In this document: in pieces, positions 1 through 64,000 of the stretch
Numbering within the stretch: position 1 is the first letter of the stretch
Layout of the letters: each line of letters begins with the position of its first letter
NCBI GenBank assembly: GCA_965223545.1
Contig: OZ245006.1
Coordinates: forward strand, 992,001-1,056,000
Length of the DNA stretch: 64,000 nucleotides
From: Planctomycetota bacterium
GTDB taxonomy: Bacteria; Planctomycetota; UBA1135; UBA2386
Reading direction: 5' to 3'
The notes under the pieces: generated by a model
What the model was told of the DNA's origin: nothing
The model's database searches: none
Seen by the model: only the letters and a program-made list of their open reading frames with translations
Made by a program: the position numbers and the translations under genes

Positions 1-62
1 CCGACGCCAGCTTGGCCGAGATGGAAGCGGCGTGGCAGGCGGCGAAGGAGTCGGAGCGCTGA
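1..62 (+). CDS. mazG: 3' end of a probable MazG nucleoside triphosphate pyrophosphohydrolase (partial)
   Basis: Frame from nt 3 reads DASLAEMEAAWQAAKESER*, resembling the MazG C-terminal 'sL.EMd.lW..AK' motif. Only 19 residues are visible. Confidence 0.55.
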   Translation, partial: DASLAEMEAAWQAAKESER

Positions 63-2170
63 GCGGCACCGCGCGGTTTCGGATCGCGATCGCCGCCATT
101 CTCGCCGCCCACCTAGCGGTGTTGGCCGTGCTGGCACACGTCACGCCGTGGACCACCGACGAGGGCAGCTACCTCGCCGCGGGGATGGCGCTGCGGCAGG
201 AGCTGCGCTTCGACGCGTTCAGCACGATCCTGCACGGCCCACTGCCGTTCTACAGCAACCAGCTGTGCTTCCCCGAGGGCGTGGCGGCCACGCCCGAGGC
301 GGTGATCGCGCACAAGCTCGACGCCCGCCTCGGCATGCTGCCGCTCGCTGCGCTCGCCGCCATCGGCACCGCGCTGCTGGCGCGAACCTGGTTCGGTCGC
401 CGCGCCGCGCTGGGCGCGCTGGTGCTGCACACGACCAACCCGATCGTGCTCGGCCACGGCTGCTTGATCACCGCCGACATGGCGCTCACCGCGGCGTGGG
501 TGTGGCTCGCGCTGGCGGCGGTCTTCTACCTGCGCGCGCCGGGCGCCGGGCGCGCAGCCCTGGTCGGCGTCGCGCTGGGGACCGCGCTGGCGACGAAGTA
601 CCTGGCGCTGTTCGCGCTCCCGGCGCTGGCGATCACCTTTGCCGGCAGCGCGCTGTTCGGCGCGAACGCGACCACCCCCATCGCCCACCGGCTGCGGACC
701 CTGCTGCTGTCGGCCGCGGTGTGCGCCACGGTCGCACTGGGCACGCTGCACGCCTGCTACGGCTTCCGCGCCGGCGGCTACGCGCTGCGGCCGCCAGCTC
801 CGGGCGCGCAGCACGCCCCACAGGACCCCGACGCCGGCGCACTGAGCTCGACCTTCCGCGGCCTGGTGGAAACACCGGGCGCCGCCGCCGCGCTGTCGCT
901 GCTGCCCGCGCCCTGGGTGCGCGGCGTCGACTACCAGAAGTTCTACAGCGAGGCCGGCGGCACCTCGACGCTGGGCGAGCGCGTCGGCCCCGGCTTTGCC
1001 AGCTACTTCGCCGTGGCGCTCGGCAGCAAGCTGCCGCTGGTCATGCTGGCACTGCTCGCCGCCGGCCTCGCCCTGCGGCGGCCGCGCTGGCCCCCGCACG
1101 CCGGCCTGCTGCTCGCCTGCATGATCGGCGTGCCGGCGGTCTATCTCTCGATCGGCACCGCGCTGCAGATCGGCGTGCGCTATCTGCTGCCGATCCTGCC
1201 ACTGTTGGCGATCCTCGGCGGCCGCGCCATCGCGCGGTGGAGTGCGGCGCCGGCCGGCCGCTGGGGATTGGCGGTCGCCGCGGTGGTGCTGCTGGCGGAA
1301 GTCGGCACCAGCTGGCCGCGCTACGTCGGCGCGTTCAACCCCCTGTTCCGCGCCCAGCCGTATCTGCTGTTCGCCGACTCGAACCTCGATTGGCGCAGCA
1401 GCTGGGAGCCCGACCACGACGACCGGACCCTGGCACAGCGCTACCCGCAGAGCGCAGCCCTGCCCCCCACCGGCGGGCCCCGGTTCGGCACGATCCGCGC
1501 GCGCGGCCTCGACCTCTCCCGCCCGGATCCCCGCGACCCCTCCCGCGTGCACCACTGGCTGCGGCGCTTCGCGCCGATCGACCGGCTCGGCGCGAACTAC
1601 GTGTTCGCCGTCGACGACGCCGCGTTCGCCGCCGCCATCGATCTCGGCGGTCCCGACGAAGACGCCCGCGGCGTCCTCGAGCTGGCGATCGCCCGGCTTG
1701 GGGCCGGCGACGTCGAGGGAGCCGAGGCGCTGCTGCACACCTGCACCGACCCGGACACCGCGATCGTCGCTCGCCTCGCGCAAGACCTGGCGGCCGCCCC
1801 CCCACTGCCCGGCCGCGCCCTGCACACCTGGCTGTCGCTCGGCCGCGCCGACCTGGTGCTGGCGGCGCCGGCGGCGCCCGAAGGCCTCCGCGCGCACGCC
1901 CACCTCGCCCGCGGCGAGCCGGACCGCGCCGCGGCGCTCCTGCGCGCGGTCGAGGAGCAGCGCCCGCTCACCATCGACGAGGTCATGCTGCTGGCCAGCA
2001 GTCTCGCGCCGAGCGCGCCGGAGCAGGCCAGCGCGGTCCTGACGCGGCACCGCCCGCCCGACGGCAGCCCCCTGCGGGCCGCCTACGACGCGCTCGAGCG
2101 CCAGCTGCGGGATGCCACCCAGGCGGTCCGACTGCTGCAGCGAGACGCCGGCGGGGCCGACCCGCGCTGA
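32..2170 (+). CDS. ArnT/PMT-like (GT-C fold) integral membrane glycosyltransferase with a C-terminal helical (TPR-like) extension
   Basis: Many TM segments; N-terminal T-DE motif (WTTDEGSYL); HGPL, LITADMA, ALATKYLA, QIGVRYLLP and DSNLDW motifs typical of GT39-like proteins. The true start may lie near nt 59, overlapping the upstream stop. Confidence 0.75.
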   Translation: MAGGEGVGALSGTARFRIAIAAILAAHLAVLAVLAHVTPWTTDEGSYLAAGMALRQELRFDAFSTILHGPLPFYSNQLCFPEGVAATPEAVIAHKLDARLGMLPLAALAAIGTALLARTWFGRRAALGALVLHTTNPIVLGHGCLITADMALTAAWVWLALAAVFYLRAPGAGRAALVGVALGTALATKYLALFALPALAITFAGSALFGANATTPIAHRLRTLLLSAAVCATVALGTLHACYGFRAGGYALRPPAPGAQHAPQDPDAGALSSTFRGLVETPGAAAALSLLPAPWVRGVDYQKFYSEAGGTSTLGERVGPGFASYFAVALGSKLPLVMLALLAAGLALRRPRWPPHAGLLLACMIGVPAVYLSIGTALQIGVRYLLPILPLLAILGGRAIARWSAAPAGRWGLAVAAVVLLAEVGTSWPRYVGAFNPLFRAQPYLLFADSNLDWRSSWEPDHDDRTLAQRYPQSAALPPTGGPRFGTIRARGLDLSRPDPRDPSRVHHWLRRFAPIDRLGANYVFAVDDAAFAAAIDLGGPDEDARGVLELAIARLGAGDVEGAEALLHTCTDPDTAIVARLAQDLAAAPPLPGRALHTWLSLGRADLVLAAPAAPEGLRAHAHLARGEPDRAAALLRAVEEQRPLTIDEVMLLASSLAPSAPEQASAVLTRHRPPDGSPLRAAYDALERQLRDATQAVRLLQRDAGGADPR

Positions 2171-2185
2171 CGGACCGCCGCCGCG

Positions 2186-2240
2186 CCGTCGGCGGCCCGA
2201 CGCACCGTCGGCGCGCCGACGGCCGTCGATCGCCCGACGG
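2186..2240. promoter_or_regulatory. Three tandem palindromes CCGTCG-N6-CGACG(G); candidate enhancer-binding-protein (UAS) sites
   Basis: Units at 2186-2202, 2205-2222 and 2223-2240, with extra CCGACA half-sites at 2249-2254 and 2257-2262, located ~110-160 nt upstream of a predicted sigma54 start site. Confidence 0.55.
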
Positions 2241-2321
2241 CGCCGGGGCCGACAGCCCGACACCCTCCTAACCAACTTGCCAACGCTGGTTTAGGTCACA
2301 CTCAAGAAGTTCCACGCCCAG

Positions 2322-2337
2322 TGGCACGCGATTCGCA
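2322..2337 (+). promoter_or_regulatory. sigma54 (RpoN) -24/-12 promoter
   Basis: TGGCACGCGATTCGCA has exact GG-N10-GC spacing and a TGGCACG -24 box (consensus TGGCACG-N4-TTGCW, one mismatch). Confidence 0.7.
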
Positions 2338-2347
2338 CCCCAGTCCG

Positions 2348-2549
2348 TCGGTGGAAAATGCAACGGGCCGACGGCCCGGTGGCAGGGATCTCGCCCGATG
2401 GGCCGCGTGCCCATCGGGCGGCTCCGTTTCCTCCAACCGCCAGCGCGCGAACGCTCGCCGGCCCCACACACCTTCGTCCCTCGAGGACACCCACACACCT
2501 GACGCTCGGACAGACCACATTGTGGCGCTGTCCGAGCGTTGCGCTTTTT
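2348..2549 (+). ncRNA. Putative sigma54-dependent small RNA (~200 nt)
   Basis: Lies between convergent genes, downstream of the -24/-12 box. Hairpins at 2364-2378 and 2392-2420 (perfect 12 bp), CCCACACACCT twice, then a terminal 12-bp hairpin and a T5 run. Confidence 0.55.
2502..2549 (+). terminator. Intrinsic terminator-like hairpin
   Basis: ACGCTCGGACAG (2502-2513) pairs perfectly with CTGTCCGAGCGT (2528-2539); TTTTT at 2545-2549 follows a short GCGC gap. It may also serve the convergent ETF-QO gene. Confidence 0.6.
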
Positions 2550-2584
2550 CCGGCGCACCATGCGCGCGGCGGAAGCGCCACTCG

Positions 2585-4243
2585 TCACATCCGCCGGTAG
2601 CGCGGGCCGCTGCCGCCCTCGCGGGGAGTCCAGCGCGGCCCCAGCACATCGGTCGCCTTGCAGTCGACGCAGTTGGGGGCGTTGATCTGCAGTGCGCCGT
2701 CGACGACCTCGTACACGCTCGCCGGGCACATCGCCTCGTAGAACCGCGCGACCTCGGGCGGCACTTCCCCCCCGACCTCGAGGTGGCTGGGGATGGTGTC
2801 GCGGGTGGCGTTGCCCGACTTGAAGACCGCGTCGACCTTGCTGAACGTCAAGACGCCGTCCGCCGGCGCAGCGGCCGCGGCGCCACCGGCCCGCTTGGCC
2901 TCGGCGGCGTCTTCCTCGACCGCGACGCGCCCCCCGAGCAGGCGCCCACCGCTCGCAGTCATCAGCGCCGCCTTGAGCCCGCCGCGGAAGAAGCCGCTCT
3001 TGAACGCCAACCGCATGTTGCGGGTCTTGTGCAGGTCTTCGGTCACGTAGGACGCCTTGCACAGCCGGTCGTACTCGGCGAGCTTGCCCGCCGAAGGATC
3101 GTCGGCGACCAACGCCGTGTAGATCGCGCGCGCCGCGTAGATCCCGGACTGGATCGCGTAGTGGATCCCCTTCAGCGAGGGAACGTCGACGAAGCCGGCG
3201 CTGTCGCCCAGCACGACGCAGCCATCGCCGGAGCGGCGCTCGGCCAGCGAGTAGTAGCCGCCTTCCGGAATCGTCTTCGCACCCCACTCGAGCAGCTCGC
3301 CGCCATCGAGCACACCGCGGAACAGCGGGTGCTGCTTCATGCGCTGCAGCAGCGCGTGCACGTCCAACCCGGCGTCCTTGTAGTCCAGCCCGACGACCAA
3401 GCCCAACGCCACCAGGTTGGGCTCGAGCGGATACATGAAGCTGCCGCCGAACGCATCGCGCGGCAGCGGCCACCCCATGGTGTGCACCACGTCCTGCAGC
3501 GGCTTGCCGGTCTGCCACAGCTCCTTGACGCCGAGCGCGAAGATCTGCGGGTTGGGCGCGGCGATCCCCTGCCACTGCTCCCAGGCCTGGGCCAGCAGGC
3601 CGCGCGTGCCCTCGGACAAGGCGACGACCTTGGCCGACAGGTCGGTGGGCGGCTCGTAGTTGCCGCCCTGGTTGCCGTCCCGATCCAGCCCCATCGGCGT
3701 GGTGCGCACGCCGACCACGCGCTGGCCGTCGACCAACAGGGACGCCGCCGGAAACCCGGTGAAGACGTTGACGCCCGCGGCCTCGGCGCGCTCGCCCATC
3801 CACTGCACGACCTCGCAGATCGAGGCGACGTAGTTGCCCTTGTTGTGCATCGTCGGCGGCGTCGGAATGCGCAGCGCCCGCTTCTCGGTCAGCATGTAGA
3901 CCGACTCGCGGTCGACGCGGGTGCGGAACGGAAAGTCGGCGTCGGTGAGATCGGGGAACAGCTCGCGCAGCGCGCGCGGGTTGACCACCGCCCCCGACAG
4001 ATTGTGCTGGCCTAGCGACTCGGCCTTCTCCAACACGCCGATCTCGACCTCGCCCGGGCCGTCGCCGCGCTCGTTGCCGATCTTCACCAAGCGCGCCAGC
4101 TCGATCGCGCCCGCCAGGCCGGCGGGGCCGGCACCGACGAACAGGACGTCCATCGGCACGCCGTCCTCGGACGGCGCCTCGTTGAGGATCAGTCGATCGA
4201 GGGGCAGCGCGGGCTGGTGCTTGGCGGGGACGATCTGGGCCAT
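2585..4243 (-). CDS. Electron transfer flavoprotein-quinone oxidoreductase (ETF-QO/FixC-like)
   Basis: FAD motif VGAGPAGLA; HNLSGAV, GVKELW, GAKTIPEGG and KGIHYAI motifs; C-terminal ferredoxin segment CPASVY...CVDCKAT and EGGSGPRY. Confidence 0.9.
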   Translation of the reverse strand: MAQIVPAKHQPALPLDRLILNEAPSEDGVPMDVLFVGAGPAGLAGAIELARLVKIGNERGDGPGEVEIGVLEKAESLGQHNLSGAVVNPRALRELFPDLTDADFPFRTRVDRESVYMLTEKRALRIPTPPTMHNKGNYVASICEVVQWMGERAEAAGVNVFTGFPAASLLVDGQRVVGVRTTPMGLDRDGNQGGNYEPPTDLSAKVVALSEGTRGLLAQAWEQWQGIAAPNPQIFALGVKELWQTGKPLQDVVHTMGWPLPRDAFGGSFMYPLEPNLVALGLVVGLDYKDAGLDVHALLQRMKQHPLFRGVLDGGELLEWGAKTIPEGGYYSLAERRSGDGCVVLGDSAGFVDVPSLKGIHYAIQSGIYAARAIYTALVADDPSAGKLAEYDRLCKASYVTEDLHKTRNMRLAFKSGFFRGGLKAALMTASGGRLLGGRVAVEEDAAEAKRAGGAAAAAPADGVLTFSKVDAVFKSGNATRDTIPSHLEVGGEVPPEVARFYEAMCPASVYEVVDGALQINAPNCVDCKATDVLGPRWTPREGGSGPRYRRM

Positions 4244-4274
4244 CGGAGCACCGTACGGCGCGCTTCCCGCGTTT

Positions 4275-5012
4275 TCACCCTCGAGGTAGCGGCGGCGGGC
4301 CGGCACGGCGCGCGCGCAGCAAGCGCCGCGCGGTGCGCGCCAGGTGGCGCACGCCGGGAGTCCGGTCGATCCACTGTGGGGTGATGTCGCTGTGCGAGCT
4401 GCGCTGGCCGCCAAGGCTGGGGGTGGCGATCACCGTGCGCACGTCCGGATTGCGCGCGCGGAAGGTCGACAACGCGCCGTCGAGGTGCATCGGCCCGCCG
4501 TCCGGATGCCCGCGCGGGCGCTCCAGCATGGCCGCCATCGCCTCGATGAGCCGCTCGAGCAACCCTCGCCTCACCGCGTAGAAGTGGGTGGTCAAGACCG
4601 GCCCCTCCCACTGGCGGAAGCCGATCCCATCGCCACCCGCGGCACCGTCGACCGGCACCGGGTGGCCGAGATAGGCGAGGTCCCAATCGACCTCTGCCAA
4701 CACCTCGACCACGGCGTCGAGACCACCGGCCAGCTGTGGTGCCAGCTCGAGGTCGTCTTCGATCATCAGCAAGTGCTCGACGTCGAGGTCGCGCGCGCTG
4801 CGCCACGCCTGCAGGTGGCTCAGAAAGCAACCGCGGGCGCCGACGCTCTCGAAGTCACCCGCACTCGGCGGCCGGATCGCCGGGAAGATCTCGACCGCGC
4901 CGGGGCACAACGCCATGTCCGCGCGTTCCAGCTCGGCGGCGATCTCTGCCCGGCGGTCGGCCCGCTCGGGCAGATTGACGACGAACGTGCGCTGAAAGTA
5001 CTCGTGCGACAA
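4275..5012 (-). CDS. Glycosyltransferase family 25 (LPS biosynthesis type)
   Basis: FVVNLPERADRR, GCFLSHL and LMIEDD motifs of GT25. Confidence 0.8.
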   Translation of the reverse strand: MSHEYFQRTFVVNLPERADRRAEIAAELERADMALCPGAVEIFPAIRPPSAGDFESVGARGCFLSHLQAWRSARDLDVEHLLMIEDDLELAPQLAGGLDAVVEVLAEVDWDLAYLGHPVPVDGAAGGDGIGFRQWEGPVLTTHFYAVRRGLLERLIEAMAAMLERPRGHPDGGPMHLDGALSTFRARNPDVRTVIATPSLGGQRSSHSDITPQWIDRTPGVRHLARTARRLLRARRAGPPPLPRG

Positions 5013-5114
5013 GGCGGACTCCTGCCTCCTCGTCGATCACCCTCCACGCCGGGCTGAGGACACCGTCTCGAATCGAGCCACCGCCGGCCAACGACACCGC
5101 CCCCCCGAGGTCGC

Positions 5115-6464
5115 TCAGGGCTCACCAAGCACCCTTGCCGCCGCCGCCAACACGCGCCGGTTCCAGTCGGTCGCGGCGGCGCGGACCCCCAACCTCCGAA
5201 AGTCCGCGGGCCGGCGCGCGACGACGACATCGGGCAGCACCCCCCGCCCCTGCACCGCCCGCCCGCCCGCGTCCGCGATGCGGCGCGCGCCAAAGGTCAG
5301 CACCGAGCCGTCCGGCCCACTGACCCGTTCCACCATGGCCTCCGCGCCGGCCGTGCGCTCGCCGACCACCAGCGCGCGCCCCTCGTTCTGCAGCACGCGG
5401 GTGAAGTGCTCGGCCGCACTCGCGGTCTGGGCGTCGACCAGGATCGCCAACCGCCCGCGGAACGGCCGCTCGCGCACCGGCACGCGCCAGGTGGCGAAGC
5501 GCTCGCGGCGCACCAGCCCCCCCAACCACTCCTCGACGTCCGAGTCGCTGACCAGCGTGGCCTCGGCGGCGAGAAAGCGCCCCAGGGTGTGCGCCATCAG
5601 CTCGGAGCGGCCACCGGGGTTGCCGCGCAGGTCGAGGATCAGCGCACGCCACGCCAACACCGCGTCGATCTGCCGGTCCAGCACCTGGCCGGCGCGCTCG
5701 ACGTCGCCGTCTTCGGCGCCGTCTTCGACGATGCGACCGGGCGCGAAGCTCGAGATGGCCAACACCGGCACGCCGGCGACCTCTCCCTCGCCGCGCACCT
5801 CGACCGACCAAAACGCGCCGCGCGCCGCCTCGTCGGCGGCGCGCTCCGGCCGGCGCAACCCGTGGCGCGACTCGGTGCCGTCGCTCCAGCGCAGCTCGAG
5901 GTCGGCGATCGAGCCGGGGCGCCCGCGCAACAGATGACGCACCAACGACGGCACCACCGGGTACCCCTCAACCCGAATGAGCCGGGGCAAGCGCGCCGCC
6001 TCACCACTCAGATGGTCCGGCGCGGCCGGCGCCGCCCCCTGCGGCCAGCTCGCGACGTGCGTGTCCCGTCCGATCGACACCAGCTGGAATCCGCGCCGGT
6101 GTTCCAGCGAAGTCACGGCGACGCCATCGACCTCCACCATGCGGTCCGGCGGCAGCTGCAGACTGACGTGGGGATCCTCGAGCTGACTCAACAGACCGGC
6201 GAACCCGCGGTAGAAGTCGATCACCGAGTCCCCGGCAACCGCCACGTCGCGCAGCCGCGCGACCTGCTCCTGCCACGCGGCCCGGCGCCCGGCGAAGAAG
6301 GGATAGTCGCGGGCCAACACCGCCGCGTAGTGCTCGATGGTGCGCAGCCGGAGCTGGTCTTCCGCCGACAGAGCCGACACGTGGCACCCCGCGGCGCTGA
6401 AGAGGACCGCCAACAGGGCCGCGGCGCGGGCCCGCCACCGAAGCCCGCGACGGCGGCGCCTCAC
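5115..6464 (-). CDS. S41 family (tail-specific) peptidase, probable lipoprotein
   Basis: LDLRGNPGG, TASAAE, VGERTAG and GRGVLPDV motifs; lipobox-like SAAGC. The GTG start overlaps the NuoF-like stop (GTGA). Confidence 0.8.
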   Translation of the reverse strand: MRRRRRGLRWRARAAALLAVLFSAAGCHVSALSAEDQLRLRTIEHYAAVLARDYPFFAGRRAAWQEQVARLRDVAVAGDSVIDFYRGFAGLLSQLEDPHVSLQLPPDRMVEVDGVAVTSLEHRRGFQLVSIGRDTHVASWPQGAAPAAPDHLSGEAARLPRLIRVEGYPVVPSLVRHLLRGRPGSIADLELRWSDGTESRHGLRRPERAADEAARGAFWSVEVRGEGEVAGVPVLAISSFAPGRIVEDGAEDGDVERAGQVLDRQIDAVLAWRALILDLRGNPGGRSELMAHTLGRFLAAEATLVSDSDVEEWLGGLVRRERFATWRVPVRERPFRGRLAILVDAQTASAAEHFTRVLQNEGRALVVGERTAGAEAMVERVSGPDGSVLTFGARRIADAGGRAVQGRGVLPDVVVARRPADFRRLGVRAAATDWNRRVLAAAARVLGEP

Positions 6465-7714
6465 CCGGAGCTTCCCGCCGCGCGCGCCAGGTCGTCGGCA
6501 AACAGCTCGAGCGCGCTGAGCACCGGCGCCGCCGCCATCTCGATCAGCGAGCAGCGCCCCTTGCCGCGGGCGAACGCCGCCAGCTTCTGCAGCTTCTCCG
6601 CGTAACCAGGTCCCCGGCCGTCGGCGACGCCGCGCAGCACGTGCACCATCTGGTTGGTCTCCATCCGACACGGCGGGCACTGGCCGCACTGCTCGTCCAT
6701 GAAGAACTGCGCGATCTCCAGGATCCGCGGCAGCGGGTCCTCGCCCTCCTCGACGAAGCTCACGCCGCCGCACCCGAGCGTGCCGCCGAGTTCCGCGAGC
6801 CGGGCGTGATCCATCGGCGTGTCGAGATGTTCGGCGGCCAGGAAGCGGCACGACAGTGCCGGCAAGATCGCGCGCAACGGCCGGCCGCTGCGCGGCCCAC
6901 CACCACAGCCGTAGATCAGCTCGCGGAAGGTGGCGCCGAAGGGCAGCTCGTACACACCCGGCCGGGCGACCCGCTCGCCCAACGTGAAGAGCATCGTGCC
7001 CGCACTGCCCTCGGTGCCGATCGCGCGGTAGGCGTCGGCGCCGTGGCGCACGATCCACGGCACGTGCGCCAGCGTCTCGACGTTGTTCACCGTCGTCGGC
7101 CGGCCGAACAGCCCGGCCTCGCCCGGATACGGCGGCTTGGCCCGCGGCAGCGCCGGCCGTCCCTCGATCGACTCGAGCGCCGCGGTCTCCTCGCCGGCGA
7201 CGTAGGTGGTCGGCGCGCGGTGGATGCGGATCTCGAACGCGAACCGGCCCTCGAACGCTTCGCCGCCGAGCACGCCGGCGGCCTCCGCCTCGGCGATCGC
7301 GTCCTGCGCCGCAGCCAAGGGCGCCTGCATGTCCTCGATCAGGTAGAGGTAGCCGACGCGCGCGCCCGTGGCCAAACCACACAGCGCCATGCCCTCGAGC
7401 ACCGCGTGCGGGTAGTGCGCCACGAGATACTTGTCCTTGTCGCTGCCCGGCTCGTGCTCGCCACCATTGGCGACCACGTAGCGCTCGCCCCCGTCGCGAT
7501 CCTGCGCCGCGGCCAAGCCCCACTTGCGCGCCACCGGGAACGATGCACCGCCGCGCCCACGCAGCCCGGCCGCCGCGACCGCCTCGAGCACCGCGCCGCC
7601 GGCGCCCTCATCCACCGCACGCCGCAGCGCCTCGTAGCCGCCGCGCTGGCGGTAGGCCTCGAGATCCTGGCGCGCCGATCCATCGAGTCCGGTCAGCAGA
7701 ATGCGAGTCGACAC
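6461..7714 (-). CDS. Stand-alone NuoF/HoxF-like NAD(P)H-binding FMN-[4Fe-4S] protein
   Basis: GLRGRGGASFP, YVAGEETA, PRAKPPYP, NNVETLA and CGQCPPCR...C motifs. No other nuo genes are adjacent. Confidence 0.85.
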   Translation of the reverse strand: MSTRILLTGLDGSARQDLEAYRQRGGYEALRRAVDEGAGGAVLEAVAAAGLRGRGGASFPVARKWGLAAAQDRDGGERYVVANGGEHEPGSDKDKYLVAHYPHAVLEGMALCGLATGARVGYLYLIEDMQAPLAAAQDAIAEAEAAGVLGGEAFEGRFAFEIRIHRAPTTYVAGEETAALESIEGRPALPRAKPPYPGEAGLFGRPTTVNNVETLAHVPWIVRHGADAYRAIGTEGSAGTMLFTLGERVARPGVYELPFGATFRELIYGCGGGPRSGRPLRAILPALSCRFLAAEHLDTPMDHARLAELGGTLGCGGVSFVEEGEDPLPRILEIAQFFMDEQCGQCPPCRMETNQMVHVLRGVADGRGPGYAEKLQKLAAFARGKGRCSLIEMAAAPVLSALELFADDLARAAGSSG

Positions 7715-7802
7715 GACGCCCTTTTTGACGCATGGGCGCACCGGGTGCAACCGGGATCGGCGTGCGACCGCAAAGGCCGCTCGTGCTATGGTGCGCGCTT
7801 CG

Positions 7803-9875
7803 ATGCGCATCGGCATGGTCAGCACCGAAGTCGCCGGCTACCGCGGCGGCGGCATCGGCACGCACGTGGTCGAGGCGGCGACCGCGCTGACGGGGGCGGG
7901 TCACGAATGCTGGCTGTTCACCGCGCCGCTCGAGGGCGAGGCCGGCGCCGCGCTGCGCCGGCACCCGTCGTTCGCGCGGGTCGAGTTCGTCGGCGAGGGC
8001 CTGCCGCCCGACCAGCGCCTGCCCTACCGGATCAGCAACCACGCGGTCGAGCACGCCACCCGCGTGCACTACCAAGTGCTCGCCGCGGGTGTGCCGTTCG
8101 ACTACATCGAAGTGGCGGACTTCGGCGCCGAGGCGAGCGTGCTGATCGCCGAGCAGCGGATGTTCCGCACGCACGGCGACGCCGTCGTCGCGCTGGTGCT
8201 GCACTCACCCTCCGAGGTCTGCTACCGGTTCAACCGGCAATCGCACTGGCGGACGCCGGCCGTGCAGGAGGTGATCGCCCTCGAGCATCAGGCGATCCGC
8301 CACGCGCCGGTGCTGCTGTCGCCGTCGCGTCGATTGGGAGACATGGTCGCGGAGCGCCTGGACCTCGACCGCGGCCGCATCGGTGAGCTGCGGCCGCCGA
8401 TGCGCCCCGTCGCGCAGCCGCCCGACCCGCCCGCCGCGGCGGCGGCGCTCGCGGACTTGGACTTCGTGTTCTTTGGCCGCCTCGAGCCGCGCAAGGGACT
8501 GACCACGCTGCTCGACGCGTTCGCACAGCTGCCGGAGCTCCGGTTGGACATCATCGGCCCGGACAGCACCGGCGGACCGTTCGCCGACAGCTACGCCGCG
8601 CACTTGGCCGCCCGGTTGCCGGCCAACGTCACGCTCCGCCAACCGCTCGCCCGCGACGCGATGCTGCAGCGCATCGCGCAGGCCGACGTCTGCGTGCTGC
8701 CCTCGCCTTGGGACAACTGGCCCAACACCTGCGTCGAGGCGATGGCGCACCGGCGCGTCGTCCTGGGCGGCCGCAACGGCGGCATGGCGGAGATGATCGA
8801 GCCGGGGGTCAGCGGGTTCTTGTTCGACGGCGGCGATGCCGGCGACTTGGTGCGCTGCATCCGCGACGAGCTGGGCAGTGCGCTCGACCGCCTGAGCGCC
8901 ATCGGCAACGCCGCACAGCGGCGCATCCGCGCCCTGACCGAGCCCAAGCGCTACGTGCACGCGGTCGAGACCATCGTGCGGGGCAATCGCTCCGACCGCG
9001 CCCCGGCGGCGGTGCAGGCGCCGCCGGCCATCGCTCTGGTCGTCACCGATCAGGGCCGGCCGCGCGAAGCCCTGCAGACCACGCTCGCCTCGGTGGCCGC
9101 GCTGCGCGCACCGCCGGCTGACGTGGTGATCGCCTGCCGTCCGCAGCACGAGTCGCTGGCGAGGGGGGCTCGCATGCGAACGTTGACGGGGGCGTGGCCG
9201 ACCAGAGCGGCGGCGCGCAATGATGCCGTCGCGGAAACGAAGGCCGATCTCGTCGTCTTCCTGCACGCGGGTGATCTCGTTGTCCCGGAGTGCCTGGCCG
9301 TGCTCACCGACGTGGCGCAACGCTTTCCGGCGGCGGCGTTGCTCGCTGCACAGTCGCACGTTTTGCACGCGGGCACTCTGCACGGCGTGCTCAATCCGAT
9401 CCCGATCGAGCCCGGCACCGAGATCTCGGCGTACCAGTTCGCGCACCGCGCCATCGCCGTGCGGCGCTCCGCCTGGCAAGACCACGGTCTTTGCTTCGAC
9501 GCGCGGATCGATCGCTACTGCGAGTGGGGTCTGCGGCTCGACGCGCGGCGCGCGGGTCTCGTCGAGGAGATCGTGCCCCGCATCCTGTTCCACCACGAAC
9601 AGCCCGAAGAACCAACCGAGCGCGAGGCGGCGCTGCGCGAGCACCTCTCGCTGCTCGGGCTCTTGGTCGAGCACCACATGGACACCACCGAGGCCGAACG
9701 CGCGCGCCTCACCGCCGCCATCCACGCCTGGGGACTCGGCGCCCTGCACGTGGCGTTTGCCCCGGACCTCGTCGCGATGCAGGACCCGCTCGAACGGCTG
9801 CACGACGTGCTCGCCCGCGAGGCCGACGAAGACGGCGCGCGCCGCTGGCGCCTGCCGTGGTCGCGCCGCCGGTGA
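7803..9875 (+). CDS. Two-domain glycosyltransferase (GT4 plus degenerate GT2)
   Basis: GGGIGT, FGRLEPRKG, PSPWDNWPNTCVEAM and GGMAEMI (GT4); C-terminal GT2-like AAARNDAV...DLVVFLHAGD. Confidence 0.8.
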   Translation: MRIGMVSTEVAGYRGGGIGTHVVEAATALTGAGHECWLFTAPLEGEAGAALRRHPSFARVEFVGEGLPPDQRLPYRISNHAVEHATRVHYQVLAAGVPFDYIEVADFGAEASVLIAEQRMFRTHGDAVVALVLHSPSEVCYRFNRQSHWRTPAVQEVIALEHQAIRHAPVLLSPSRRLGDMVAERLDLDRGRIGELRPPMRPVAQPPDPPAAAAALADLDFVFFGRLEPRKGLTTLLDAFAQLPELRLDIIGPDSTGGPFADSYAAHLAARLPANVTLRQPLARDAMLQRIAQADVCVLPSPWDNWPNTCVEAMAHRRVVLGGRNGGMAEMIEPGVSGFLFDGGDAGDLVRCIRDELGSALDRLSAIGNAAQRRIRALTEPKRYVHAVETIVRGNRSDRAPAAVQAPPAIALVVTDQGRPREALQTTLASVAALRAPPADVVIACRPQHESLARGARMRTLTGAWPTRAAARNDAVAETKADLVVFLHAGDLVVPECLAVLTDVAQRFPAAALLAAQSHVLHAGTLHGVLNPIPIEPGTEISAYQFAHRAIAVRRSAWQDHGLCFDARIDRYCEWGLRLDARRAGLVEEIVPRILFHHEQPEEPTEREAALREHLSLLGLLVEHHMDTTEAERARLTAAIHAWGLGALHVAFAPDLVAMQDPLERLHDVLAREADEDGARRWRLPWSRRR

Positions 9876-9882
9876 CGGTCGG

Positions 9883-11298
9883 TCAGGGGCGCCGTTGCAG
9901 CCGGAGCTCGAGCGTCTCCCCGGGCCAGACCCGCTGCGGCGACGGTGCCACCAACCCGTGGCGCGCCCAGCGGAATGCGGGTTGGACCGACACCTGGTAC
10001 TCCGCGGGCAGCAGACCTCGGGCGACGAACCGACCCTCGCCGTCGATGTCCACGTGGCGCGGCACCGGGCCGCCGCCCCCACCTGCCCATTCGAGCACCA
10101 CCTTGGACTCGGTTGCCGGTCGCCCGTCGGGTAGCCGCACTCGACCCCGCACCACGCCGGCGGCCGACCGCACCCGCACGGCGACGGGTGTCACTCCCCC
10201 CGCCACGACCGTCACCGGCGCCAACGGCCAGACCGCGTAGGGCTGGTCTTCCGCTAGAGTCGGACTGAGGTCATAGGTGCCGGGATCGGCAACGCACTCG
10301 GCGCCCGGAACATCCCCCGACTTGCGCATCCGCAGCCGCGCGGAGATGAGCGCGTCGCCTTCGGCCGAACGCCCGGCCAAGCGCAACGAGAAGCCGGGCT
10401 GCACCATACCGTCGATGGAGAACTGCACGCGGCCGCGCCGCTGCAACAGAAACGTCTCGCGGTGGACGGTGTCGACTCCCAACGACACCACGCGACTCGA
10501 AGGCTCCGGCAGCATCCAGCCAAAGCTCTGGTTGCCGTGCACGACCGCGACCCCCACCGGACCCGCCGGCAGCCGGTCGACGCGGACCGTGCCCCGCGCG
10601 TCGGTGCGCGGCAGCGACTCCCACCGCAGCGGACGGCGCCGGCGATCGACGATCTCGCGAACGCGCTCGCGCGGCTCGTCCGGCAGCAGCACCGTCATCC
10701 GCGGCATCGGCACCGCCGGCAGCTCGGTGTCGCCTGGCGCGCCGAAGTGCACGACCACCGAAAGGTCGGGCACCGGCGCACCGGTGTCATCGACGGCCGC
10801 CACCACCATCGACGAGCTCCGCCGCCGCAGCACGACTTGCACGGGGTCGCGGCCCGTCGGTGCGGCGCTGCAGTCCACCAGCTCCTCGGTGAATGCGGGG
10901 GCGTCGGCGGCCAATGGGTTGGCCAGGAGCCACACCGGATCGAGAGCCAACGGGATGCGGCACAGGCCGTCCGGTCCGGTGCGCCTGCGCGCCACCGGCT
11001 GCGCGGCGTCGGCGCCGAACACTTCGACACCGATCCCCGCAAGCGGCTGCCGTTGCGCGTCGCAAACCGACACCACGAACTCGGCGCCGCCGAGATCGCG
11101 ACGTCCTTGCAGCTCCGGCACCGCACGCTCGGTCCCCCCCGCCACCTGCGACGGCCTTGCCGCGGACTCGCTGCGTTGACCGGAGCTTCGCTCGGGACCC
11201 GCCGGCGGAACGATGGCAATCGTCGAGCAGCGGGACACTCCGGCGAGAATCAGCAGCCCCGCGCCCAGCAGAGCGACCGACCACCGCACACGGCTCAC
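9883..11298 (-). CDS. Membrane-anchored protein with carboxypeptidase-regulatory-like (transthyretin-fold) repeats
   Basis: N-terminal hydrophobic segment; repeated V.D..G.P..G..V and TD..G...l..Lp.G motifs; GAGG upstream of the GTG start. Confidence 0.6.
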   Translation of the reverse strand: MSRVRWSVALLGAGLLILAGVSRCSTIAIVPPAGPERSSGQRSESAARPSQVAGGTERAVPELQGRRDLGGAEFVVSVCDAQRQPLAGIGVEVFGADAAQPVARRRTGPDGLCRIPLALDPVWLLANPLAADAPAFTEELVDCSAAPTGRDPVQVVLRRRSSSMVVAAVDDTGAPVPDLSVVVHFGAPGDTELPAVPMPRMTVLLPDEPRERVREIVDRRRRPLRWESLPRTDARGTVRVDRLPAGPVGVAVVHGNQSFGWMLPEPSSRVVSLGVDTVHRETFLLQRRGRVQFSIDGMVQPGFSLRLAGRSAEGDALISARLRMRKSGDVPGAECVADPGTYDLSPTLAEDQPYAVWPLAPVTVVAGGVTPVAVRVRSAAGVVRGRVRLPDGRPATESKVVLEWAGGGGGPVPRHVDIDGEGRFVARGLLPAEYQVSVQPAFRWARHGLVAPSPQRVWPGETLELRLQRRP

Positions 11299-11393
11299 AC
11301 CGACCTCGACCGCATGACACCACGAGGATACCGCAGGTTGGGAAACCCACCCGAACGTTCCCCACCGAGCGGCAGCGCGGTAGCGTCGCCGCC

Positions 11394-12308
11394 GTGCATC
11401 CAACGCCCGTCGAGGTCCGCGGCCTGGCCAAGTCGTACGGGGCACACGTCGCTCTACGCGGCCTCGATCTCGCCGTGCCGCGCGGCGCGGTCTACGGCTT
11501 TCTCGGCCCCAACGGCGCCGGCAAGACCACCGCGCTGCGCATCCTGCTCGGCTTGCTGCGCGCCGACTCCGGCAGCGCCACGGTGCTCGGCCACGACTGC
11601 TGGCGCGAGGGATCCGCGCTGCGCGCGCACGTCGGCAGCCTGGCCGGCGATGTGCGCCTGCCCGGCTGGATGCGCGGGCGCGACGCGCTGCACTACTGCG
11701 GGGCGGCGCGCGGCGTCGAACTGCGCAGTCCGGGAGCGGCGCTGGCCGAGCGCCTCGACCTCGACCTCGACGTCGCGGTGCAGGACATGTCGCGCGGCAT
11801 GCGGCAGAAGCTCGGCCTGATCGCAGCGCTGGCACCAGCGCCCGCGGTGCTGATCCTCGACGAGCCGACCGGCGGGCTCGACCCGATCGCGCAACGCCGC
11901 TTGGCCGAGATCCTGCGCGAGCGCGCCGGCGGCGGCGCCACGGTGCTGTTCTCGAGCCACGTGCTGAGCGAGGTGCAGGAGCTCTGCGATCGGGTCGCGA
12001 TCCTGCGGCGCGGTGCCCTGGTCGCCGACGAGGCGCTGGCGAGCTTGCGCGCGCGGGCGCCGCGCAGCGTGACCGTGCGCTTCGCCGGACCCGCCCCCGA
12101 CCGATGGCCGGAGTGCCTGCACCGTTCCCCGGGCGCCGTGGATGGCGACGCCAACGTCTGGCACGCCGACCTCGCCGCGCCGCCCGCGGCGCTGATCGAG
12201 TGGCTCGGTGGCCAGCGCATCGACGACCTGGAGCTCGCGCCACCGGACCTCGACCGTTTGTTTCACGCCTACTACGACGAGGCTCTCGACCCGGGGTCCG
12301 AAGCGTGA
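11394..12308 (+). CDS. ABC transporter ATP-binding protein (exporter, ABC-2 type)
   Basis: Walker A GPNGAGKTT, signature MSRGMRQ, Walker B LILDEPT and SSH switch. Confidence 0.92.
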   Translation: MHPTPVEVRGLAKSYGAHVALRGLDLAVPRGAVYGFLGPNGAGKTTALRILLGLLRADSGSATVLGHDCWREGSALRAHVGSLAGDVRLPGWMRGRDALHYCGAARGVELRSPGAALAERLDLDLDVAVQDMSRGMRQKLGLIAALAPAPAVLILDEPTGGLDPIAQRRLAEILRERAGGGATVLFSSHVLSEVQELCDRVAILRRGALVADEALASLRARAPRSVTVRFAGPAPDRWPECLHRSPGAVDGDANVWHADLAAPPAALIEWLGGQRIDDLELAPPDLDRLFHAYYDEALDPGSEA

Positions 12309-13117
12309 ACCGCGGCCTCTGGTTCAAGGCGTGGCGCGAGACCCGCATCACCACCGCACTGTTCGCGGCGGCCGCGTTCGCCATGCACCTGGCGCTCGCG
12401 CTGGTGCTGCCGACCTTCTTGAGCGAAGGCCTCGGCGCGCTGGTGCAGGCCGCCCCCTTCCGCGCGGTGATCCGCGCGCTGGTCGGTCCCGCCGGCGATC
12501 AGTTCGGGCCGCAGGTGCTGGTCTCGCTCGCCTGGATCCACCCGGTCGTGCTGACCATCCTGTGGGCGCACGCGGTGGTGCTCGCCGCGCGGCTCCCGGC
12601 CGAGATCGAACGCGGCACGATCGACTTCACCCTGGGCGTGCCGGTCTCGCGCGCACAGGTGATCCTCACCGAGGTCCTGGTGTGGGCCGTCGGGGCGTGC
12701 CTGCTGCTGGCTGCCGAGCTCGGTGGCCACCTGCTCGGCCGCGCACTGGTCGAGCCGCCGTCGGTGCCGACAGCGTGGCAGCTCACTGCCGTATTGGCCA
12801 ACCAGCTGGCGCTGGTGGCGGCGGTGGCGGGCGCCGCGTTCTTCATCGCCGCGCGCAGCGAGCGCCGCGGCCGCGCCACCGGCGCCGCATTCGCCCTGCT
12901 GCTGGCGGCGTTCTTCTGGCACGTGCTCGGTCAGTTTTGGCGCCCGGCCGGCGACCTCGCGTTCTTGGGACCGATGCACTGGTATCGGCCACCCGAGCTG
13001 CTGGCGGAGGGAGCCGCGTTCCCGTGGGCGGCCATCGCGGTGCTGGGCACCACAGCGCTGATCGCTTTCGCCGCCGCGGTCCGCACTTTTGACCGACGCA
13101 ACATCAACACCCTGTGA
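12305..13117 (+). CDS. ABC-2 type permease
   Basis: About six TM helices and the EIERGTIDF...PVSR motif; GTGA overlap with the ATPase gene. Confidence 0.85.
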   Translation: MNRGLWFKAWRETRITTALFAAAAFAMHLALALVLPTFLSEGLGALVQAAPFRAVIRALVGPAGDQFGPQVLVSLAWIHPVVLTILWAHAVVLAARLPAEIERGTIDFTLGVPVSRAQVILTEVLVWAVGACLLLAAELGGHLLGRALVEPPSVPTAWQLTAVLANQLALVAAVAGAAFFIAARSERRGRATGAAFALLLAAFFWHVLGQFWRPAGDLAFLGPMHWYRPPELLAEGAAFPWAAIAVLGTTALIAFAAAVRTFDRRNINTL

Positions 13118-13185
13118 GGGCGAACAGCGCGCGAGGAGGCGCGATACACTGGGCCGACACATTGGGCCCACCCAAGGAGCTCGAC

Positions 13186-15726
13186 ATGCTGCAGGCACTC
13201 GCCGTGACGCCTCTGGTCCTCTCCGCGGCAGCGATTCTCGCCGGCGGTTCCGCCGCGGCGCAGCGCCCGCTGCTGTCTCCGCCGAGCGCCATGCTCCCCA
13301 CGATCGCCAAGAACACCGCCGCGATTGTCGCCGGCGACCTCGACGGCGACGGTGACCTCGACGCCTACACCGCTGCCGGCGAAATCTACCTGAATGCCGG
13401 ACACGCGAGCTTCGTCGCGCGACGGGCGCTGGGCGCGACGTCGGGATTGTCAGGGACTGCGACAGCGCTGGCCGACGTCGACGGCGACGGCGACCTCGAC
13501 GCCCTGACTGCCACCCGGAGTGGGCGCAACCTCCTCTACCTGAACGACGGCACCGGCACGTTCACCAATGCAACCAACAGGATGCCGGCGGACTCGCACG
13601 ACTCCCGCGGCGTGGTCGCGGCCGACTTCGACGGCGACGGTGACGTCGACGCGGTGTTCGGCAACACCGGCACGTTCTTCGGCTTGGACGCGCAGACGCG
13701 GCTCTACCTGAACGACGGTACCGGCACCTTCACCGACGCCACGCAAGGGCGCATGCCGCAGGACTCCGACTCGACGACTTCACTCGCCGCCGGCGATGTG
13801 GATGGCGATGGCGACGTCGACGTCGTGGTCGGCAACGAGCACTTCGGCCAGGTCGCGCAGAACCGGCTGTACTTGAACGACGGCAGCGGCGTGTTCCGCG
13901 ATGCGACGGCGACCTCGATGCCACCGGTCAACCTCAGGACGTTCTCCGTGGCGCTGGGTGACGCCGACGGAGACGGCGACCTCGACCTGTTCACCGGCAA
14001 CAGCAACCGCCCCAACCGGTTCTACCGCAACGACGGCGCCGGCGTCTTCGCCGAGGTCGCGAGCAGCTTTTCGATGCGCTCGGAGTCCACCGCGTCGGTT
14101 CAACTCGGCGACGTGGACGGCGACGGCGACCTCGACGCATTGGTCGCCAACGCGATCCACCCCAACCGGCTCTTCCTCAATGACGGCAGCGGCGGGTTCA
14201 CCCAGGTCGGCGCGCCGACGTTCGTCGAAGACGAGGACCCTAGCCAGAGCGCCGTCCTCGCCGATTTCGACGGCGATGGCGACACCGACATCATCATCGG
14301 CAACACCGGCGGGGACCGTCTCTACCTCAACGACGGCAGCGGCGCCTTCGCCGACCCGGACCGCACGCGAATTCCGGCCGACTCGGCCACCACGTCAGCG
14401 GTCGCGGCAGCCGACTTGAACGGCGACCACTTCGTGGACGTGGTGCTCGGCCACGACTTCGGCGAGCGGACGCGACTCTATCTCAACACGGGCGACGGCG
14501 GCTTCATCGACGCGACCGACAACTTGCCGTTCGACAACGATTTCACCGACGCGGTCGTGCTGGGCGACGTCGACGGCGATCGCGATTCCGACGTCCTGAT
14601 CGCCAACTGCTGCGGCCAGCCGATGCGGCTCTACCTCAACAACGGTCTGGGCGTGTTCTCCGACGCGACCGGCACGCGGTTGCCGTCGGGCACCGGCAGC
14701 ACACAAGAGCTGGTGCTCGGCGATCTCGACGGCGACCGGGACCCGGACGTGTGGTACGTCAACCTCGGGCGCAACGGCGTCCTGATCAACGGTGGAAACG
14801 GCGTCTTCACCAACGAGTCCAACGCCCGTCTACCGCCGATCGGCGCCAGCACGCTGACCGGCGCGCTGCTGGACGTGGATGGCGACGGTGACCTCGACGC
14901 GTTCTCCGGCAACACCAACTTCGAGCAGGATCGACTCTACCTCAACGACGGCGAGGGCTTCTTCACGGACGTCACCGATACGCACCTGCCGGTCGACAGC
15001 TCGTTCACCTTCCAGTCGGCAGTGGGCGACGTCGACGCGGACGGCGACGCCGACTTGATGCTGGGCGGGGGCGGCTCGCAGACGCGGCTCTACCTCAACG
15101 ACGGCAGCGGTGTGTTTCAGGACGCCACGGCGACCAACGTCCCGGCCGACGGCCTGACCGCCATGTCCCTGTCGTTGCGAGACTTCGACAACGACGGTGA
15201 TCTGGACGCGTTCATCGGCACGCTGTCCGGCGGCGACGCCCTGTACGAGAACGACGGAGCCGGCGTGTTTCGCGACGCGTCGGCCGACCTCCTGGAATCC
15301 GTATCGGGCAACTTCGCCACGGCCGCGGGCGACTTCGATGCCGATGGCGATGTCGACCTCTTCGTCGCCTCATCCGCGCAGAACTCGGCCTACCTCAACC
15401 GCCTCCGGCAGCTCGAAGTCCGCGCGTTGCCGCGCATCGGCCGCCCGCTCGACTTCGACCTGTCCGGCCCGGAGGGCGGCAGCTGGACCCTCTTCGCGGC
15501 CACCGCCGCGGTCCGCCTACCGACGCCGTTCGGTGCGCTGCGCCTCGACCCGGCCACGATCGTCGCCGCCGGCGCCGGCGCGCTCGACGGCAATGGCCAC
15601 GGAGGGTTGGGATTCGTCGTGCCGGCCCTGCCGGCAGCCGTCGGCACGACGGTCTACTGGCAAGCGGTCGTGGGTACGCCGTTCGCGCTGACCAACCTCG
15701 AGCCGACCACGTTCACCGGCTACTGA
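13186..15726 (+). CDS. Secreted FG-GAP/VCBS repeat protein (14 repeats, two 7-bladed propellers) with the shared C-terminal module
   Basis: Signal peptide; 14 D-x-D-G-D-G-D-x-D type motifs, most followed by RLYLNDG.G.F; AAGGAG RBS. Confidence 0.85.
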   Translation: MLQALAVTPLVLSAAAILAGGSAAAQRPLLSPPSAMLPTIAKNTAAIVAGDLDGDGDLDAYTAAGEIYLNAGHASFVARRALGATSGLSGTATALADVDGDGDLDALTATRSGRNLLYLNDGTGTFTNATNRMPADSHDSRGVVAADFDGDGDVDAVFGNTGTFFGLDAQTRLYLNDGTGTFTDATQGRMPQDSDSTTSLAAGDVDGDGDVDVVVGNEHFGQVAQNRLYLNDGSGVFRDATATSMPPVNLRTFSVALGDADGDGDLDLFTGNSNRPNRFYRNDGAGVFAEVASSFSMRSESTASVQLGDVDGDGDLDALVANAIHPNRLFLNDGSGGFTQVGAPTFVEDEDPSQSAVLADFDGDGDTDIIIGNTGGDRLYLNDGSGAFADPDRTRIPADSATTSAVAAADLNGDHFVDVVLGHDFGERTRLYLNTGDGGFIDATDNLPFDNDFTDAVVLGDVDGDRDSDVLIANCCGQPMRLYLNNGLGVFSDATGTRLPSGTGSTQELVLGDLDGDRDPDVWYVNLGRNGVLINGGNGVFTNESNARLPPIGASTLTGALLDVDGDGDLDAFSGNTNFEQDRLYLNDGEGFFTDVTDTHLPVDSSFTFQSAVGDVDADGDADLMLGGGGSQTRLYLNDGSGVFQDATATNVPADGLTAMSLSLRDFDNDGDLDAFIGTLSGGDALYENDGAGVFRDASADLLESVSGNFATAAGDFDADGDVDLFVASSAQNSAYLNRLRQLEVRALPRIGRPLDFDLSGPEGGSWTLFAATAAVRLPTPFGALRLDPATIVAAGAGALDGNGHGGLGFVVPALPAAVGTTVYWQAVVGTPFALTNLEPTTFTGY

Positions 15727-15727
15727 A

Positions 15728-17158
15728 TCAGCGCACCGGACCCAGCCAGCGCCGAAAGATCTCGCCGACATCGACCCCGGTCACCTCCTCGCACGAGGCC
15801 GGCAGTCGGTCGAGGTCGAGGGGGCGCTCGGCGCCCTCGACCATCAGGCGGCGCACCAGGTCGGCCAAGGACTTCTCGCCGCCGGTCGCCGCGCGGATCG
15901 CTTCGTCGATCTCGAAGGCCATGAGGCCGCCCCGCGCGAACACGTTGCGCCCGGTGCGAAAGTCCTGCGCATAGCGCGTGCTCGCGATGCGCGACACCTC
16001 GGCGAGCGGCAGCGCGTTGAGAAACGCAGGCGAACCCCGCAGCGGAATCCTGAAGCGGCGCCGGACCAGCTCCTGCCGGAAGCCGTCGCCCATCCCGCCC
16101 TCCTCGGCCAGCGCGGCCGCCGCGACGTACTGACCCCACCCCTCGCTGAACCAGATCGAATCGAGGACCGGCGACACCTCCCAGCAAAACGGGAAGTACC
16201 CGGGGCCGGCGCATCGCTTGGGGATCCACGAGTGCGCCATGTGGTGCGCCAGGTTGTAGAGGCCACGCCGCCCGCCGCCCTCCGCTGTGAGCACCATGCT
16301 CGTGTCGGCGAAGATGGTGCAGCTCTCCATGTGCTCCATGGAGAAGCCGTAGCCGTGCTCGGGCGAACGCGGCACGACGAACTCGGCGTGCACCGTGTAG
16401 CGCTTCATCGGCGCGCCGTCGAAGTACGCCGTCAGCGCATCCAACGCCACCACCGCCTGCTGGCCCAAAGCCTCGATCGCCGACGGCGCCTCCGCGTACT
16501 GGACGACGAACAGCGGCACGCTCGCTTGGAACGCGCGCACCTCGATATCGGGCCCCATGATCAGCTGGCTGTCGGCGAGGCCGTAGTAGTCCCTCGCCCT
16601 TGCCGTCGCCGCGCCGCGGCCGGGCTCCGCCTGCGGCGCCAGCGTCGACAGCACCGGCCAGTCGTCGGGGCCACGCGCCACCAGCTCGACCGGCCGGCTC
16701 TCGAATCCCTCGGCGAACGCGAACACCGAGTAGCCGAGCAGGCCCAGATAGCCGGGCCGCGCCTTGGAGGAATCCGCCGCCGTCAGGATCTCCAGCTCTT
16801 GCGCGTCGACGTCGACGGCGTAGCGCACGCGGCGCGCCGCCGCAGGTCCACGACCGAGCTGCCAACGCGGGCCGTCGGCGTCCTTTGCTACTTCGAGGGC
16901 GCGCCCCTCCGCGTCGAAGGCCAAGGGGTCGCGCACCCAGCGATCGTAGGGAACGTCGCCGTAGCCCATCGGCACGGCGCGCGGCATCACCAGCACCCGA
17001 GCCGGTTGGGGTAGCGTCATTTCCACCACCACCCGGCCGTGGACCGCGGGGTCGTAGTCGAGCCGGTAGCGGATTTGCGCCGGGCTGCGCGCGCTCAGCA
17101 CGCCACTGACCAACGCGGCGACGAGTGCGGCGAGCGCGAGAGGCTTGGGGCAAGGCAT
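15728..17158 (-). CDS. M61 glycyl-aminopeptidase-like secreted protein (HHxxH variant, no PDZ domain)
   Basis: Signal peptide; FSMEH, LAHHMAHSWIPKR and IWFSEG correspond to M61 GLEH, AHEYFHxWNVKR and LWxxEG. Confidence 0.7.
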   Translation of the reverse strand: MPCPKPLALAALVAALVSGVLSARSPAQIRYRLDYDPAVHGRVVVEMTLPQPARVLVMPRAVPMGYGDVPYDRWVRDPLAFDAEGRALEVAKDADGPRWQLGRGPAAARRVRYAVDVDAQELEILTAADSSKARPGYLGLLGYSVFAFAEGFESRPVELVARGPDDWPVLSTLAPQAEPGRGAATARARDYYGLADSQLIMGPDIEVRAFQASVPLFVVQYAEAPSAIEALGQQAVVALDALTAYFDGAPMKRYTVHAEFVVPRSPEHGYGFSMEHMESCTIFADTSMVLTAEGGGRRGLYNLAHHMAHSWIPKRCAGPGYFPFCWEVSPVLDSIWFSEGWGQYVAAAALAEEGGMGDGFRQELVRRRFRIPLRGSPAFLNALPLAEVSRIASTRYAQDFRTGRNVFARGGLMAFEIDEAIRAATGGEKSLADLVRRLMVEGAERPLDLDRLPASCEEVTGVDVGEIFRRWLGPVR

Positions 17159-17256
17159 GCGTCGCCCCCAACATATCGGCGATGGAGCGCGGGCGGGCCA
17201 CCGCCGCGCCATCGACACCCGGTGAAGCGCAGGCCCGGCGCGCGTAACGTGTCGCC

Positions 17257-18288
17257 ATGAACTTGCAGGACAAAGTCGCGCTGGTCGCCGGCGCGACGCG
17301 CGGCGCCGGCCGCGGCATCGCCCGCGCCCTCGGCGAAGCGGGCGCGGTGGTCTACTGCACCGGGCGCAGCAGCCGCGGCGGCGACGTCGATCCCAAGCGG
17401 CCCGAGACGATCGAGGAGACCGCCGAGCTGGTCGATACCGCTGGCGGCCGCGGGATTCCGGTGCGCGTCGACCACACCGACGAGGCGGCGGTCGAGACGC
17501 TGTTCGCCCGCGTGCGCGACGACCACGGCCGGCTCGATCTCCTGGTCAACGACATCTGGGGCGGCGACGCGCTCACCGAGTGGGGTGTGCCCTTCTGGCT
17601 GGCCGACGTCGGGCAGGGGTTCACGATGATGGAGCGCGCCATCCACACGCACATCATCACCAGCCGGCACGGCGTTCCGCTGATGCTCGACGGCGAGGGC
17701 GGGCTGGTCGTCGAGCTCACCGACGGCGCGTTCTACGGCTACCGCGGCCAGCTGTTCTACGACCTGTGCAAGATGTCGGTGATCCGGCTCGCGTACGCGA
17801 TGGCGGTCGAGCTCGAAGACCAGCCGATCACCGCGGTGGCGATCACGCCCGGCTTTCTGCGCTCGGAGGCCGTGCTCGACCACTTTGGCGTCGAGGAAGA
17901 CAACTGGCGCGACGCGATCGCCAAGGACCCCCACTTCGCGGAGTCCGAGACGCCGCTCTTGGTCGGGCGCGCGATCGCCGCGCTCGCCGCGGATCCCGAT
18001 GTGCGGCGCTACAACGGCCAGGTGCTGGCGAGCTGGGACGTCACCAGGCACTACGGCATCACCGACGTCGACGGCCGACGACCCCACTGGGACGAGCATC
18101 TCGACGGCGCGATCGAAGAGCTGTTGGAACGCGACGCACCGAGCGCCGACGACTTGATGCTGCTCGGGTTTCGGCGTTCGCAGCTGGACTTCGACGCGGG
18201 GCGCGCGGCGCAGCGCGCGCGCATCGATGCGTTTCTCGAGCGACACCGGCGTGCGGCGGGCGGTGGCTCGGCCGCGGCCGATCAGTGA
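17257..18288 (+). CDS. Short-chain dehydrogenase/reductase
   Basis: VAGATRGAGRGIA, LVNDIWGG, catalytic YDLCK and TPGFLRSE. Confidence 0.9.
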   Translation: MNLQDKVALVAGATRGAGRGIARALGEAGAVVYCTGRSSRGGDVDPKRPETIEETAELVDTAGGRGIPVRVDHTDEAAVETLFARVRDDHGRLDLLVNDIWGGDALTEWGVPFWLADVGQGFTMMERAIHTHIITSRHGVPLMLDGEGGLVVELTDGAFYGYRGQLFYDLCKMSVIRLAYAMAVELEDQPITAVAITPGFLRSEAVLDHFGVEEDNWRDAIAKDPHFAESETPLLVGRAIAALAADPDVRRYNGQVLASWDVTRHYGITDVDGRRPHWDEHLDGAIEELLERDAPSADDLMLLGFRRSQLDFDAGRAAQRARIDAFLERHRRAAGGGSAAADQ

Positions 18289-20648
18289 GCGGCGTGTTGC
18301 AGGACGAGCCGGTAGTCGTCCGCGTCCGTCGCCAACGGGACCGCGCCGCGCAGCGACCCATCGCCAGTGCGCAGGGTCACGGCCGCGCGGCGAATGGCGA
18401 GCGACACTCCGTCCGCCAAGGAGTCCCAGCTTTGGCGCCAGGCCGCCAGGACGACGCCAGCGGCGTCGACCGTTTCTAGCGGAACGGCGGAGGGCGTGGC
18501 GCCGCGCTCGCCCATCTCCGCCCGCAGCCGCACCACGCGTGTCGGCGGCACGTCCAGCTGGAGGTGCTGGACCGCGCCGGGGCCGAGCTCGACCTGCGCG
18601 ACCAGGTGGGGCACGCGTTCACCGGCAACCTCGACGCGGTAGCGGCCCGGCCCGAGCGGCGGATCGCGCATCGCGGGGCCGCTGCCGAAGACCAGCGTCG
18701 AGCCGGCGTCGCCGCGGCACAGACCGACGCGGCGTCCCCGGTCGAAGGCGGCGGCCGCAACCTTGCCGCGGAGGTCGGCGCCCGAGAGCGCGATGGTCAG
18801 AGTGACCGGCTCCGGGATGCGCACCGCGTGCGCGGCCTCCGAGTCAGCGCGGATCGGGACAACGGCGCGCACCGGCGGCGCCCCCGGCACCACGACGCGG
18901 ACCTCGGTGTCGCCTTCGTAGAGCGGGCCGATGCGCTGGGGCTGCACCGGTGCCAACGCCATCGACTTCAACCAGCGGGCGCCGATGTTGACCAGCACGA
19001 CCTGGCCCCCGGTGAAGGCGCGGCCGTCCTCGTGCGCCACGTCGAGCACCAACCAACCGTCGCCGCGCGGCGGCACCGGCAAGTGCAGTTGCAGTTCCGG
19101 GTCGCCTGGGCGCACCTCTTCGGCGAGCACGCACTGGATGTTGGCTCCTTCGTACGGCAGGGCGCCGAGCGCGTAGGGCAGCAGCGGGCAATCCTCGAAC
19201 TCGAAGCGGCCGGCCGCGTCGGTCTCGGTGCGGAACCTCTGCGGCGAGGCCATCAGGTGCACTTCCCAGTTGGCGGCGGGGGTGCCGTCGGCGTGCGCGA
19301 GAGTACCAGCGATTCCGCCGCGTGCCGACTCGGCATCGAGTTCGAGATCCCACACCGCACGCTCACCGGCGACCAACATCAGCTGCTCGCGGTGCAGGCG
19401 GCTGTCCGCGAGCCCGGCAGTCGCGCTGCAGCGACCCGCTGGCAGCGCATCGAGCGAGAATGCACCGTCGGCGTCGGTCGCGGTCGCGCGCCACCACGCG
19501 GTTCCCGCCGCGTCGGCGGCGCCGCGCACGGTGATGCGGACACCGGCGAGCGGGCGGCCGTCGCGGCGCACCACGCCAGCCAGCACCGCGCCCGGCGTCA
19601 GCTCGATGCGCAGCGTGGTCTCGGCTCCGGCGGCCAGCGCGAACGCCGCAGTCGCCGGCGCCCAGCCCGCCGCGGTCACGCGCACGCTGCCGCGACCGGC
19701 GGGGATGCCGTGCGCGACGAACGCGCCATTCTCATCGGTACTGGTCGACACGCACGGCAGCGCCGTGGCGGAGCCGTAGGTCGCGTCGGTCGGATCCGGT
19801 GTCCCCGGCAGATCGTCGGCGCGCACCGAGACCTCGATGCGCGCCGCGGCGAGCGGTTGCCCGGCCGCGGTCACGACACCGCGCACCACTCCGGGCGTCG
19901 CTCCGAGGACGAGGCGCACCGGAGTCGCGCCGTGCACGTCGGCGATCCGGCCGACCATGCGCGACGGCGCCCAGCCGGGGGCGCGGGCGTGTAGGTAGGC
20001 GCCGGGTTGCCACAGGCGCACGGCGAACGCGCCGGCCGCATCGGTCCGCGCGACGCAGGCCTCGTCGCGCAGGCTGTCGTCATTCGGGGTGGCAATCACT
20101 TCTGCGCCGGCGACGCCGCGGCCGCTGGCGTCGACGACTTCGCCGAGGATGCGCGGGCCGCGCGCGAGCTCGATGCGCACGCGCTGCGTTCCCGCGGGCA
20201 GATGCCCGCGCCAGGCCAGTGGTTCGATCGCGTAGTCGCCGGGCGAGAGATCGTCGAAGCGTGCGATACCCCTCGCGTCGGTGCGCGCTCTGAGCGGCGC
20301 CGGGGCAGAGTGATCGAGCGGCTGCAAGCGCACGGCGTAGTCCGGCACCGGACTGCCATCGATCGCTGCGTAGAGCTCGAGCTCGAGGTGCGCGGTCGGC
20401 GTGGAGACGGGGGTTGCCGGCCTGGCCGGCGCCGTCGAGACGGCGGCAGGCTCCGCTATCGATCTGGGCGAAGCGGCGGCCGGCACTTCTGGCTCTTGCG
20501 CCGGGTCCGCGGCCGGAGCGTTCACCGCGAGAACGGGCGGCGCGGCCGGGCGGGGCAGGGCCAGCACCGCGAGGGCGCAGGCGAGGGGCGCCAGGCCCCA
20601 CCACGCGAGCCGCCTGCGCCGACGAGACCTTGCCACCGGCGTTTCCAT
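18282..20648 (-). CDS. Membrane-anchored protein with multiple carboxypeptidase-regulatory-like repeats
   Basis: Basic N-terminus followed by a TM helix, a Pro/Ala-rich linker, and at least five G.V.D..G.P..GA.V / TD..G.F repeats. Confidence 0.7.
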   Translation of the reverse strand: METPVARSRRRRRLAWWGLAPLACALAVLALPRPAAPPVLAVNAPAADPAQEPEVPAAASPRSIAEPAAVSTAPARPATPVSTPTAHLELELYAAIDGSPVPDYAVRLQPLDHSAPAPLRARTDARGIARFDDLSPGDYAIEPLAWRGHLPAGTQRVRIELARGPRILGEVVDASGRGVAGAEVIATPNDDSLRDEACVARTDAAGAFAVRLWQPGAYLHARAPGWAPSRMVGRIADVHGATPVRLVLGATPGVVRGVVTAAGQPLAAARIEVSVRADDLPGTPDPTDATYGSATALPCVSTSTDENGAFVAHGIPAGRGSVRVTAAGWAPATAAFALAAGAETTLRIELTPGAVLAGVVRRDGRPLAGVRITVRGAADAAGTAWWRATATDADGAFSLDALPAGRCSATAGLADSRLHREQLMLVAGERAVWDLELDAESARGGIAGTLAHADGTPAANWEVHLMASPQRFRTETDAAGRFEFEDCPLLPYALGALPYEGANIQCVLAEEVRPGDPELQLHLPVPPRGDGWLVLDVAHEDGRAFTGGQVVLVNIGARWLKSMALAPVQPQRIGPLYEGDTEVRVVVPGAPPVRAVVPIRADSEAAHAVRIPEPVTLTIALSGADLRGKVAAAAFDRGRRVGLCRGDAGSTLVFGSGPAMRDPPLGPGRYRVEVAGERVPHLVAQVELGPGAVQHLQLDVPPTRVVRLRAEMGERGATPSAVPLETVDAAGVVLAAWRQSWDSLADGVSLAIRRAAVTLRTGDGSLRGAVPLATDADDYRLVLQHAAH

Positions 20649-20700
20649 GTTCTGGACATCGGCTGCCGCGGCCGGCCGCTGTAGGTATCCTCGGCCGCCA

Positions 20701-21384
<684 letters not shown>

Positions 21385-21449
21385 GCCGGGCTTCCGTGGC
21401 GCGCGGCCGATGCGGCGCGGATGTGATGCGTGGGAGCCTGACCTGAAAC

Positions 21450-22832
21450 TCACCCAGCCTCGGCGATCGGTATGAGCTTGTACCCGAGGGATTTAGCGTT
21501 CTGTCGGAGTCCGACGATGCGTCGCTGGGTGAAGCGCTCCTCGTAGGCCTTGGCGCCTTCGTCTACGTAGTCCTGGCCGAACTTCAGCATGCGGTAGATG
21601 AGCAGGGCCAGTTTGCGGGCGATGGCAAAGATGGCGACGTTGCCGTCCTTCGCGCGGGCGATCTTGCGGAAGTGTGCGCCGAGAGCTGTCTGAGTACGTT
21701 GGAGGGACAGGGCGGCCATCCGGAGGACCGTGGCGATCCTGCTGACCGCGATGTTGTTGCGGTGCTTCTTGATGCGCTTTCCACCCGAGACGGCTTGACG
21801 TGGGCACAGGCGTAGCCAGGAGACGAAGTGCTTCTCGGTCGGGAAAGCTTCGAGGTCGTAGCCGACCTCGGTGAGCACGATCATGGCCGTGCTCGGGCTG
21901 ATACCGTCGATTCGCGTGAGATCACACCCGACGAGCCGGCAGAGGGCATCGCGAAGCTCCCGGCCGCCCTTCGTTCGGATGCTCCTCTCCTTGCGGGGGT
22001 CTGGATGCTCGGGGACGTCGGCCGTCTTGGCTTCCTCCGGTTGCAGGTCCTCGATCATCGCCATCAATCGCTTCTCGACCGACTCGATCTCGTGGTCGGT
22101 GTGCTCGAGCATCCGCAAGCCCGAAGCGAGAGTGAAGATGTGCTCCTCGATCCAGGTCCCTTGCAAGTGATCCGCGAGCTCCTTCTCGGAGATCTTGCAG
22201 CGCGGATCACGCAGTCTGGCGAGCGCTCGAGGGTCGCGTTCACCAGCGAGAATCGCGCGGATGATCGCGAGGCCGGTCTTGCCGGTGATGTCCGTTACCG
22301 CGCGATGGATCGCCACGTTCATCTGATCCAGTGACCGCTGCATCAACTGCGTGTGGCGCGTGCGCTGCGCGATCAAAGACGCGGCATGGCGTTGCAGGGT
22401 CCGCAACGCACAGATGTCCTTCGGAGGCCGGAACGAAGCGCGAATGAGGCCATAGGTGTGTAGCTTCTGCAGCCAACTGCAATCGCTGGCATCGGACTTG
22501 GAGCGGCCCGGCACGTTCTTCACCTCGCGGGCATTCGCGAGGATGACCTCGAAGCCTCTCGACTCGAGTAGCTCGTAGACGGGAATCCAGTAGACATAGG
22601 TGCTCTCCATCGCGACGGATCGCACTCCGAGCTCCTCCAGCCAGTCCGCGAGCGCCTCTAGCTGGGGCGTCGTCGTTCCGAATCGCTTGATCGGACGACT
22701 GCCGTCGGGTGCTGCTGCGCACACCCAGTGCTCGCGGCTGCCGATGTCGATTCCGGCGGCGTTGGGCTTCACGACTGGCAATACTTCCGCTGCGGGCTTC
22801 TTGCCCTTCCTCGTTCTGCTCTTCCCAGCCAT
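21450..22832 (-). CDS. IS110 family transposase/recombinase (DEDD RuvC-like domain plus Tnp domain)
   Basis: GIDIGS (D), AMESTYVYW (E), KSDASD (D,D), IDGIS, FPTEKHFVSWL, conserved Ser in VSGGK, and AIARKLA. Confidence 0.95.
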   Translation of the reverse strand: MAGKSRTRKGKKPAAEVLPVVKPNAAGIDIGSREHWVCAAAPDGSRPIKRFGTTTPQLEALADWLEELGVRSVAMESTYVYWIPVYELLESRGFEVILANAREVKNVPGRSKSDASDCSWLQKLHTYGLIRASFRPPKDICALRTLQRHAASLIAQRTRHTQLMQRSLDQMNVAIHRAVTDITGKTGLAIIRAILAGERDPRALARLRDPRCKISEKELADHLQGTWIEEHIFTLASGLRMLEHTDHEIESVEKRLMAMIEDLQPEEAKTADVPEHPDPRKERSIRTKGGRELRDALCRLVGCDLTRIDGISPSTAMIVLTEVGYDLEAFPTEKHFVSWLRLCPRQAVSGGKRIKKHRNNIAVSRIATVLRMAALSLQRTQTALGAHFRKIARAKDGNVAIFAIARKLALLIYRMLKFGQDYVDEGAKAYEERFTQRRIVGLRQNAKSLGYKLIPIAEAG

Positions 22833-23082
22833 ACTTCATCCTCATTGTTGTGGTGGGCCCGGCCCGAGGCGGCGATCAAACGAATCTGACCTGCGGGAGT
22901 GGGCACGGCGACGTGCCCCTCACCAGTGAAGGATGGCCAACTCGGACCCAGACTGGCTCTGGGGCAAACGTGCTCCAGTGGCTATTGGGGGCGTAGCTGC
23001 CGGGCCCCTCACACGTTCCCCTCCCCCTTCCTCAGCGGCTAGTTTCCTGCCCTGAAGGGCCGACAAATCTGCCGGGGCAGGA
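22833..23082 (-). ncRNA. Putative IS110 bridge-RNA-like non-coding leader
   Basis: Several hairpins (TCCTGCCC/GGGCAGGA, CCCAGA/TCTGGG, GGGCAC/GTGCCC); 9-nt match to the left junction and 8-nt match to the right junction. Confidence 0.55.
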
Positions 23083-23083
23083 C

Positions 23084-23115
23084 TGGCTCCGTACTTTCAT
23101 GGCTCCGTACTTTCA
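23084..23115. repeat. Perfect 16-bp tandem duplication (TGGCTCCGTACTTTCA x2) at the IS left junction
   Basis: Copies at 23084-23099 and 23100-23115; the second includes the ferredoxin stop codon. Confidence 0.9.
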
Positions 23116-23448
23116 GTATGGCGAGTCCAGCATCTGCCAGAGGATGTCCTCGACGTCGGGCTCGACCTTGCCGGTCAGCCGGGCGACGGGCTCGGCCTCG
23201 CCCTTGATGTGGGCGACGATGTCGGGCAGATCGGCTTCGGTGACTTCGCTGTAGAAGATCCGGTCGGGGTAGAGGGTGACGTTGACGGCGTGCTCGCAGC
23301 CGCCGAAGCAGGGGTAGCGCCGCAGCCGCACCCGCTCTTCGTCGGGGTCGATCTCCTGCAGCATCTCCTTGAGCTTGTCGTGCAAGTCGCCGGAACCGCG
23401 CTCGGTGCAGTCCCCACCTTCGCACACGTAGCAGAGTCGTTCGGTCAT
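23113..23448 (-). CDS. Thioredoxin-like [2Fe-2S] ferredoxin (NuoE-like)
   Basis: C-x4-C (CEGGDC) ... C-x3-C (CFGGC) and YPDRIFYSEVT...DIV; last gene of the boxC-boxB unit. Confidence 0.85.
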   Translation of the reverse strand: MTERLCYVCEGGDCTERGSGDLHDKLKEMLQEIDPDEERVRLRRYPCFGGCEHAVNVTLYPDRIFYSEVTEADLPDIVAHIKGEAEPVARLTGKVEPDVEDILWQMLDSPY

Positions 23449-23482
23449 TGGGCTCGTGGGTGGCTAAAGCGCCGGTGCGCGA

Positions 23483-24898
23483 TCAGTGGAACTTGACGTA
23501 CTCGAACTCGAACGGCTGGTCGTTGACGCCGCGGGCGGGCGGCGCGATCCAGTTGGCGATCTTGCCGGGCTCGTGCACCTTGACCATGCACGCCTTGACG
23601 TAGTCGCGATCGGCCTGGCTCGGCAGCCACTGCTCGATCCCCTTGGCGAACGCCTCGGCGCTGATCGGCTCGCCCTGTGGGTTGAAGTGGTGGCCGGCGT
23701 AGATGCCCTGCTGGCGGTTGAAGCGCTGGCTCGGCAGGGTGACCACCGCGTCGAGGTCGAGCCGCTTGAGGTCGCGGTTCCAGCGGTCGACGATCCGCTT
23801 GCAGTCGGCGACGTAGTTGTCCAAGAGCAGCGCGTTCATCGCCCGGCGCAGCGGGATCTCGCGCTCGACCAGGCGGCCGTCCTCGGGCACCACGGTCTTG
23901 TAGTTGGCCTGCAGCGCGGTCGGGTCCTTGTAGACACCGTCGCCCTCGCGATAGCGGCCCTTGAGGCCCGAGGCGAACGACTCGGCGGCGTTGGTCGAGT
24001 CCTCGCCGCCAAACAGGTCCATCGACGCCGACGCCCAGTAGTTGATGTAGCGCTGCACGATGTCGAGCGGGATCGCGCCCTGGCTGCGCGGGTCGACGCC
24101 GTCGCGCATCAGCTCGGCGGCGCGCTTGATGATGCGACCGATGCCGTTCTCACCGGTCTGCATGTGGAACGCCTCCTCCGCCAGCATGAACTGCGTGGTG
24201 CGGGCGAGGGGGTCGAAGCTGCTCTCGGCCAAAGCCGCCAGCTGGTACTTGCCGTCGCGGTCGGTGAACGTCGTGAAGGCGAAGAAGTCGAGCCAGGTCT
24301 CGATCGGGTTGTTGAACGCCTGCAGGATCCGCGGGTGGTCCTCGTTGCCGCTGCGGCGCTCGAGCAGCGCCTCGGCCTCATCGCGGCCGTCCGCGCCGAA
24401 GTGCGTGTGCAGCAGGTAGACCATCGCCCACAGGTGGCGCCCCTCCTCGACGTTGACCTGGAACACGTTGCGCAGGTCGTAGAGCGACGGCGCGGTGTGG
24501 CCGAGCAAACGCTGCTGCTCGACCGACGCGGGCTCGGTGTCGCCTTGCGTGACGATCAACCGGCGCAGGCGGTTGCGCATCTCGCCCGGCACCTCGTCCC
24601 ACACCGGCTCACCGATCGAGTCGCCGAAATGGATCTTGCGGTCCTCGACCGCGTCGGCGAGGAAGATGCCCCACCGATAGTCCGGCATCTTGACGTAGTC
24701 GTAGTGCGCCCAGCCGCCCTTGCCGACGCCGATCGCCGTGCGCAGATAGATCTGGTCCTGCTTGAAGTCGCTCGGCCCCATCTCGTTCCACCAGTCGAGA
24801 TAGCTCGGCTGCCACTTCTCGAGCGCGCGGCACAGCCGCTTGTTCTCGCGCAGGTTGACGTTGTTGGGGATCTTGGCTTCCAGGTCGACGGCGCTCAT
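23483..24898 (-). CDS. boxB: Benzoyl-CoA 2,3-epoxidase diiron subunit BoxB
   Basis: KIPNNVNL, KMPDYRWGIF, QGDTEPASVEQQ, EEGRHLWAM, DRDGKYQL and EEAFH motifs. Confidence 0.95.
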   Translation of the reverse strand: MSAVDLEAKIPNNVNLRENKRLCRALEKWQPSYLDWWNEMGPSDFKQDQIYLRTAIGVGKGGWAHYDYVKMPDYRWGIFLADAVEDRKIHFGDSIGEPVWDEVPGEMRNRLRRLIVTQGDTEPASVEQQRLLGHTAPSLYDLRNVFQVNVEEGRHLWAMVYLLHTHFGADGRDEAEALLERRSGNEDHPRILQAFNNPIETWLDFFAFTTFTDRDGKYQLAALAESSFDPLARTTQFMLAEEAFHMQTGENGIGRIIKRAAELMRDGVDPRSQGAIPLDIVQRYINYWASASMDLFGGEDSTNAAESFASGLKGRYREGDGVYKDPTALQANYKTVVPEDGRLVEREIPLRRAMNALLLDNYVADCKRIVDRWNRDLKRLDLDAVVTLPSQRFNRQQGIYAGHHFNPQGEPISAEAFAKGIEQWLPSQADRDYVKACMVKVHEPGKIANWIAPPARGVNDQPFEFEYVKFH

Positions 24899-24899
24899 C

Positions 24900-26528
24900 T
24901 CAGGTCCTCTTCCAATCGAATCGGGCGGTCTCGGGCTTGCCGTAGCACACCAGCGCGCCGTCCTCGCCGACGGCGTTGGGACGGCTGAATATCCAGTTCT
25001 GCCAGGCGGTCAGCCGGCCGAAGATCTTCGAATCGCAGGTCTCGCCGCCGGCGAAGCGCAGCGAGGCCTCCATGCCGGTCAGCGCATCCGGACTGAGCGA
25101 GGCGCGCTCCTCGATGGCGATGCGCACCTCGTCCTCCCAGTCGATGTCGTCGGCGAGCACGGTGACCAACCCCAGCTCGTCGGCACCGGCCGCGTCGACG
25201 CGCGGCCGCTCGGCGGCGAGCTGCGCGGCGCGCTCGGGCTCGGCCAAGAAGCGGCTCTGCAGGCGCGTGAGGCCATTGCTCATCGGCAGCGCGCCGGCAC
25301 TGAGCGGCCCAACGGCGAAGTGCACCGGGTGGTCGGGGTCGTCGAGCGCGTAGACCCGGTCGCCGGCCAACGCCAGCTCCAAGAACAGGCCGGCCATGCA
25401 GCTCTCGGCGTCGGCGATCGCGAAGAAGCTGCGCGCGGTGAGCTCGTAGCGGCGCGCCACCCGGGCCCACAGCAGCAGGATCTCGTTGCACAACCAGTGG
25501 TCGCGGTTGTCCAGCAGCGTCTGCTCGACGGCAAGCAGCGCGTCGATGTCGCCGCGCGGGTGCAGCAACACCAAGCCGTGCTCCTGATAGCCGAAGCGAA
25601 GCTGGCACAGCGCGTCGTCGAGCTCGCGGGCGAACTGCAGCGCCCAGCTTCGATCGCCGGCGGCGAGGTAGGCGGCGCCGTCCGCGGGCTGCTCACCCGT
25701 CGGGCCGCGCACCTCCAGCCGCACGGTGCGGCCATCGGCGTCGAAGCGCAGCGCCACGTGCTCGTACTCGAGACCATCCTCGGTCTGCTTCGGCCGGATC
25801 GGTGACAGCTCGATGCCCGACTCCGCCCGCACCGGGTGCTCTGCGGCGAGCGCGGTGGCGCGCTGGGCGACGCCCTCGTCGAACTTGGAGCGCGGCCAGA
25901 AGCCGTCGATCAAACCCCACTGCACCGCGCGCTTGCCCTTGACGCCCTCGGCCAGCGTCGAGAACACGTCGGCGCGGTCGCGGCGGATCTTGCGCTTGTC
26001 GACCAGCCGCGTCAGCCCCCCGGTGCCCGGCAGCACGCCGAGCAGCGAGACCTCGGGCAGGGACACCGCGCTGTTGCCGTCCTCGATGAGGTAGATCTCA
26101 TCGCAGGCGATGGCCAGCTCGTAGCCGCCGCCCGCGCACGGGCCGTTGAGCGCGGCGATGAACTTCACCCCCGAGTGCCGGCTGGCGTCCTCGATGCCGC
26201 AGCGCGTCTCGTTGGTGAACTTGCAGAAGTTGACTTTGAACGGGTGCGGCGAGCTCGCCAGCATGTTGATGTTGGCACCGGCACAGAACACGCGGTCGGT
26301 GTCGCTGGTGACCACCACCGTGTTGACCTCGGGGTGCTCGAAGCGGATCCGCTGGATCGCGTCCGCCAGCTCGAGGTCGACGCCGAGGTCGTACGAGTTC
26401 AGCTTGAGCTCGTAGCCGTCGCCGTAGGGGTGGGACGGGTCGACGGCCATCGCCAGTCTGGCGATCGGACCGTCGAAGCTCAGGTTCCAGTGGTGGTACT
26501 GATCGGGATGCCGGTTGAGATCGATCAT
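24900..26528 (-). CDS. boxC: 2,3-epoxybenzoyl-CoA dihydrolase BoxC
   Basis: YELKLNSYDLGVDLELADA, FCAGANI, AGGGYELA, LPEVSLLGVLPGTGG, SPDALTGMEA and WQNWIF. Confidence 0.95.
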   Translation of the reverse strand: MIDLNRHPDQYHHWNLSFDGPIARLAMAVDPSHPYGDGYELKLNSYDLGVDLELADAIQRIRFEHPEVNTVVVTSDTDRVFCAGANINMLASSPHPFKVNFCKFTNETRCGIEDASRHSGVKFIAALNGPCAGGGYELAIACDEIYLIEDGNSAVSLPEVSLLGVLPGTGGLTRLVDKRKIRRDRADVFSTLAEGVKGKRAVQWGLIDGFWPRSKFDEGVAQRATALAAEHPVRAESGIELSPIRPKQTEDGLEYEHVALRFDADGRTVRLEVRGPTGEQPADGAAYLAAGDRSWALQFARELDDALCQLRFGYQEHGLVLLHPRGDIDALLAVEQTLLDNRDHWLCNEILLLWARVARRYELTARSFFAIADAESCMAGLFLELALAGDRVYALDDPDHPVHFAVGPLSAGALPMSNGLTRLQSRFLAEPERAAQLAAERPRVDAAGADELGLVTVLADDIDWEDEVRIAIEERASLSPDALTGMEASLRFAGGETCDSKIFGRLTAWQNWIFSRPNAVGEDGALVCYGKPETARFDWKRT

Positions 26529-26599
26529 GCTGGGGGTTCGCCGAGGGCCGAAGGGTGGCGGTCGGGACCATCTTCTTATCCCATCCGCGCGACAAAAAC

Positions 26600-26656
26600 A
26601 GCAACATATCGCAGATACTCGGCAAGCGCCGCCCAGAATCGTGCATGATACTGCAT
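26600..26656. promoter_or_regulatory. Candidate BoxR/BzdR operator sites (TGCA-N6-TGCA)
   Basis: TGCATGATACTGCA at 26642-26655 and degenerate AGCAACATATCGCA at 26600-26613, in the divergent boxC/boxR intergenic region. BzdR-family repressors recognise TGCA repeats. Confidence 0.6.
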
Positions 26657-26658
26657 CC

Positions 26659-27414
26659 GTGACCACTTCGCTCGCCCAGCACCTCGGCGCCACCGTCCGC
26701 GCGCTGCGCAAGGCGCGGCGCTGGCCGCGCCGCGAGCTCGCCGCCGCGACCGGCATCTCCGAGCGGTTCTTGGCCGACATCGAGGCCGGCCGGGGCAACC
26801 CGTCGCTGCAGCGGTTGGCCGAGCTGGCGGCCGCCCTCGGCACGACACCCGCCGCCCTGCTCTCCGCGCCCGTCTCCGAGCGCCGCGACACGATCGCACT
26901 CCTCGGCCTGCGCGGCGCCGGCAAGAGCACCATCGGCCGGCTGCTGTCCGAGCGACTGGGCTGCGCGCTCGTCGAGCTCGACGGCCACGTCGAGAGCGCC
27001 GCCGGCCTCACCTTGACCGAGCTGTTCCAGCTGCACGGCGAGGCCTACTTCCGCCGGCTCGAGGGCGAGGCACTGACGGCCTTGCTGGCCGAGCCCGGGC
27101 CACGCGTGCTCGCCACCGGCGGCGGCGTCGTGCAGACGCCATCGACCTTCGAGCGCCTCCAACGACACACGCACACCGTTTGGCTGCAGGCCTCACCCGA
27201 AGACCACTGGACGCGCGTGATCGCCCAGGGTGACACCCGGCCGATGGCCGACAACGCGCAGGCCTTCGGCGATCTGTGCGCGATCCTCGCCGAGCGCGAG
27301 CAGCGCTACCGACAAGCGCACATGATCGTCACCACTTCCGACCGGAACGCGGACGAGGTCGCCGACGAGCTGGCGCTGCACTTCGCCTACCTGAGGGCAG
27401 AGGAGCGGCAGTGA
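26659..27414 (+). CDS. boxR: BzdR/BoxR-type regulator (XRE HTH plus shikimate-kinase-like benzoyl-CoA sensor)
   Basis: SERFLADIEAGRGNPS HTH; GLRGAGKSTIG P-loop; ATGGG, RVIAQGDTRPM; divergent from boxC. Confidence 0.88.
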   Translation: MTTSLAQHLGATVRALRKARRWPRRELAAATGISERFLADIEAGRGNPSLQRLAELAAALGTTPAALLSAPVSERRDTIALLGLRGAGKSTIGRLLSERLGCALVELDGHVESAAGLTLTELFQLHGEAYFRRLEGEALTALLAEPGPRVLATGGGVVQTPSTFERLQRHTHTVWLQASPEDHWTRVIAQGDTRPMADNAQAFGDLCAILAEREQRYRQAHMIVTTSDRNADEVADELALHFAYLRAEERQ

Positions 27415-27980
27415 GCGACGACGGGGCGCTGCGCCGCGCGCTGGGACCGGCGATCGGCGCGTGGCGGTCGCGGCCCCGCATGCGCGACGCCGCGGTGCTG
27501 GTGCCGCTGGTGCGGGACGCCGGCCAGGACTGGCTTCTGCTGACCCAGCGCCGCGCCGACCTGCGCAACCACGGCGGCCAGATGTCGTTCCCCGGCGGCA
27601 GCCGCGACGGCGACGAGAACGCCCTCGAGTGCGCGCTGCGCGAGACCCACGAGGAGATCGGCGCCGCCCCCGACCACGTCGACGTGCTCGGGCGACTCGA
27701 CGACATCGCGACGACGGAGCGCTTCGCGGTGGCGGCCTTCGTCGGCCGGCTCGGCGCCCTCGATGGCCTGCGCCCCGACCCGAACGAGGTCGAGGCGCTG
27801 GTGCCGATCCCCGTTGCCGAGCTGCGCCGCGCCGAGCGCTGGGAGTGGCGGCCGTGGCGGCGCCGCAACGGCGTCGTCGTGCAAGTGCCCCACTTCGCGC
27901 ACGACGGCTACATGCTCTGGGGGATGAGCGGCTGGCTCACACAGCAGCTGCTGCAGCGCTGGTTCGGAGAGGCGGAGTAG
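27411..27980 (+). CDS. Nudix CoA pyrophosphatase (NudL/PCD1-like)
   Basis: AAVLVPL, LLTQR...HGGQMSFPGG, Nudix box ALRETHEEIG, PNEVE and LWG; GTGA overlap with boxR. Confidence 0.88.
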   Translation: MSDDGALRRALGPAIGAWRSRPRMRDAAVLVPLVRDAGQDWLLLTQRRADLRNHGGQMSFPGGSRDGDENALECALRETHEEIGAAPDHVDVLGRLDDIATTERFAVAAFVGRLGALDGLRPDPNEVEALVPIPVAELRRAERWEWRPWRRRNGVVVQVPHFAHDGYMLWGMSGWLTQQLLQRWFGEAE

Positions 27981-28006
27981 GCGGAGGAGTCAGCGGGCCG
28001 GTTCGC

Positions 28007-29539
28007 CTACACGTCGATGCGCAGCCACAGGCCTTCGCCGCCCCCGGTCGCACTCCACGACGAATCACCTTCGTGCTCGGCCAACGCGGCATCGATCCAG
28101 CCGACGAGGCCGGGAATCGCGCCCATCATCGGCACCGCCTCGCGGAACCGCCGCAGCACACGGCCGCGGCCCACGACCGTCTTGTGGCGGCCATCGCTGC
28201 GCAACCCACTCCGCCCACCCGCCGCCAGACAGGCGCGCAGCATCGCGGCGCCGCGCTCGTCCGGCGGCGCCAACAGCACGACGTCGCGCAGCGCGGTGAC
28301 GTGCATTTGCTCGACCCCACCGTCGACCACCGTCATCACGCCAGGACCGAGCTCCGCCGCCGGGCGAAGCTCGACGTCGGCGCCCGCAGCACACGCTGCG
28401 CGCAACGCCTCCACGACTGGCGCGGACTCGAGCACACCGACGCCCACGACCGCGCCCAGGGAGCCACTCGCGGCGATCAACGGGTCATCGCCACCCAGCT
28501 GCGCGGCGACGAACAGCTGTCCGGTCGCATAACCGTCGACGAGCTCCGACAACGGTAGGGCACGGCACCAACCCCACGGCGCCTGCCGGCCCTGCGGCGT
28601 CAGCATCTCCACCAGCAGGTCACTGTGCCAGGCCAACCGACCGACATCGATCTGCAGCGCGGTGTAGTCGGTGGCGGTCTCGGGCACCCAGCCCAGGATG
28701 TCGAGGGCGGCGACCTCGCGCGGGATCAGCGCACCGAGCCAACCGGAACCGACGCGCACGTCGGCAAACAACTCCAGCTGCTCCCCCCCGTCGCGGCGGC
28801 GGAGGCGACCGGCCACGCCGGCGAACCGCGGGCCGACAATCCACGGCAATGCCACCGACCACGCCCACTCAGCCGGCGTCAGCCCCCGCGCCCGCAACAC
28901 GAAGCCCAGGTCGCCACCGGACGCCGCCGCGCGCAGCGCGCGCTCGGCCGGCGACGCGCGGCGCTGGTAGCGGACAAAGCCCGCCATCACCGCGGCGGGG
29001 TCGCCAAAGTGCTCGGCCGGCGCGAGCCACCACTCGACCATGCCGTCGCGCTCGGCCGACAGCGCGGTCCAGACCTCTCTGTGCCGGAGCGCGAAGCGGC
29101 GATACTCAGCGCCGTCGAGCTCCACCGCGGCAGCCTCCTCCACCGTTCCGCCCGCCGCCCCCCACAGCAACCGCCAGGTGCCCTCGCCACCGACCGGCAT
29201 CGTCAGGCGCAGCACCGGAACAGTCTGGCCGAGCGCGACCCGAAGCAGACCGACGTCGAGCTGCATGGGGAACCGCATCGCTGCGATCCACGGCTTGACT
29301 CCGGGCGCCGGAACGCCCGGGCGCTGCACCGATTCCAAGACATGCCGCAGAACGGCGCGCAGCCACGCGGGGCGCAGCGCCTCCGCCCGCTCGACGCGCA
29401 ACTCGGCGAGCGGGTAGACCACGGCGTGCGGAGCAGCCTGCGCGGCCATCTTCGGGACCGGCCCCATCACCGCCGCGCACGCCGGCACCGCCCACCACCA
29501 CCGCGCCACCAGCACGCGCCCCACTGTAGCACCGAACAC
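28007..29539 (-). CDS. Hypothetical exported protein (start uncertain)
   Basis: Long ORF filling the gap between recognised genes, with a hydrophobic N-terminal segment ending AAQA. No recognisable motif. Confidence 0.45.
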   Translation of the reverse strand: MFGATVGRVLVARWWWAVPACAAVMGPVPKMAAQAAPHAVVYPLAELRVERAEALRPAWLRAVLRHVLESVQRPGVPAPGVKPWIAAMRFPMQLDVGLLRVALGQTVPVLRLTMPVGGEGTWRLLWGAAGGTVEEAAAVELDGAEYRRFALRHREVWTALSAERDGMVEWWLAPAEHFGDPAAVMAGFVRYQRRASPAERALRAAASGGDLGFVLRARGLTPAEWAWSVALPWIVGPRFAGVAGRLRRRDGGEQLELFADVRVGSGWLGALIPREVAALDILGWVPETATDYTALQIDVGRLAWHSDLLVEMLTPQGRQAPWGWCRALPLSELVDGYATGQLFVAAQLGGDDPLIAASGSLGAVVGVGVLESAPVVEALRAACAAGADVELRPAAELGPGVMTVVDGGVEQMHVTALRDVVLLAPPDERGAAMLRACLAAGGRSGLRSDGRHKTVVGRGRVLRRFREAVPMMGAIPGLVGWIDAALAEHEGDSSWSATGGGEGLWLRIDV

Positions 29540-29603
29540 GGAACGCACGCGCCCCGGCGCGCTTTCTTGTCGCCGTTCAGCACGACCGGACACCGAGGCG
29601 ACC

Positions 29604-31811
29604 ATGCGTATCGTTCCAGCTGTCACGCTGGCGGTGGCCGCCAGCGCTGTTCCCATCCCCGCGCAACCCGCGCGCCCCCTGCCACTCGATCTGGTGCCGA
29701 TCCACACGCGCGCACCGGATGCCGCCTCCGGCCACTACGGCACCTGGGCAGCGGGCCCCGACTACAAAGTCAGCTTCGGCGCGGAGGTCGCGTTCTACCC
29801 CGTGCTCGGCCGCGAGGCCCCCCGCAGTCTGCCGCTCCGCTGGCGCACCGAAGCGATCCTGGTCGGCGCCCAACCCTGGGCCGATGCCTCGAACGGCGTG
29901 CCGACGTGGCACGACGACTGGCGCTTCGAGCTGCGGCGCGGGGCCGTGACCGAGGCGTACGACGTCCTCGAAGAGGGGGTCGAGCAGACGTTCGTGCTGC
30001 ACGAGGCGCCCGGCCCCGGTGCGCTGCGCATCGTCGGCAGACTGACGACCGACCTCGACGCACCACCCCGGTCGGCACGGCACGGCGCGCTGTCGTTTGC
30101 CGACGACCGCGGCCGGGCGATCGTCGACTACGGCGCCGCGATCGCCTTCGACGCCGCGGGCCGGCGGACAAGCATGACGACGGCCTGGGACGGCGAGCGC
30201 GTGACGCTCGGGCTGAGCGCCGCGTGGCTCGCTGACGCGACCTACCCCGTGGTCGTCGATCCGCTCTTGGCATCGAACGTGGTCGCGACTGGGGCCGATC
30301 CCGTCGTGTCGACGTCGACGGTGCGCAACCCGGCGACGCATGTCTCGCTGATCGCCTACAGCCGTTCGGTCTCGCGCCTCGACGACGATCTCTACATCCG
30401 CACGGCAAACGACGGCTACACGCAGTCGGTCCTGGTGTTCACCGACCTCAACGCGTCGTACTCGTCCGGGCACGCACAGTGCGCGATGGCGGGCGGCGCC
30501 AACGCGTACGTCGTGGTGCACCAGCGCTCTTCCAGCACCGGCAGCGCGGTCATCGCACACGTCATGGCGGCGAACAACCCGGCGAACTACACGGTGGTGC
30601 CGATCCCGACGCCGCGCGGCGCCAGCGACCGCGCGCCGTCGGTCGGCGGCAACTCGGGCACGTCGCCGCGCATGACGGCGCACGCTCTGGTCTCCTGGTC
30701 ACGCACCGATGCCAGCGGCGCGGTGCAGGTGTGGGCCGCGGGCATCGATGCCCTGACGGGGACTTTGCGCACACCGGTCGCGATCCAGCCCTCGCCGGGA
30801 GTCCAACAAGAGCCGTGCGTCAACCGGTGGAGCGACGGCTCCGGGCCCTGGCTCGTGGCATGGATGGAGCGCAGCAATGCCCGGACGCCCTACGCGGTCT
30901 ACGCGCGGCAGGTGTTCGGCAGCGGTCAGCTCGGCTCCACCGTGTCGATCGGCGCGGCGAGGAATCCGAGCATGCACCACACGTATCCCCTCGTGGCCGG
31001 CCAAGGCGGCCGCTACCTGTTCGCGTGGACTGAGGCGACCAACAGCGGCGCCGGCACTCCCAGCTTCGGCGACCACGTCGCGGTGCAGCGCGTCGACTGG
31101 CCCGAAACGTCGGGTGCGCGGCCGTCGCTCAAGCTCGAACGGGCAATCGCAACCTCGCGGACCGGTGGCACACTCTGGCTCGGCAGCACGCGCGGGATCG
31201 CCTACGACCGCGACACCCAGTCGCACTGGACGCTCGCGTATCGAGACACCACCGACGACGTCGGCGTGGTCCGCGTCGGTTACTCGGGCGGCGTCGTCGA
31301 GCGCGACAACCTGGCCGACGCCTACGACCCCAGCGTCGAGTACAACCCGACCAGCCACGAGTACCAGCTGGTCGCCGCGGCTGCGGGCGGCACCAACACG
31401 CTCTTGGGGCAGCGCTGGCTCTACATGACCACCGCGCTGGCGAACGGCTACGGCACGGGCTGCATCGGCCGCATCATCGCCAACAACCGCGGCCCGGTGG
31501 CGGCGCCGTTCGCCGGCTCGGAGTTCTTCTCGGTCGAGCTGCGCCGGGGCGCCACCAATCAGCCCACCGCGCTCTACGTGGCCGGCGCCGCGGGGCGCCC
31601 GTTGCCCATCAGCGCGGGGTGCACGCTGCACTTGCCGCTGGCCGGCATGGTGCTCGCGGCCGCCGGCAGCGCGGACCCTTCGGGCAACTTCGCGGTCCCG
31701 GTGCCGCTTCCCGACGTGCCGCTGGTGACCGGCGATGCGTACTGGCAGTTCTTCCAGCTGGTCTCGGGCCAGATCCGCTCGACCAGCGGGTTGCACACGG
31801 CCGTGCACTGA
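29604..31811 (+). CDS. Secreted multidomain protein (N-terminal ...YPVVVDP domain, beta-rich core, shared C-terminal module), paralog 1
   Basis: Signal peptide; GVEQTFVL and WLADATYPVVVDP; C-terminal YGTGC...PLPDVPLVTGDAYWQ. Confidence 0.75.
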   Translation: MRIVPAVTLAVAASAVPIPAQPARPLPLDLVPIHTRAPDAASGHYGTWAAGPDYKVSFGAEVAFYPVLGREAPRSLPLRWRTEAILVGAQPWADASNGVPTWHDDWRFELRRGAVTEAYDVLEEGVEQTFVLHEAPGPGALRIVGRLTTDLDAPPRSARHGALSFADDRGRAIVDYGAAIAFDAAGRRTSMTTAWDGERVTLGLSAAWLADATYPVVVDPLLASNVVATGADPVVSTSTVRNPATHVSLIAYSRSVSRLDDDLYIRTANDGYTQSVLVFTDLNASYSSGHAQCAMAGGANAYVVVHQRSSSTGSAVIAHVMAANNPANYTVVPIPTPRGASDRAPSVGGNSGTSPRMTAHALVSWSRTDASGAVQVWAAGIDALTGTLRTPVAIQPSPGVQQEPCVNRWSDGSGPWLVAWMERSNARTPYAVYARQVFGSGQLGSTVSIGAARNPSMHHTYPLVAGQGGRYLFAWTEATNSGAGTPSFGDHVAVQRVDWPETSGARPSLKLERAIATSRTGGTLWLGSTRGIAYDRDTQSHWTLAYRDTTDDVGVVRVGYSGGVVERDNLADAYDPSVEYNPTSHEYQLVAAAAGGTNTLLGQRWLYMTTALANGYGTGCIGRIIANNRGPVAAPFAGSEFFSVELRRGATNQPTALYVAGAAGRPLPISAGCTLHLPLAGMVLAAAGSADPSGNFAVPVPLPDVPLVTGDAYWQFFQLVSGQIRSTSGLHTAVH

Positions 31812-32075
31812 GACGTCCGGGACCCGCGCCCCACGCTCGGGTCGCGGAACGCTCCGTGTTTGGTTGCGGCCTCGGCCGCGCTGAGACATCCTTCGGCCCA
31901 CATGACCCGGGCAGCGGGTGGGCCTCGCCGGAGGATCACCGGACGCGCGTCATCTGCGCAGCCAACGGGGAACCGGCAACCGCAAACGCGCTCTGCCCTA
32001 GGCGCGGATGCGCAACGGTGAAGCCTCTCGCATGGGTTTGTCGCCGACCGACCGGGCCTGGCTATAATGGGGCTG

Positions 32076-34286
32076 ATGCGAGTGTTGTCAAGTGTGACGC
32101 TGGTGCTGAGCGCCAGCGCCGTCCCCGTCCCGGCACAGGCTCCGCGCCCAATCCAGCTCGACCTGGTGCCGATCCATACGCAGTCCACGGACCCCGTCTT
32201 CGGTCGCTACGGAACGTGGGCGGCCGGGCCAAACTACAAGGTGAGCCTCGGCGCGGAGGTCTCGTTCTTCCCCGTGCTCGGCCGCGACGCTCCCCGCAAC
32301 CTCCCAGTGCGCTGGCAGACCGAGGCGATCCGAGTCGGCGGGCGCCCTTGGGCCGACGCGTCGCCGACGGTCTCGACGTGGCACGACGACTGGCGCTTCG
32401 AGCTCCGGCGCGGTGCAGTGACCGAGGCGTACGACGTCCGCAAAGAGGGAGTCGAGCAGACGTTCGTGCTGCACGAAGCCCCGGGTCCCGGCGCACTGCG
32501 CATCGTCGGCCGTCTGACGACCGACCTGGATGCGCCTCCCCAGGCAGCCCGCCACGGAGCGCTGACCTTTGCCAACGACCTCGGGCAGGCCATCGTCGAT
32601 TACGGTGCCGCCATCGCGTTCGACGCCACGGGGCGCTGGACGCCGTTGTCCACGGCCTGGGACGGCGAGCGCGTGACGCTCACACTGAGCGCTGCGTGGC
32701 TCGCAGGCGCGACCTACCCCGTGGTCGTGGATCCGCTGCTAGCGTCGAAAGTGATCTCGTCGGGGGCCTACCCTGTCGTCTCCACCGCGACGGTGCGCAA
32801 CGCGGCGACAGGCATCTCGCTGGTTGCCTTCAGCCGCGCGGTCTCGAGCCTCGACCACGACCTCTACATTCAGACTGCCGACGACGGCTACACGGGGTCG
32901 TACCGGGTGCTCGCCGACCTCAGCTCGTCGTGGTCGTCCGGGTACGCGCAGTGTGCGTTCGCGGGCGGTGCCAACGCTTACGTCGTGGTGCACGAGCGCT
33001 CGTCCAGTACTGGCAGCGCGGTCATCGCCCACGTACTGGCGGAGACCAACCCGCGGGCTTACACTGTGCTTCCGGTGCCGACGCCACCCGGCGCGCGCGA
33101 CCGCGCCCCGTCAGTCGGAGGCAACACGAACTCATCGCGGCGCACCGCGGCACACGCCATCATCTCGTGGTCGCGAACCGACGCCGCTGGCGCCGTGCAG
33201 GTCTGGGCAGCCGGCCTCGATGCCCTGAACGGAACCCTGCGCGCACCCGTCGCGATCCGGCCGTCGCCCGGCGTCCAACTGGAGCCGTGCGTCAACCGGT
33301 GGAGCGACGGCTCCGGGCCTTGGCTCGTGGCCTGGATGGAGCGCAGCAATGCTCAGACTCCGTTCGTGATCTTTGCGCGGCAGGTGGACGGCAACGGCCT
33401 GCTCGGCTCCACCGTGTCGATCGGCGCGACGAGGAACCCCTCCGTACACCGCACCTACCCACTGGTGGCCGGTCAGGCCGGCCGCTACCTGTTCGCGTGG
33501 ACCGAGGCAACCAACGATGGCCCCGGCACTCCCAGCTTCGGCAACCACGTCGCCGTACAGAGAGTCGACTGGCCCGAGACCTTGGGCACGCGCCCGTCGC
33601 TCAAGGCCGAGCGAGGCATCGCGGCGTCGCCGACCGGTGGCACGCTTTGGCTGGGCAGCACGCGCGGAATCGCCTACAATCGTGACACGCAGTCCCACTG
33701 GACGCTCGCCTATCGCGACACCGTCGACGATGTGCGCGTCGTCCGCGTCGGTTACTCGGGCGGCGTGGTCGAGCGCTTTAACCTGGCTAACGCGTATGAC
33801 CCCGCCGTCGAGTACAATTCAACCAATCAAGAGTACCAGCTGGTCGCCGCCGGTACGGGCTACACCAACACGCTTCTGGGGCAGCGCTGGGTCAGGCCCA
33901 ACTCGAACGCGTTCCAGTACGGCACCGGCTGCGTCGGCAGCATCAATGCCAACAACCGCGGGCCAGTGGCGCTGCCCTTCGCCGGTTCGGAGTTCTTCTC
34001 GGTGGAGCTGCGAGGAGGGGCTCCCAACCAGCCTGCCGCGCTCTTCGTTGACAAAACCAGGGGCCGGGCCCGCCCTTGGACACTCAGCCCTGGGTGTACG
34101 GCGAACTTGTCGCTGGAAGGCATGATCCTTGCCGCCGCCGGCAGCGCGGACCCGTCGGGCGACTTCGTGGTCCCGATGCCGCTCCCCGACGCTCCTGTGG
34201 TGACGGGTGGTGTGTCCTGGCAGTTCTTGCAGCTGGTCTCGGGCCAGATTCGCTCGACCAGAGCTCTGTACACGTTCGTGCATTGA
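32076..34286 (+). CDS. Secreted multidomain protein, tandem paralog 2
   Basis: Colinear with and highly similar to 29604-31811 over its full length; TATAAT lies 7 nt before the ATG. Confidence 0.75.
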   Translation: MRVLSSVTLVLSASAVPVPAQAPRPIQLDLVPIHTQSTDPVFGRYGTWAAGPNYKVSLGAEVSFFPVLGRDAPRNLPVRWQTEAIRVGGRPWADASPTVSTWHDDWRFELRRGAVTEAYDVRKEGVEQTFVLHEAPGPGALRIVGRLTTDLDAPPQAARHGALTFANDLGQAIVDYGAAIAFDATGRWTPLSTAWDGERVTLTLSAAWLAGATYPVVVDPLLASKVISSGAYPVVSTATVRNAATGISLVAFSRAVSSLDHDLYIQTADDGYTGSYRVLADLSSSWSSGYAQCAFAGGANAYVVVHERSSSTGSAVIAHVLAETNPRAYTVLPVPTPPGARDRAPSVGGNTNSSRRTAAHAIISWSRTDAAGAVQVWAAGLDALNGTLRAPVAIRPSPGVQLEPCVNRWSDGSGPWLVAWMERSNAQTPFVIFARQVDGNGLLGSTVSIGATRNPSVHRTYPLVAGQAGRYLFAWTEATNDGPGTPSFGNHVAVQRVDWPETLGTRPSLKAERGIAASPTGGTLWLGSTRGIAYNRDTQSHWTLAYRDTVDDVRVVRVGYSGGVVERFNLANAYDPAVEYNSTNQEYQLVAAGTGYTNTLLGQRWVRPNSNAFQYGTGCVGSINANNRGPVALPFAGSEFFSVELRGGAPNQPAALFVDKTRGRARPWTLSPGCTANLSLEGMILAAAGSADPSGDFVVPMPLPDAPVVTGGVSWQFLQLVSGQIRSTRALYTFVH

Positions 34287-34310
34287 CAGCGCGGTAGAGT
34301 TTCGGCCCGC

Positions 34311-35471
34311 ATGACCGCCGTCACTCTGCCAAAGGGCTTTCGCACCGCGGCGACCGCCGCCGGCATCAAGGCCGCGGGCCGCAGCCTCGATTTGGGCCTG
34401 TTGGTCGCCGACCACGCCGCGCCCGCCGCCGCGCTGTTCACCCGCAACGCGATGCTCGGCGCCCACATCCCGGTCTGCCGCGACCACCTGGCCCGCAGCG
34501 GCGGCGCGGTGCGCGCGGTGATCGTCAACTCCGGCTGCGCCAACTGCTCGACCGGGCAGCGCGGCCTCGACGACGCGCGGCGCACTGCCGCCGCGGTGGC
34601 CCGCGCTCTCGACTGCCCCGCCGAGCACGTGTTGCCGATCAGCACGGGTGCGATCGGCAGCCATCTGCCGATCGAACGCATCGAGGGCGCCGTGCCCGAG
34701 TTGGTCGCGGCCCTCGGCACGGACAGCATCGCCGCGTTCGCGCGCGCCATGATGACCACCGACACGCACCCCAAGCTGGCCAGCGCTCTGGCCACCGGTG
34801 CCCGCGTCACCGGCATCGCCAAGGGAGCAGGCATGATCCACCCCGACATGGCGACCATGCTCGGCTTCGTGCTCACCGACGCGGTGTTGGGCGACCTGGG
34901 CGACCCGCGCACCCTCGCCGACCAGTCCTTCCACCGGGTCACGATCGACGGAGACACCTCGCCCAACGACACCGTGCTGCTTTGGGGCACGGGGGGCGCC
35001 GGCGCAAGTGATCCCAGCGCGCGGCGCGCCGCGGCCATCGACGTCGCCAAGGATCTGGCCAAGCAGATCGCCGGCGATGGCGAAGGCGCAAGCCGCCTGG
35101 TCACGATCGCGGTGCACGGCGCGCCGAGCGAGGCAGAGGCCGTCCACGTCGGCCGCGTCATCGGCACCAGTCCCCTGACCAAGACCGCAATCGCCGGGCG
35201 CGATCCCAACTGGGGCCGTATCGTGGCCGCGGCCGGCCGGGCCGGCGTGCCGTTCGATCCCGACCGAGCGCGCGTCTGGATCGGCGCGACCACGGTGTTC
35301 GACGCGGGCGCGCCGCGGCCCGAGCGAGAGATCGCGGCAGCGCGCTATCTGCGCGACGAGCGCGAGGTCGAGCTCGGCATCGACCTCGCGGCGGGTGATG
35401 CGAAGGCGGAGGTTTGGACCTGCGACCTGACGGCGGAGTACGTGCGGATCAACGCAGACTACCGCACCTGA
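34311..35471 (+). CDS. argJ: Glutamate N-acetyltransferase/ornithine acetyltransferase ArgJ
   Basis: KGAGMIHPDMATML autocleavage motif, DGDTSPNDT, DGEGA, DPNWGR and YVRINADYRT. Confidence 0.95.
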   Translation: MTAVTLPKGFRTAATAAGIKAAGRSLDLGLLVADHAAPAAALFTRNAMLGAHIPVCRDHLARSGGAVRAVIVNSGCANCSTGQRGLDDARRTAAAVARALDCPAEHVLPISTGAIGSHLPIERIEGAVPELVAALGTDSIAAFARAMMTTDTHPKLASALATGARVTGIAKGAGMIHPDMATMLGFVLTDAVLGDLGDPRTLADQSFHRVTIDGDTSPNDTVLLWGTGGAGASDPSARRAAAIDVAKDLAKQIAGDGEGASRLVTIAVHGAPSEAEAVHVGRVIGTSPLTKTAIAGRDPNWGRIVAAAGRAGVPFDPDRARVWIGATTVFDAGAPRPEREIAAARYLRDEREVELGIDLAAGDAKAEVWTCDLTAEYVRINADYRT

Positions 35472-35552
35472 GGCTCGTCGCACGCGCCAGCCGATCACCC
35501 AAGTCAGCGGCGGCCGATTCAGTTGTCCCTATCCGTTCCGCGTGCGTCCCGT

Positions 35553-37055
35553 TCATTCTCGGGGAAGGGGCACGAAAAGTTGACGCGAGCTGCGCAAGAC
35601 GGCGAGCACCTCGCGATCGTCGACCGCGGCCGACAACTCCCGCCACAGCCGTAGCTGATGCTCCACCGCAAGCCGAACGCGCGCAGTGCGCAGCGTCTGC
35701 CACGGGCCACGCTCCAACGGTGTGGCGCGCGCGCCGAACAGCTCCGAGGGCAAGCCCTCGGCCCAAGCGGCCACCGCTCGCTCCGCCGCCGCGGGCAACG
35801 CGCCCACGCCTTCGACCATCAGCCGCAGGCGCGCGGTGACCTGCGCGCCGAACTCGGTGCAGCCTCCGGTCTCGACCGGGCTGATGAACGGGCGCCACAA
35901 GAACGCCCCGCCGAACACGTCGACGTCGTAGCCATTCCGACTCGCCGACGTCAGTGCCGCGCGCTGCGGTTGACCGAGCACCGCGAACAGCTCACGAAAA
36001 AACTGTGCTTGCCGTTCGGCCGATCTCTGTAGCCACTCGAGGGCCAGACCCCGGGTATCGCGCTCTTCCGTCCCGATGCCAGCGTGATAGGTGACGATCC
36101 GCTGCACGCTCGCGCGCTGTTCCGCATCGAGCGGTACCCCTGCAACAGTCAACAGGGCACTTGCCAGGTTGACGGCGATCGCGGGCACGGTCATCGCACC
36201 GTTCTCGCCCAATTTCGAGGACCGGGGGAGGACCGGCTGCAACAGACCGATGAGCACGCCCTCGTCCCGGTGCACTGCCGCCAACACCGACACGGTCGGT
36301 TGTTCTCCTGCGAGGACCGTGCGATGCGCCGAGTCGACGGCCGCCAGCATGGCGTGCAGTGTCTCCCCCACTGCTGGCCAATCGACGGCGTGCATGCGGA
36401 CATCGTTGGCCGGTGTCGAGAAGACGGGCACCGGTTCCGGTCGCGCTGCCGCAGGGACGTCGGGAACTTCCACCGAAGCTGTTCGAGTCTCGGAATGCGC
36501 GGGAGCCGCGAACTCGACCAGCGCCGCTTGCCACTCACCCATCGGATCCTCCTCCGGCGGCACACCCCCGGCACCGACGGCGATCAACGCACCACGCTTC
36601 ATCGGCGCTTCCGCATCGCCCGCGCGCAGTGTTCCCCGCACGACTTCCAGGCTCAACGTCGCCGGTTGCAACCAGAGCGGCGTGCGTCGTACGCGCAGTT
36701 CACTCGTCGCCTCCGCCTCGAACTCACTGCGGCCCAGAGAGAACTTGGCCCCCTCGTTGCCGGCCCGCAACCGGTCCCCAGGGGCCAAGCCCACGACCAC
36801 AGCTCCACCGGCGAACACGTACACCTCCTCGGCGATTACCAATCCGCGGTGCACGACAACCTCGACGTCGGCAACCAGAGGCACGGGATCGGTGGTACCG
36901 AGCCGCCAAACAAGCGCCGCTGCCGCGATCACCACCGCTGCGACCGCAACACCAAACAGCACCGGCCGCCGCGTGGCCCGCTTGGCCGGACGCCCTCCTT
37001 TGGCAAGAGCTTCGCTCAGCGCGATCTCCAGCAGCCGCTCGCGATCACCGCTCAA
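35553..37055 (-). CDS. Putative membrane-anchored anti-sigma factor
   Basis: The TTG start overlaps the ECF sigma stop, with GGAGG upstream. Short cytoplasmic N-terminus, one TM helix, then a FecR-like beta region (LAPGDRLRAG) and a helical C-terminus. Confidence 0.6.
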   Translation of the reverse strand: MSGDRERLLEIALSEALAKGGRPAKRATRRPVLFGVAVAAVVIAAAALVWRLGTTDPVPLVADVEVVVHRGLVIAEEVYVFAGGAVVVGLAPGDRLRAGNEGAKFSLGRSEFEAEATSELRVRRTPLWLQPATLSLEVVRGTLRAGDAEAPMKRGALIAVGAGGVPPEEDPMGEWQAALVEFAAPAHSETRTASVEVPDVPAAARPEPVPVFSTPANDVRMHAVDWPAVGETLHAMLAAVDSAHRTVLAGEQPTVSVLAAVHRDEGVLIGLLQPVLPRSSKLGENGAMTVPAIAVNLASALLTVAGVPLDAEQRASVQRIVTYHAGIGTEERDTRGLALEWLQRSAERQAQFFRELFAVLGQPQRAALTSASRNGYDVDVFGGAFLWRPFISPVETGGCTEFGAQVTARLRLMVEGVGALPAAAERAVAAWAEGLPSELFGARATPLERGPWQTLRTARVRLAVEHQLRLWRELSAAVDDREVLAVLRSSRQLFVPLPRE

Positions 37056-37567
37056 CGGTGCAACCTCCGTTCGACACACGCGCGCAGCGCCATGCGCACA
37101 CGCCGCAAGAGGCTCTTGACGCCATCCTCGGTCATCCCCAACTCGTTGGCCATGGCCTGACGCGAAAGCCCCTCCACGTAGCGCAACTCGACCGCGCGGC
37201 GACTGCGTTCTTTGAGCTGGGCGACGCAGAGGCGCACAGCCGCCACGTAGGCTTCGCCGCCATCCGCTCCGCATTCTTCGACCCACACCCGCTCTGCCGC
37301 CTCGAGCTGCTCCGGCGTGCGGTCGCGCAACGCGTTGCGATACGCGTTGCGGGCGATCGTGCGCAGCCAAGCCCGACGAGCGCGGACGCCCGCGTCGCGG
37401 AAGCGCGCCCGCATCGCCCGCAGCAGCACGTCGTGGGTCAGGTCTTCGGCGCGTTGGGGGTCACAACCGAGAAACCGCAAGTAGCGCCAGACCTCCTGCC
37501 GGTGCGCGCAGACCCAACCCGATCGGATCACCGGAGCGTCGGGAGGCGAGATCGTGCGCGCAAACAT
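37052..37567 (-). CDS. ECF RNA polymerase sigma-70 factor
   Basis: Region 2 VWRYLRFLGCD...AEDLTHDV, AWLRTIARN; region 4 LRYVEGLS...ELGMTEDGVKSLLRR. Confidence 0.88.
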   Translation of the reverse strand: MFARTISPPDAPVIRSGWVCAHRQEVWRYLRFLGCDPQRAEDLTHDVLLRAMRARFRDAGVRARRAWLRTIARNAYRNALRDRTPEQLEAAERVWVEECGADGGEAYVAAVRLCVAQLKERSRRAVELRYVEGLSRQAMANELGMTEDGVKSLLRRVRMALRACVERRLHR

Positions 37568-37632
37568 GTGCAAGGACGGGTCGGGCCGTGAACACTGTCG
37601 CCGTCCGATTTCCAATTCTGTCGACCGACCCC

Positions 37633-39630
37633 TCATCGCACCGCGGCGCGCGCCGCCTCGGCCATCTCCGTCCAGGACACGACCCGCAGTTCCGACGGCG
37701 CGAGGCGAAGGCTGCGCTCCAAAATCGCCTTGTGGCCACTGCCGACGATCACAAGGACACGCCCTCCCGGATGCTCCGCCGCAGCCTCGGCGATGCTCGC
37801 CGCCATGCGCAGGTTGCGCGCGCGCCAGAGACTCAGCCGCGCTAGGTCCAGGCCCGACGGCAATCGAGTGCGCAAGAAGAGGTCCCACTGCAGCCTCTCG
37901 TCTTCGGCCGCGTGGCCCTGTGCGTTGACACGCCTGTAGAACGGCAGCAAGTCGTCGCGCTCCACCGCCGACTCCAGCGCAGCCTTGGCATCGTCGAAGA
38001 ACGAGCTGCGCCGCATTTCCGCGAGCGCCGGGTGCCCCTCGATCTGCTGCATCAATGGCCCTGCGATCGCGGCCAAGGAGAGCGAGCTGCGGTGTTCGTC
38101 GATCGGCCACAACCGAGACAACTGCAGGCGGCGCGCCAGCTCTACGCCCAGGCGAACGGTTTCGTTCGAGGAGCCGAGATAGGCGTTCAGCACTTCGACG
38201 GCGCGCTCCGGAAGAAGACGGTCGGCGACGCGGTCGGCGGCGGCGAGTCGGGACCACTCCAGAACGGCGGTCTCCAGCTCGTAGGCCGCCAGCAACAACC
38301 CCACCCTGGCGCGCCGTTCCCCGGTGGTGGCACCGTCCGCAAGCCGCGGCGATTGCTGCAACGAAGAGGACGCACTCGCCCACGTCTGCTCTCCCCGCTC
38401 TTGCGCCAGCCTCCCGACCTCCCGTTGGGTGGCCGCGAACGCGTCGACGACGGGCTGGCCGGACTCGCCCATCGCGATCAAGCTGGCGATCTCGTGGCTC
38501 GGCAGCGCTTCGACGCAGATCGCAGTCGGCGCCCACGCCTCGAGCAAGGCCAGCGTCGTGTCGAGATCGCCGGGCTCCAGGCGGTCGCGCAAGTAGCCGA
38601 GGTGCTGTGTGCCCATCACCAAGATCTCCGCTGGCACCGTCTCCTGCGACGACAGGTCGCCTCCCGTTCGGGTGCCACGGCGGAGCGCCGCGGCCAGCAG
38701 CCTGCGCGTCGCCTGCGGTCGGTCGATCCAAGGACAGTGGCCCGCGTGCGCAAGCACGGTGAAGTGAGCGCGCTCGAGCGCGCCGTAGGTGGCGCGCAAA
38801 CGCTCCGCTCCGAGGTCGACGAAGTCGTGGTCCCCGACAAGCACGGTGCAGCGGTCTTCGAGTGCGGCCAACGCCGGCCGGAAGTCGTAGTCCTCGGGCA
38901 TCGTGTCGCCAGCGGCCTTGCCTGCCGCAGCGTCGTAGAACACCTGACCACCACCGAGGCGGCGCCAACCCCGCACATCGGCGAGGTTGACTCCGGCAAA
39001 CCGCACTCGCCACGCGATGGTCCGTTGCCGCGCGGTCAGCCCGTCGCCATCCAGCCCGAGGCGCCGCAGCTCTTCATGCACGGCTTCGCGATCGGACAAC
39101 GCCCGTGCGCGACGTTGCATATCCTCTTCGGCAGCACCCTCGGCCGCGTTCTGCGGGGAGCACGGCAGAACCGGCGCGAGTAGAGTGAGGCTCCTGACCC
39201 GGTCCGGGTGGGCCTCCAGGTAGCACATCGCCAGCATCGAGCCCATCGAGTGCGCAAACAGGTCGAGCTGCTCCAGGCCGAGAGCGACGCGCAGTTGCTC
39301 CAGGTCGGCGACATGTTGCTCGACCGAGATCGATGCAACGGGGGCCGGCGACCGCAGCGAGCCTCGCTGGTCGTAGTGAACGAAGCGGAACTGGCCTTCG
39401 AGGCCGGCAACCGCGTCGACGAGGTAGCTGTGCTCGGCTCCCCAACCACCGTGCAGCACGACTACGGGGGGGCCTAGACCCTTCTCGCACACGAACAGCC
39501 GCGCCGCTCCGTCGGTCGTCGGCAGATACCAGACCAGGGCATCGCCCACAGCCGCCGTCGGTATCGGTTGCGATGCGGCACTACCCAGCGTCAACGCTGC
39601 CGCCAGCACACGGCACATCGGAGTGTTCAT
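37633..39630 (-). CDS. Secreted fusion of an alpha/beta hydrolase (proline-iminopeptidase-like) and a DUF5694/TraB-like domain
   Basis: HGGWG, YDQRG, AHSMG nucleophile elbow, GDHD and AGHCPW; C-terminal MGTQHL, AICVE, WRARNLRMA and VIVGSGHK. Confidence 0.75.
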   Translation of the reverse strand: MNTPMCRVLAAALTLGSAASQPIPTAAVGDALVWYLPTTDGAARLFVCEKGLGPPVVVLHGGWGAEHSYLVDAVAGLEGQFRFVHYDQRGSLRSPAPVASISVEQHVADLEQLRVALGLEQLDLFAHSMGSMLAMCYLEAHPDRVRSLTLLAPVLPCSPQNAAEGAAEEDMQRRARALSDREAVHEELRRLGLDGDGLTARQRTIAWRVRFAGVNLADVRGWRRLGGGQVFYDAAAGKAAGDTMPEDYDFRPALAALEDRCTVLVGDHDFVDLGAERLRATYGALERAHFTVLAHAGHCPWIDRPQATRRLLAAALRRGTRTGGDLSSQETVPAEILVMGTQHLGYLRDRLEPGDLDTTLALLEAWAPTAICVEALPSHEIASLIAMGESGQPVVDAFAATQREVGRLAQERGEQTWASASSSLQQSPRLADGATTGERRARVGLLLAAYELETAVLEWSRLAAADRVADRLLPERAVEVLNAYLGSSNETVRLGVELARRLQLSRLWPIDEHRSSLSLAAIAGPLMQQIEGHPALAEMRRSSFFDDAKAALESAVERDDLLPFYRRVNAQGHAAEDERLQWDLFLRTRLPSGLDLARLSLWRARNLRMAASIAEAAAEHPGGRVLVIVGSGHKAILERSLRLAPSELRVVSWTEMAEAARAAVR

Positions 39631-39810
39631 GACAGGTTGAACACCTGGGGTGGGCGCGGGGGGTGCGCCAAAAACGAGTTCTTCGGCCGGGACGGCTCGG
39701 TCGGTGCTTGCAACGGGGCGGAAACGCCGGCACATCCGCCCCCGCGGGTGGATGACACCCGAGTCGAACGTGTAGCCTCTGCCGCCGGCCCGACGCCCCA
39801 TTCACTCTCC

Positions 39811-41049
39811 ATGCAGCGCGAATCCTTCCTGTCCGACAACTGCCCCCCGATGGGCATCTACGAGACCCTCTACGCCTTCCGCGACAGCTTCGGGCAGTTC
39901 ATGGGAACCGAGGGTACGCACCCCTGGTCACAGGGTTTCCCGCTGACCACCCAGCTCGAGAACGGGCCGCCACTGCCGAGCAGCGTCGAGGTGACGTGGG
40001 AGGACCGTTTCTACCCCAAGGCCTGGGGCCACCCGCGTCTGACCGAGGCAATCGCCACGCACTACAACAACTTTTACGGCTCCAAGATCACGCCCGAGAA
40101 CGTGATGGTGTTCGCCGGCGGGCGACCCGGAATCTTCGCGGTGCTCGCGTTCTTGAAGCGTCACGTCGAGGTCCGGATCGGCAACGCCGAGTGGCCGGCC
40201 TACCTCGACATCATGACGCAGACCGACACGAGTTGGCGCGTGGTGCCGTTCACCGAAGAGAACGGCTTCCACCCGCCGAACGCGGCCTACTTCGACCGCG
40301 GTGGGCTCAACGACAAGACGCACGTGATGCCGATCATCTCCAACCCGGGCAACCCCACGGGCCATACGCGCGCGGGAGCGGAACTCGAGGAGCTGATCGC
40401 GATGGCCGAGCAGCCGAAGTGCGGCATCCTGCTCGACGAGGCCTACGAGATGTACCACCACTCGAAGGGGGTGAGTGGCATCCGCTACGTCAAAGACCTC
40501 GACAACAGCAACGTGTTCTTGGCGGGTGCGTGCACCAAGGGGTTGCAGTGTCCCGGCATTCGCATCGGCTGGATCATCGCTTCGAAGAAGAACGTCGAGA
40601 CGCTGGCCAACTTCTCTAGCTTCGGCATGGGCGGCGTGAGCCACCCCTCCCAGCTCTATGCGGTCGAGCTCCTCGAGCCGTCGCGCGTCGCGCAGGCGCG
40701 CGAGGCGGTGGACGCGCACTACGGCATGCAGCGCGCGCGCTACGGCGAGGCTTTCGCGAAGATGGGTCTCGGCGTCTACACCGGCGACGGCGGCTTCTAC
40801 CACTGGATGAAGCTGCCCGAGGGACTCAACGCCAGCGAGCTCAACCGCCGGCTGTTCCGACACGGCGCCGCCATCCTCGAGGGCATCGATTGCGACATGG
40901 CGCGACCGCATGCCAAGGACCCGGAATACGTTTCGCCCTACGAGTCCTGGTTCCGCTTCTCCTTCGGCCCCTTGCTCCCGGAGACGTTCGAGTCCGACGT
41001 CGCGCTCCTGGGTCGGGTGCTGGACGAGTACCGCGCCGACGTGGGGTAG
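39811..41049 (+). CDS. PLP-dependent aminotransferase class I/II
   Basis: SNPGNPTG, LLDEAY, ACTKGLQCPGIRIGW (Schiff-base Lys), GGFY and WFRFSF. Confidence 0.9.
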   Translation: MQRESFLSDNCPPMGIYETLYAFRDSFGQFMGTEGTHPWSQGFPLTTQLENGPPLPSSVEVTWEDRFYPKAWGHPRLTEAIATHYNNFYGSKITPENVMVFAGGRPGIFAVLAFLKRHVEVRIGNAEWPAYLDIMTQTDTSWRVVPFTEENGFHPPNAAYFDRGGLNDKTHVMPIISNPGNPTGHTRAGAELEELIAMAEQPKCGILLDEAYEMYHHSKGVSGIRYVKDLDNSNVFLAGACTKGLQCPGIRIGWIIASKKNVETLANFSSFGMGGVSHPSQLYAVELLEPSRVAQAREAVDAHYGMQRARYGEAFAKMGLGVYTGDGGFYHWMKLPEGLNASELNRRLFRHGAAILEGIDCDMARPHAKDPEYVSPYESWFRFSFGPLLPETFESDVALLGRVLDEYRADVG

Positions 41050-43218
41050 CTACACGCCCAGCCGAACCTCCAGCGTGCTGGTGGTGTCGAAGCGGACCGG
41101 GCCCGGCAATACCGACACACCCTGCACGTACAGCGAGGCGCCCAGTAGCGCCGAGGTCGACGGAACGGCAAGCGGAACCGAAACGAACCCGGTCGGCGTT
41201 TGTCGTGCCAGCACCAACGGCGTCGCCGGCAACAACGGAATCCGCACGGTGCAACTCCCGAGCGCAGTCGCCGCGAGAGAGTCACCCAGCAACACGGCGC
41301 TGAGACCGCCGGCCAAGGCTCCCGGCGATGCCGGCACGAAGTCGAGGCGGAAGGAATCGCTGCCGAGGACGGGAACCCCGACCGGGACGAGTTCAGTGGC
41401 GAGCCCGACCTGGGGACAGGGCAGCAGCACCTTGGTCGCTGCAGCCGCGGTCGTGCGCCCGTAGAGCCACGTCTCGGAAATCGACGACGACGCCTGCTGA
41501 TCCCAGAAGAGGTACGAGACGGCGACGTTGCGCGCACTGTCAAAGGCCATCGCCGACGAGTGCCCCGCCGCAGGCCCCACGACGGGCACCTGGACCCAAT
41601 CCCGTCCATCCCACTCCCAGACCTGCTGTCCGGTGTGGAGCACGGTCCGGGCGCGCACAGAGTCGAACACCATGCCGACGCCCCGACTCGGAGGCGGAGT
41701 GTTGGCTGGCGACGCCTCTCGCCAAGTCACACCGTCCCACTCCCACACATCGTTCATGTCCGCGCCGGTCGCCGCCCTGCCCCCGAACATCACGACCACG
41801 CGCCGGGCAGAGTCGTAGACCATCGACGGTTCGCCCCGCGCGGGCGGTGTCTCTGCCGGATTCCGCTGCACCCAGACTGCGCCATCCCACTCCCAAGTTT
41901 CGGCCAACGGAAACCCACCATAGCCACCGAAGAGCACGAGCCGGCCTCTCGCCGCGTCGTACGCCAACCCCGACCCGGACCGGAACATCGGCGCGCCCGT
42001 CGACGACCGCTGCGTCCAGGTCGCGCCGTCCCACGCGCGCACCGTCCCGAACCAACCATCGTAGAGCAGCATCTCGTCGTTGCGCGCATCGTGCACCAGT
42101 CGCGCGGATCCGCTCCCACTCGGGGCGGCGCCGCCCTGTGCCATCAGCTCCCAACGCAGACCATCCCACTCGTACAGATCGCTGGAGTATTGAGCGCCGA
42201 AGATGCTGCCACCGGTCGCACCAGCGAACAGGACGACGCGCTGCCGGCTGGCGTCGTACGCCACCGTCGGTGCAACCCGACTCCCGGGCCACCGCTCTGG
42301 TTCGAGCTCCGACCACACCGCGCCGTTCCAAGCAAATGTCCCCATGCTCGCGCCCTCCTGCGTCCGGCGACCCAACGCCACGCACTTGCCGATGCTGGGG
42401 TCGAACGCCAGCGCGTGCACGGCGTACATCGGTCCTCTGGGGCCTTGCTGCCACGTCGATCCGTCCCACTCCCAAACGGTGTTGGTGGCCGAGCGAACGC
42501 TCGTCATCACGACCCGTGCCCGCACCGTGTCGAAGGCGACGGCGAGGTTGGGGGCCGGCACAGGCACCAGTGACTGCGGCACCGCGGTCCACGTCGTCCC
42601 ATCCCAGTCCCACAACCGCGTGCCACCAGTCGATTCTCGGCCAGCCAGCAGCGTCTGTTGGCGCACCGAATCGTACGTCATCGAGAACTCCTGAACCGCC
42701 GGGCTGCCGGGAGCAAACCGCTGCGCCCAGGTTGCACCATCCCATTCCCAAGTACCGATGCTGCTGCCGAACAGGACCGCCAGTCCCCGTGCGTTGTCCC
42801 ATTGCATATCGATCGCGGCCCCGCTGAATGGTGCCCCGACCGTGGACAGTAGACGCCAAGTGTTGCCGTCGTACGTCCAGGTGTCGTTCGTGTACACGGT
42901 CATCGCCCCAGGCAATCGCCCCCCGAACTGAAGGACGACTTGCCGCACCGGGTCGTAGGTCATCGCGCCGACCGCCCTCGGTTGTGCCCCAGCCGATCGA
43001 TCCACCCAACGGTTGGTCCGCTCCCACGTCGAGTTCGATCCCGGCACGGAGTTCAAACCTGTGCCGAACAAGACCAACCGCTGCCGATGGTCATCCCACA
43101 CCATGCGGCCGACTCCCTCCGCCAGGCCGGACTGCTGCACCCAAGTGGGCGGCAGCTGCGCAGGCAGCGAACCCACGAACAAACCGAGCAACGCGACCGC
43201 GACGAGGTTTCGCATCAT
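41050..43218 (-). CDS. Secreted kelch-like double beta-propeller protein (12 repeats) with the shared C-terminal module
   Basis: Signal peptide; 12 repeats of M.YD..R...VLFGG...TWEWDG..W; GGAGG RBS. Confidence 0.8.
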   Translation of the reverse strand: MMRNLVAVALLGLFVGSLPAQLPPTWVQQSGLAEGVGRMVWDDHRQRLVLFGTGLNSVPGSNSTWERTNRWVDRSAGAQPRAVGAMTYDPVRQVVLQFGGRLPGAMTVYTNDTWTYDGNTWRLLSTVGAPFSGAAIDMQWDNARGLAVLFGSSIGTWEWDGATWAQRFAPGSPAVQEFSMTYDSVRQQTLLAGRESTGGTRLWDWDGTTWTAVPQSLVPVPAPNLAVAFDTVRARVVMTSVRSATNTVWEWDGSTWQQGPRGPMYAVHALAFDPSIGKCVALGRRTQEGASMGTFAWNGAVWSELEPERWPGSRVAPTVAYDASRQRVVLFAGATGGSIFGAQYSSDLYEWDGLRWELMAQGGAAPSGSGSARLVHDARNDEMLLYDGWFGTVRAWDGATWTQRSSTGAPMFRSGSGLAYDAARGRLVLFGGYGGFPLAETWEWDGAVWVQRNPAETPPARGEPSMVYDSARRVVVMFGGRAATGADMNDVWEWDGVTWREASPANTPPPSRGVGMVFDSVRARTVLHTGQQVWEWDGRDWVQVPVVGPAAGHSSAMAFDSARNVAVSYLFWDQQASSSISETWLYGRTTAAAATKVLLPCPQVGLATELVPVGVPVLGSDSFRLDFVPASPGALAGGLSAVLLGDSLAATALGSCTVRIPLLPATPLVLARQTPTGFVSVPLAVPSTSALLGASLYVQGVSVLPGPVRFDTTSTLEVRLGV

Positions 43219-43334
43219 GCCTCCTACCTACCCCGATTCTCGAACACCTAGGCTCCGGGGTCAATCCGCCGGACCTGCCCTGCCGTGAGGACGCCGCCGG
43301 TCACAACGCTTCTTCGTTCATCTATGCTGCGCCG

Positions 43335-44252
<918 letters not shown>

Positions 44253-44294
44253 CCCGCGGCGGCGCCCGCACCGGCTCCGGCCAACCACTCCGTC

Positions 44295-45269
44295 ATGTCT
44301 CGCCGCGCCTCGATCTCGTTCGCCGTCCTGCTGTGCCTGTGCTTGGCGCAGGTCGGGTGGTGGGTGTACTTCCAGCGGCAGCAGACGCTGACGCTGCACG
44401 CGGTCGACACGGCCCTGGCCCGCGGCGACGCCACTGCCGCCGCCACCCTGCTCGGCGAAGGCGAGCCGGTCGCCACGCGCGCCGACCGTCGCTGGCGGAT
44501 GATCGCGAGCGAAGGCGCCGCCCTGAGCCTGGCAGTGGTGATCGCCGCCGTCCTGTTCTACTTGGCACTGGCGCGCGAGCGGCGCACGCGGGCGGCGCAC
44601 GCGCGCTTCCTCGCCGGCGCCACGCACGAGCTGAAGACTCCGCTGGCAACCCTTCGGCTCGGCCTGGACTCCCTGCGCAGCGGGCGGCTCGACGCCGCGC
44701 GGAGCGTCCAATACGCGAACAGCATGGCCGTTGAAGTCGACCGCCTGCAGCGCGACGTCGAGGACCTGCTGGCGGCCGCCGAGCTGCGCACCACCGAGCA
44801 GCACCTGTGCCTGGAACCCGGTGATCTCGCCGACGACGCCGACGCAGTGCTCGCCGCCTTCGGGCCGCGACTGCAGCGCGAGGGCATCGAGTTGCACCGC
44901 GAGCTGCAGCCGGGCGTCCGCATTCGACGCGACGCGCGCGCGATGGCCACGGTGATCCGCAACCTGCTCGACAACGCGTGCAAATACGGCGGCGGCGGCC
45001 CGGTCTCGATCGCGGTGCGGCGCGAGGGCGATCACGCGGCGTTGTCGGTGCGCGACACCGGGCCGGGGATTCCCGCTGAAGAACGCGGCCAGGTGTTCGA
45101 GCCGCTGTTCCGCGGCAGCCGCGCGCCGCACGTCGGCGGCACCGGTCTGGGCCTGTTCCTCACCGCCCAGCTGGTCCGCCGTCACGGTGGAACCGTGCGC
45201 GCCGGCACCAACCCGGCGGGACGCGGCACCGAGCTACACGTCACTCTCCCACTGGAGAACTCCGCGTGA
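44295..45269 (+). CDS. Membrane sensor histidine kinase
   Basis: Two TM helices; H-box THELKTPL, N-box NLLDNACKY, G1 DTGPGI and G2 GTGLGL. Confidence 0.9.
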   Translation: MSRRASISFAVLLCLCLAQVGWWVYFQRQQTLTLHAVDTALARGDATAAATLLGEGEPVATRADRRWRMIASEGAALSLAVVIAAVLFYLALARERRTRAAHARFLAGATHELKTPLATLRLGLDSLRSGRLDAARSVQYANSMAVEVDRLQRDVEDLLAAAELRTTEQHLCLEPGDLADDADAVLAAFGPRLQREGIELHRELQPGVRIRRDARAMATVIRNLLDNACKYGGGGPVSIAVRREGDHAALSVRDTGPGIPAEERGQVFEPLFRGSRAPHVGGTGLGLFLTAQLVRRHGGTVRAGTNPAGRGTELHVTLPLENSA

Positions 45270-45967
45270 CGCGCTGGATCTTGGTGGTCGAGGACGAGGC
45301 GCCGCTGGCGACGATGCTGTGCGACAACTTGCAGCTCGACGGCCACGGCACGCAGTGGGCCGCCGACGGTGAGCTGGCGCTCGCCGAGCTGGCCGCGCGC
45401 CGGTTCGATCTGGTGATCCTCGACGTGATGTTGCCCGGGCGCAACGGCCTCGCCGTGTTGCGCACCATGCGCGGCCGGGGCGACGACACCCCGGTCTTGA
45501 TGCTGTCGGCCAAGGGCACCGACGACGACCGCATCCGCGGACTCGAGCTCGCGGCCGACGACTACCTGGCCAAGCCTTTCCACCTGCGCGAACTGCTTCT
45601 GCGGGTGAGCGCGCTGCTGCGGCGCGCGGCGGTGCCGGCTCCGGCCACCGACCGCCTCCGGATCGGCGGCAACTCGATCGATTTTCGCGGCCAACGACTG
45701 TCGTCGTGGCGCGGGGAGGAGCACGCGCTCAGCGCGACCCAGACGCGGCTGCTGCGTCTGCTCGCCAGCCACTGCGGCGGCGTGGTCGCGCGCCGCGAAG
45801 TCGTCGAACGCCTGTTCGGCCCGGCCACTCCGGTCACTGCGCGCACGGTCGACAACTTGGTTGCCGAGCTGCGGCGCCGCCTCGAGCCCGACCGGACCGC
45901 GCCGCGCTACCTGCAAACCGTGCGCGGCATCGGCTGGCGCCTGCGGCTCGACGACGACAGCGGATGA
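45266..45967 (+). CDS. OmpR-family response regulator
   Basis: LVVEDE, ILDVMLP, DDYLAKPF and winged-helix TVRGIGWR; overlaps the kinase stop. Confidence 0.92.
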   Translation: MTRWILVVEDEAPLATMLCDNLQLDGHGTQWAADGELALAELAARRFDLVILDVMLPGRNGLAVLRTMRGRGDDTPVLMLSAKGTDDDRIRGLELAADDYLAKPFHLRELLLRVSALLRRAAVPAPATDRLRIGGNSIDFRGQRLSSWRGEEHALSATQTRLLRLLASHCGGVVARREVVERLFGPATPVTARTVDNLVAELRRRLEPDRTAPRYLQTVRGIGWRLRLDDDSG

Positions 45968-46012
45968 CAGTCGCGTGACATTGCGGGGGGCGCTCGCCGC
46001 TCCGTTGTCGGC

Positions 46013-47113
46013 ATGTCGAAAGCCAGCTTCACTGCCGCCCTCGTGGCACTCTCCGCGCCCCTGATGGCGCAGACCACCGTCGACCTGCCGGCCGGCTTCA
46101 GCCCCACCAACGCCGAGCTGTCAGGCTTCACGCTGGTGCCGCTGATGCAGAGCAACGCGCGGGTGCAGATGTTCTACCGCGGCGCACAAGCGCCGGCGGC
46201 GCCGCTGACCGCAACCGCCCTCGAGCTGCGCTTCGACGGTCCGATCCCGGCGGTCGGCAGCCCCGGGCCGTTCCAAGTCCAGCGGCTCCAGCTGCGCGTG
46301 GGCACGACCGCCATCGCCCAGCCCGGCGCGGTGTTCGCCAACAACCTGACCACGCCGCTGGCCACCGTCTTCGACGGACCGGCGACCTACTGGCCGGACC
46401 AGGGCAGCCAAGTGCCCGCGCCGTGGGGCGGCCTGAACGGCGGCCTGCACTTTGCGTTCTCGGCGCCGCTTCCCGTCACCGTCGCGGCCGGTGAGTGGTT
46501 GGTCGTCGAGATGATCGTCGAGAGCAACAACATCCTCGGCGGGGCGCACGCGATCCTCGACGGCGAGACCGGTCCCGGCGGCCCCGCCGACGGCGGCGCC
46601 ACCAACTCGGGCCAAGGCTGCGCCATCTCCGCCGGCGCGCCGACGGCGACCGCCAGCTCGACCGGAACGCGCGCCCCCGGCGCCGCCCACACGCTCACCG
46701 CGCAGGGCCTACAGCCGACCGCCCCGGCGCTGGCGGCGATCGGCCTCAGCGACTCGACCAGCAGCTTCGGCCCGCTGCCGCTGCCGCTGCCCGGCAGCAA
46801 CTGCACCATCCTCGGCAGCGCCGACTTGGTTCTGCCGGCCTTCACCGATCTCGGCGGCAGCCTCATCGTGCCGTTGCCAGTGCCCGCCAACCCCGCGCTC
46901 AACGGCGTCGTACTCCACGAGCAGGCGTTTGCCGTCGCACCCGGCGCCAACCCGTGGAACCTGGTCGCCACCGATCTGCACAGCGTGCAGCTGGGCGCGT
47001 TCACGCCGCCGGCCAGCGACTTCTACACCGTTTGCCACGACAGCGATGCCGCCGCCCCGGTGGCGCAGTTCGCCAGCGAGTTCGGCTACGCCCTGCGCCT
47101 GATCGGGCAGTGA
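46013..47113 (+). CDS. Secreted hypothetical protein containing the shared C-terminal-type module
   Basis: Signal peptide ending LMAQ; SGQGC...LPVPANPALNGVVLHEQ module followed by a ~38-aa tail. Confidence 0.65.
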   Translation: MSKASFTAALVALSAPLMAQTTVDLPAGFSPTNAELSGFTLVPLMQSNARVQMFYRGAQAPAAPLTATALELRFDGPIPAVGSPGPFQVQRLQLRVGTTAIAQPGAVFANNLTTPLATVFDGPATYWPDQGSQVPAPWGGLNGGLHFAFSAPLPVTVAAGEWLVVEMIVESNNILGGAHAILDGETGPGGPADGGATNSGQGCAISAGAPTATASSTGTRAPGAAHTLTAQGLQPTAPALAAIGLSDSTSSFGPLPLPLPGSNCTILGSADLVLPAFTDLGGSLIVPLPVPANPALNGVVLHEQAFAVAPGANPWNLVATDLHSVQLGAFTPPASDFYTVCHDSDAAAPVAQFASEFGYALRLIGQ

Positions 47114-47128
47114 CGCCCACGGCGGCGG

Positions 47129-48226
47129 TCAACCGTTTGTCGCGGCCTCGCCGGCGGCGAGCGGCGCCGCCACCTCGACCCGGTCGCGGCCGTTTGCCTT
47201 GGCCGCGTACAACGCGGCGTCGGCCGCCGAGAGCAGCACGTGCCGCGCGACCCGGCGCTCGCCCTGCACCGTGGCCACACCGACGCTCGCCGTCACCGGC
47301 CGGCGCAGATCGGCCGCGCTCTCGTGCAGCTCGTGCACGGCCTTGCGAGCGGCCTCGGCGATGCGCCGCGCGCCCGCCGCGTCAGTGCGCGGCAACAACA
47401 CCGCGAACTCCTCGCCACCCCACCGAGCGACGACGTCGGTCTTGCGCTGCAAGACCGACGCCACGCACCGGCCGACGCGGCGCAGGCAGGCGTCGCCCGC
47501 CAGGTGGCCGAACTCGTCGTTGTAGCTCTTGAACCGGTCGACATCGATCATCAGCACCGACAGCGGCTCGCGCTGGCGCGCGGCGCGCGCCAGCTCGCGG
47601 TCTAGGTCGCGCTCGAACAACCGGCGATTGCCGACCTCGGTCAACGGGTCGTAGAGCAGCTTCTCTTGCAGGTCCTGGTTGACGTCGTGCAACAACGTGG
47701 TCGAGGCCAGCAGCTCGTGCAGATCGTCCGCCAGCACGACGCCGCGCAGGATGCCGTCTTTGTCGCGAATCGGCGACAGCGTGGTGCGCGCGGCGGTCAG
47801 CACCAAATCCGGCGCCTCGTCGCCCCCCGTCTCCAGCCAAAACCGCGCGACATCGCGCACCGTCTCGCCACCGCGACAGCGCTGCAACAGACCGTCGAAC
47901 TCCGCGCGACCGGCCGCCGGCACGAGCGTGCGCAGCGGCCGCCCGAGCACCGCGCGCCGCTGACAGCCGTAACGCTCCTCCGCGGCGGGGTTGATATCGG
48001 TGACCGTGCCGTCCGCATCCGCGACGACGATCGGCACCGCCGCCTTGGTGAACAACAGGGAGAGCTTGGCCAGCGCCGCCTGGGTCTGCTCGAGCTCCAA
48101 CTGCGCCAACTCGAGCCGCTCCCGCGTGTGGGCGAGCTCGGCGCGCAAGCCCGCGACGGTCGCGGCGGCACCAGCCGCGCGGCCCTGCGTCTCGGGAGGC
48201 AGTGAGGATGGCGGGAGAGAAGCCAC
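47129..48226 (-). CDS. Diguanylate cyclase (coiled coil-PAS-GGDEF)
   Basis: DPLTEVGNRR, DVDRFKSYND, I-site RKTD, WGGEEF and ADAALYAAK; PAS segment NPAAEERYG. Confidence 0.88.
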   Translation of the reverse strand: MASLPPSSLPPETQGRAAGAAATVAGLRAELAHTRERLELAQLELEQTQAALAKLSLLFTKAAVPIVVADADGTVTDINPAAEERYGCQRRAVLGRPLRTLVPAAGRAEFDGLLQRCRGGETVRDVARFWLETGGDEAPDLVLTAARTTLSPIRDKDGILRGVVLADDLHELLASTTLLHDVNQDLQEKLLYDPLTEVGNRRLFERDLDRELARAARQREPLSVLMIDVDRFKSYNDEFGHLAGDACLRRVGRCVASVLQRKTDVVARWGGEEFAVLLPRTDAAGARRIAEAARKAVHELHESAADLRRPVTASVGVATVQGERRVARHVLLSAADAALYAAKANGRDRVEVAAPLAAGEAATNG

Positions 48227-48382
48227 GCGGGCGGTATCGCACCGCCACGCCCGCGGGACAACCGATTTCTCGTGTGACGTCTGCGGATTGGCGAGGCCAA
48301 AGCTCATCGCCAGATGTGCTCGGAGCCGGCGCAAGGGTGGTCCGCGTCTTCGTTGGTATACTCCGGCCAGGAGGTGCGCCCC

Positions 48383-51112
48383 ATGCAGCTCGTCACGGGA
48401 ACCCGACCACCAGCAATCGGCTGGCGTGCACTCGACGTCGTACTCACCGCGGCGATCCTCGCCGCGCTCGCCGCAACCACTGCCGCGCAGCAGCAGTTCG
48501 ACGAGCTGCGCAAGCGGGGCTTGCCACCGGATCGCTGGGACACCCAATCCGTGGCGATGGGTGATCTCGACGGCGACGGCGACCTCGACCTGGTCTGCGC
48601 CAACGGCTCCGAGGCGAGCTGGAAGTACTGGTACGTCTTCGGCCAGCAGAACCAGCTGTTCCTCGGCGACGGCCACAACGGGTCGTTCACCGAGGCCACG
48701 GGCACCCGCATGCCCGTCGACCAGGACTATTCGCGGGCCGTGGCGCTCGGAGACCTGGACAACGACGGCGACCTCGACATCGTGTTCGGCAACGTCTATG
48801 CGAAGCTCAAGCTGTACCTGAACGACGGCACCGGTGTGTTCTCCGACGGCCCGTCGCGCGTACCAACGGTTTTCGACGCCACGGCGGTCGCGCTCGACGA
48901 CGTCGACGGGGATGGTGACCTCGACATCGTCTGCGGCACCAACCGGCTCTTCACGTACACCCCGCAGGATCGCCTCCTTCTGAACGACGGCACGGGCGTC
49001 TTTCGAGACGTGACCGCGACACACTTGCCTCCCGGCTACTACGCCACCGCCGACATCGCCTTCGGCGATGTCGACGGCGACGGCGACCTGGACCTGCTCC
49101 TCGCGACGACCCTATACCCCAAGCGGAGCAGCCGGCTCTACCTGAATGACGGCACCGGCATCTTCACCGACGCAACCGCTGCGCGGCTGCCGAGTGTCCC
49201 GGAGTCGGTGCTGTCCGTGGCGCTCGGTGACGTCGATGGGGACGGCGACCTAGACCTGGTCTGGGGGATCACGCGCTGGGGAAACCCGACACCCCAGAAC
49301 CGGCTCCTCCTCAACGACGGCTCCGGTCGATTCGCCGATGCCACGGCAGCGCAGATGCCCGTCGACACCGACGACACCACCGCCCTGGTGTTGGCCGACT
49401 TGGACGGCGACAGCGATCTCGACCTGGTTCTCGGCAACGACTGGCAGCCCAATCGCCTCTACCGCAACGACGGCACCGGGACCTTCGCCTCGGCAACCTC
49501 TGGCTGGCTGCCGACGCGCTACTTTACGCCGTCCATCGCCCTCGGCGATATTGATCTCGACGGCGATCTCGACGTCCTGTTCGGCAACTCTGGTGTTCAA
49601 TTCGACCCGGCCCCGCCGAACGAACTCTACCTCAACGACGGCACTGGCACGTTCGACGATGCCGAGCCCTCGGGCCTCCCCGAGGACGTCGACGGCGGCC
49701 GCGATGTCGCGCTGGCAGACGTCGACAGCGACGGCGATCTGGACCTCGTAGTGGCCAACGCATACGGCCCCCAGGGGCAACAGAACCGCCTGTACTTGAA
49801 CGATGGTATCGGGGCCTACGGCGACGCGACGGCGGCGCACCTGCCCGCTCGACAGGATTACAGCGCCGCGATCGCGCTTGGCGACGTCGACGCCGATGGC
49901 GACCTCGACCTCGTCTTCGGCAACTTCTATTCCCCACCCTACGTCGGGGAGCAGAACCGCCTCTACCTCAACAATGGCTCAGGCATCTTCACCGACGTCA
50001 CCGCCGCGCAGCTGCCGTTCGACAACGACGGAACCGAGGACCTGGCGTTGGGTGACGTCGACGGTGACGGCGACCTCGACCTCGCGCTCGCAAACAGTAA
50101 TGGCCAGGATCGACTGTACCTGAACGACGGATCCGGCACGTTCGTCGACGTCACCGCGGCGCACATGCCGCAGGATGCGGACTTCACGAACGCGGTCGTG
50201 TTCGGTGACGTCGACGGCGATGGCGACCTCGACCTCGTCTTTGGAGGCTCTCTTTGGCGCACGACGAGCCGGCTCTACCTGAACGACGGATCCGGCAGGT
50301 TCGCCGACGTCACCGGCACCCACATCGGGCCGCGCTCCAGTAGCACCTCTGGAACGCTGGGACTCATCCTCGTGGACATCGACGGAGACTCGGATCTGGA
50401 CCTCGTCGAAGCCAACTGCAGCCAGAACGCTTTGTACCTCAACGACGGCACCGGCAAGTTCACCGACGCGACCGCAACGCACATGCCGGTCGACTGGTCG
50501 TGCGGTCGGGCCGTGGCCGCGGGCGACGTCGATCTCGACGGCGATCTCGATCTGGTGTTCGGCAACGCGCGCGACGTGTTCCTCCAGGACAGCCTCTATC
50601 TCAACGACGGCACCGGCAGGTTTGCCGACGTGACCGCGGCGCGCATGCTCAAGAACAACACCGACACCTCGGCAATCGCGCTCGGCGACGTTGACGACGA
50701 TGGCGACCTCGACCTCGTGTTCGCCAACTTCGGAGAGCCCAACGAGCTCCAGCTCAACCTGCTGCGTCAGCTCGACACGCCTCACCCATTGCGCGCCGGC
50801 CGCACGTATACGCTGGACGCGTACGCGCGCTGCGGCCCGTTCCGCCCCGCCGACCTCGCCCTGCCCTTCGCCGCCACCGGCCGCGCCGCGGTCCCGGTGC
50901 CACCGCTGGGCATCGTCGGCCTGGACCCGACGCAGACCGTGGCGCTGCCACCGTTTCTCGTGCCTCACCCCGCGGGCGTCGCTTCGATCTCGCTGCCCGT
51001 GCCCAACCTGCCCTCGCTGGTCGGCACGACGCTCTCCGCGCAGGCCGTGCTGGTCCCGTTCCCCTACCCGGCACGACTCACCGGCGTTGTCTCCGACGTG
51101 CTGACCCGATAG
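48383..51112 (+). CDS. Secreted FG-GAP/VCBS repeat protein (14 repeats) with the shared C-terminal module
   Basis: Signal peptide; 14 GD.DGDGDLD-type motifs; GGAGG RBS. Confidence 0.85.
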   Translation: MQLVTGTRPPAIGWRALDVVLTAAILAALAATTAAQQQFDELRKRGLPPDRWDTQSVAMGDLDGDGDLDLVCANGSEASWKYWYVFGQQNQLFLGDGHNGSFTEATGTRMPVDQDYSRAVALGDLDNDGDLDIVFGNVYAKLKLYLNDGTGVFSDGPSRVPTVFDATAVALDDVDGDGDLDIVCGTNRLFTYTPQDRLLLNDGTGVFRDVTATHLPPGYYATADIAFGDVDGDGDLDLLLATTLYPKRSSRLYLNDGTGIFTDATAARLPSVPESVLSVALGDVDGDGDLDLVWGITRWGNPTPQNRLLLNDGSGRFADATAAQMPVDTDDTTALVLADLDGDSDLDLVLGNDWQPNRLYRNDGTGTFASATSGWLPTRYFTPSIALGDIDLDGDLDVLFGNSGVQFDPAPPNELYLNDGTGTFDDAEPSGLPEDVDGGRDVALADVDSDGDLDLVVANAYGPQGQQNRLYLNDGIGAYGDATAAHLPARQDYSAAIALGDVDADGDLDLVFGNFYSPPYVGEQNRLYLNNGSGIFTDVTAAQLPFDNDGTEDLALGDVDGDGDLDLALANSNGQDRLYLNDGSGTFVDVTAAHMPQDADFTNAVVFGDVDGDGDLDLVFGGSLWRTTSRLYLNDGSGRFADVTGTHIGPRSSSTSGTLGLILVDIDGDSDLDLVEANCSQNALYLNDGTGKFTDATATHMPVDWSCGRAVAAGDVDLDGDLDLVFGNARDVFLQDSLYLNDGTGRFADVTAARMLKNNTDTSAIALGDVDDDGDLDLVFANFGEPNELQLNLLRQLDTPHPLRAGRTYTLDAYARCGPFRPADLALPFAATGRAAVPVPPLGIVGLDPTQTVALPPFLVPHPAGVASISLPVPNLPSLVGTTLSAQAVLVPFPYPARLTGVVSDVLTR

Positions 51113-51182
51113 GTCGGGCCGGGGTTGCGCTTCTCCGCGCGGCAAACTGGCAACCGCCGCCGGGCGCGCTACCCTTCGAGGC

Positions 51183-51878
51183 ATGGTGCGCCGAACCCCC
51201 CATGCCATCGAGCCCCCCACCCGTGTGTATCTGGTCGGCGCGCACTCCACCGGCAAGACCACGCTGGCGCGCTGGATCCGCGACCGCTACGGCCTGCCGA
51301 TGATCTCCGAGGTCGCGCGCGGCGTGCTGGCGGAGATGGAGGCCCAGCTCGCCGCCCTGCGCAGCGACGTCGACCTCGTCAACCGCTACCAGAGCGAGGT
51401 GTTTGCCCGGCAGATCGACGCCGAGCAGCAGCAGGCGAGCGGCTTCGTCTCGGACCGCGCGTTCTGCAACCTCGCCTACGCGGCGCAGCACTCGACGGTG
51501 CTCGCGGACATCGCTGGCGACCCTCGCCTGCGGACGTACATGGAGCACGTGCGCAGTGGGCTGGTGTTCTACGTCCGGCCACACCGCGTGCTGCTGGCGG
51601 AGGACGGCGTGCGCGAGAGCCCCGACTGGGAGGAGTGCCTGCGCATCGACGGCATGGTGAAGCTGATGCTCGAGATGTTCGCCATCCCCTACGTGCCGGT
51701 CGCTTCGCTGTCGATGCAAGAGCGGGTGCGCCTGATCCAGCGCGTGCTCGACCTCGCCGGTCTCACGCCCGTCGAGCCGCGCCCGCCGGCACGCCCGACC
51801 GAGCACCCGGCCGCGGCCGACGGTGGCCGCGCCGCGACCAACGGCGTCAAGCCGACGCCGGCGACGGGCCGCGGCTGA
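51183..51878 (+). CDS. P-loop ATPase/kinase (AAA_28, NadR-like)
   Basis: LVGAHSTGKTT, SEVAR, VSDRAF and EDGVR. Confidence 0.75.
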   Translation: MVRRTPHAIEPPTRVYLVGAHSTGKTTLARWIRDRYGLPMISEVARGVLAEMEAQLAALRSDVDLVNRYQSEVFARQIDAEQQQASGFVSDRAFCNLAYAAQHSTVLADIAGDPRLRTYMEHVRSGLVFYVRPHRVLLAEDGVRESPDWEECLRIDGMVKLMLEMFAIPYVPVASLSMQERVRLIQRVLDLAGLTPVEPRPPARPTEHPAAADGGRAATNGVKPTPATGRG

Positions 51879-51893
51879 CTCCGCCTTGGCGCG

Positions 51894-54038
51894 CTACTTC
51901 ACCGCGTCCCACTCGAAGAAGCGGTCGAGGCCGTTCGCCGACGTCGGCGGCCGGCGCCAGCTCTGCAGCTGCTGATAGACGTAGGTGCCGCGCGCCAAGA
52001 GGTCGGCGTCGCCGTACATCTGCCCGTAGCGCATGGCCAGCTTGACCGCCGGAATCGACCACTCGTTGAACCCGGTGCCGAACGCCCAGAGGATGTACGC
52101 CGGATTCGCGTACTGCTGCGCGGTGAGCGACCTGCCGCCCTCTTGCCACGCGACCGCGGTGCCGACGATCAGCTGGCTGGGAGTGATCAGCCACCCCCAG
52201 GTCATCAAGCTCTTGGTCGCCATGACGGCGACGAGGTGGGCGTCGAAGTCGCCGAGCACGCGGTACACGGCCTCGAGCCCCAGAATCGCCTGCGCATCCT
52301 CCCACGGTGACCAATAGGTCTCGTTCAGGTTGCGCGGGTTGGGCGCGTACAGCGTCACCGGCCGCACCGGCCCCTTCACCTTCAGGCCGACCGCGTTGGC
52401 GCGGATCACCTCGTGCACGCGCCGGCCGATGTGCTGCGCCAGCTCGTCATTGCCGGTGCACAAGTAGTTCCACGCCATGCTCATCAGCGTGCGGCCGATC
52501 GAACGCGAAGCGGCCATGCCATTCGTCGAGGTGTTTGGCCGCTGGCTGGGAACGGTGTGCTGGGCGATGTAGAGCTGCGCCTCGTTCTCCATCTCGTGCC
52601 GCAGGGAGTGACTGCCGGTGAGCAGATAGGTGGCGGACAGCGTGAGGCTGGACCAGTGCTGGCCGTCGCGCCCCTGCCAGCCGTTCGCCTGCACGGTCGC
52701 CGGCGGAAACGGCTTGCCGAGGCGATCCGGGCTGGTCTGTCGACTGAAGTGCGTGCGGCCATCCCACGTCACCCAGCGCGGGTGGTCGACGACGCGCACC
52801 GGCCGGCCGTCGCGCTCGCGATGGTGCACGGGCCGATTGGCCTCTTCGCTCATGTTGAAGCGCCCCTCGGCGATCCCGTCGGGTAGGCCCGAGGCGAACA
52901 CGGCCAACAGCTTGGCAGTGCCGAAGTCGGGCTGCCAGCCGGTCGACCACGGCGCCGGGAAGAGGCCGAGCGGATAGTCCTCCCATTGGCGACCGGGTTG
53001 CGCGACCCAACTCTCGAACGCGACGCGCTGCGCGGTCACCGCCGCACGGCCGCCGTCCTTGATCCACGGCGGAAAGTCGGGGACATGCCCGAACGGCCCG
53101 AACGCACCCGACGCCTTCCAGTCGGTGCTGACGCCGACCAGGTCGGCTTGCACGACGGCCGCCAGGGTCGCCGCGCGCTTGGCTTCACTCGCCGCGCCGG
53201 TCGGGTGATAGAACAACAGGTCACCGAACCACTCCTGCGCCTGCCCGTCGAAAAAGGTCGTCCGCCCCAGCAGTCGCACGGCGTTGGGACCCGTCGTGCT
53301 CGGCGACGACATCCGGACGCCACGACGAATCGCACCGTGGACGCTGGGAATCGCGCCGTGGACGATCAAATCGAGCCCCTCGATCGTCGTCAGCCACTGT
53401 GCCGACTCGGTGCTGCTGCTGGTGACCCGCAGCTCGAACGGGACGTGGTCTTGGCCGGAGTAGACACTCAGCCACAGGTCGTAGACGAGATCGGTGCGCG
53501 GAAGGCGCGCGCGAAAGTGGAGCACCTGGCGAAACCGACTGTTCTCGACCACGCGCAACAGTGACATCGGCGCCGTCTGCGTGCCGATCTCCTTGCCGGT
53601 CACCACCAGCTGCATGTTGAACACGGGCAAGCCGGTGCGCACCCAGGACGACAGGGCGAACGGCGGGCTCGCACTCTGACCCTGCACCACGTTGACGACG
53701 GTCTCGGCACCGGCCGCCAGGTCGAGCGGGACCACCAGCTGGGCGTAGCGCACACTGCCGTCGGGCCAGCGCGCCCCGAACGGCAGGAGCTCCGCTGGCA
53801 GCCCCGGCACCGTGAAGCTCTTGCCGGCCGTCCACACACCGGCCGGGAACGGCACCGTCGCCACGCCCCATTGGGTGCGCGGGGTGTTGGCGAAGTTGAC
53901 GAACCGAACGCTCGTGCTGAAGCCCTGTGCAGCCAATGGCATCAGGGTCACGAGCAACGCCGCGGCGGCGGCGCGGGTCAGGCAGGTCAGGTGGGTGGAG
54001 AGGGGGCGGAGGGGAAGGACTCGTCGGCTGTGGGGCAT
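51894..54038 (-). CDS. Secreted protein, possible polysaccharide lyase-like (RGLX/YetA-type N-terminus plus helical C-terminal part)
   Basis: Signal peptide ending LAAQ; TVPFPAG...WPDGSVRYA N-terminal motif; Trp/His-rich C-terminal half. Confidence 0.5.
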   Translation of the reverse strand: MPHSRRVLPLRPLSTHLTCLTRAAAAALLVTLMPLAAQGFSTSVRFVNFANTPRTQWGVATVPFPAGVWTAGKSFTVPGLPAELLPFGARWPDGSVRYAQLVVPLDLAAGAETVVNVVQGQSASPPFALSSWVRTGLPVFNMQLVVTGKEIGTQTAPMSLLRVVENSRFRQVLHFRARLPRTDLVYDLWLSVYSGQDHVPFELRVTSSSTESAQWLTTIEGLDLIVHGAIPSVHGAIRRGVRMSSPSTTGPNAVRLLGRTTFFDGQAQEWFGDLLFYHPTGAASEAKRAATLAAVVQADLVGVSTDWKASGAFGPFGHVPDFPPWIKDGGRAAVTAQRVAFESWVAQPGRQWEDYPLGLFPAPWSTGWQPDFGTAKLLAVFASGLPDGIAEGRFNMSEEANRPVHHRERDGRPVRVVDHPRWVTWDGRTHFSRQTSPDRLGKPFPPATVQANGWQGRDGQHWSSLTLSATYLLTGSHSLRHEMENEAQLYIAQHTVPSQRPNTSTNGMAASRSIGRTLMSMAWNYLCTGNDELAQHIGRRVHEVIRANAVGLKVKGPVRPVTLYAPNPRNLNETYWSPWEDAQAILGLEAVYRVLGDFDAHLVAVMATKSLMTWGWLITPSQLIVGTAVAWQEGGRSLTAQQYANPAYILWAFGTGFNEWSIPAVKLAMRYGQMYGDADLLARGTYVYQQLQSWRRPPTSANGLDRFFEWDAVK

Positions 54039-54393
54039 CGGTGCGATGTCATGGGAGTCGGAGGGGTCCTCCGGACGGCTGCGTGGCCCGGATGCTAACG
54101 GCCGTTTTGGAAGACCCGGAGTGCGCCGCGCGCGCCGACCTTGACCGATCTGACTGCCACTTCGTATCTCGTTGCAGCCGGCGGAGTTCGCGCCTGAATC
54201 GTTTTCCACAGGCGAGTTCCGCCCGGGCCGGGCCTCGGCGTTGCGGCGGAGGGGGCGGACGGCGGCACCCCATCGTTGTCTCCTGTTCGCAGCATCGGCG
54301 TTTGCGGCTCGCAAAGGGCAACCCGCCGGCGTATGCCGGCAGGTCGCCGCCCCGCCCCCGACTCCTCTCTTCAACCCCGTCCCCCGAGCCCAG

Positions 54394-56220
54394 ATGCGCC
54401 CGATCACGTTCCGCGTCCCGATCCTCATGTCCTGTCTCGGCCTGGCGACCGCGGCCGCCGCGCAAGACACGACCGCGCCCGCCGCACCCGCTGCGACCGG
54501 CGCCGCCACCGCCGCCGCGCTGGTTCCCGCCGACGTCGTCGACCGCATCATCGAAGAGGGCATCGACAACAGCCACGCGATGCACTACCTCGACGCGTTG
54601 ACCAACGGCATCGGGCATCGCCTGACGGGGTCGCACAACTACGACGCCGCCTGCCGGTGGGCGTTGGCCGAGTTTCGCGCGCTCGGTCTCGAGGCCGAGC
54701 TCGAGCCCTGGGCGACGTGGAAGACCGGTTGGGACCGCGGCCAGTGGTCGGGGCGGGTCACCCACCCGGTCGCGATGGAGCTGCAGGTCGCCACCCCGGC
54801 GTGGACCGCGGGCACGCGGGGGGCCACCCGGGGGCGACTGCTGGTGTTGCCCGAATCGCTCGATGCATTCACGGCCATGGGTGAGCAGGTGCGCGGCGCC
54901 TTCCTGTTCGACCTGGCGAGCATCCCCGACTACGACGACCCGGACCGCGAGCGCTACGGCGGCGTGCCGGAGTGGGTGCGCGAGCACGCCGTGGCTGCCG
55001 GCGTCGCCGGCATCGTCACCAGCTCCATCGGAACGCCGGAGTACCCCAACCGAATCCGCGTGTTCGCCGATCGCCGTTCGGTGCCCTGGCTGTCCGAAGA
55101 CCGCGGCCAGCTGCCGGAGGTCGTCGTCCGCTACGACCAAGCGGAGAGGCTGCGCTGGCTGCTCACCCACAACGAGCGGGTCGACGTCGAGTTCGACATC
55201 CGCAACCGCTACCGGAAGGGCCCGATCGAGCTGCACAACGTGGTCGCCGAGTTGCGCGGCACCGAGAAGCCCGACGAGGTGGTCTACGTCTGCGGGCACC
55301 TCGACTCGTGGCACCAGGCGACCGGCACGACCGACAACGGCACCGGCACGACGTCGACCATGGAAGCCGCGCGCATCCTGACCGCCGCCGGAGCGCAGCC
55401 CAAACGGACGATCCGGTTCGCGCTGTGGGGCGGCGAGGAGCAGGGCCTGTTGGGCTCGGCCGAGCACGTCAAGCGCCGCCGCACCGAGATGGACAAGGTC
55501 TCGTGCGTGCTCAACCACGACACCGGCACCAACTGGGCCTACCGGCTGTCGGTGACGGAAGCGATGCTGCCGCTGTTCGAGCGCGTAATGGCGCCGGTGA
55601 TGCAGCTGACGCCGCCGGACGCCGATCACGAAGGCCCGGTGTTCTCCCTGCGCGCGGTCCGCCAGCTGCGCGGAGGTGGCGGGAGCGACCACGCCTCGTT
55701 CACCGCCGCCGGCGTGCCCGGGCTCGCCTGGGGCCTCACCGGCCGCAGCGATTACTTCGGCTACACCTGGCACACGCAGTGGGACAGCTACGATGTGGCA
55801 ATCCCCGAGTACCAGCGCCACACCGCCACGGTGATCGCGCTGACCGCCCTCGGCGTCGCCAACCTGGAAGAGCTGTTGCCGCGCGAGGGCGTCGTGCGCG
55901 GCCGCGGCCGCGGTCGTGGCGACGCGACCCAGATGTTCGCCGATCGCCTCGACGCCACCATCGAAGGTCTGGCCTTCACCGCCGTCCGCGACGGCGGCAT
56001 GGCGGCAACGGCGGGCATTCGCACCGGCGACACCGTGGTCAGCGCCAACGGCAAGCCGGTGAAGAGCGCCGCCGACATCTTCACGATTCTGCGCGAGGGC
56101 GGCAGCTTCACCGACCCGATCGCCCTGGTCTTGCGCCGCGGCGACGAGGAGGTCGAGGTCTCGGTCGCGCCGTTCGCCGACTTCGGCCGCCGTCGCGGGG
56201 GCACGCGACGCGAACGCTGA
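54394..56220 (+). CDS. M28 family metallopeptidase (carboxypeptidase Q-like) with a C-terminal PDZ domain
   Basis: GHRLTGS, GHLDSW, GTTDNGTG, WGGEEQGLLGS, SDHASF and WHTQWD; PDZ segment AGIRTGDTVVSANGKPV. Confidence 0.88.
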   Translation: MRPITFRVPILMSCLGLATAAAAQDTTAPAAPAATGAATAAALVPADVVDRIIEEGIDNSHAMHYLDALTNGIGHRLTGSHNYDAACRWALAEFRALGLEAELEPWATWKTGWDRGQWSGRVTHPVAMELQVATPAWTAGTRGATRGRLLVLPESLDAFTAMGEQVRGAFLFDLASIPDYDDPDRERYGGVPEWVREHAVAAGVAGIVTSSIGTPEYPNRIRVFADRRSVPWLSEDRGQLPEVVVRYDQAERLRWLLTHNERVDVEFDIRNRYRKGPIELHNVVAELRGTEKPDEVVYVCGHLDSWHQATGTTDNGTGTTSTMEAARILTAAGAQPKRTIRFALWGGEEQGLLGSAEHVKRRRTEMDKVSCVLNHDTGTNWAYRLSVTEAMLPLFERVMAPVMQLTPPDADHEGPVFSLRAVRQLRGGGGSDHASFTAAGVPGLAWGLTGRSDYFGYTWHTQWDSYDVAIPEYQRHTATVIALTALGVANLEELLPREGVVRGRGRGRGDATQMFADRLDATIEGLAFTAVRDGGMAATAGIRTGDTVVSANGKPVKSAADIFTILREGGSFTDPIALVLRRGDEEVEVSVAPFADFGRRRGGTRRER

Positions 56221-56254
56221 ACACCGCGCGGCGCGCCGCGCTATGCTTCGCGCC

Positions 56255-57124
56255 GTGGCAGCCACCAGCGGACCCCGCCTCGGCCTGATCGCCGGCGGCG
56301 GCAGCTTTCCGGTCGAGGTCGCGCGCGCGGCGCGCGCGCGGGGCTACTCCGTGGTCTGCGCCGGCATTCGCTTGGAGGTCGAGGACGCGCTGCGGGCCGA
56401 GGTCGACGTGTTCCGCCGCTTCGGCCTGCTCAGCTTCAACCGCTACCTGCGCTACTTCCGCCGCCACGGCGTGCGGCGGCTCGTGTTCGCCGGCTGGGTC
56501 CGCAAGGAGCGTTTGCTCAGCTGGCGCGGACTGCTCCACCACCTGCCCGACCTGCGCGCGGTGCGCTTCATCAGCCGGACGCTGCGCGGCCGAGACCGCC
56601 AGAGCCAGACGCTGCTGGCGGCGCTGTGCGAGGAGTTCGACCGCGAGGGCATGCAGGTCGAGCACTCGACCAGCGTCTGTCCGGAGCTGTTGGTCGGCGC
56701 CGGCGTGCTGGGCAAGCACCGGCCGCCCCAGCGACAGTGCGCCGACATCGCCTTTGGCTGGCGGGTCGCCAAGCGGATGGCGGATCTCGACGTCGGCCAG
56801 AGTGTGTGCGTCTGTGATCAGGCGACGGTCGCCGTCGAGGGCATCGAGGGAACCGACCGCAACATCCTGCGCGCGGGCGAGCTCTGCCGGCGCCCCTTCA
56901 CGGTGGTCAAGGTCGCGATGGAGGGCCACGACATGCGGTTCGACGTGCCGACCATCGGACCGAAGACGATCCAGACCCTGGCCCGCGCCGGCGGTGTCGC
57001 GCTGGCGGTCGAGGCCGGCAAGACCATCGTCCTCGACCGCGACGACGTAATCGCGTTGGCCGATCGGCACGGCATCGCAGTGATCGCACTGACCTCGCCG
57101 GCGGACTTGGAGCTCGATGACTGA
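56255..57124 (+). CDS. lpxI: UDP-2,3-diacylglucosamine diphosphatase LpxI
   Basis: LGLIAGGGSFP, LDVGQSV, AVEGIEGTD, DMRFDVPTIG and AVEAGKT. Confidence 0.9.
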   Translation: MAATSGPRLGLIAGGGSFPVEVARAARARGYSVVCAGIRLEVEDALRAEVDVFRRFGLLSFNRYLRYFRRHGVRRLVFAGWVRKERLLSWRGLLHHLPDLRAVRFISRTLRGRDRQSQTLLAALCEEFDREGMQVEHSTSVCPELLVGAGVLGKHRPPQRQCADIAFGWRVAKRMADLDVGQSVCVCDQATVAVEGIEGTDRNILRAGELCRRPFTVVKVAMEGHDMRFDVPTIGPKTIQTLARAGGVALAVEAGKTIVLDRDDVIALADRHGIAVIALTSPADLELDD

Positions 57125-57145
57125 GCCCGACGCAGCGAGGCGGCG

Positions 57146-58588
57146 ATGAGCAAGCAAGCCGTCGCCGGCAACTTCCTCGTCACCGGCGCCGGTCGAGGGC
57201 TGGGCATCTTCATCGGCATCGTCACGCTCGGTGTCCTGACCCGCTACCTCGGCGAGGTGCGCTACGGGTCGTACATGTTGGCGTTCGTGTTCCTCACCAC
57301 GGTGATCACGATCTCCAACTTCGGCTTCTCGACCGCGCAGCTGCACATGATGGCGCGCGCCGATCACCCGGAGGAACGCGTCGTCGGCGGCATCTTGGGG
57401 CTGCGCATCGGCGTCGGCGCCCTCTGCCTCATGCTGTCACCGCTGCTGTTGCCGCTGTTCGACTACGACGAAGCGGTGCATCGGTTGGTGCAGCTCGGCC
57501 TGCTGCCCTTCTTCTTCACCTACTTGTCGGGCGCGCTGGGACCGGTGTTCCAGAAGCACTTGATCATGACCCGAGCCGCGGTGGCCGCGCTGATCAATCG
57601 GCTGGTGTTCCTCGCGCTGATCCTGGCGTGCCGCGCCGCCGACCTCGGCGTCGAGTGGGTGATGGGCGCGCTGGCCGTCTCATCGGCGAGCAGCTTGGCT
57701 GCTCAGCTTTGGTTCCTGCGCGGAGTGGTGCGCATTCGACCACGGTGGGAGCCGGCGATCTGGCAGCAGGCCTGGGGCACCGGTTGGCCGGTGGCGATCC
57801 TGACCGGTCTCGGTCTGCTCTGCACCCAGGGCGACCTCTTGCTGGTGGGCAGCTACCACGGCCAGGCGGTGGCCGGCATCTACGGCCTGCCGTTCCGCAT
57901 CCTGTTGCTGATCATCAGCGTGGTGCCGACGCTGTTCATGGGCCTGATGCTGCCGCAGCTGACGCGGACCTGGCACCAGGGCGACCGCGCCGGGTTCCAC
58001 TCGTACTTGCAGGTGGCCTTCGACTTCCTCGTCCTCGCGCTGCTGCCGGTGCTGGTCGCCACCCTGATGCGCGCCGAGTCGATCGTCACCGCGCTCGCCG
58101 ATGCTCGGTTCGAGCCGGCGGCGGACGTCTTGCGCGTCCACGTGTTCGCGCTGGCGGCGATGTTCTTCGGCCTCCTCTACCGCCACGCCGGCATCGCCAT
58201 CGAGCACCAACGCCACCTGCTGCTGCCCAGCGCCATGGTCACCGCGGCGACCCTGGGTTTCTACTTCTGGGCAATCCCCGCGCACGGCATGGCCGGCGCC
58301 GCCTGGGGCCGGGCGCTGCACGCGACGCTCGGCAGCACGGCGACGTTCGCCCTGGTCTACCCGATGGTCCGCCACCTGCCGCACTTGCGGATCGCCGGCC
58401 GGGCGGCGGTCGCCGCCGCCGCCATGGCCGGCACGTTGCAGCTGCTGCCAGCGGTCCATGCCATCGTCGACATCGCCGCCGGTTGCGCGGTGTACGCGGG
58501 GGTCTTGCTGGCGACCGGCGCGGTGCGGTTTTCGCAGCTGCGGGACTCGCTCGCCACCCTGGGCAGCAACTCGTCGCGAAACCGTTGA
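57146..58588 (+). CDS. Oligosaccharide flippase (Wzx/MOP superfamily)
   Basis: About 14 TM helices; LTRYLG..YG, NFGF and AGIYG.P.R motifs. Confidence 0.85.
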   Translation: MSKQAVAGNFLVTGAGRGLGIFIGIVTLGVLTRYLGEVRYGSYMLAFVFLTTVITISNFGFSTAQLHMMARADHPEERVVGGILGLRIGVGALCLMLSPLLLPLFDYDEAVHRLVQLGLLPFFFTYLSGALGPVFQKHLIMTRAAVAALINRLVFLALILACRAADLGVEWVMGALAVSSASSLAAQLWFLRGVVRIRPRWEPAIWQQAWGTGWPVAILTGLGLLCTQGDLLLVGSYHGQAVAGIYGLPFRILLLIISVVPTLFMGLMLPQLTRTWHQGDRAGFHSYLQVAFDFLVLALLPVLVATLMRAESIVTALADARFEPAADVLRVHVFALAAMFFGLLYRHAGIAIEHQRHLLLPSAMVTAATLGFYFWAIPAHGMAGAAWGRALHATLGSTATFALVYPMVRHLPHLRIAGRAAVAAAAMAGTLQLLPAVHAIVDIAAGCAVYAGVLLATGAVRFSQLRDSLATLGSNSSRNR

Positions 58589-58732
58589 CCGCGGCCTCGC
58601 TGACGGCGCGCCGTTACGTCGCACCGGGTCGACGCACGACGCCCCGGGCGACGGCGCCGCACCGACCCTCCCGCGCGCGGAACTTTGCGCACCACCTGCG
58701 ATTCTGACTCCGCTCCAGTCATAATCCCCCGG

Positions 58733-59485
58733 GTGAAGCCAGCAGCACGCAAGCTGATGATGGGCGGCCTCGTCGCAGCATTCGCCACGCAGACCACGCT
58801 GGTCTACACCGACGACACCGCCGACCGCACTCCCCGCCTCAGCGCCGAGGCGATGGTCGGCCGCGCTGTGTGGCACCGCGAGAACTGCCAGACTTGCCAC
58901 CAGATCTACGGCTTCGGCGGCTTTCTCGGACCCGACCTGACCAACGCCGCATCGCGACTGCCGCGCACCCGGATCGACGCCATGCTGACCGAGGGGTCCG
59001 GCCAGATGCCGGCGTTCCACCTCGAGCAGGCCGAGATCGAAGCGGTCTGGGCGTTCTTGCAGGCGATCGACGCCACCGGTGTCGGGCAGGCCCGCAACAC
59101 GCCGAAGCTCGACCGGACCGACGTCCAGCGCGCCATCGACGCGACGGTTCTGCAGCACCCGATGGATGCCGAGGCCAAGTCCGGGCGCATCCTGTTCGAG
59201 AACCTGTGTACCACCTGCCACTGCCCGTTGCAGGCGACCCCCAGCGGGGCGTTCTTGGCGCCGGATCTGAGCGACGTGACGCACCGGTTGTCGCGCGAGG
59301 AGTTGGTCGAGGTGCTCATCAACGGGCGCCCCGACCGCGGCATGCAGCCGACCGCCCTGTCGGAGAAGCACCGCGACGCGGTGATCGCATTCTTCACTTG
59401 GATGGCGGAGCACCGCGGTGCTCTGTGCCAGGCCGCCGGCGTGTCATCGGACCAGCAGTCGATCCCCTGGTGGGAATACCGCTGA
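58733..59485 (+). CDS. Membrane-anchored diheme c-type cytochrome (NorC-like first domain)
   Basis: N-terminal TM helix; CQTCHQIYGFGGFLGPDLT...MP and a second CTTCH...APDLS...GMQP. Confidence 0.85.
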   Translation: MKPAARKLMMGGLVAAFATQTTLVYTDDTADRTPRLSAEAMVGRAVWHRENCQTCHQIYGFGGFLGPDLTNAASRLPRTRIDAMLTEGSGQMPAFHLEQAEIEAVWAFLQAIDATGVGQARNTPKLDRTDVQRAIDATVLQHPMDAEAKSGRILFENLCTTCHCPLQATPSGAFLAPDLSDVTHRLSREELVEVLINGRPDRGMQPTALSEKHRDAVIAFFTWMAEHRGALCQAAGVSSDQQSIPWWEYR

Positions 59486-59528
59486 CCCGCGCCACCTCGC
59501 TCCGCTGGCGCACACCCGAAACCCTCTG

Positions 59529-60968
59529 ATGTCCGCAACCCCTACCCCCCAAACCGAGACGATCGACGCGGCCGCGACCGCGCGCGCTGATCGACTGGTC
59601 GCAGTGCAGCTGCGCATGGCGCTCGCCTGCATCGTGATCGCGGTCCTCGGCGGCGTCGTCGGCGCCCTGCACTACATCCCGTCGCTGTCGCCGGCACTGC
59701 ACGAGGCCGGCTTCGGCCTGACCAAGCTGCGCCCGCTGCACACCACGTTTGCCACGCTGTGGATCTACGGCGGGGCGATCGCCGTGATCTACCACTACCT
59801 GGGCAACCTCGGTCCCGGGTTGAGCACCGGCGACGCGCGGCGCTTCTGGCTGCACACGGCGTGCTGGATCACCGCCGGGATCGGCGTCATCGTCACGCTC
59901 GCGCTCGACATCTACAGCGGCCGCGAGTACCTCGGCTTCCACCCGGCGGTCTCGGCCGTGCTGCTCTTCGGCTGGCTGCTGTTCGCCTACAACTTCCTGC
60001 GCCGCGCCTGCCGCGACTTCTGGCGCCAACCGGTCTACATCTACTTCTGGACCGTCGGCATCCTGTACTTCGTCTACACCTTCGTCGAAGGCCACGCCTA
60101 CCTGCTGCCGTTCGTGCAGGAGCAGCCGGTCTACGACATCGCCTTGCACTGGAAGGCGTGCGGGACGCTGGTCGGCTCGTTCAACTTCCTGGTCTACGGC
60201 GCGCTGGTGTACGTGTCGGAGAAGCTCAGCGGAGACAAGCGCTACGGACAATCCTCGCTGGCGTTCGCCCTGTTCGGCGTCGGCTGCTTGAACTCGTTCA
60301 CCAACTTCGCGCACCACACCTACCACCTGCCGCAGGACGAGCTGGTCAAGTGGATCGCATTCATCGTCAGCATGACCGAGATCGTCATCCTGGCGCGACT
60401 GCTGTTCGACGTCGCCAACATGGTGCGCAAGCGCAGCGGGGAGAAGCCCTGCTACAACGCCGCTGCGGGCTACCTGGTGTCGGCCAAGTGGTGGACGACG
60501 GTGATGCTGACCCTCTCGATCCTCATCTCGGTGCCGTCGTTCAACAGCCTGATGCACGGCACCCACATGGTCACCGGCCACGCGATGGGCACCGAGCTCG
60601 GCATCGACACCATGGTGCTGTTCGGCGCCGTCTCGTTCCTGTTGTGCGAGATCTACAGCCACGCGCCGCGCGCTGTGTCCCACGTGGACGCTCCCCACAT
60701 GCGGGCGCACACCGCCCTGCTCAACGTCGCCATGGCGGTCTTGGTCGGCTGGCTGAGCCTGTCCGGCTTGGTGCACGGCATCTATCGCTACTACCAGGAG
60801 CCCTCGCCGGACTGGATCGGCTGGGGCACGTACTTGTTCCCGGTGACCGGCTCGGTGCTGGCGATTTGCCTGCTCTACCTCGTTTGGCGGTGGGCGCCGA
60901 TGTTGCTGCCGAGCGCCGGTGCCGCGCCCGCGGGCCGCACCGACACGTCGGGCGAACCGGCGATCTGA
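59529..60968 (+). CDS. Divergent heme-copper oxidase superfamily subunit I (NorB/CcoN-related)
   Basis: About 12 TM helices; KLRPLHT, GREY, NFAHHTYH and HGTHMVTGHAMG; follows the cytochrome c gene. Confidence 0.85.
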   Translation: MSATPTPQTETIDAAATARADRLVAVQLRMALACIVIAVLGGVVGALHYIPSLSPALHEAGFGLTKLRPLHTTFATLWIYGGAIAVIYHYLGNLGPGLSTGDARRFWLHTACWITAGIGVIVTLALDIYSGREYLGFHPAVSAVLLFGWLLFAYNFLRRACRDFWRQPVYIYFWTVGILYFVYTFVEGHAYLLPFVQEQPVYDIALHWKACGTLVGSFNFLVYGALVYVSEKLSGDKRYGQSSLAFALFGVGCLNSFTNFAHHTYHLPQDELVKWIAFIVSMTEIVILARLLFDVANMVRKRSGEKPCYNAAAGYLVSAKWWTTVMLTLSILISVPSFNSLMHGTHMVTGHAMGTELGIDTMVLFGAVSFLLCEIYSHAPRAVSHVDAPHMRAHTALLNVAMAVLVGWLSLSGLVHGIYRYYQEPSPDWIGWGTYLFPVTGSVLAICLLYLVWRWAPMLLPSAGAAPAGRTDTSGEPAI

Positions 60969-61257
60969 CCGCGGCCACGAGGCGGAGCGAGCGCACGCCC
61001 GCGACAGCGACCAGCCCACCGACCGCGAGAATCTCTCGCGCTCTCCGGACCCGTCGCCGAACAAGGGTTTTTGCGCCGTATCGGCGCCAGGCAGTATCCT
61101 GGCAAACACCGATCGTGGTCCCAACCATTCGCAGCCGACCCCGTCGTAGCTCGGCTCCGCCCGCGCACCGAGCCCAAAGGCCCGCGTTCTCGCGGCCGCC
61201 GGCCGCGCTTCGACCCGGGCGCCGGCGCCACCACCATCCGAGAGAGGTGGGCGCGGC

Positions 61258-62358
61258 ATGATCGGCCCCAACCCCCTCGAGTCCCGCCATCTGCTCCAGC
61301 TCGTCCTGGACAGCGTCGGCGAGGGCATCGTGGTGGCCGACCGCGCCGGCAAGTTCCTGCTCTGGAACCCACCCGCCCGACACCTGATTCCGGCCGGTCC
61401 GTCCGACGTCCCACCGGAAGAGTGGTCTCGGTTCTATTCGCTCCTGGACCCGGAGACGCGCGAACAGATCGCCACCGAGCAGCTGCCGCTCGTGCGCGCG
61501 CTGCACGGAGAGTCGGTCGACGACTTCGAGATGATCACGGTGGACCACACCGACCACAGCGAGCGCCGCATCAGCGTCACCGCGCGGCCCATGTTCGGCG
61601 AGGACGGCGAGCTGTGCGGCGCGGTCGCGGTGTTCCGCGACGTCGGCGACCGGCACCGGCTGCTCGAGCAGCTGCACCGCTCCAATGATGCACTGCGCGC
61701 CTACGCGCAGTCGGTGTCGCACGACCTCAAGTCGCCGCTGACCGCGATCACCGGCTTTGCCGAAGCGCTGCGGGAAGACTGCCAGGCGATCCTGCCGCAC
61801 GCGGCACGCGGCCACCTCAAGGAGATCGAGAACGCGGCCACGCGCATGGCGCGCTTGATCGACGACCTGCTGGAGCACGCCCGCCTCGGCGACGGCTGGG
61901 ACGGCATGGTCGACGTCGATCTCGACCCGTTGTTGGACAACGTGCTGCACAATCTGGCGGCCGACCTGCAGGGCCGCGACGCCGCGGTGGCGGTCGAGCG
62001 GCCGTTGGGCACGGTGGTCGGCCACGCGATCGGACTGCAGCAACTGCTGCAGAACCTGCTGTCCAACGCGGTCAAGTTCGTCCCGCCCGACCGACAACCC
62101 CAACTGCACGTGGCGTCTATCGCCGACGACAGCTGGTTCGAGCTGCAGGTGCGCGACAACGGCGTCGGCATCGATCCGAAGTACCACCAGCACGTCTTCG
62201 ACCTGTTCCGGCGCCTGCACCCCAATCGCGAATGGCAGGGCACCGGCATCGGCCTCGCGTTGGTCAAGAAGACGGTCGAGCTGCACGGCGGCGAAGTGCT
62301 GATCGACAGCGAGCTGGGCCGGGGCAGCACCTTTCGGGTGCGCCTACCGCGGCGCTGA
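61258..62358 (+). CDS. Cytoplasmic PAS-domain sensor histidine kinase
   Basis: PAS segment EGIVVAD...WNP...[33 protein letters not shown] and GTGIGLA. Confidence 0.9.
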
Positions 62359-63561
62359 TCCCGACCTCTTGCTCGGCGGCGCCGCCAGCCACTGCGCGAG
62401 GCGCGCGGCCGCACAGCCCTCGTCCTCGATCACGCCCGCCGCCGCGGCGAGACGCGCGACGCGCAGGTAGTGCGCGGGGTCTCGCTGCCGCTCGAGCTGT
62501 CCCGCGAGCAGGGCGTTGTCCTGCCAACCCGCCAACCAAGCGGTGAAGGCAAGACCCGCCTTGTAGGCAGCGACCGGCACCTCGAACACCGCCCGGCCAA
62601 ACGACTCCACCGGTCCCATCCACGCCTCGTAGCCGGCCCGATCGCCGCGCGCCAGGCAGGCGAGTGCGGCACCGGCCGGGGCAAAGGTCGCATCGAACAC
62701 GCCGAGCAACGCGTGGCTGAAGTCGCCCAGCGCGATGCGCCGGCCGCCGCGCTCCACAAATCCGGCAGGCGCCTGCGGTGCTGCCGCATCGCCGGCAATC
62801 AGCTGCGCGAAGTGCCAGTCGTCACCGGTCAGCACGATCTGCTCGTCGCGCAGCAACCGGCGCCGCAGACGGCGCTCGCGCGAGGGGTCCAACAGCGAGA
62901 GCTTGGCGCCCGCCACCCGCGACGGATCCGACGCCATGACCCGTTCGAAGCTGTCAGCCGGGAAGTAGCCGGCGAGCGCCGGCGCGAACGCCTCCCCGAG
63001 CCAGTGGACGAAGACCGGGCCGTCGAGCTGTCCCGCGATCGCCCCGTAGACCTCGACGTAGGTCGCCGGGGAAGCGGACCGCGCCGCCAACGCCGGCAGC
63101 GGCAACAGAATGACCTCGCCGCCGACCGCGCGGATGTGGGCCGCCTGCGCGACCACGGCGTCGATGTGCGCGGCCCACGGCGCGTCGAGCGGCACGCCGT
63201 CGGCGCCGGCTCCGGCGATGAAGCCGTGCGGCAGCCGCTGGGCGGCGCAGGCATCGATCAGCGCCCGCGCCACTTCCGGCCCCAGCTCGAACCGCTGCGC
63301 GGTGTCCATCGCCTCGGCCACCGCGAAGCCGTGCTCCGCCAGCCGCCGCCGGTGCGCCGCCGTCGCCTGCCAATCGATGTGCTCACCGGCACGACGCGCA
63401 GGCGCGGACGCCACCCCGGCGTCGAAGGCGACGTGCGCGGCCGCGTATGCGAGCCGCACCGGTGGCGCTCCCGCCCCATCACCAGGGCGGCGCGGCGGTG
63501 CGAACGAGCGCGCGTCGAAGGTGATGGGCTCCTCGCCCGGCACTGGCACTCGTACCGCCAC
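62344..63561 (-). CDS. DUF993 family (dihydrodipicolinate-synthase-like) protein
   Basis: AYAAAHV, IDWQAT, VAEAMDTAQR, HWLG, KLSLLD, TGDD, SHALLGVFD and YKAG. Confidence 0.8.
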   Translation of the reverse strand: MAVRVPVPGEEPITFDARSFAPPRRPGDGAGAPPVRLAYAAAHVAFDAGVASAPARRAGEHIDWQATAAHRRRLAEHGFAVAEAMDTAQRFELGPEVARALIDACAAQRLPHGFIAGAGADGVPLDAPWAAHIDAVVAQAAHIRAVGGEVILLPLPALAARSASPATYVEVYGAIAGQLDGPVFVHWLGEAFAPALAGYFPADSFERVMASDPSRVAGAKLSLLDPSRERRLRRRLLRDEQIVLTGDDWHFAQLIAGDAAAPQAPAGFVERGGRRIALGDFSHALLGVFDATFAPAGAALACLARGDRAGYEAWMGPVESFGRAVFEVPVAAYKAGLAFTAWLAGWQDNALLAGQLERQRDPAHYLRVARLAAAAGVIEDEGCAAARLAQWLAAPPSKRSGSAPR

Positions 63562-63567
63562 CGCCGC

Positions 63568-64000
63568 TCAGCTGGACCGTGGCGGCACGCCGACGGCGCC
63601 GAGCACGTCGGGCGCGTCGTTGTGCGAGTGCGTGAAGCCGCGGCGGCGCTCCTCGGCCACCGCCGACGCCGCGCGGAAGGCGACCACGTAGCCGCGCCGC
63701 CAGCCGTCGCTGTGATTGCCGCCCGAGCCGTGCAGCACGCGCTCGTGGTGCACGGTGACGTCGCCGCGGCGGATCGGCACCGGCCGCACGACGTCGACGT
63801 CCGCATCGACCTCGGCGACCAGAGCATGCGAGCGCTGCCGGTCGCCACACACAGGGCGATGCCGGCGCAACCGCGGCTCGCGATGCGATCCCGGCACGAA
63901 GCGCAGACAGCCGTTCGCCTCGGTAGTGTCGTCGAGCGCCAACCAGGCGGTCGCAGTCCGCGTATCGTCGCCGACGATCCAGTACGCCAGATCCTGGTGC
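63568..64000 (-). CDS. Phytanoyl-CoA dioxygenase (PhyH) family Fe(II)/2OG oxygenase, 5'-truncated by the window edge
   Basis: Reading from the window end: HQDLAYW...AWLALDD...NGCLRFVPGSH...HHERVLHGSGGN...RR. Confidence 0.85.
   Translation of the reverse strand, partial: HQDLAYWIVGDDTRTATAWLALDDTTEANGCLRFVPGSHREPRLRRHRPVCGDRQRSHALVAEVDADVDVVRPVPIRRGDVTVHHERVLHGSGGNHSDGWRRGYVVAFRAASAVAEERRRGFTHSHNDAPDVLGAVGVPPRSS

Follow-up and report, generated by a model that had tools for sequence, protein, structure and literature searches.

A predicted sigma54-dependent small RNA gene of one Planctomycetota family, with a genome-specific 3' tail that may act as a sponge

Described small RNAs and the planctomycetal locus

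Pxr from Myxococcus is an intergenic small RNA of about 100 nt that is expressed from a sigma54 promoter, is restricted to one lineage and has paralogs in some genomes (PMC5568312). The Qrr1-5 RNAs of Vibrio possess sigma54 promoters with upstream activator sites, occur in several copies and end in terminators (PMC10162802; PMC9732341). QrrX and AgvB are sponges that base-pair with a small RNA (PMC9732341; 10.1101/2021.04.25.441314).

The RNA gene described here is located in a stretch of 64,000 nt, referred to as the window, from the Planctomycetota bacterium GCA_965223545.1 (contig OZ245006.1, positions 992,001-1,056,000, forward strand). It occupies the gap between two convergent genes, for a glycosyltransferase (+) and an oxidoreductase (-), in the order mazG, glycosyltransferase gene, RNA gene (Table 1); the gene calls for this genome come from a simple in-house caller. 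The window RNA resembles Pxr in being intergenic, in its predicted sigma54 promoter, in its restriction to a lineage and in the extra copies found in some genomes. However, Pxr folds into three stems and the window RNA into two, and there is no Rfam match to Pxr. Pxr furthermore adjoins, and lies behind, the activator gene nla19, whereas the window RNA lies behind mazG (PMC5568312). No activator gene was seen among the immediate neighbours of the RNA gene, and mazG is found at most 1.5 kb upstream of the RNA in 60 of 71 family loci.

With the Qrr RNAs, the family of the window RNA shares the sigma54 promoter, the (predicted) upstream activator sites, the presence of several copies and the terminator at the end. 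In contrast, Qrr requires Hfq (PMC10162802; PMC9732341), a protein found in 0 of the 91 genomes of the family that carries the window RNA. The Qrr enhancer motif likewise differs from the array of heptamers phased by 11 bp that we describe below, and there is no sequence match to Qrr. CrcZ and GlmY are sigma54-driven, non-coding decoys for proteins, and CrcZ, CsrB/RsmZ and GlmY carry purine-rich unpaired motifs, their partner proteins being Hfq, CsrA and RapZ. The window RNA is similar to this group in its predicted non-coding nature and its purine-rich unpaired motifs, and to CrcZ and GlmY also in its sigma54-type promoter, but the partners Hfq and RapZ were each found in 0, and CsrA in 1, of the 91 family genomes. 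As judged by Rfam score, the RNA is not a member of Pxr, Qrr, CrcZ, GlmY/GlmZ or CsrB/Rsm, and neither its neighbourhood nor its partner protein would place it in one of the described families. The 3' tail of the window copy is comparable to QrrX and AgvB in that it is complementary to a candidate small RNA and is predicted to be able to neutralise it. It differs from them as a predicted read-through extension of another small RNA in a genome without Hfq, and its perfect 21-bp duplex, a prediction only, would reach into the terminator stem of the partner.

Table 1. Coordinates of the RNA gene, its control region, its neighbours and its candidate partner (positions refer to the window, except for those prefixed C1 or L419)
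Feature	Position	Strand	Remark
mazG	C1:991289-992062		ends at window start; gene calls
PMT-like membrane glycosyltransferase gene, upstream neighbour	32..2170	+	weak PF13231 match, under cut-off
Enhancer array: three pairs of CCG(A/T)CGG-like heptamers (six in all), 11 bp apart within a pair	2186..2240	.	predicted sigma54-activator sites
AT-richer palindrome in conserved AT-rich band	2267..2295	.	possible IHF/HU bending site
Sigma54 -24/-12 box, GG-N10-GC	2322..2337	+	found before 76/77 aligned copies
Conserved core RNA, about 85 nt	2347..2430	+	model match 73.6 bits (window copy in training set)
Core: purine-rich unpaired 5' strand	2350-2358	+	
Core: bulged central hairpin	2360-2384	+	
Core: GGCAGGGA linker	2381-2388	+	
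Core: terminator hairpin (12 bp)	2392-2420	+	decayed U-tract in window copy
Genome-specific 3' tail, predicted read-through	2431..2549	+	weakest U-tract; no counterpart tail among other fetched copies
Antisense site	2451..2474	+	23/24 nt complementary to C1:7480780-7480803; 21 unbroken (2454-2474)
Second C/A-rich 11-mer, shorter site for same partner	2490..2500	+	first copy at 2463
Second terminator: 12-bp hairpin plus T5	2502-2539; T5 2545-2549	+	terminator-like site
ETF-ubiquinone-oxidoreductase-like gene, convergent	2585..4243	-	PF21162 + PF05187; gene call
Candidate second sRNA: hairpin, G/U-rich single strand, terminator	C1:7480746-7480828 (L419:3747-3829)	+	

The control region and the conserved core

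A preliminary description of this gap, made from its letters only, had named palindromes, a promoter box, hairpins, a duplicated 11-mer and a terminal T5, all of which are present at the positions it gave. The GG-N10-GC box that it took for a promoter is conserved in relatives: it was found at a fixed distance from the RNA in 76 of 77 homologs, compared with a chance rate of 0.007 for a band of 9 positions, and 26-28 nt separate it from a conserved GTGG in 70 of the 77 aligned copies. Because the box sits at this fixed distance before GTGG, transcription is predicted to start at about 2347-2349. The genome possesses the corresponding proteins as well, with two rpoN genes and 16 strong sigma54-activator domains; the relatives have between 9 and 24 activators per genome.

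The three palindromes correspond to pairs of heptamer half-sites, at 2186/2197, 2205/2216 and 2223/2234. In homologs, CCG(A/T)CGG-like heptamers cluster 100-170 nt upstream of the box, with a mean density of 4.0 per 110 nt versus 0.99 in random genome windows, a ratio that is partly circular because the motif was derived from the same sequences. The spacing is free of this circularity: adjacent heptamers are 11 bp apart in 84 of 230 cases, further peaks occur at 22, 33 and 43-44 bp, and the heptamers should therefore lie on one face of the helix. The window promoter reaches a heptamer score of 7, while the other 69 intergenic sigma54 boxes listed, out of 75 found, score 3 or less. The array is consequently confined, among the boxes listed, to the window promoter, which suggests that a dedicated activator serves mainly this one target. 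Besides it, intergenic DNA of this genome holds a cluster of seven enhancer-like heptamers at only one place, C1:6034948-6035183.

The IHF site proposed in the preliminary description fares less evenly. The AT share of the homologs, about 0.27 otherwise, reaches 0.46-0.49 at a distance of 20-60 nt ahead of the box, so that an AT-rich band is indeed conserved, and three genes of the HU/IHF family are present in the window's genome. Matches to an IHF consensus of at least 7/9 occur in 41 of 76 homologs, compared with 4 of 76 for a control region far away, but the best match in the window is only 6/9, and binding of IHF at the band is only suggested. From the way sigma54 promoters work we infer that one dedicated activator would bind the heptamer array, that the DNA would bend at the AT-rich band, and that an RNA of roughly 85 nt would be switched on sharply by a signal, in a Qrr- or Pxr-like manner. 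As the RNA comes with a complete and conserved control region consisting of a promoter, a phased enhancer motif and a terminator, both the signal and the activator are directly testable.

Other sigma54 boxes of this genome deserve a brief description. Strong intergenic boxes at C1:5117416 (-) and C1:277328 (+) precede short frames missed by the gene caller, the former small and cysteine-rich, the latter small and hydrophobic. Boxes at C1:6704723 (-), 3630109 (-) and 2003618 (+) each precede a gene, and these genes we take, from their first residues, to resemble those for a small heat-shock protein, RtcB and GroEL, respectively; the RtcB-like gene near C1:3630109 adjoins an RtcR-like activator.

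The segment 2345-2555 folds at z = -5.0, with none of 200 shuffles equally stable. In relatives, changes on both sides affect 20 of 22 base pairs, and 89% of the cells are paired compared with 41-50% in slid controls, figures that are somewhat overstated because the alignments were fitted to the model structure and the relatives are not independent. The same covariation pattern was present in 31 distinct metagenome rows, and eight covarying pairs were already seen in the first MAFFT alignment. While the stems covary, the unpaired blocks are kept in sequence (GGCAGGGA in 71, GTGGAAAG in 63 and GTGGTG in 58 of the 77 copies), the terminator loop often reads GUGGUG among homologs, and 57 of the 77 copies contain at least three GTGG words. 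Of the structured RNA of about 200 nt that had been proposed from the window's letters, the structure stands but the length does not: the conserved unit measures about 85 nt.

A DNA search of 61 genomes returned a few matches that start exactly at the -24 box. Of the 91 family genomes, 80 gave a match to a covariance model built from nine aligned copies of eight genomes, 79 of them at E <= 4.3e-6 and one at 9e-4; these include 30 of the 31 near-complete family genomes and 72 of the 83 genomes outside the training set. For the alignment, 71 of the 80 positive genomes supplied 77 copies. Tandem pairs, about 280-325 nt apart, occur in six genomes (L168, L169, L173, L208, L209 and L219), where each copy has its own sigma54 box and one copy has diverged in most pairs, those of L169 being identical. 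Four genomes that are 81-92% complete (G031, G028, G096 and G097) gave no copy even in a separate small search and are possible cases of loss. Outside the family the model gave only weak matches, at the level of the order (8 of 108 genomes), the class (7 of 130) and the phylum (15 of 148); no sigma54 box was present at the 14 of these that were inspected. Beyond this one family the RNA was hence not convincingly found in the phylum. A metagenome scan yielded 71 loci, of which 70 were examined and 32 are members; neither of the two loci from a viral scan is a member. A loose pattern scan of genome contigs gave, among the matches listed, 3 true loci in 80 examined, the rest being mostly chance. 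The taxon-labelled records bearing the RNA (L087, L088 and L115, again among the matches listed) are labelled Planctomycetota or as a family inside that phylum. A second weak match of the model in the window's genome, at C1:942572, is a plain terminator.

Rfam 15 assigned no family at gathering threshold to the window (best E = 3.5), and the three weak matches obtained with 12 homolog loci do not lie on the RNA, in agreement with the earlier remark that no recognised family could be matched to it. In the open-access papers searched, we found no description of a planctomycetal regulatory sRNA of such kind. The one RNA run, with a word share of 0.03, gave only short matches that stem from other organisms; it leaves 2216-2566 uncovered and is uninformative. 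Judged from the phased heptamers, the conserved box and the presence of the model in 80 of 91 family genomes, the earlier view of an enhancer-controlled, sigma54-type RNA gene holds, and we are highly confident in predicting that the members of one Planctomycetota family possess an independent gene for a non-coding RNA, mostly situated directly behind mazG and equipped with a phased enhancer array and a sigma54 promoter.

How the core RNA might act

Hfq and RapZ are missing from all 91 family genomes, the single CsrA lies on a short contig, and ProQ is missing from the window's genome, the one in which it was sought. The lack of Hfq and RapZ and the near lack of CsrA leave no room for the decoy mechanisms known so far or for pairing assisted by Hfq. 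Since these hosts are devoid of the proteins needed by comparable sigma54 RNAs, the system offers a handle on RNA regulation that is free of Hfq. The conserved unpaired blocks beside covarying stems fit pairing seeds and protein sites alike. Judging from general sRNA anatomy, we lean slightly towards base pairing as the mode of action: the RNA would pair in trans, without Hfq, via its unpaired blocks GUGGAAAG and GGCAGGGA and the GUGGUG terminator loop, and its targets would be pyrimidine- or C/A-rich stretches of mRNA.

In the relatives, 52 sites are perfectly complementary to the 5' block over 11 nt, and no orthologous gene is common to them except for one coding-region pair. Six of the 52 lie in start regions in sense orientation versus none in antisense orientation, a bias that we attribute to composition as words of the same composition behave alike (P = 0.18). 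Of the 91 genomes, 7 contain a complement to two blocks, a frequency on a par with that of the reversed control, and complements of the core seeds are not enriched in the leaders of the window's genome. Ranking duplexes of both blocks against the 5675 start regions of one genome gave G+C-driven matches only, and the search for rRNA complements returned nothing beyond one 7-mer. The cross-genome target tests cover perfect matches only, and their outcome is therefore compatible with a pairing that involves G-U pairs or bulges.

Two other readings of the core have to be weighed. The promoter could drive a small protein, as the window has an ATG after a purine-rich stretch that opens a frame of 80 amino acids (2358-2600), or the element could merely be the terminator of a mazG operon, given the frequent position of mazG upstream. 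However, the site of the frame has no ATG in 52 of 77 copies, the frames in the remaining 25, with lengths of 4-200 amino acids, are unrelated, and Pfam has no match for the window's frame; the preliminary description, too, had seen no credible protein gene downstream. A mere terminator, in turn, would need neither a promoter nor an enhancer nor conserved 5' blocks, and the tandem copies each retain a promoter of their own. Both versions are already largely refuted, and we hold them to be very improbable. A decoy for an RNA-binding protein, with the unpaired GUGG/GGA repeats and the bulged stem as protein sites in the manner of CsrB, CrcZ or GlmY, is a more serious contender. The recurrence of GTGG words in most copies speaks for it, as do the failure to find a conserved pairing target, the tandem duplication in six genomes, which would suit titration, and the precedent of the sigma54-driven decoys CrcZ and GlmY, described above. 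Yet the RNA is short, its blocks do not repeat one another identically, and with CsrA missing from all but one of the 91 genomes, Hfq and RapZ missing from the family and ProQ from the window's genome, a new protein would have to be invoked; we regard a decoy as possible but doubtful.

The 3' tail of the window copy and its candidate partner

The U-tract behind the first terminator of the window copy is the weakest of 111 copies, and this copy also lacks the GUGGUG loop. The sequence TTCCTCC (2428-2434), which had been likened to an anti-Shine-Dalgarno element, is present but not conserved; it occupies the position of the U-run in homologs and represents the decayed tract, so that the earlier role finds no support. 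With the U-tract of the first terminator lost, transcription probably proceeds to 2549. The tail itself folds at z = -4.3 and has no counterpart in the other fetched copies; among the 111 copies, only that of the window has the C/A-rich motif 3' of the RNA. The idea that the tail contains the RNA a second time, in inverted form, found no support.

The duplicated 11-mer belongs to a 21-bp complement of another intergenic element, a relationship that the preliminary description had missed. This element, about 6.5 Mb away, lies between divergent genes with a uridylyltransferase domain and with likeness to N-acetylhexosamine-1-kinase; it measures about 85 nt, has a folding z of -4.9 and terminates in a stem followed by U5. 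The antisense match covers its unpaired, G/U-rich part and the first bases of the stem. The next-best match of the tail among genome sites with the core motif is 15 nt, versus 21 bp here. In a control, lone matches of 21-29 nt were found for 39 of 1633 intergenic segments. In 16 cases the match was antisense, and 6 of the antisense matches were to intergenic DNA, this pair included. The partner has no Rfam match. A reading as a CRISPR repeat (Rfam E = 0.17) was discarded since the genome has no array, and a reading as an attenuator is weak as the element is missing before the same kinase gene in five relatives.

Of 3697 leaders, 13 contain the complement of the partner seed, CACACACC, in sense orientation and one contains it in antisense orientation, with 3.2-3.8 expected; permutations of its letters have a 1.5-fold bias. 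By a crude predictor, 9 of the 13 genes look exported, compared with 45% in a composition control that is not clearly lower.

In the mechanism that we propose for the tail, it would pair over 21 bp with the candidate sRNA and inactivate it as a sponge. We put forward a working sponge as a tentative possibility, the status of the partner as an sRNA being itself a prediction. The idea stands on one genome, because the partner has no recognisable promoter, no convincing homolog among 90 relatives and no counterpart in the same gene pair of the relative G009. Evenly poised between true and false is, in our estimate for the tail, that the core is a real sRNA but the tail no sponge, and that the 24-nt match is the relic of a short inverted duplication, with the hairpin at 2502-2549 ending read-through that would come from mazG or the convergent gene. 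Tail and partner are indeed present in the window's genome only, repeated 21-mers occur elsewhere in 225 of 1633 intergenic segments, and a partner promoter is not visible. Against a relic it counts that the match covers an unpaired, seed-like region in an element with a terminator at its end, that the motif recurs downstream, that a real leader (C1:1069714) carries it twice, and that the tail sits on the very copy with the weakest first U-tract. The tail might also work on the minus strand, as an RNA derived from the 3'-UTR of the oxidoreductase gene that carries two G/U-rich seeds and is a paralog of the partner. It would then share the seed and the first stem arm with the partner, but the second stem arm is mismatched, no U-run comes after it on that strand, and a terminator-like site was seen in the tail on the plus strand alone; we deem such a minus-strand origin of the tail's function improbable.

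Should the tail prove to be a sponge, it would illustrate a simple evolutionary route from an sRNA to an sRNA-plus-sponge by loss of a U-tract. The joint reading, in which a family-wide sigma54 regulator operates without Hfq, CsrA and RapZ and its tail sponges a recently arisen sRNA directed against the C/A-rich leaders of mRNAs for exported proteins, appears rather unlikely to us as a whole. Were it true, planctomycetes would possess either a chaperone-free mechanism or a new RNA-binding protein, and the decay of the U-tract would have conferred a second job on what became a two-part RNA.

Leaders of the window's genome also contain a motif, CCACACACC, positioned 10-35 nt before starts, nine times in sense and never in antisense orientation, for instance at C1:1069714, 2283741, 2308235, 2779312 and 1058100; one leader holds it doubled, and the genes often have signal peptides. 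The usual 3' tail of 16S rRNA is GGATCACCTCC, from which this genome deviates with GGATTACCTCC, and a Shine-Dalgarno-like motif precedes only about 30% of its called genes.
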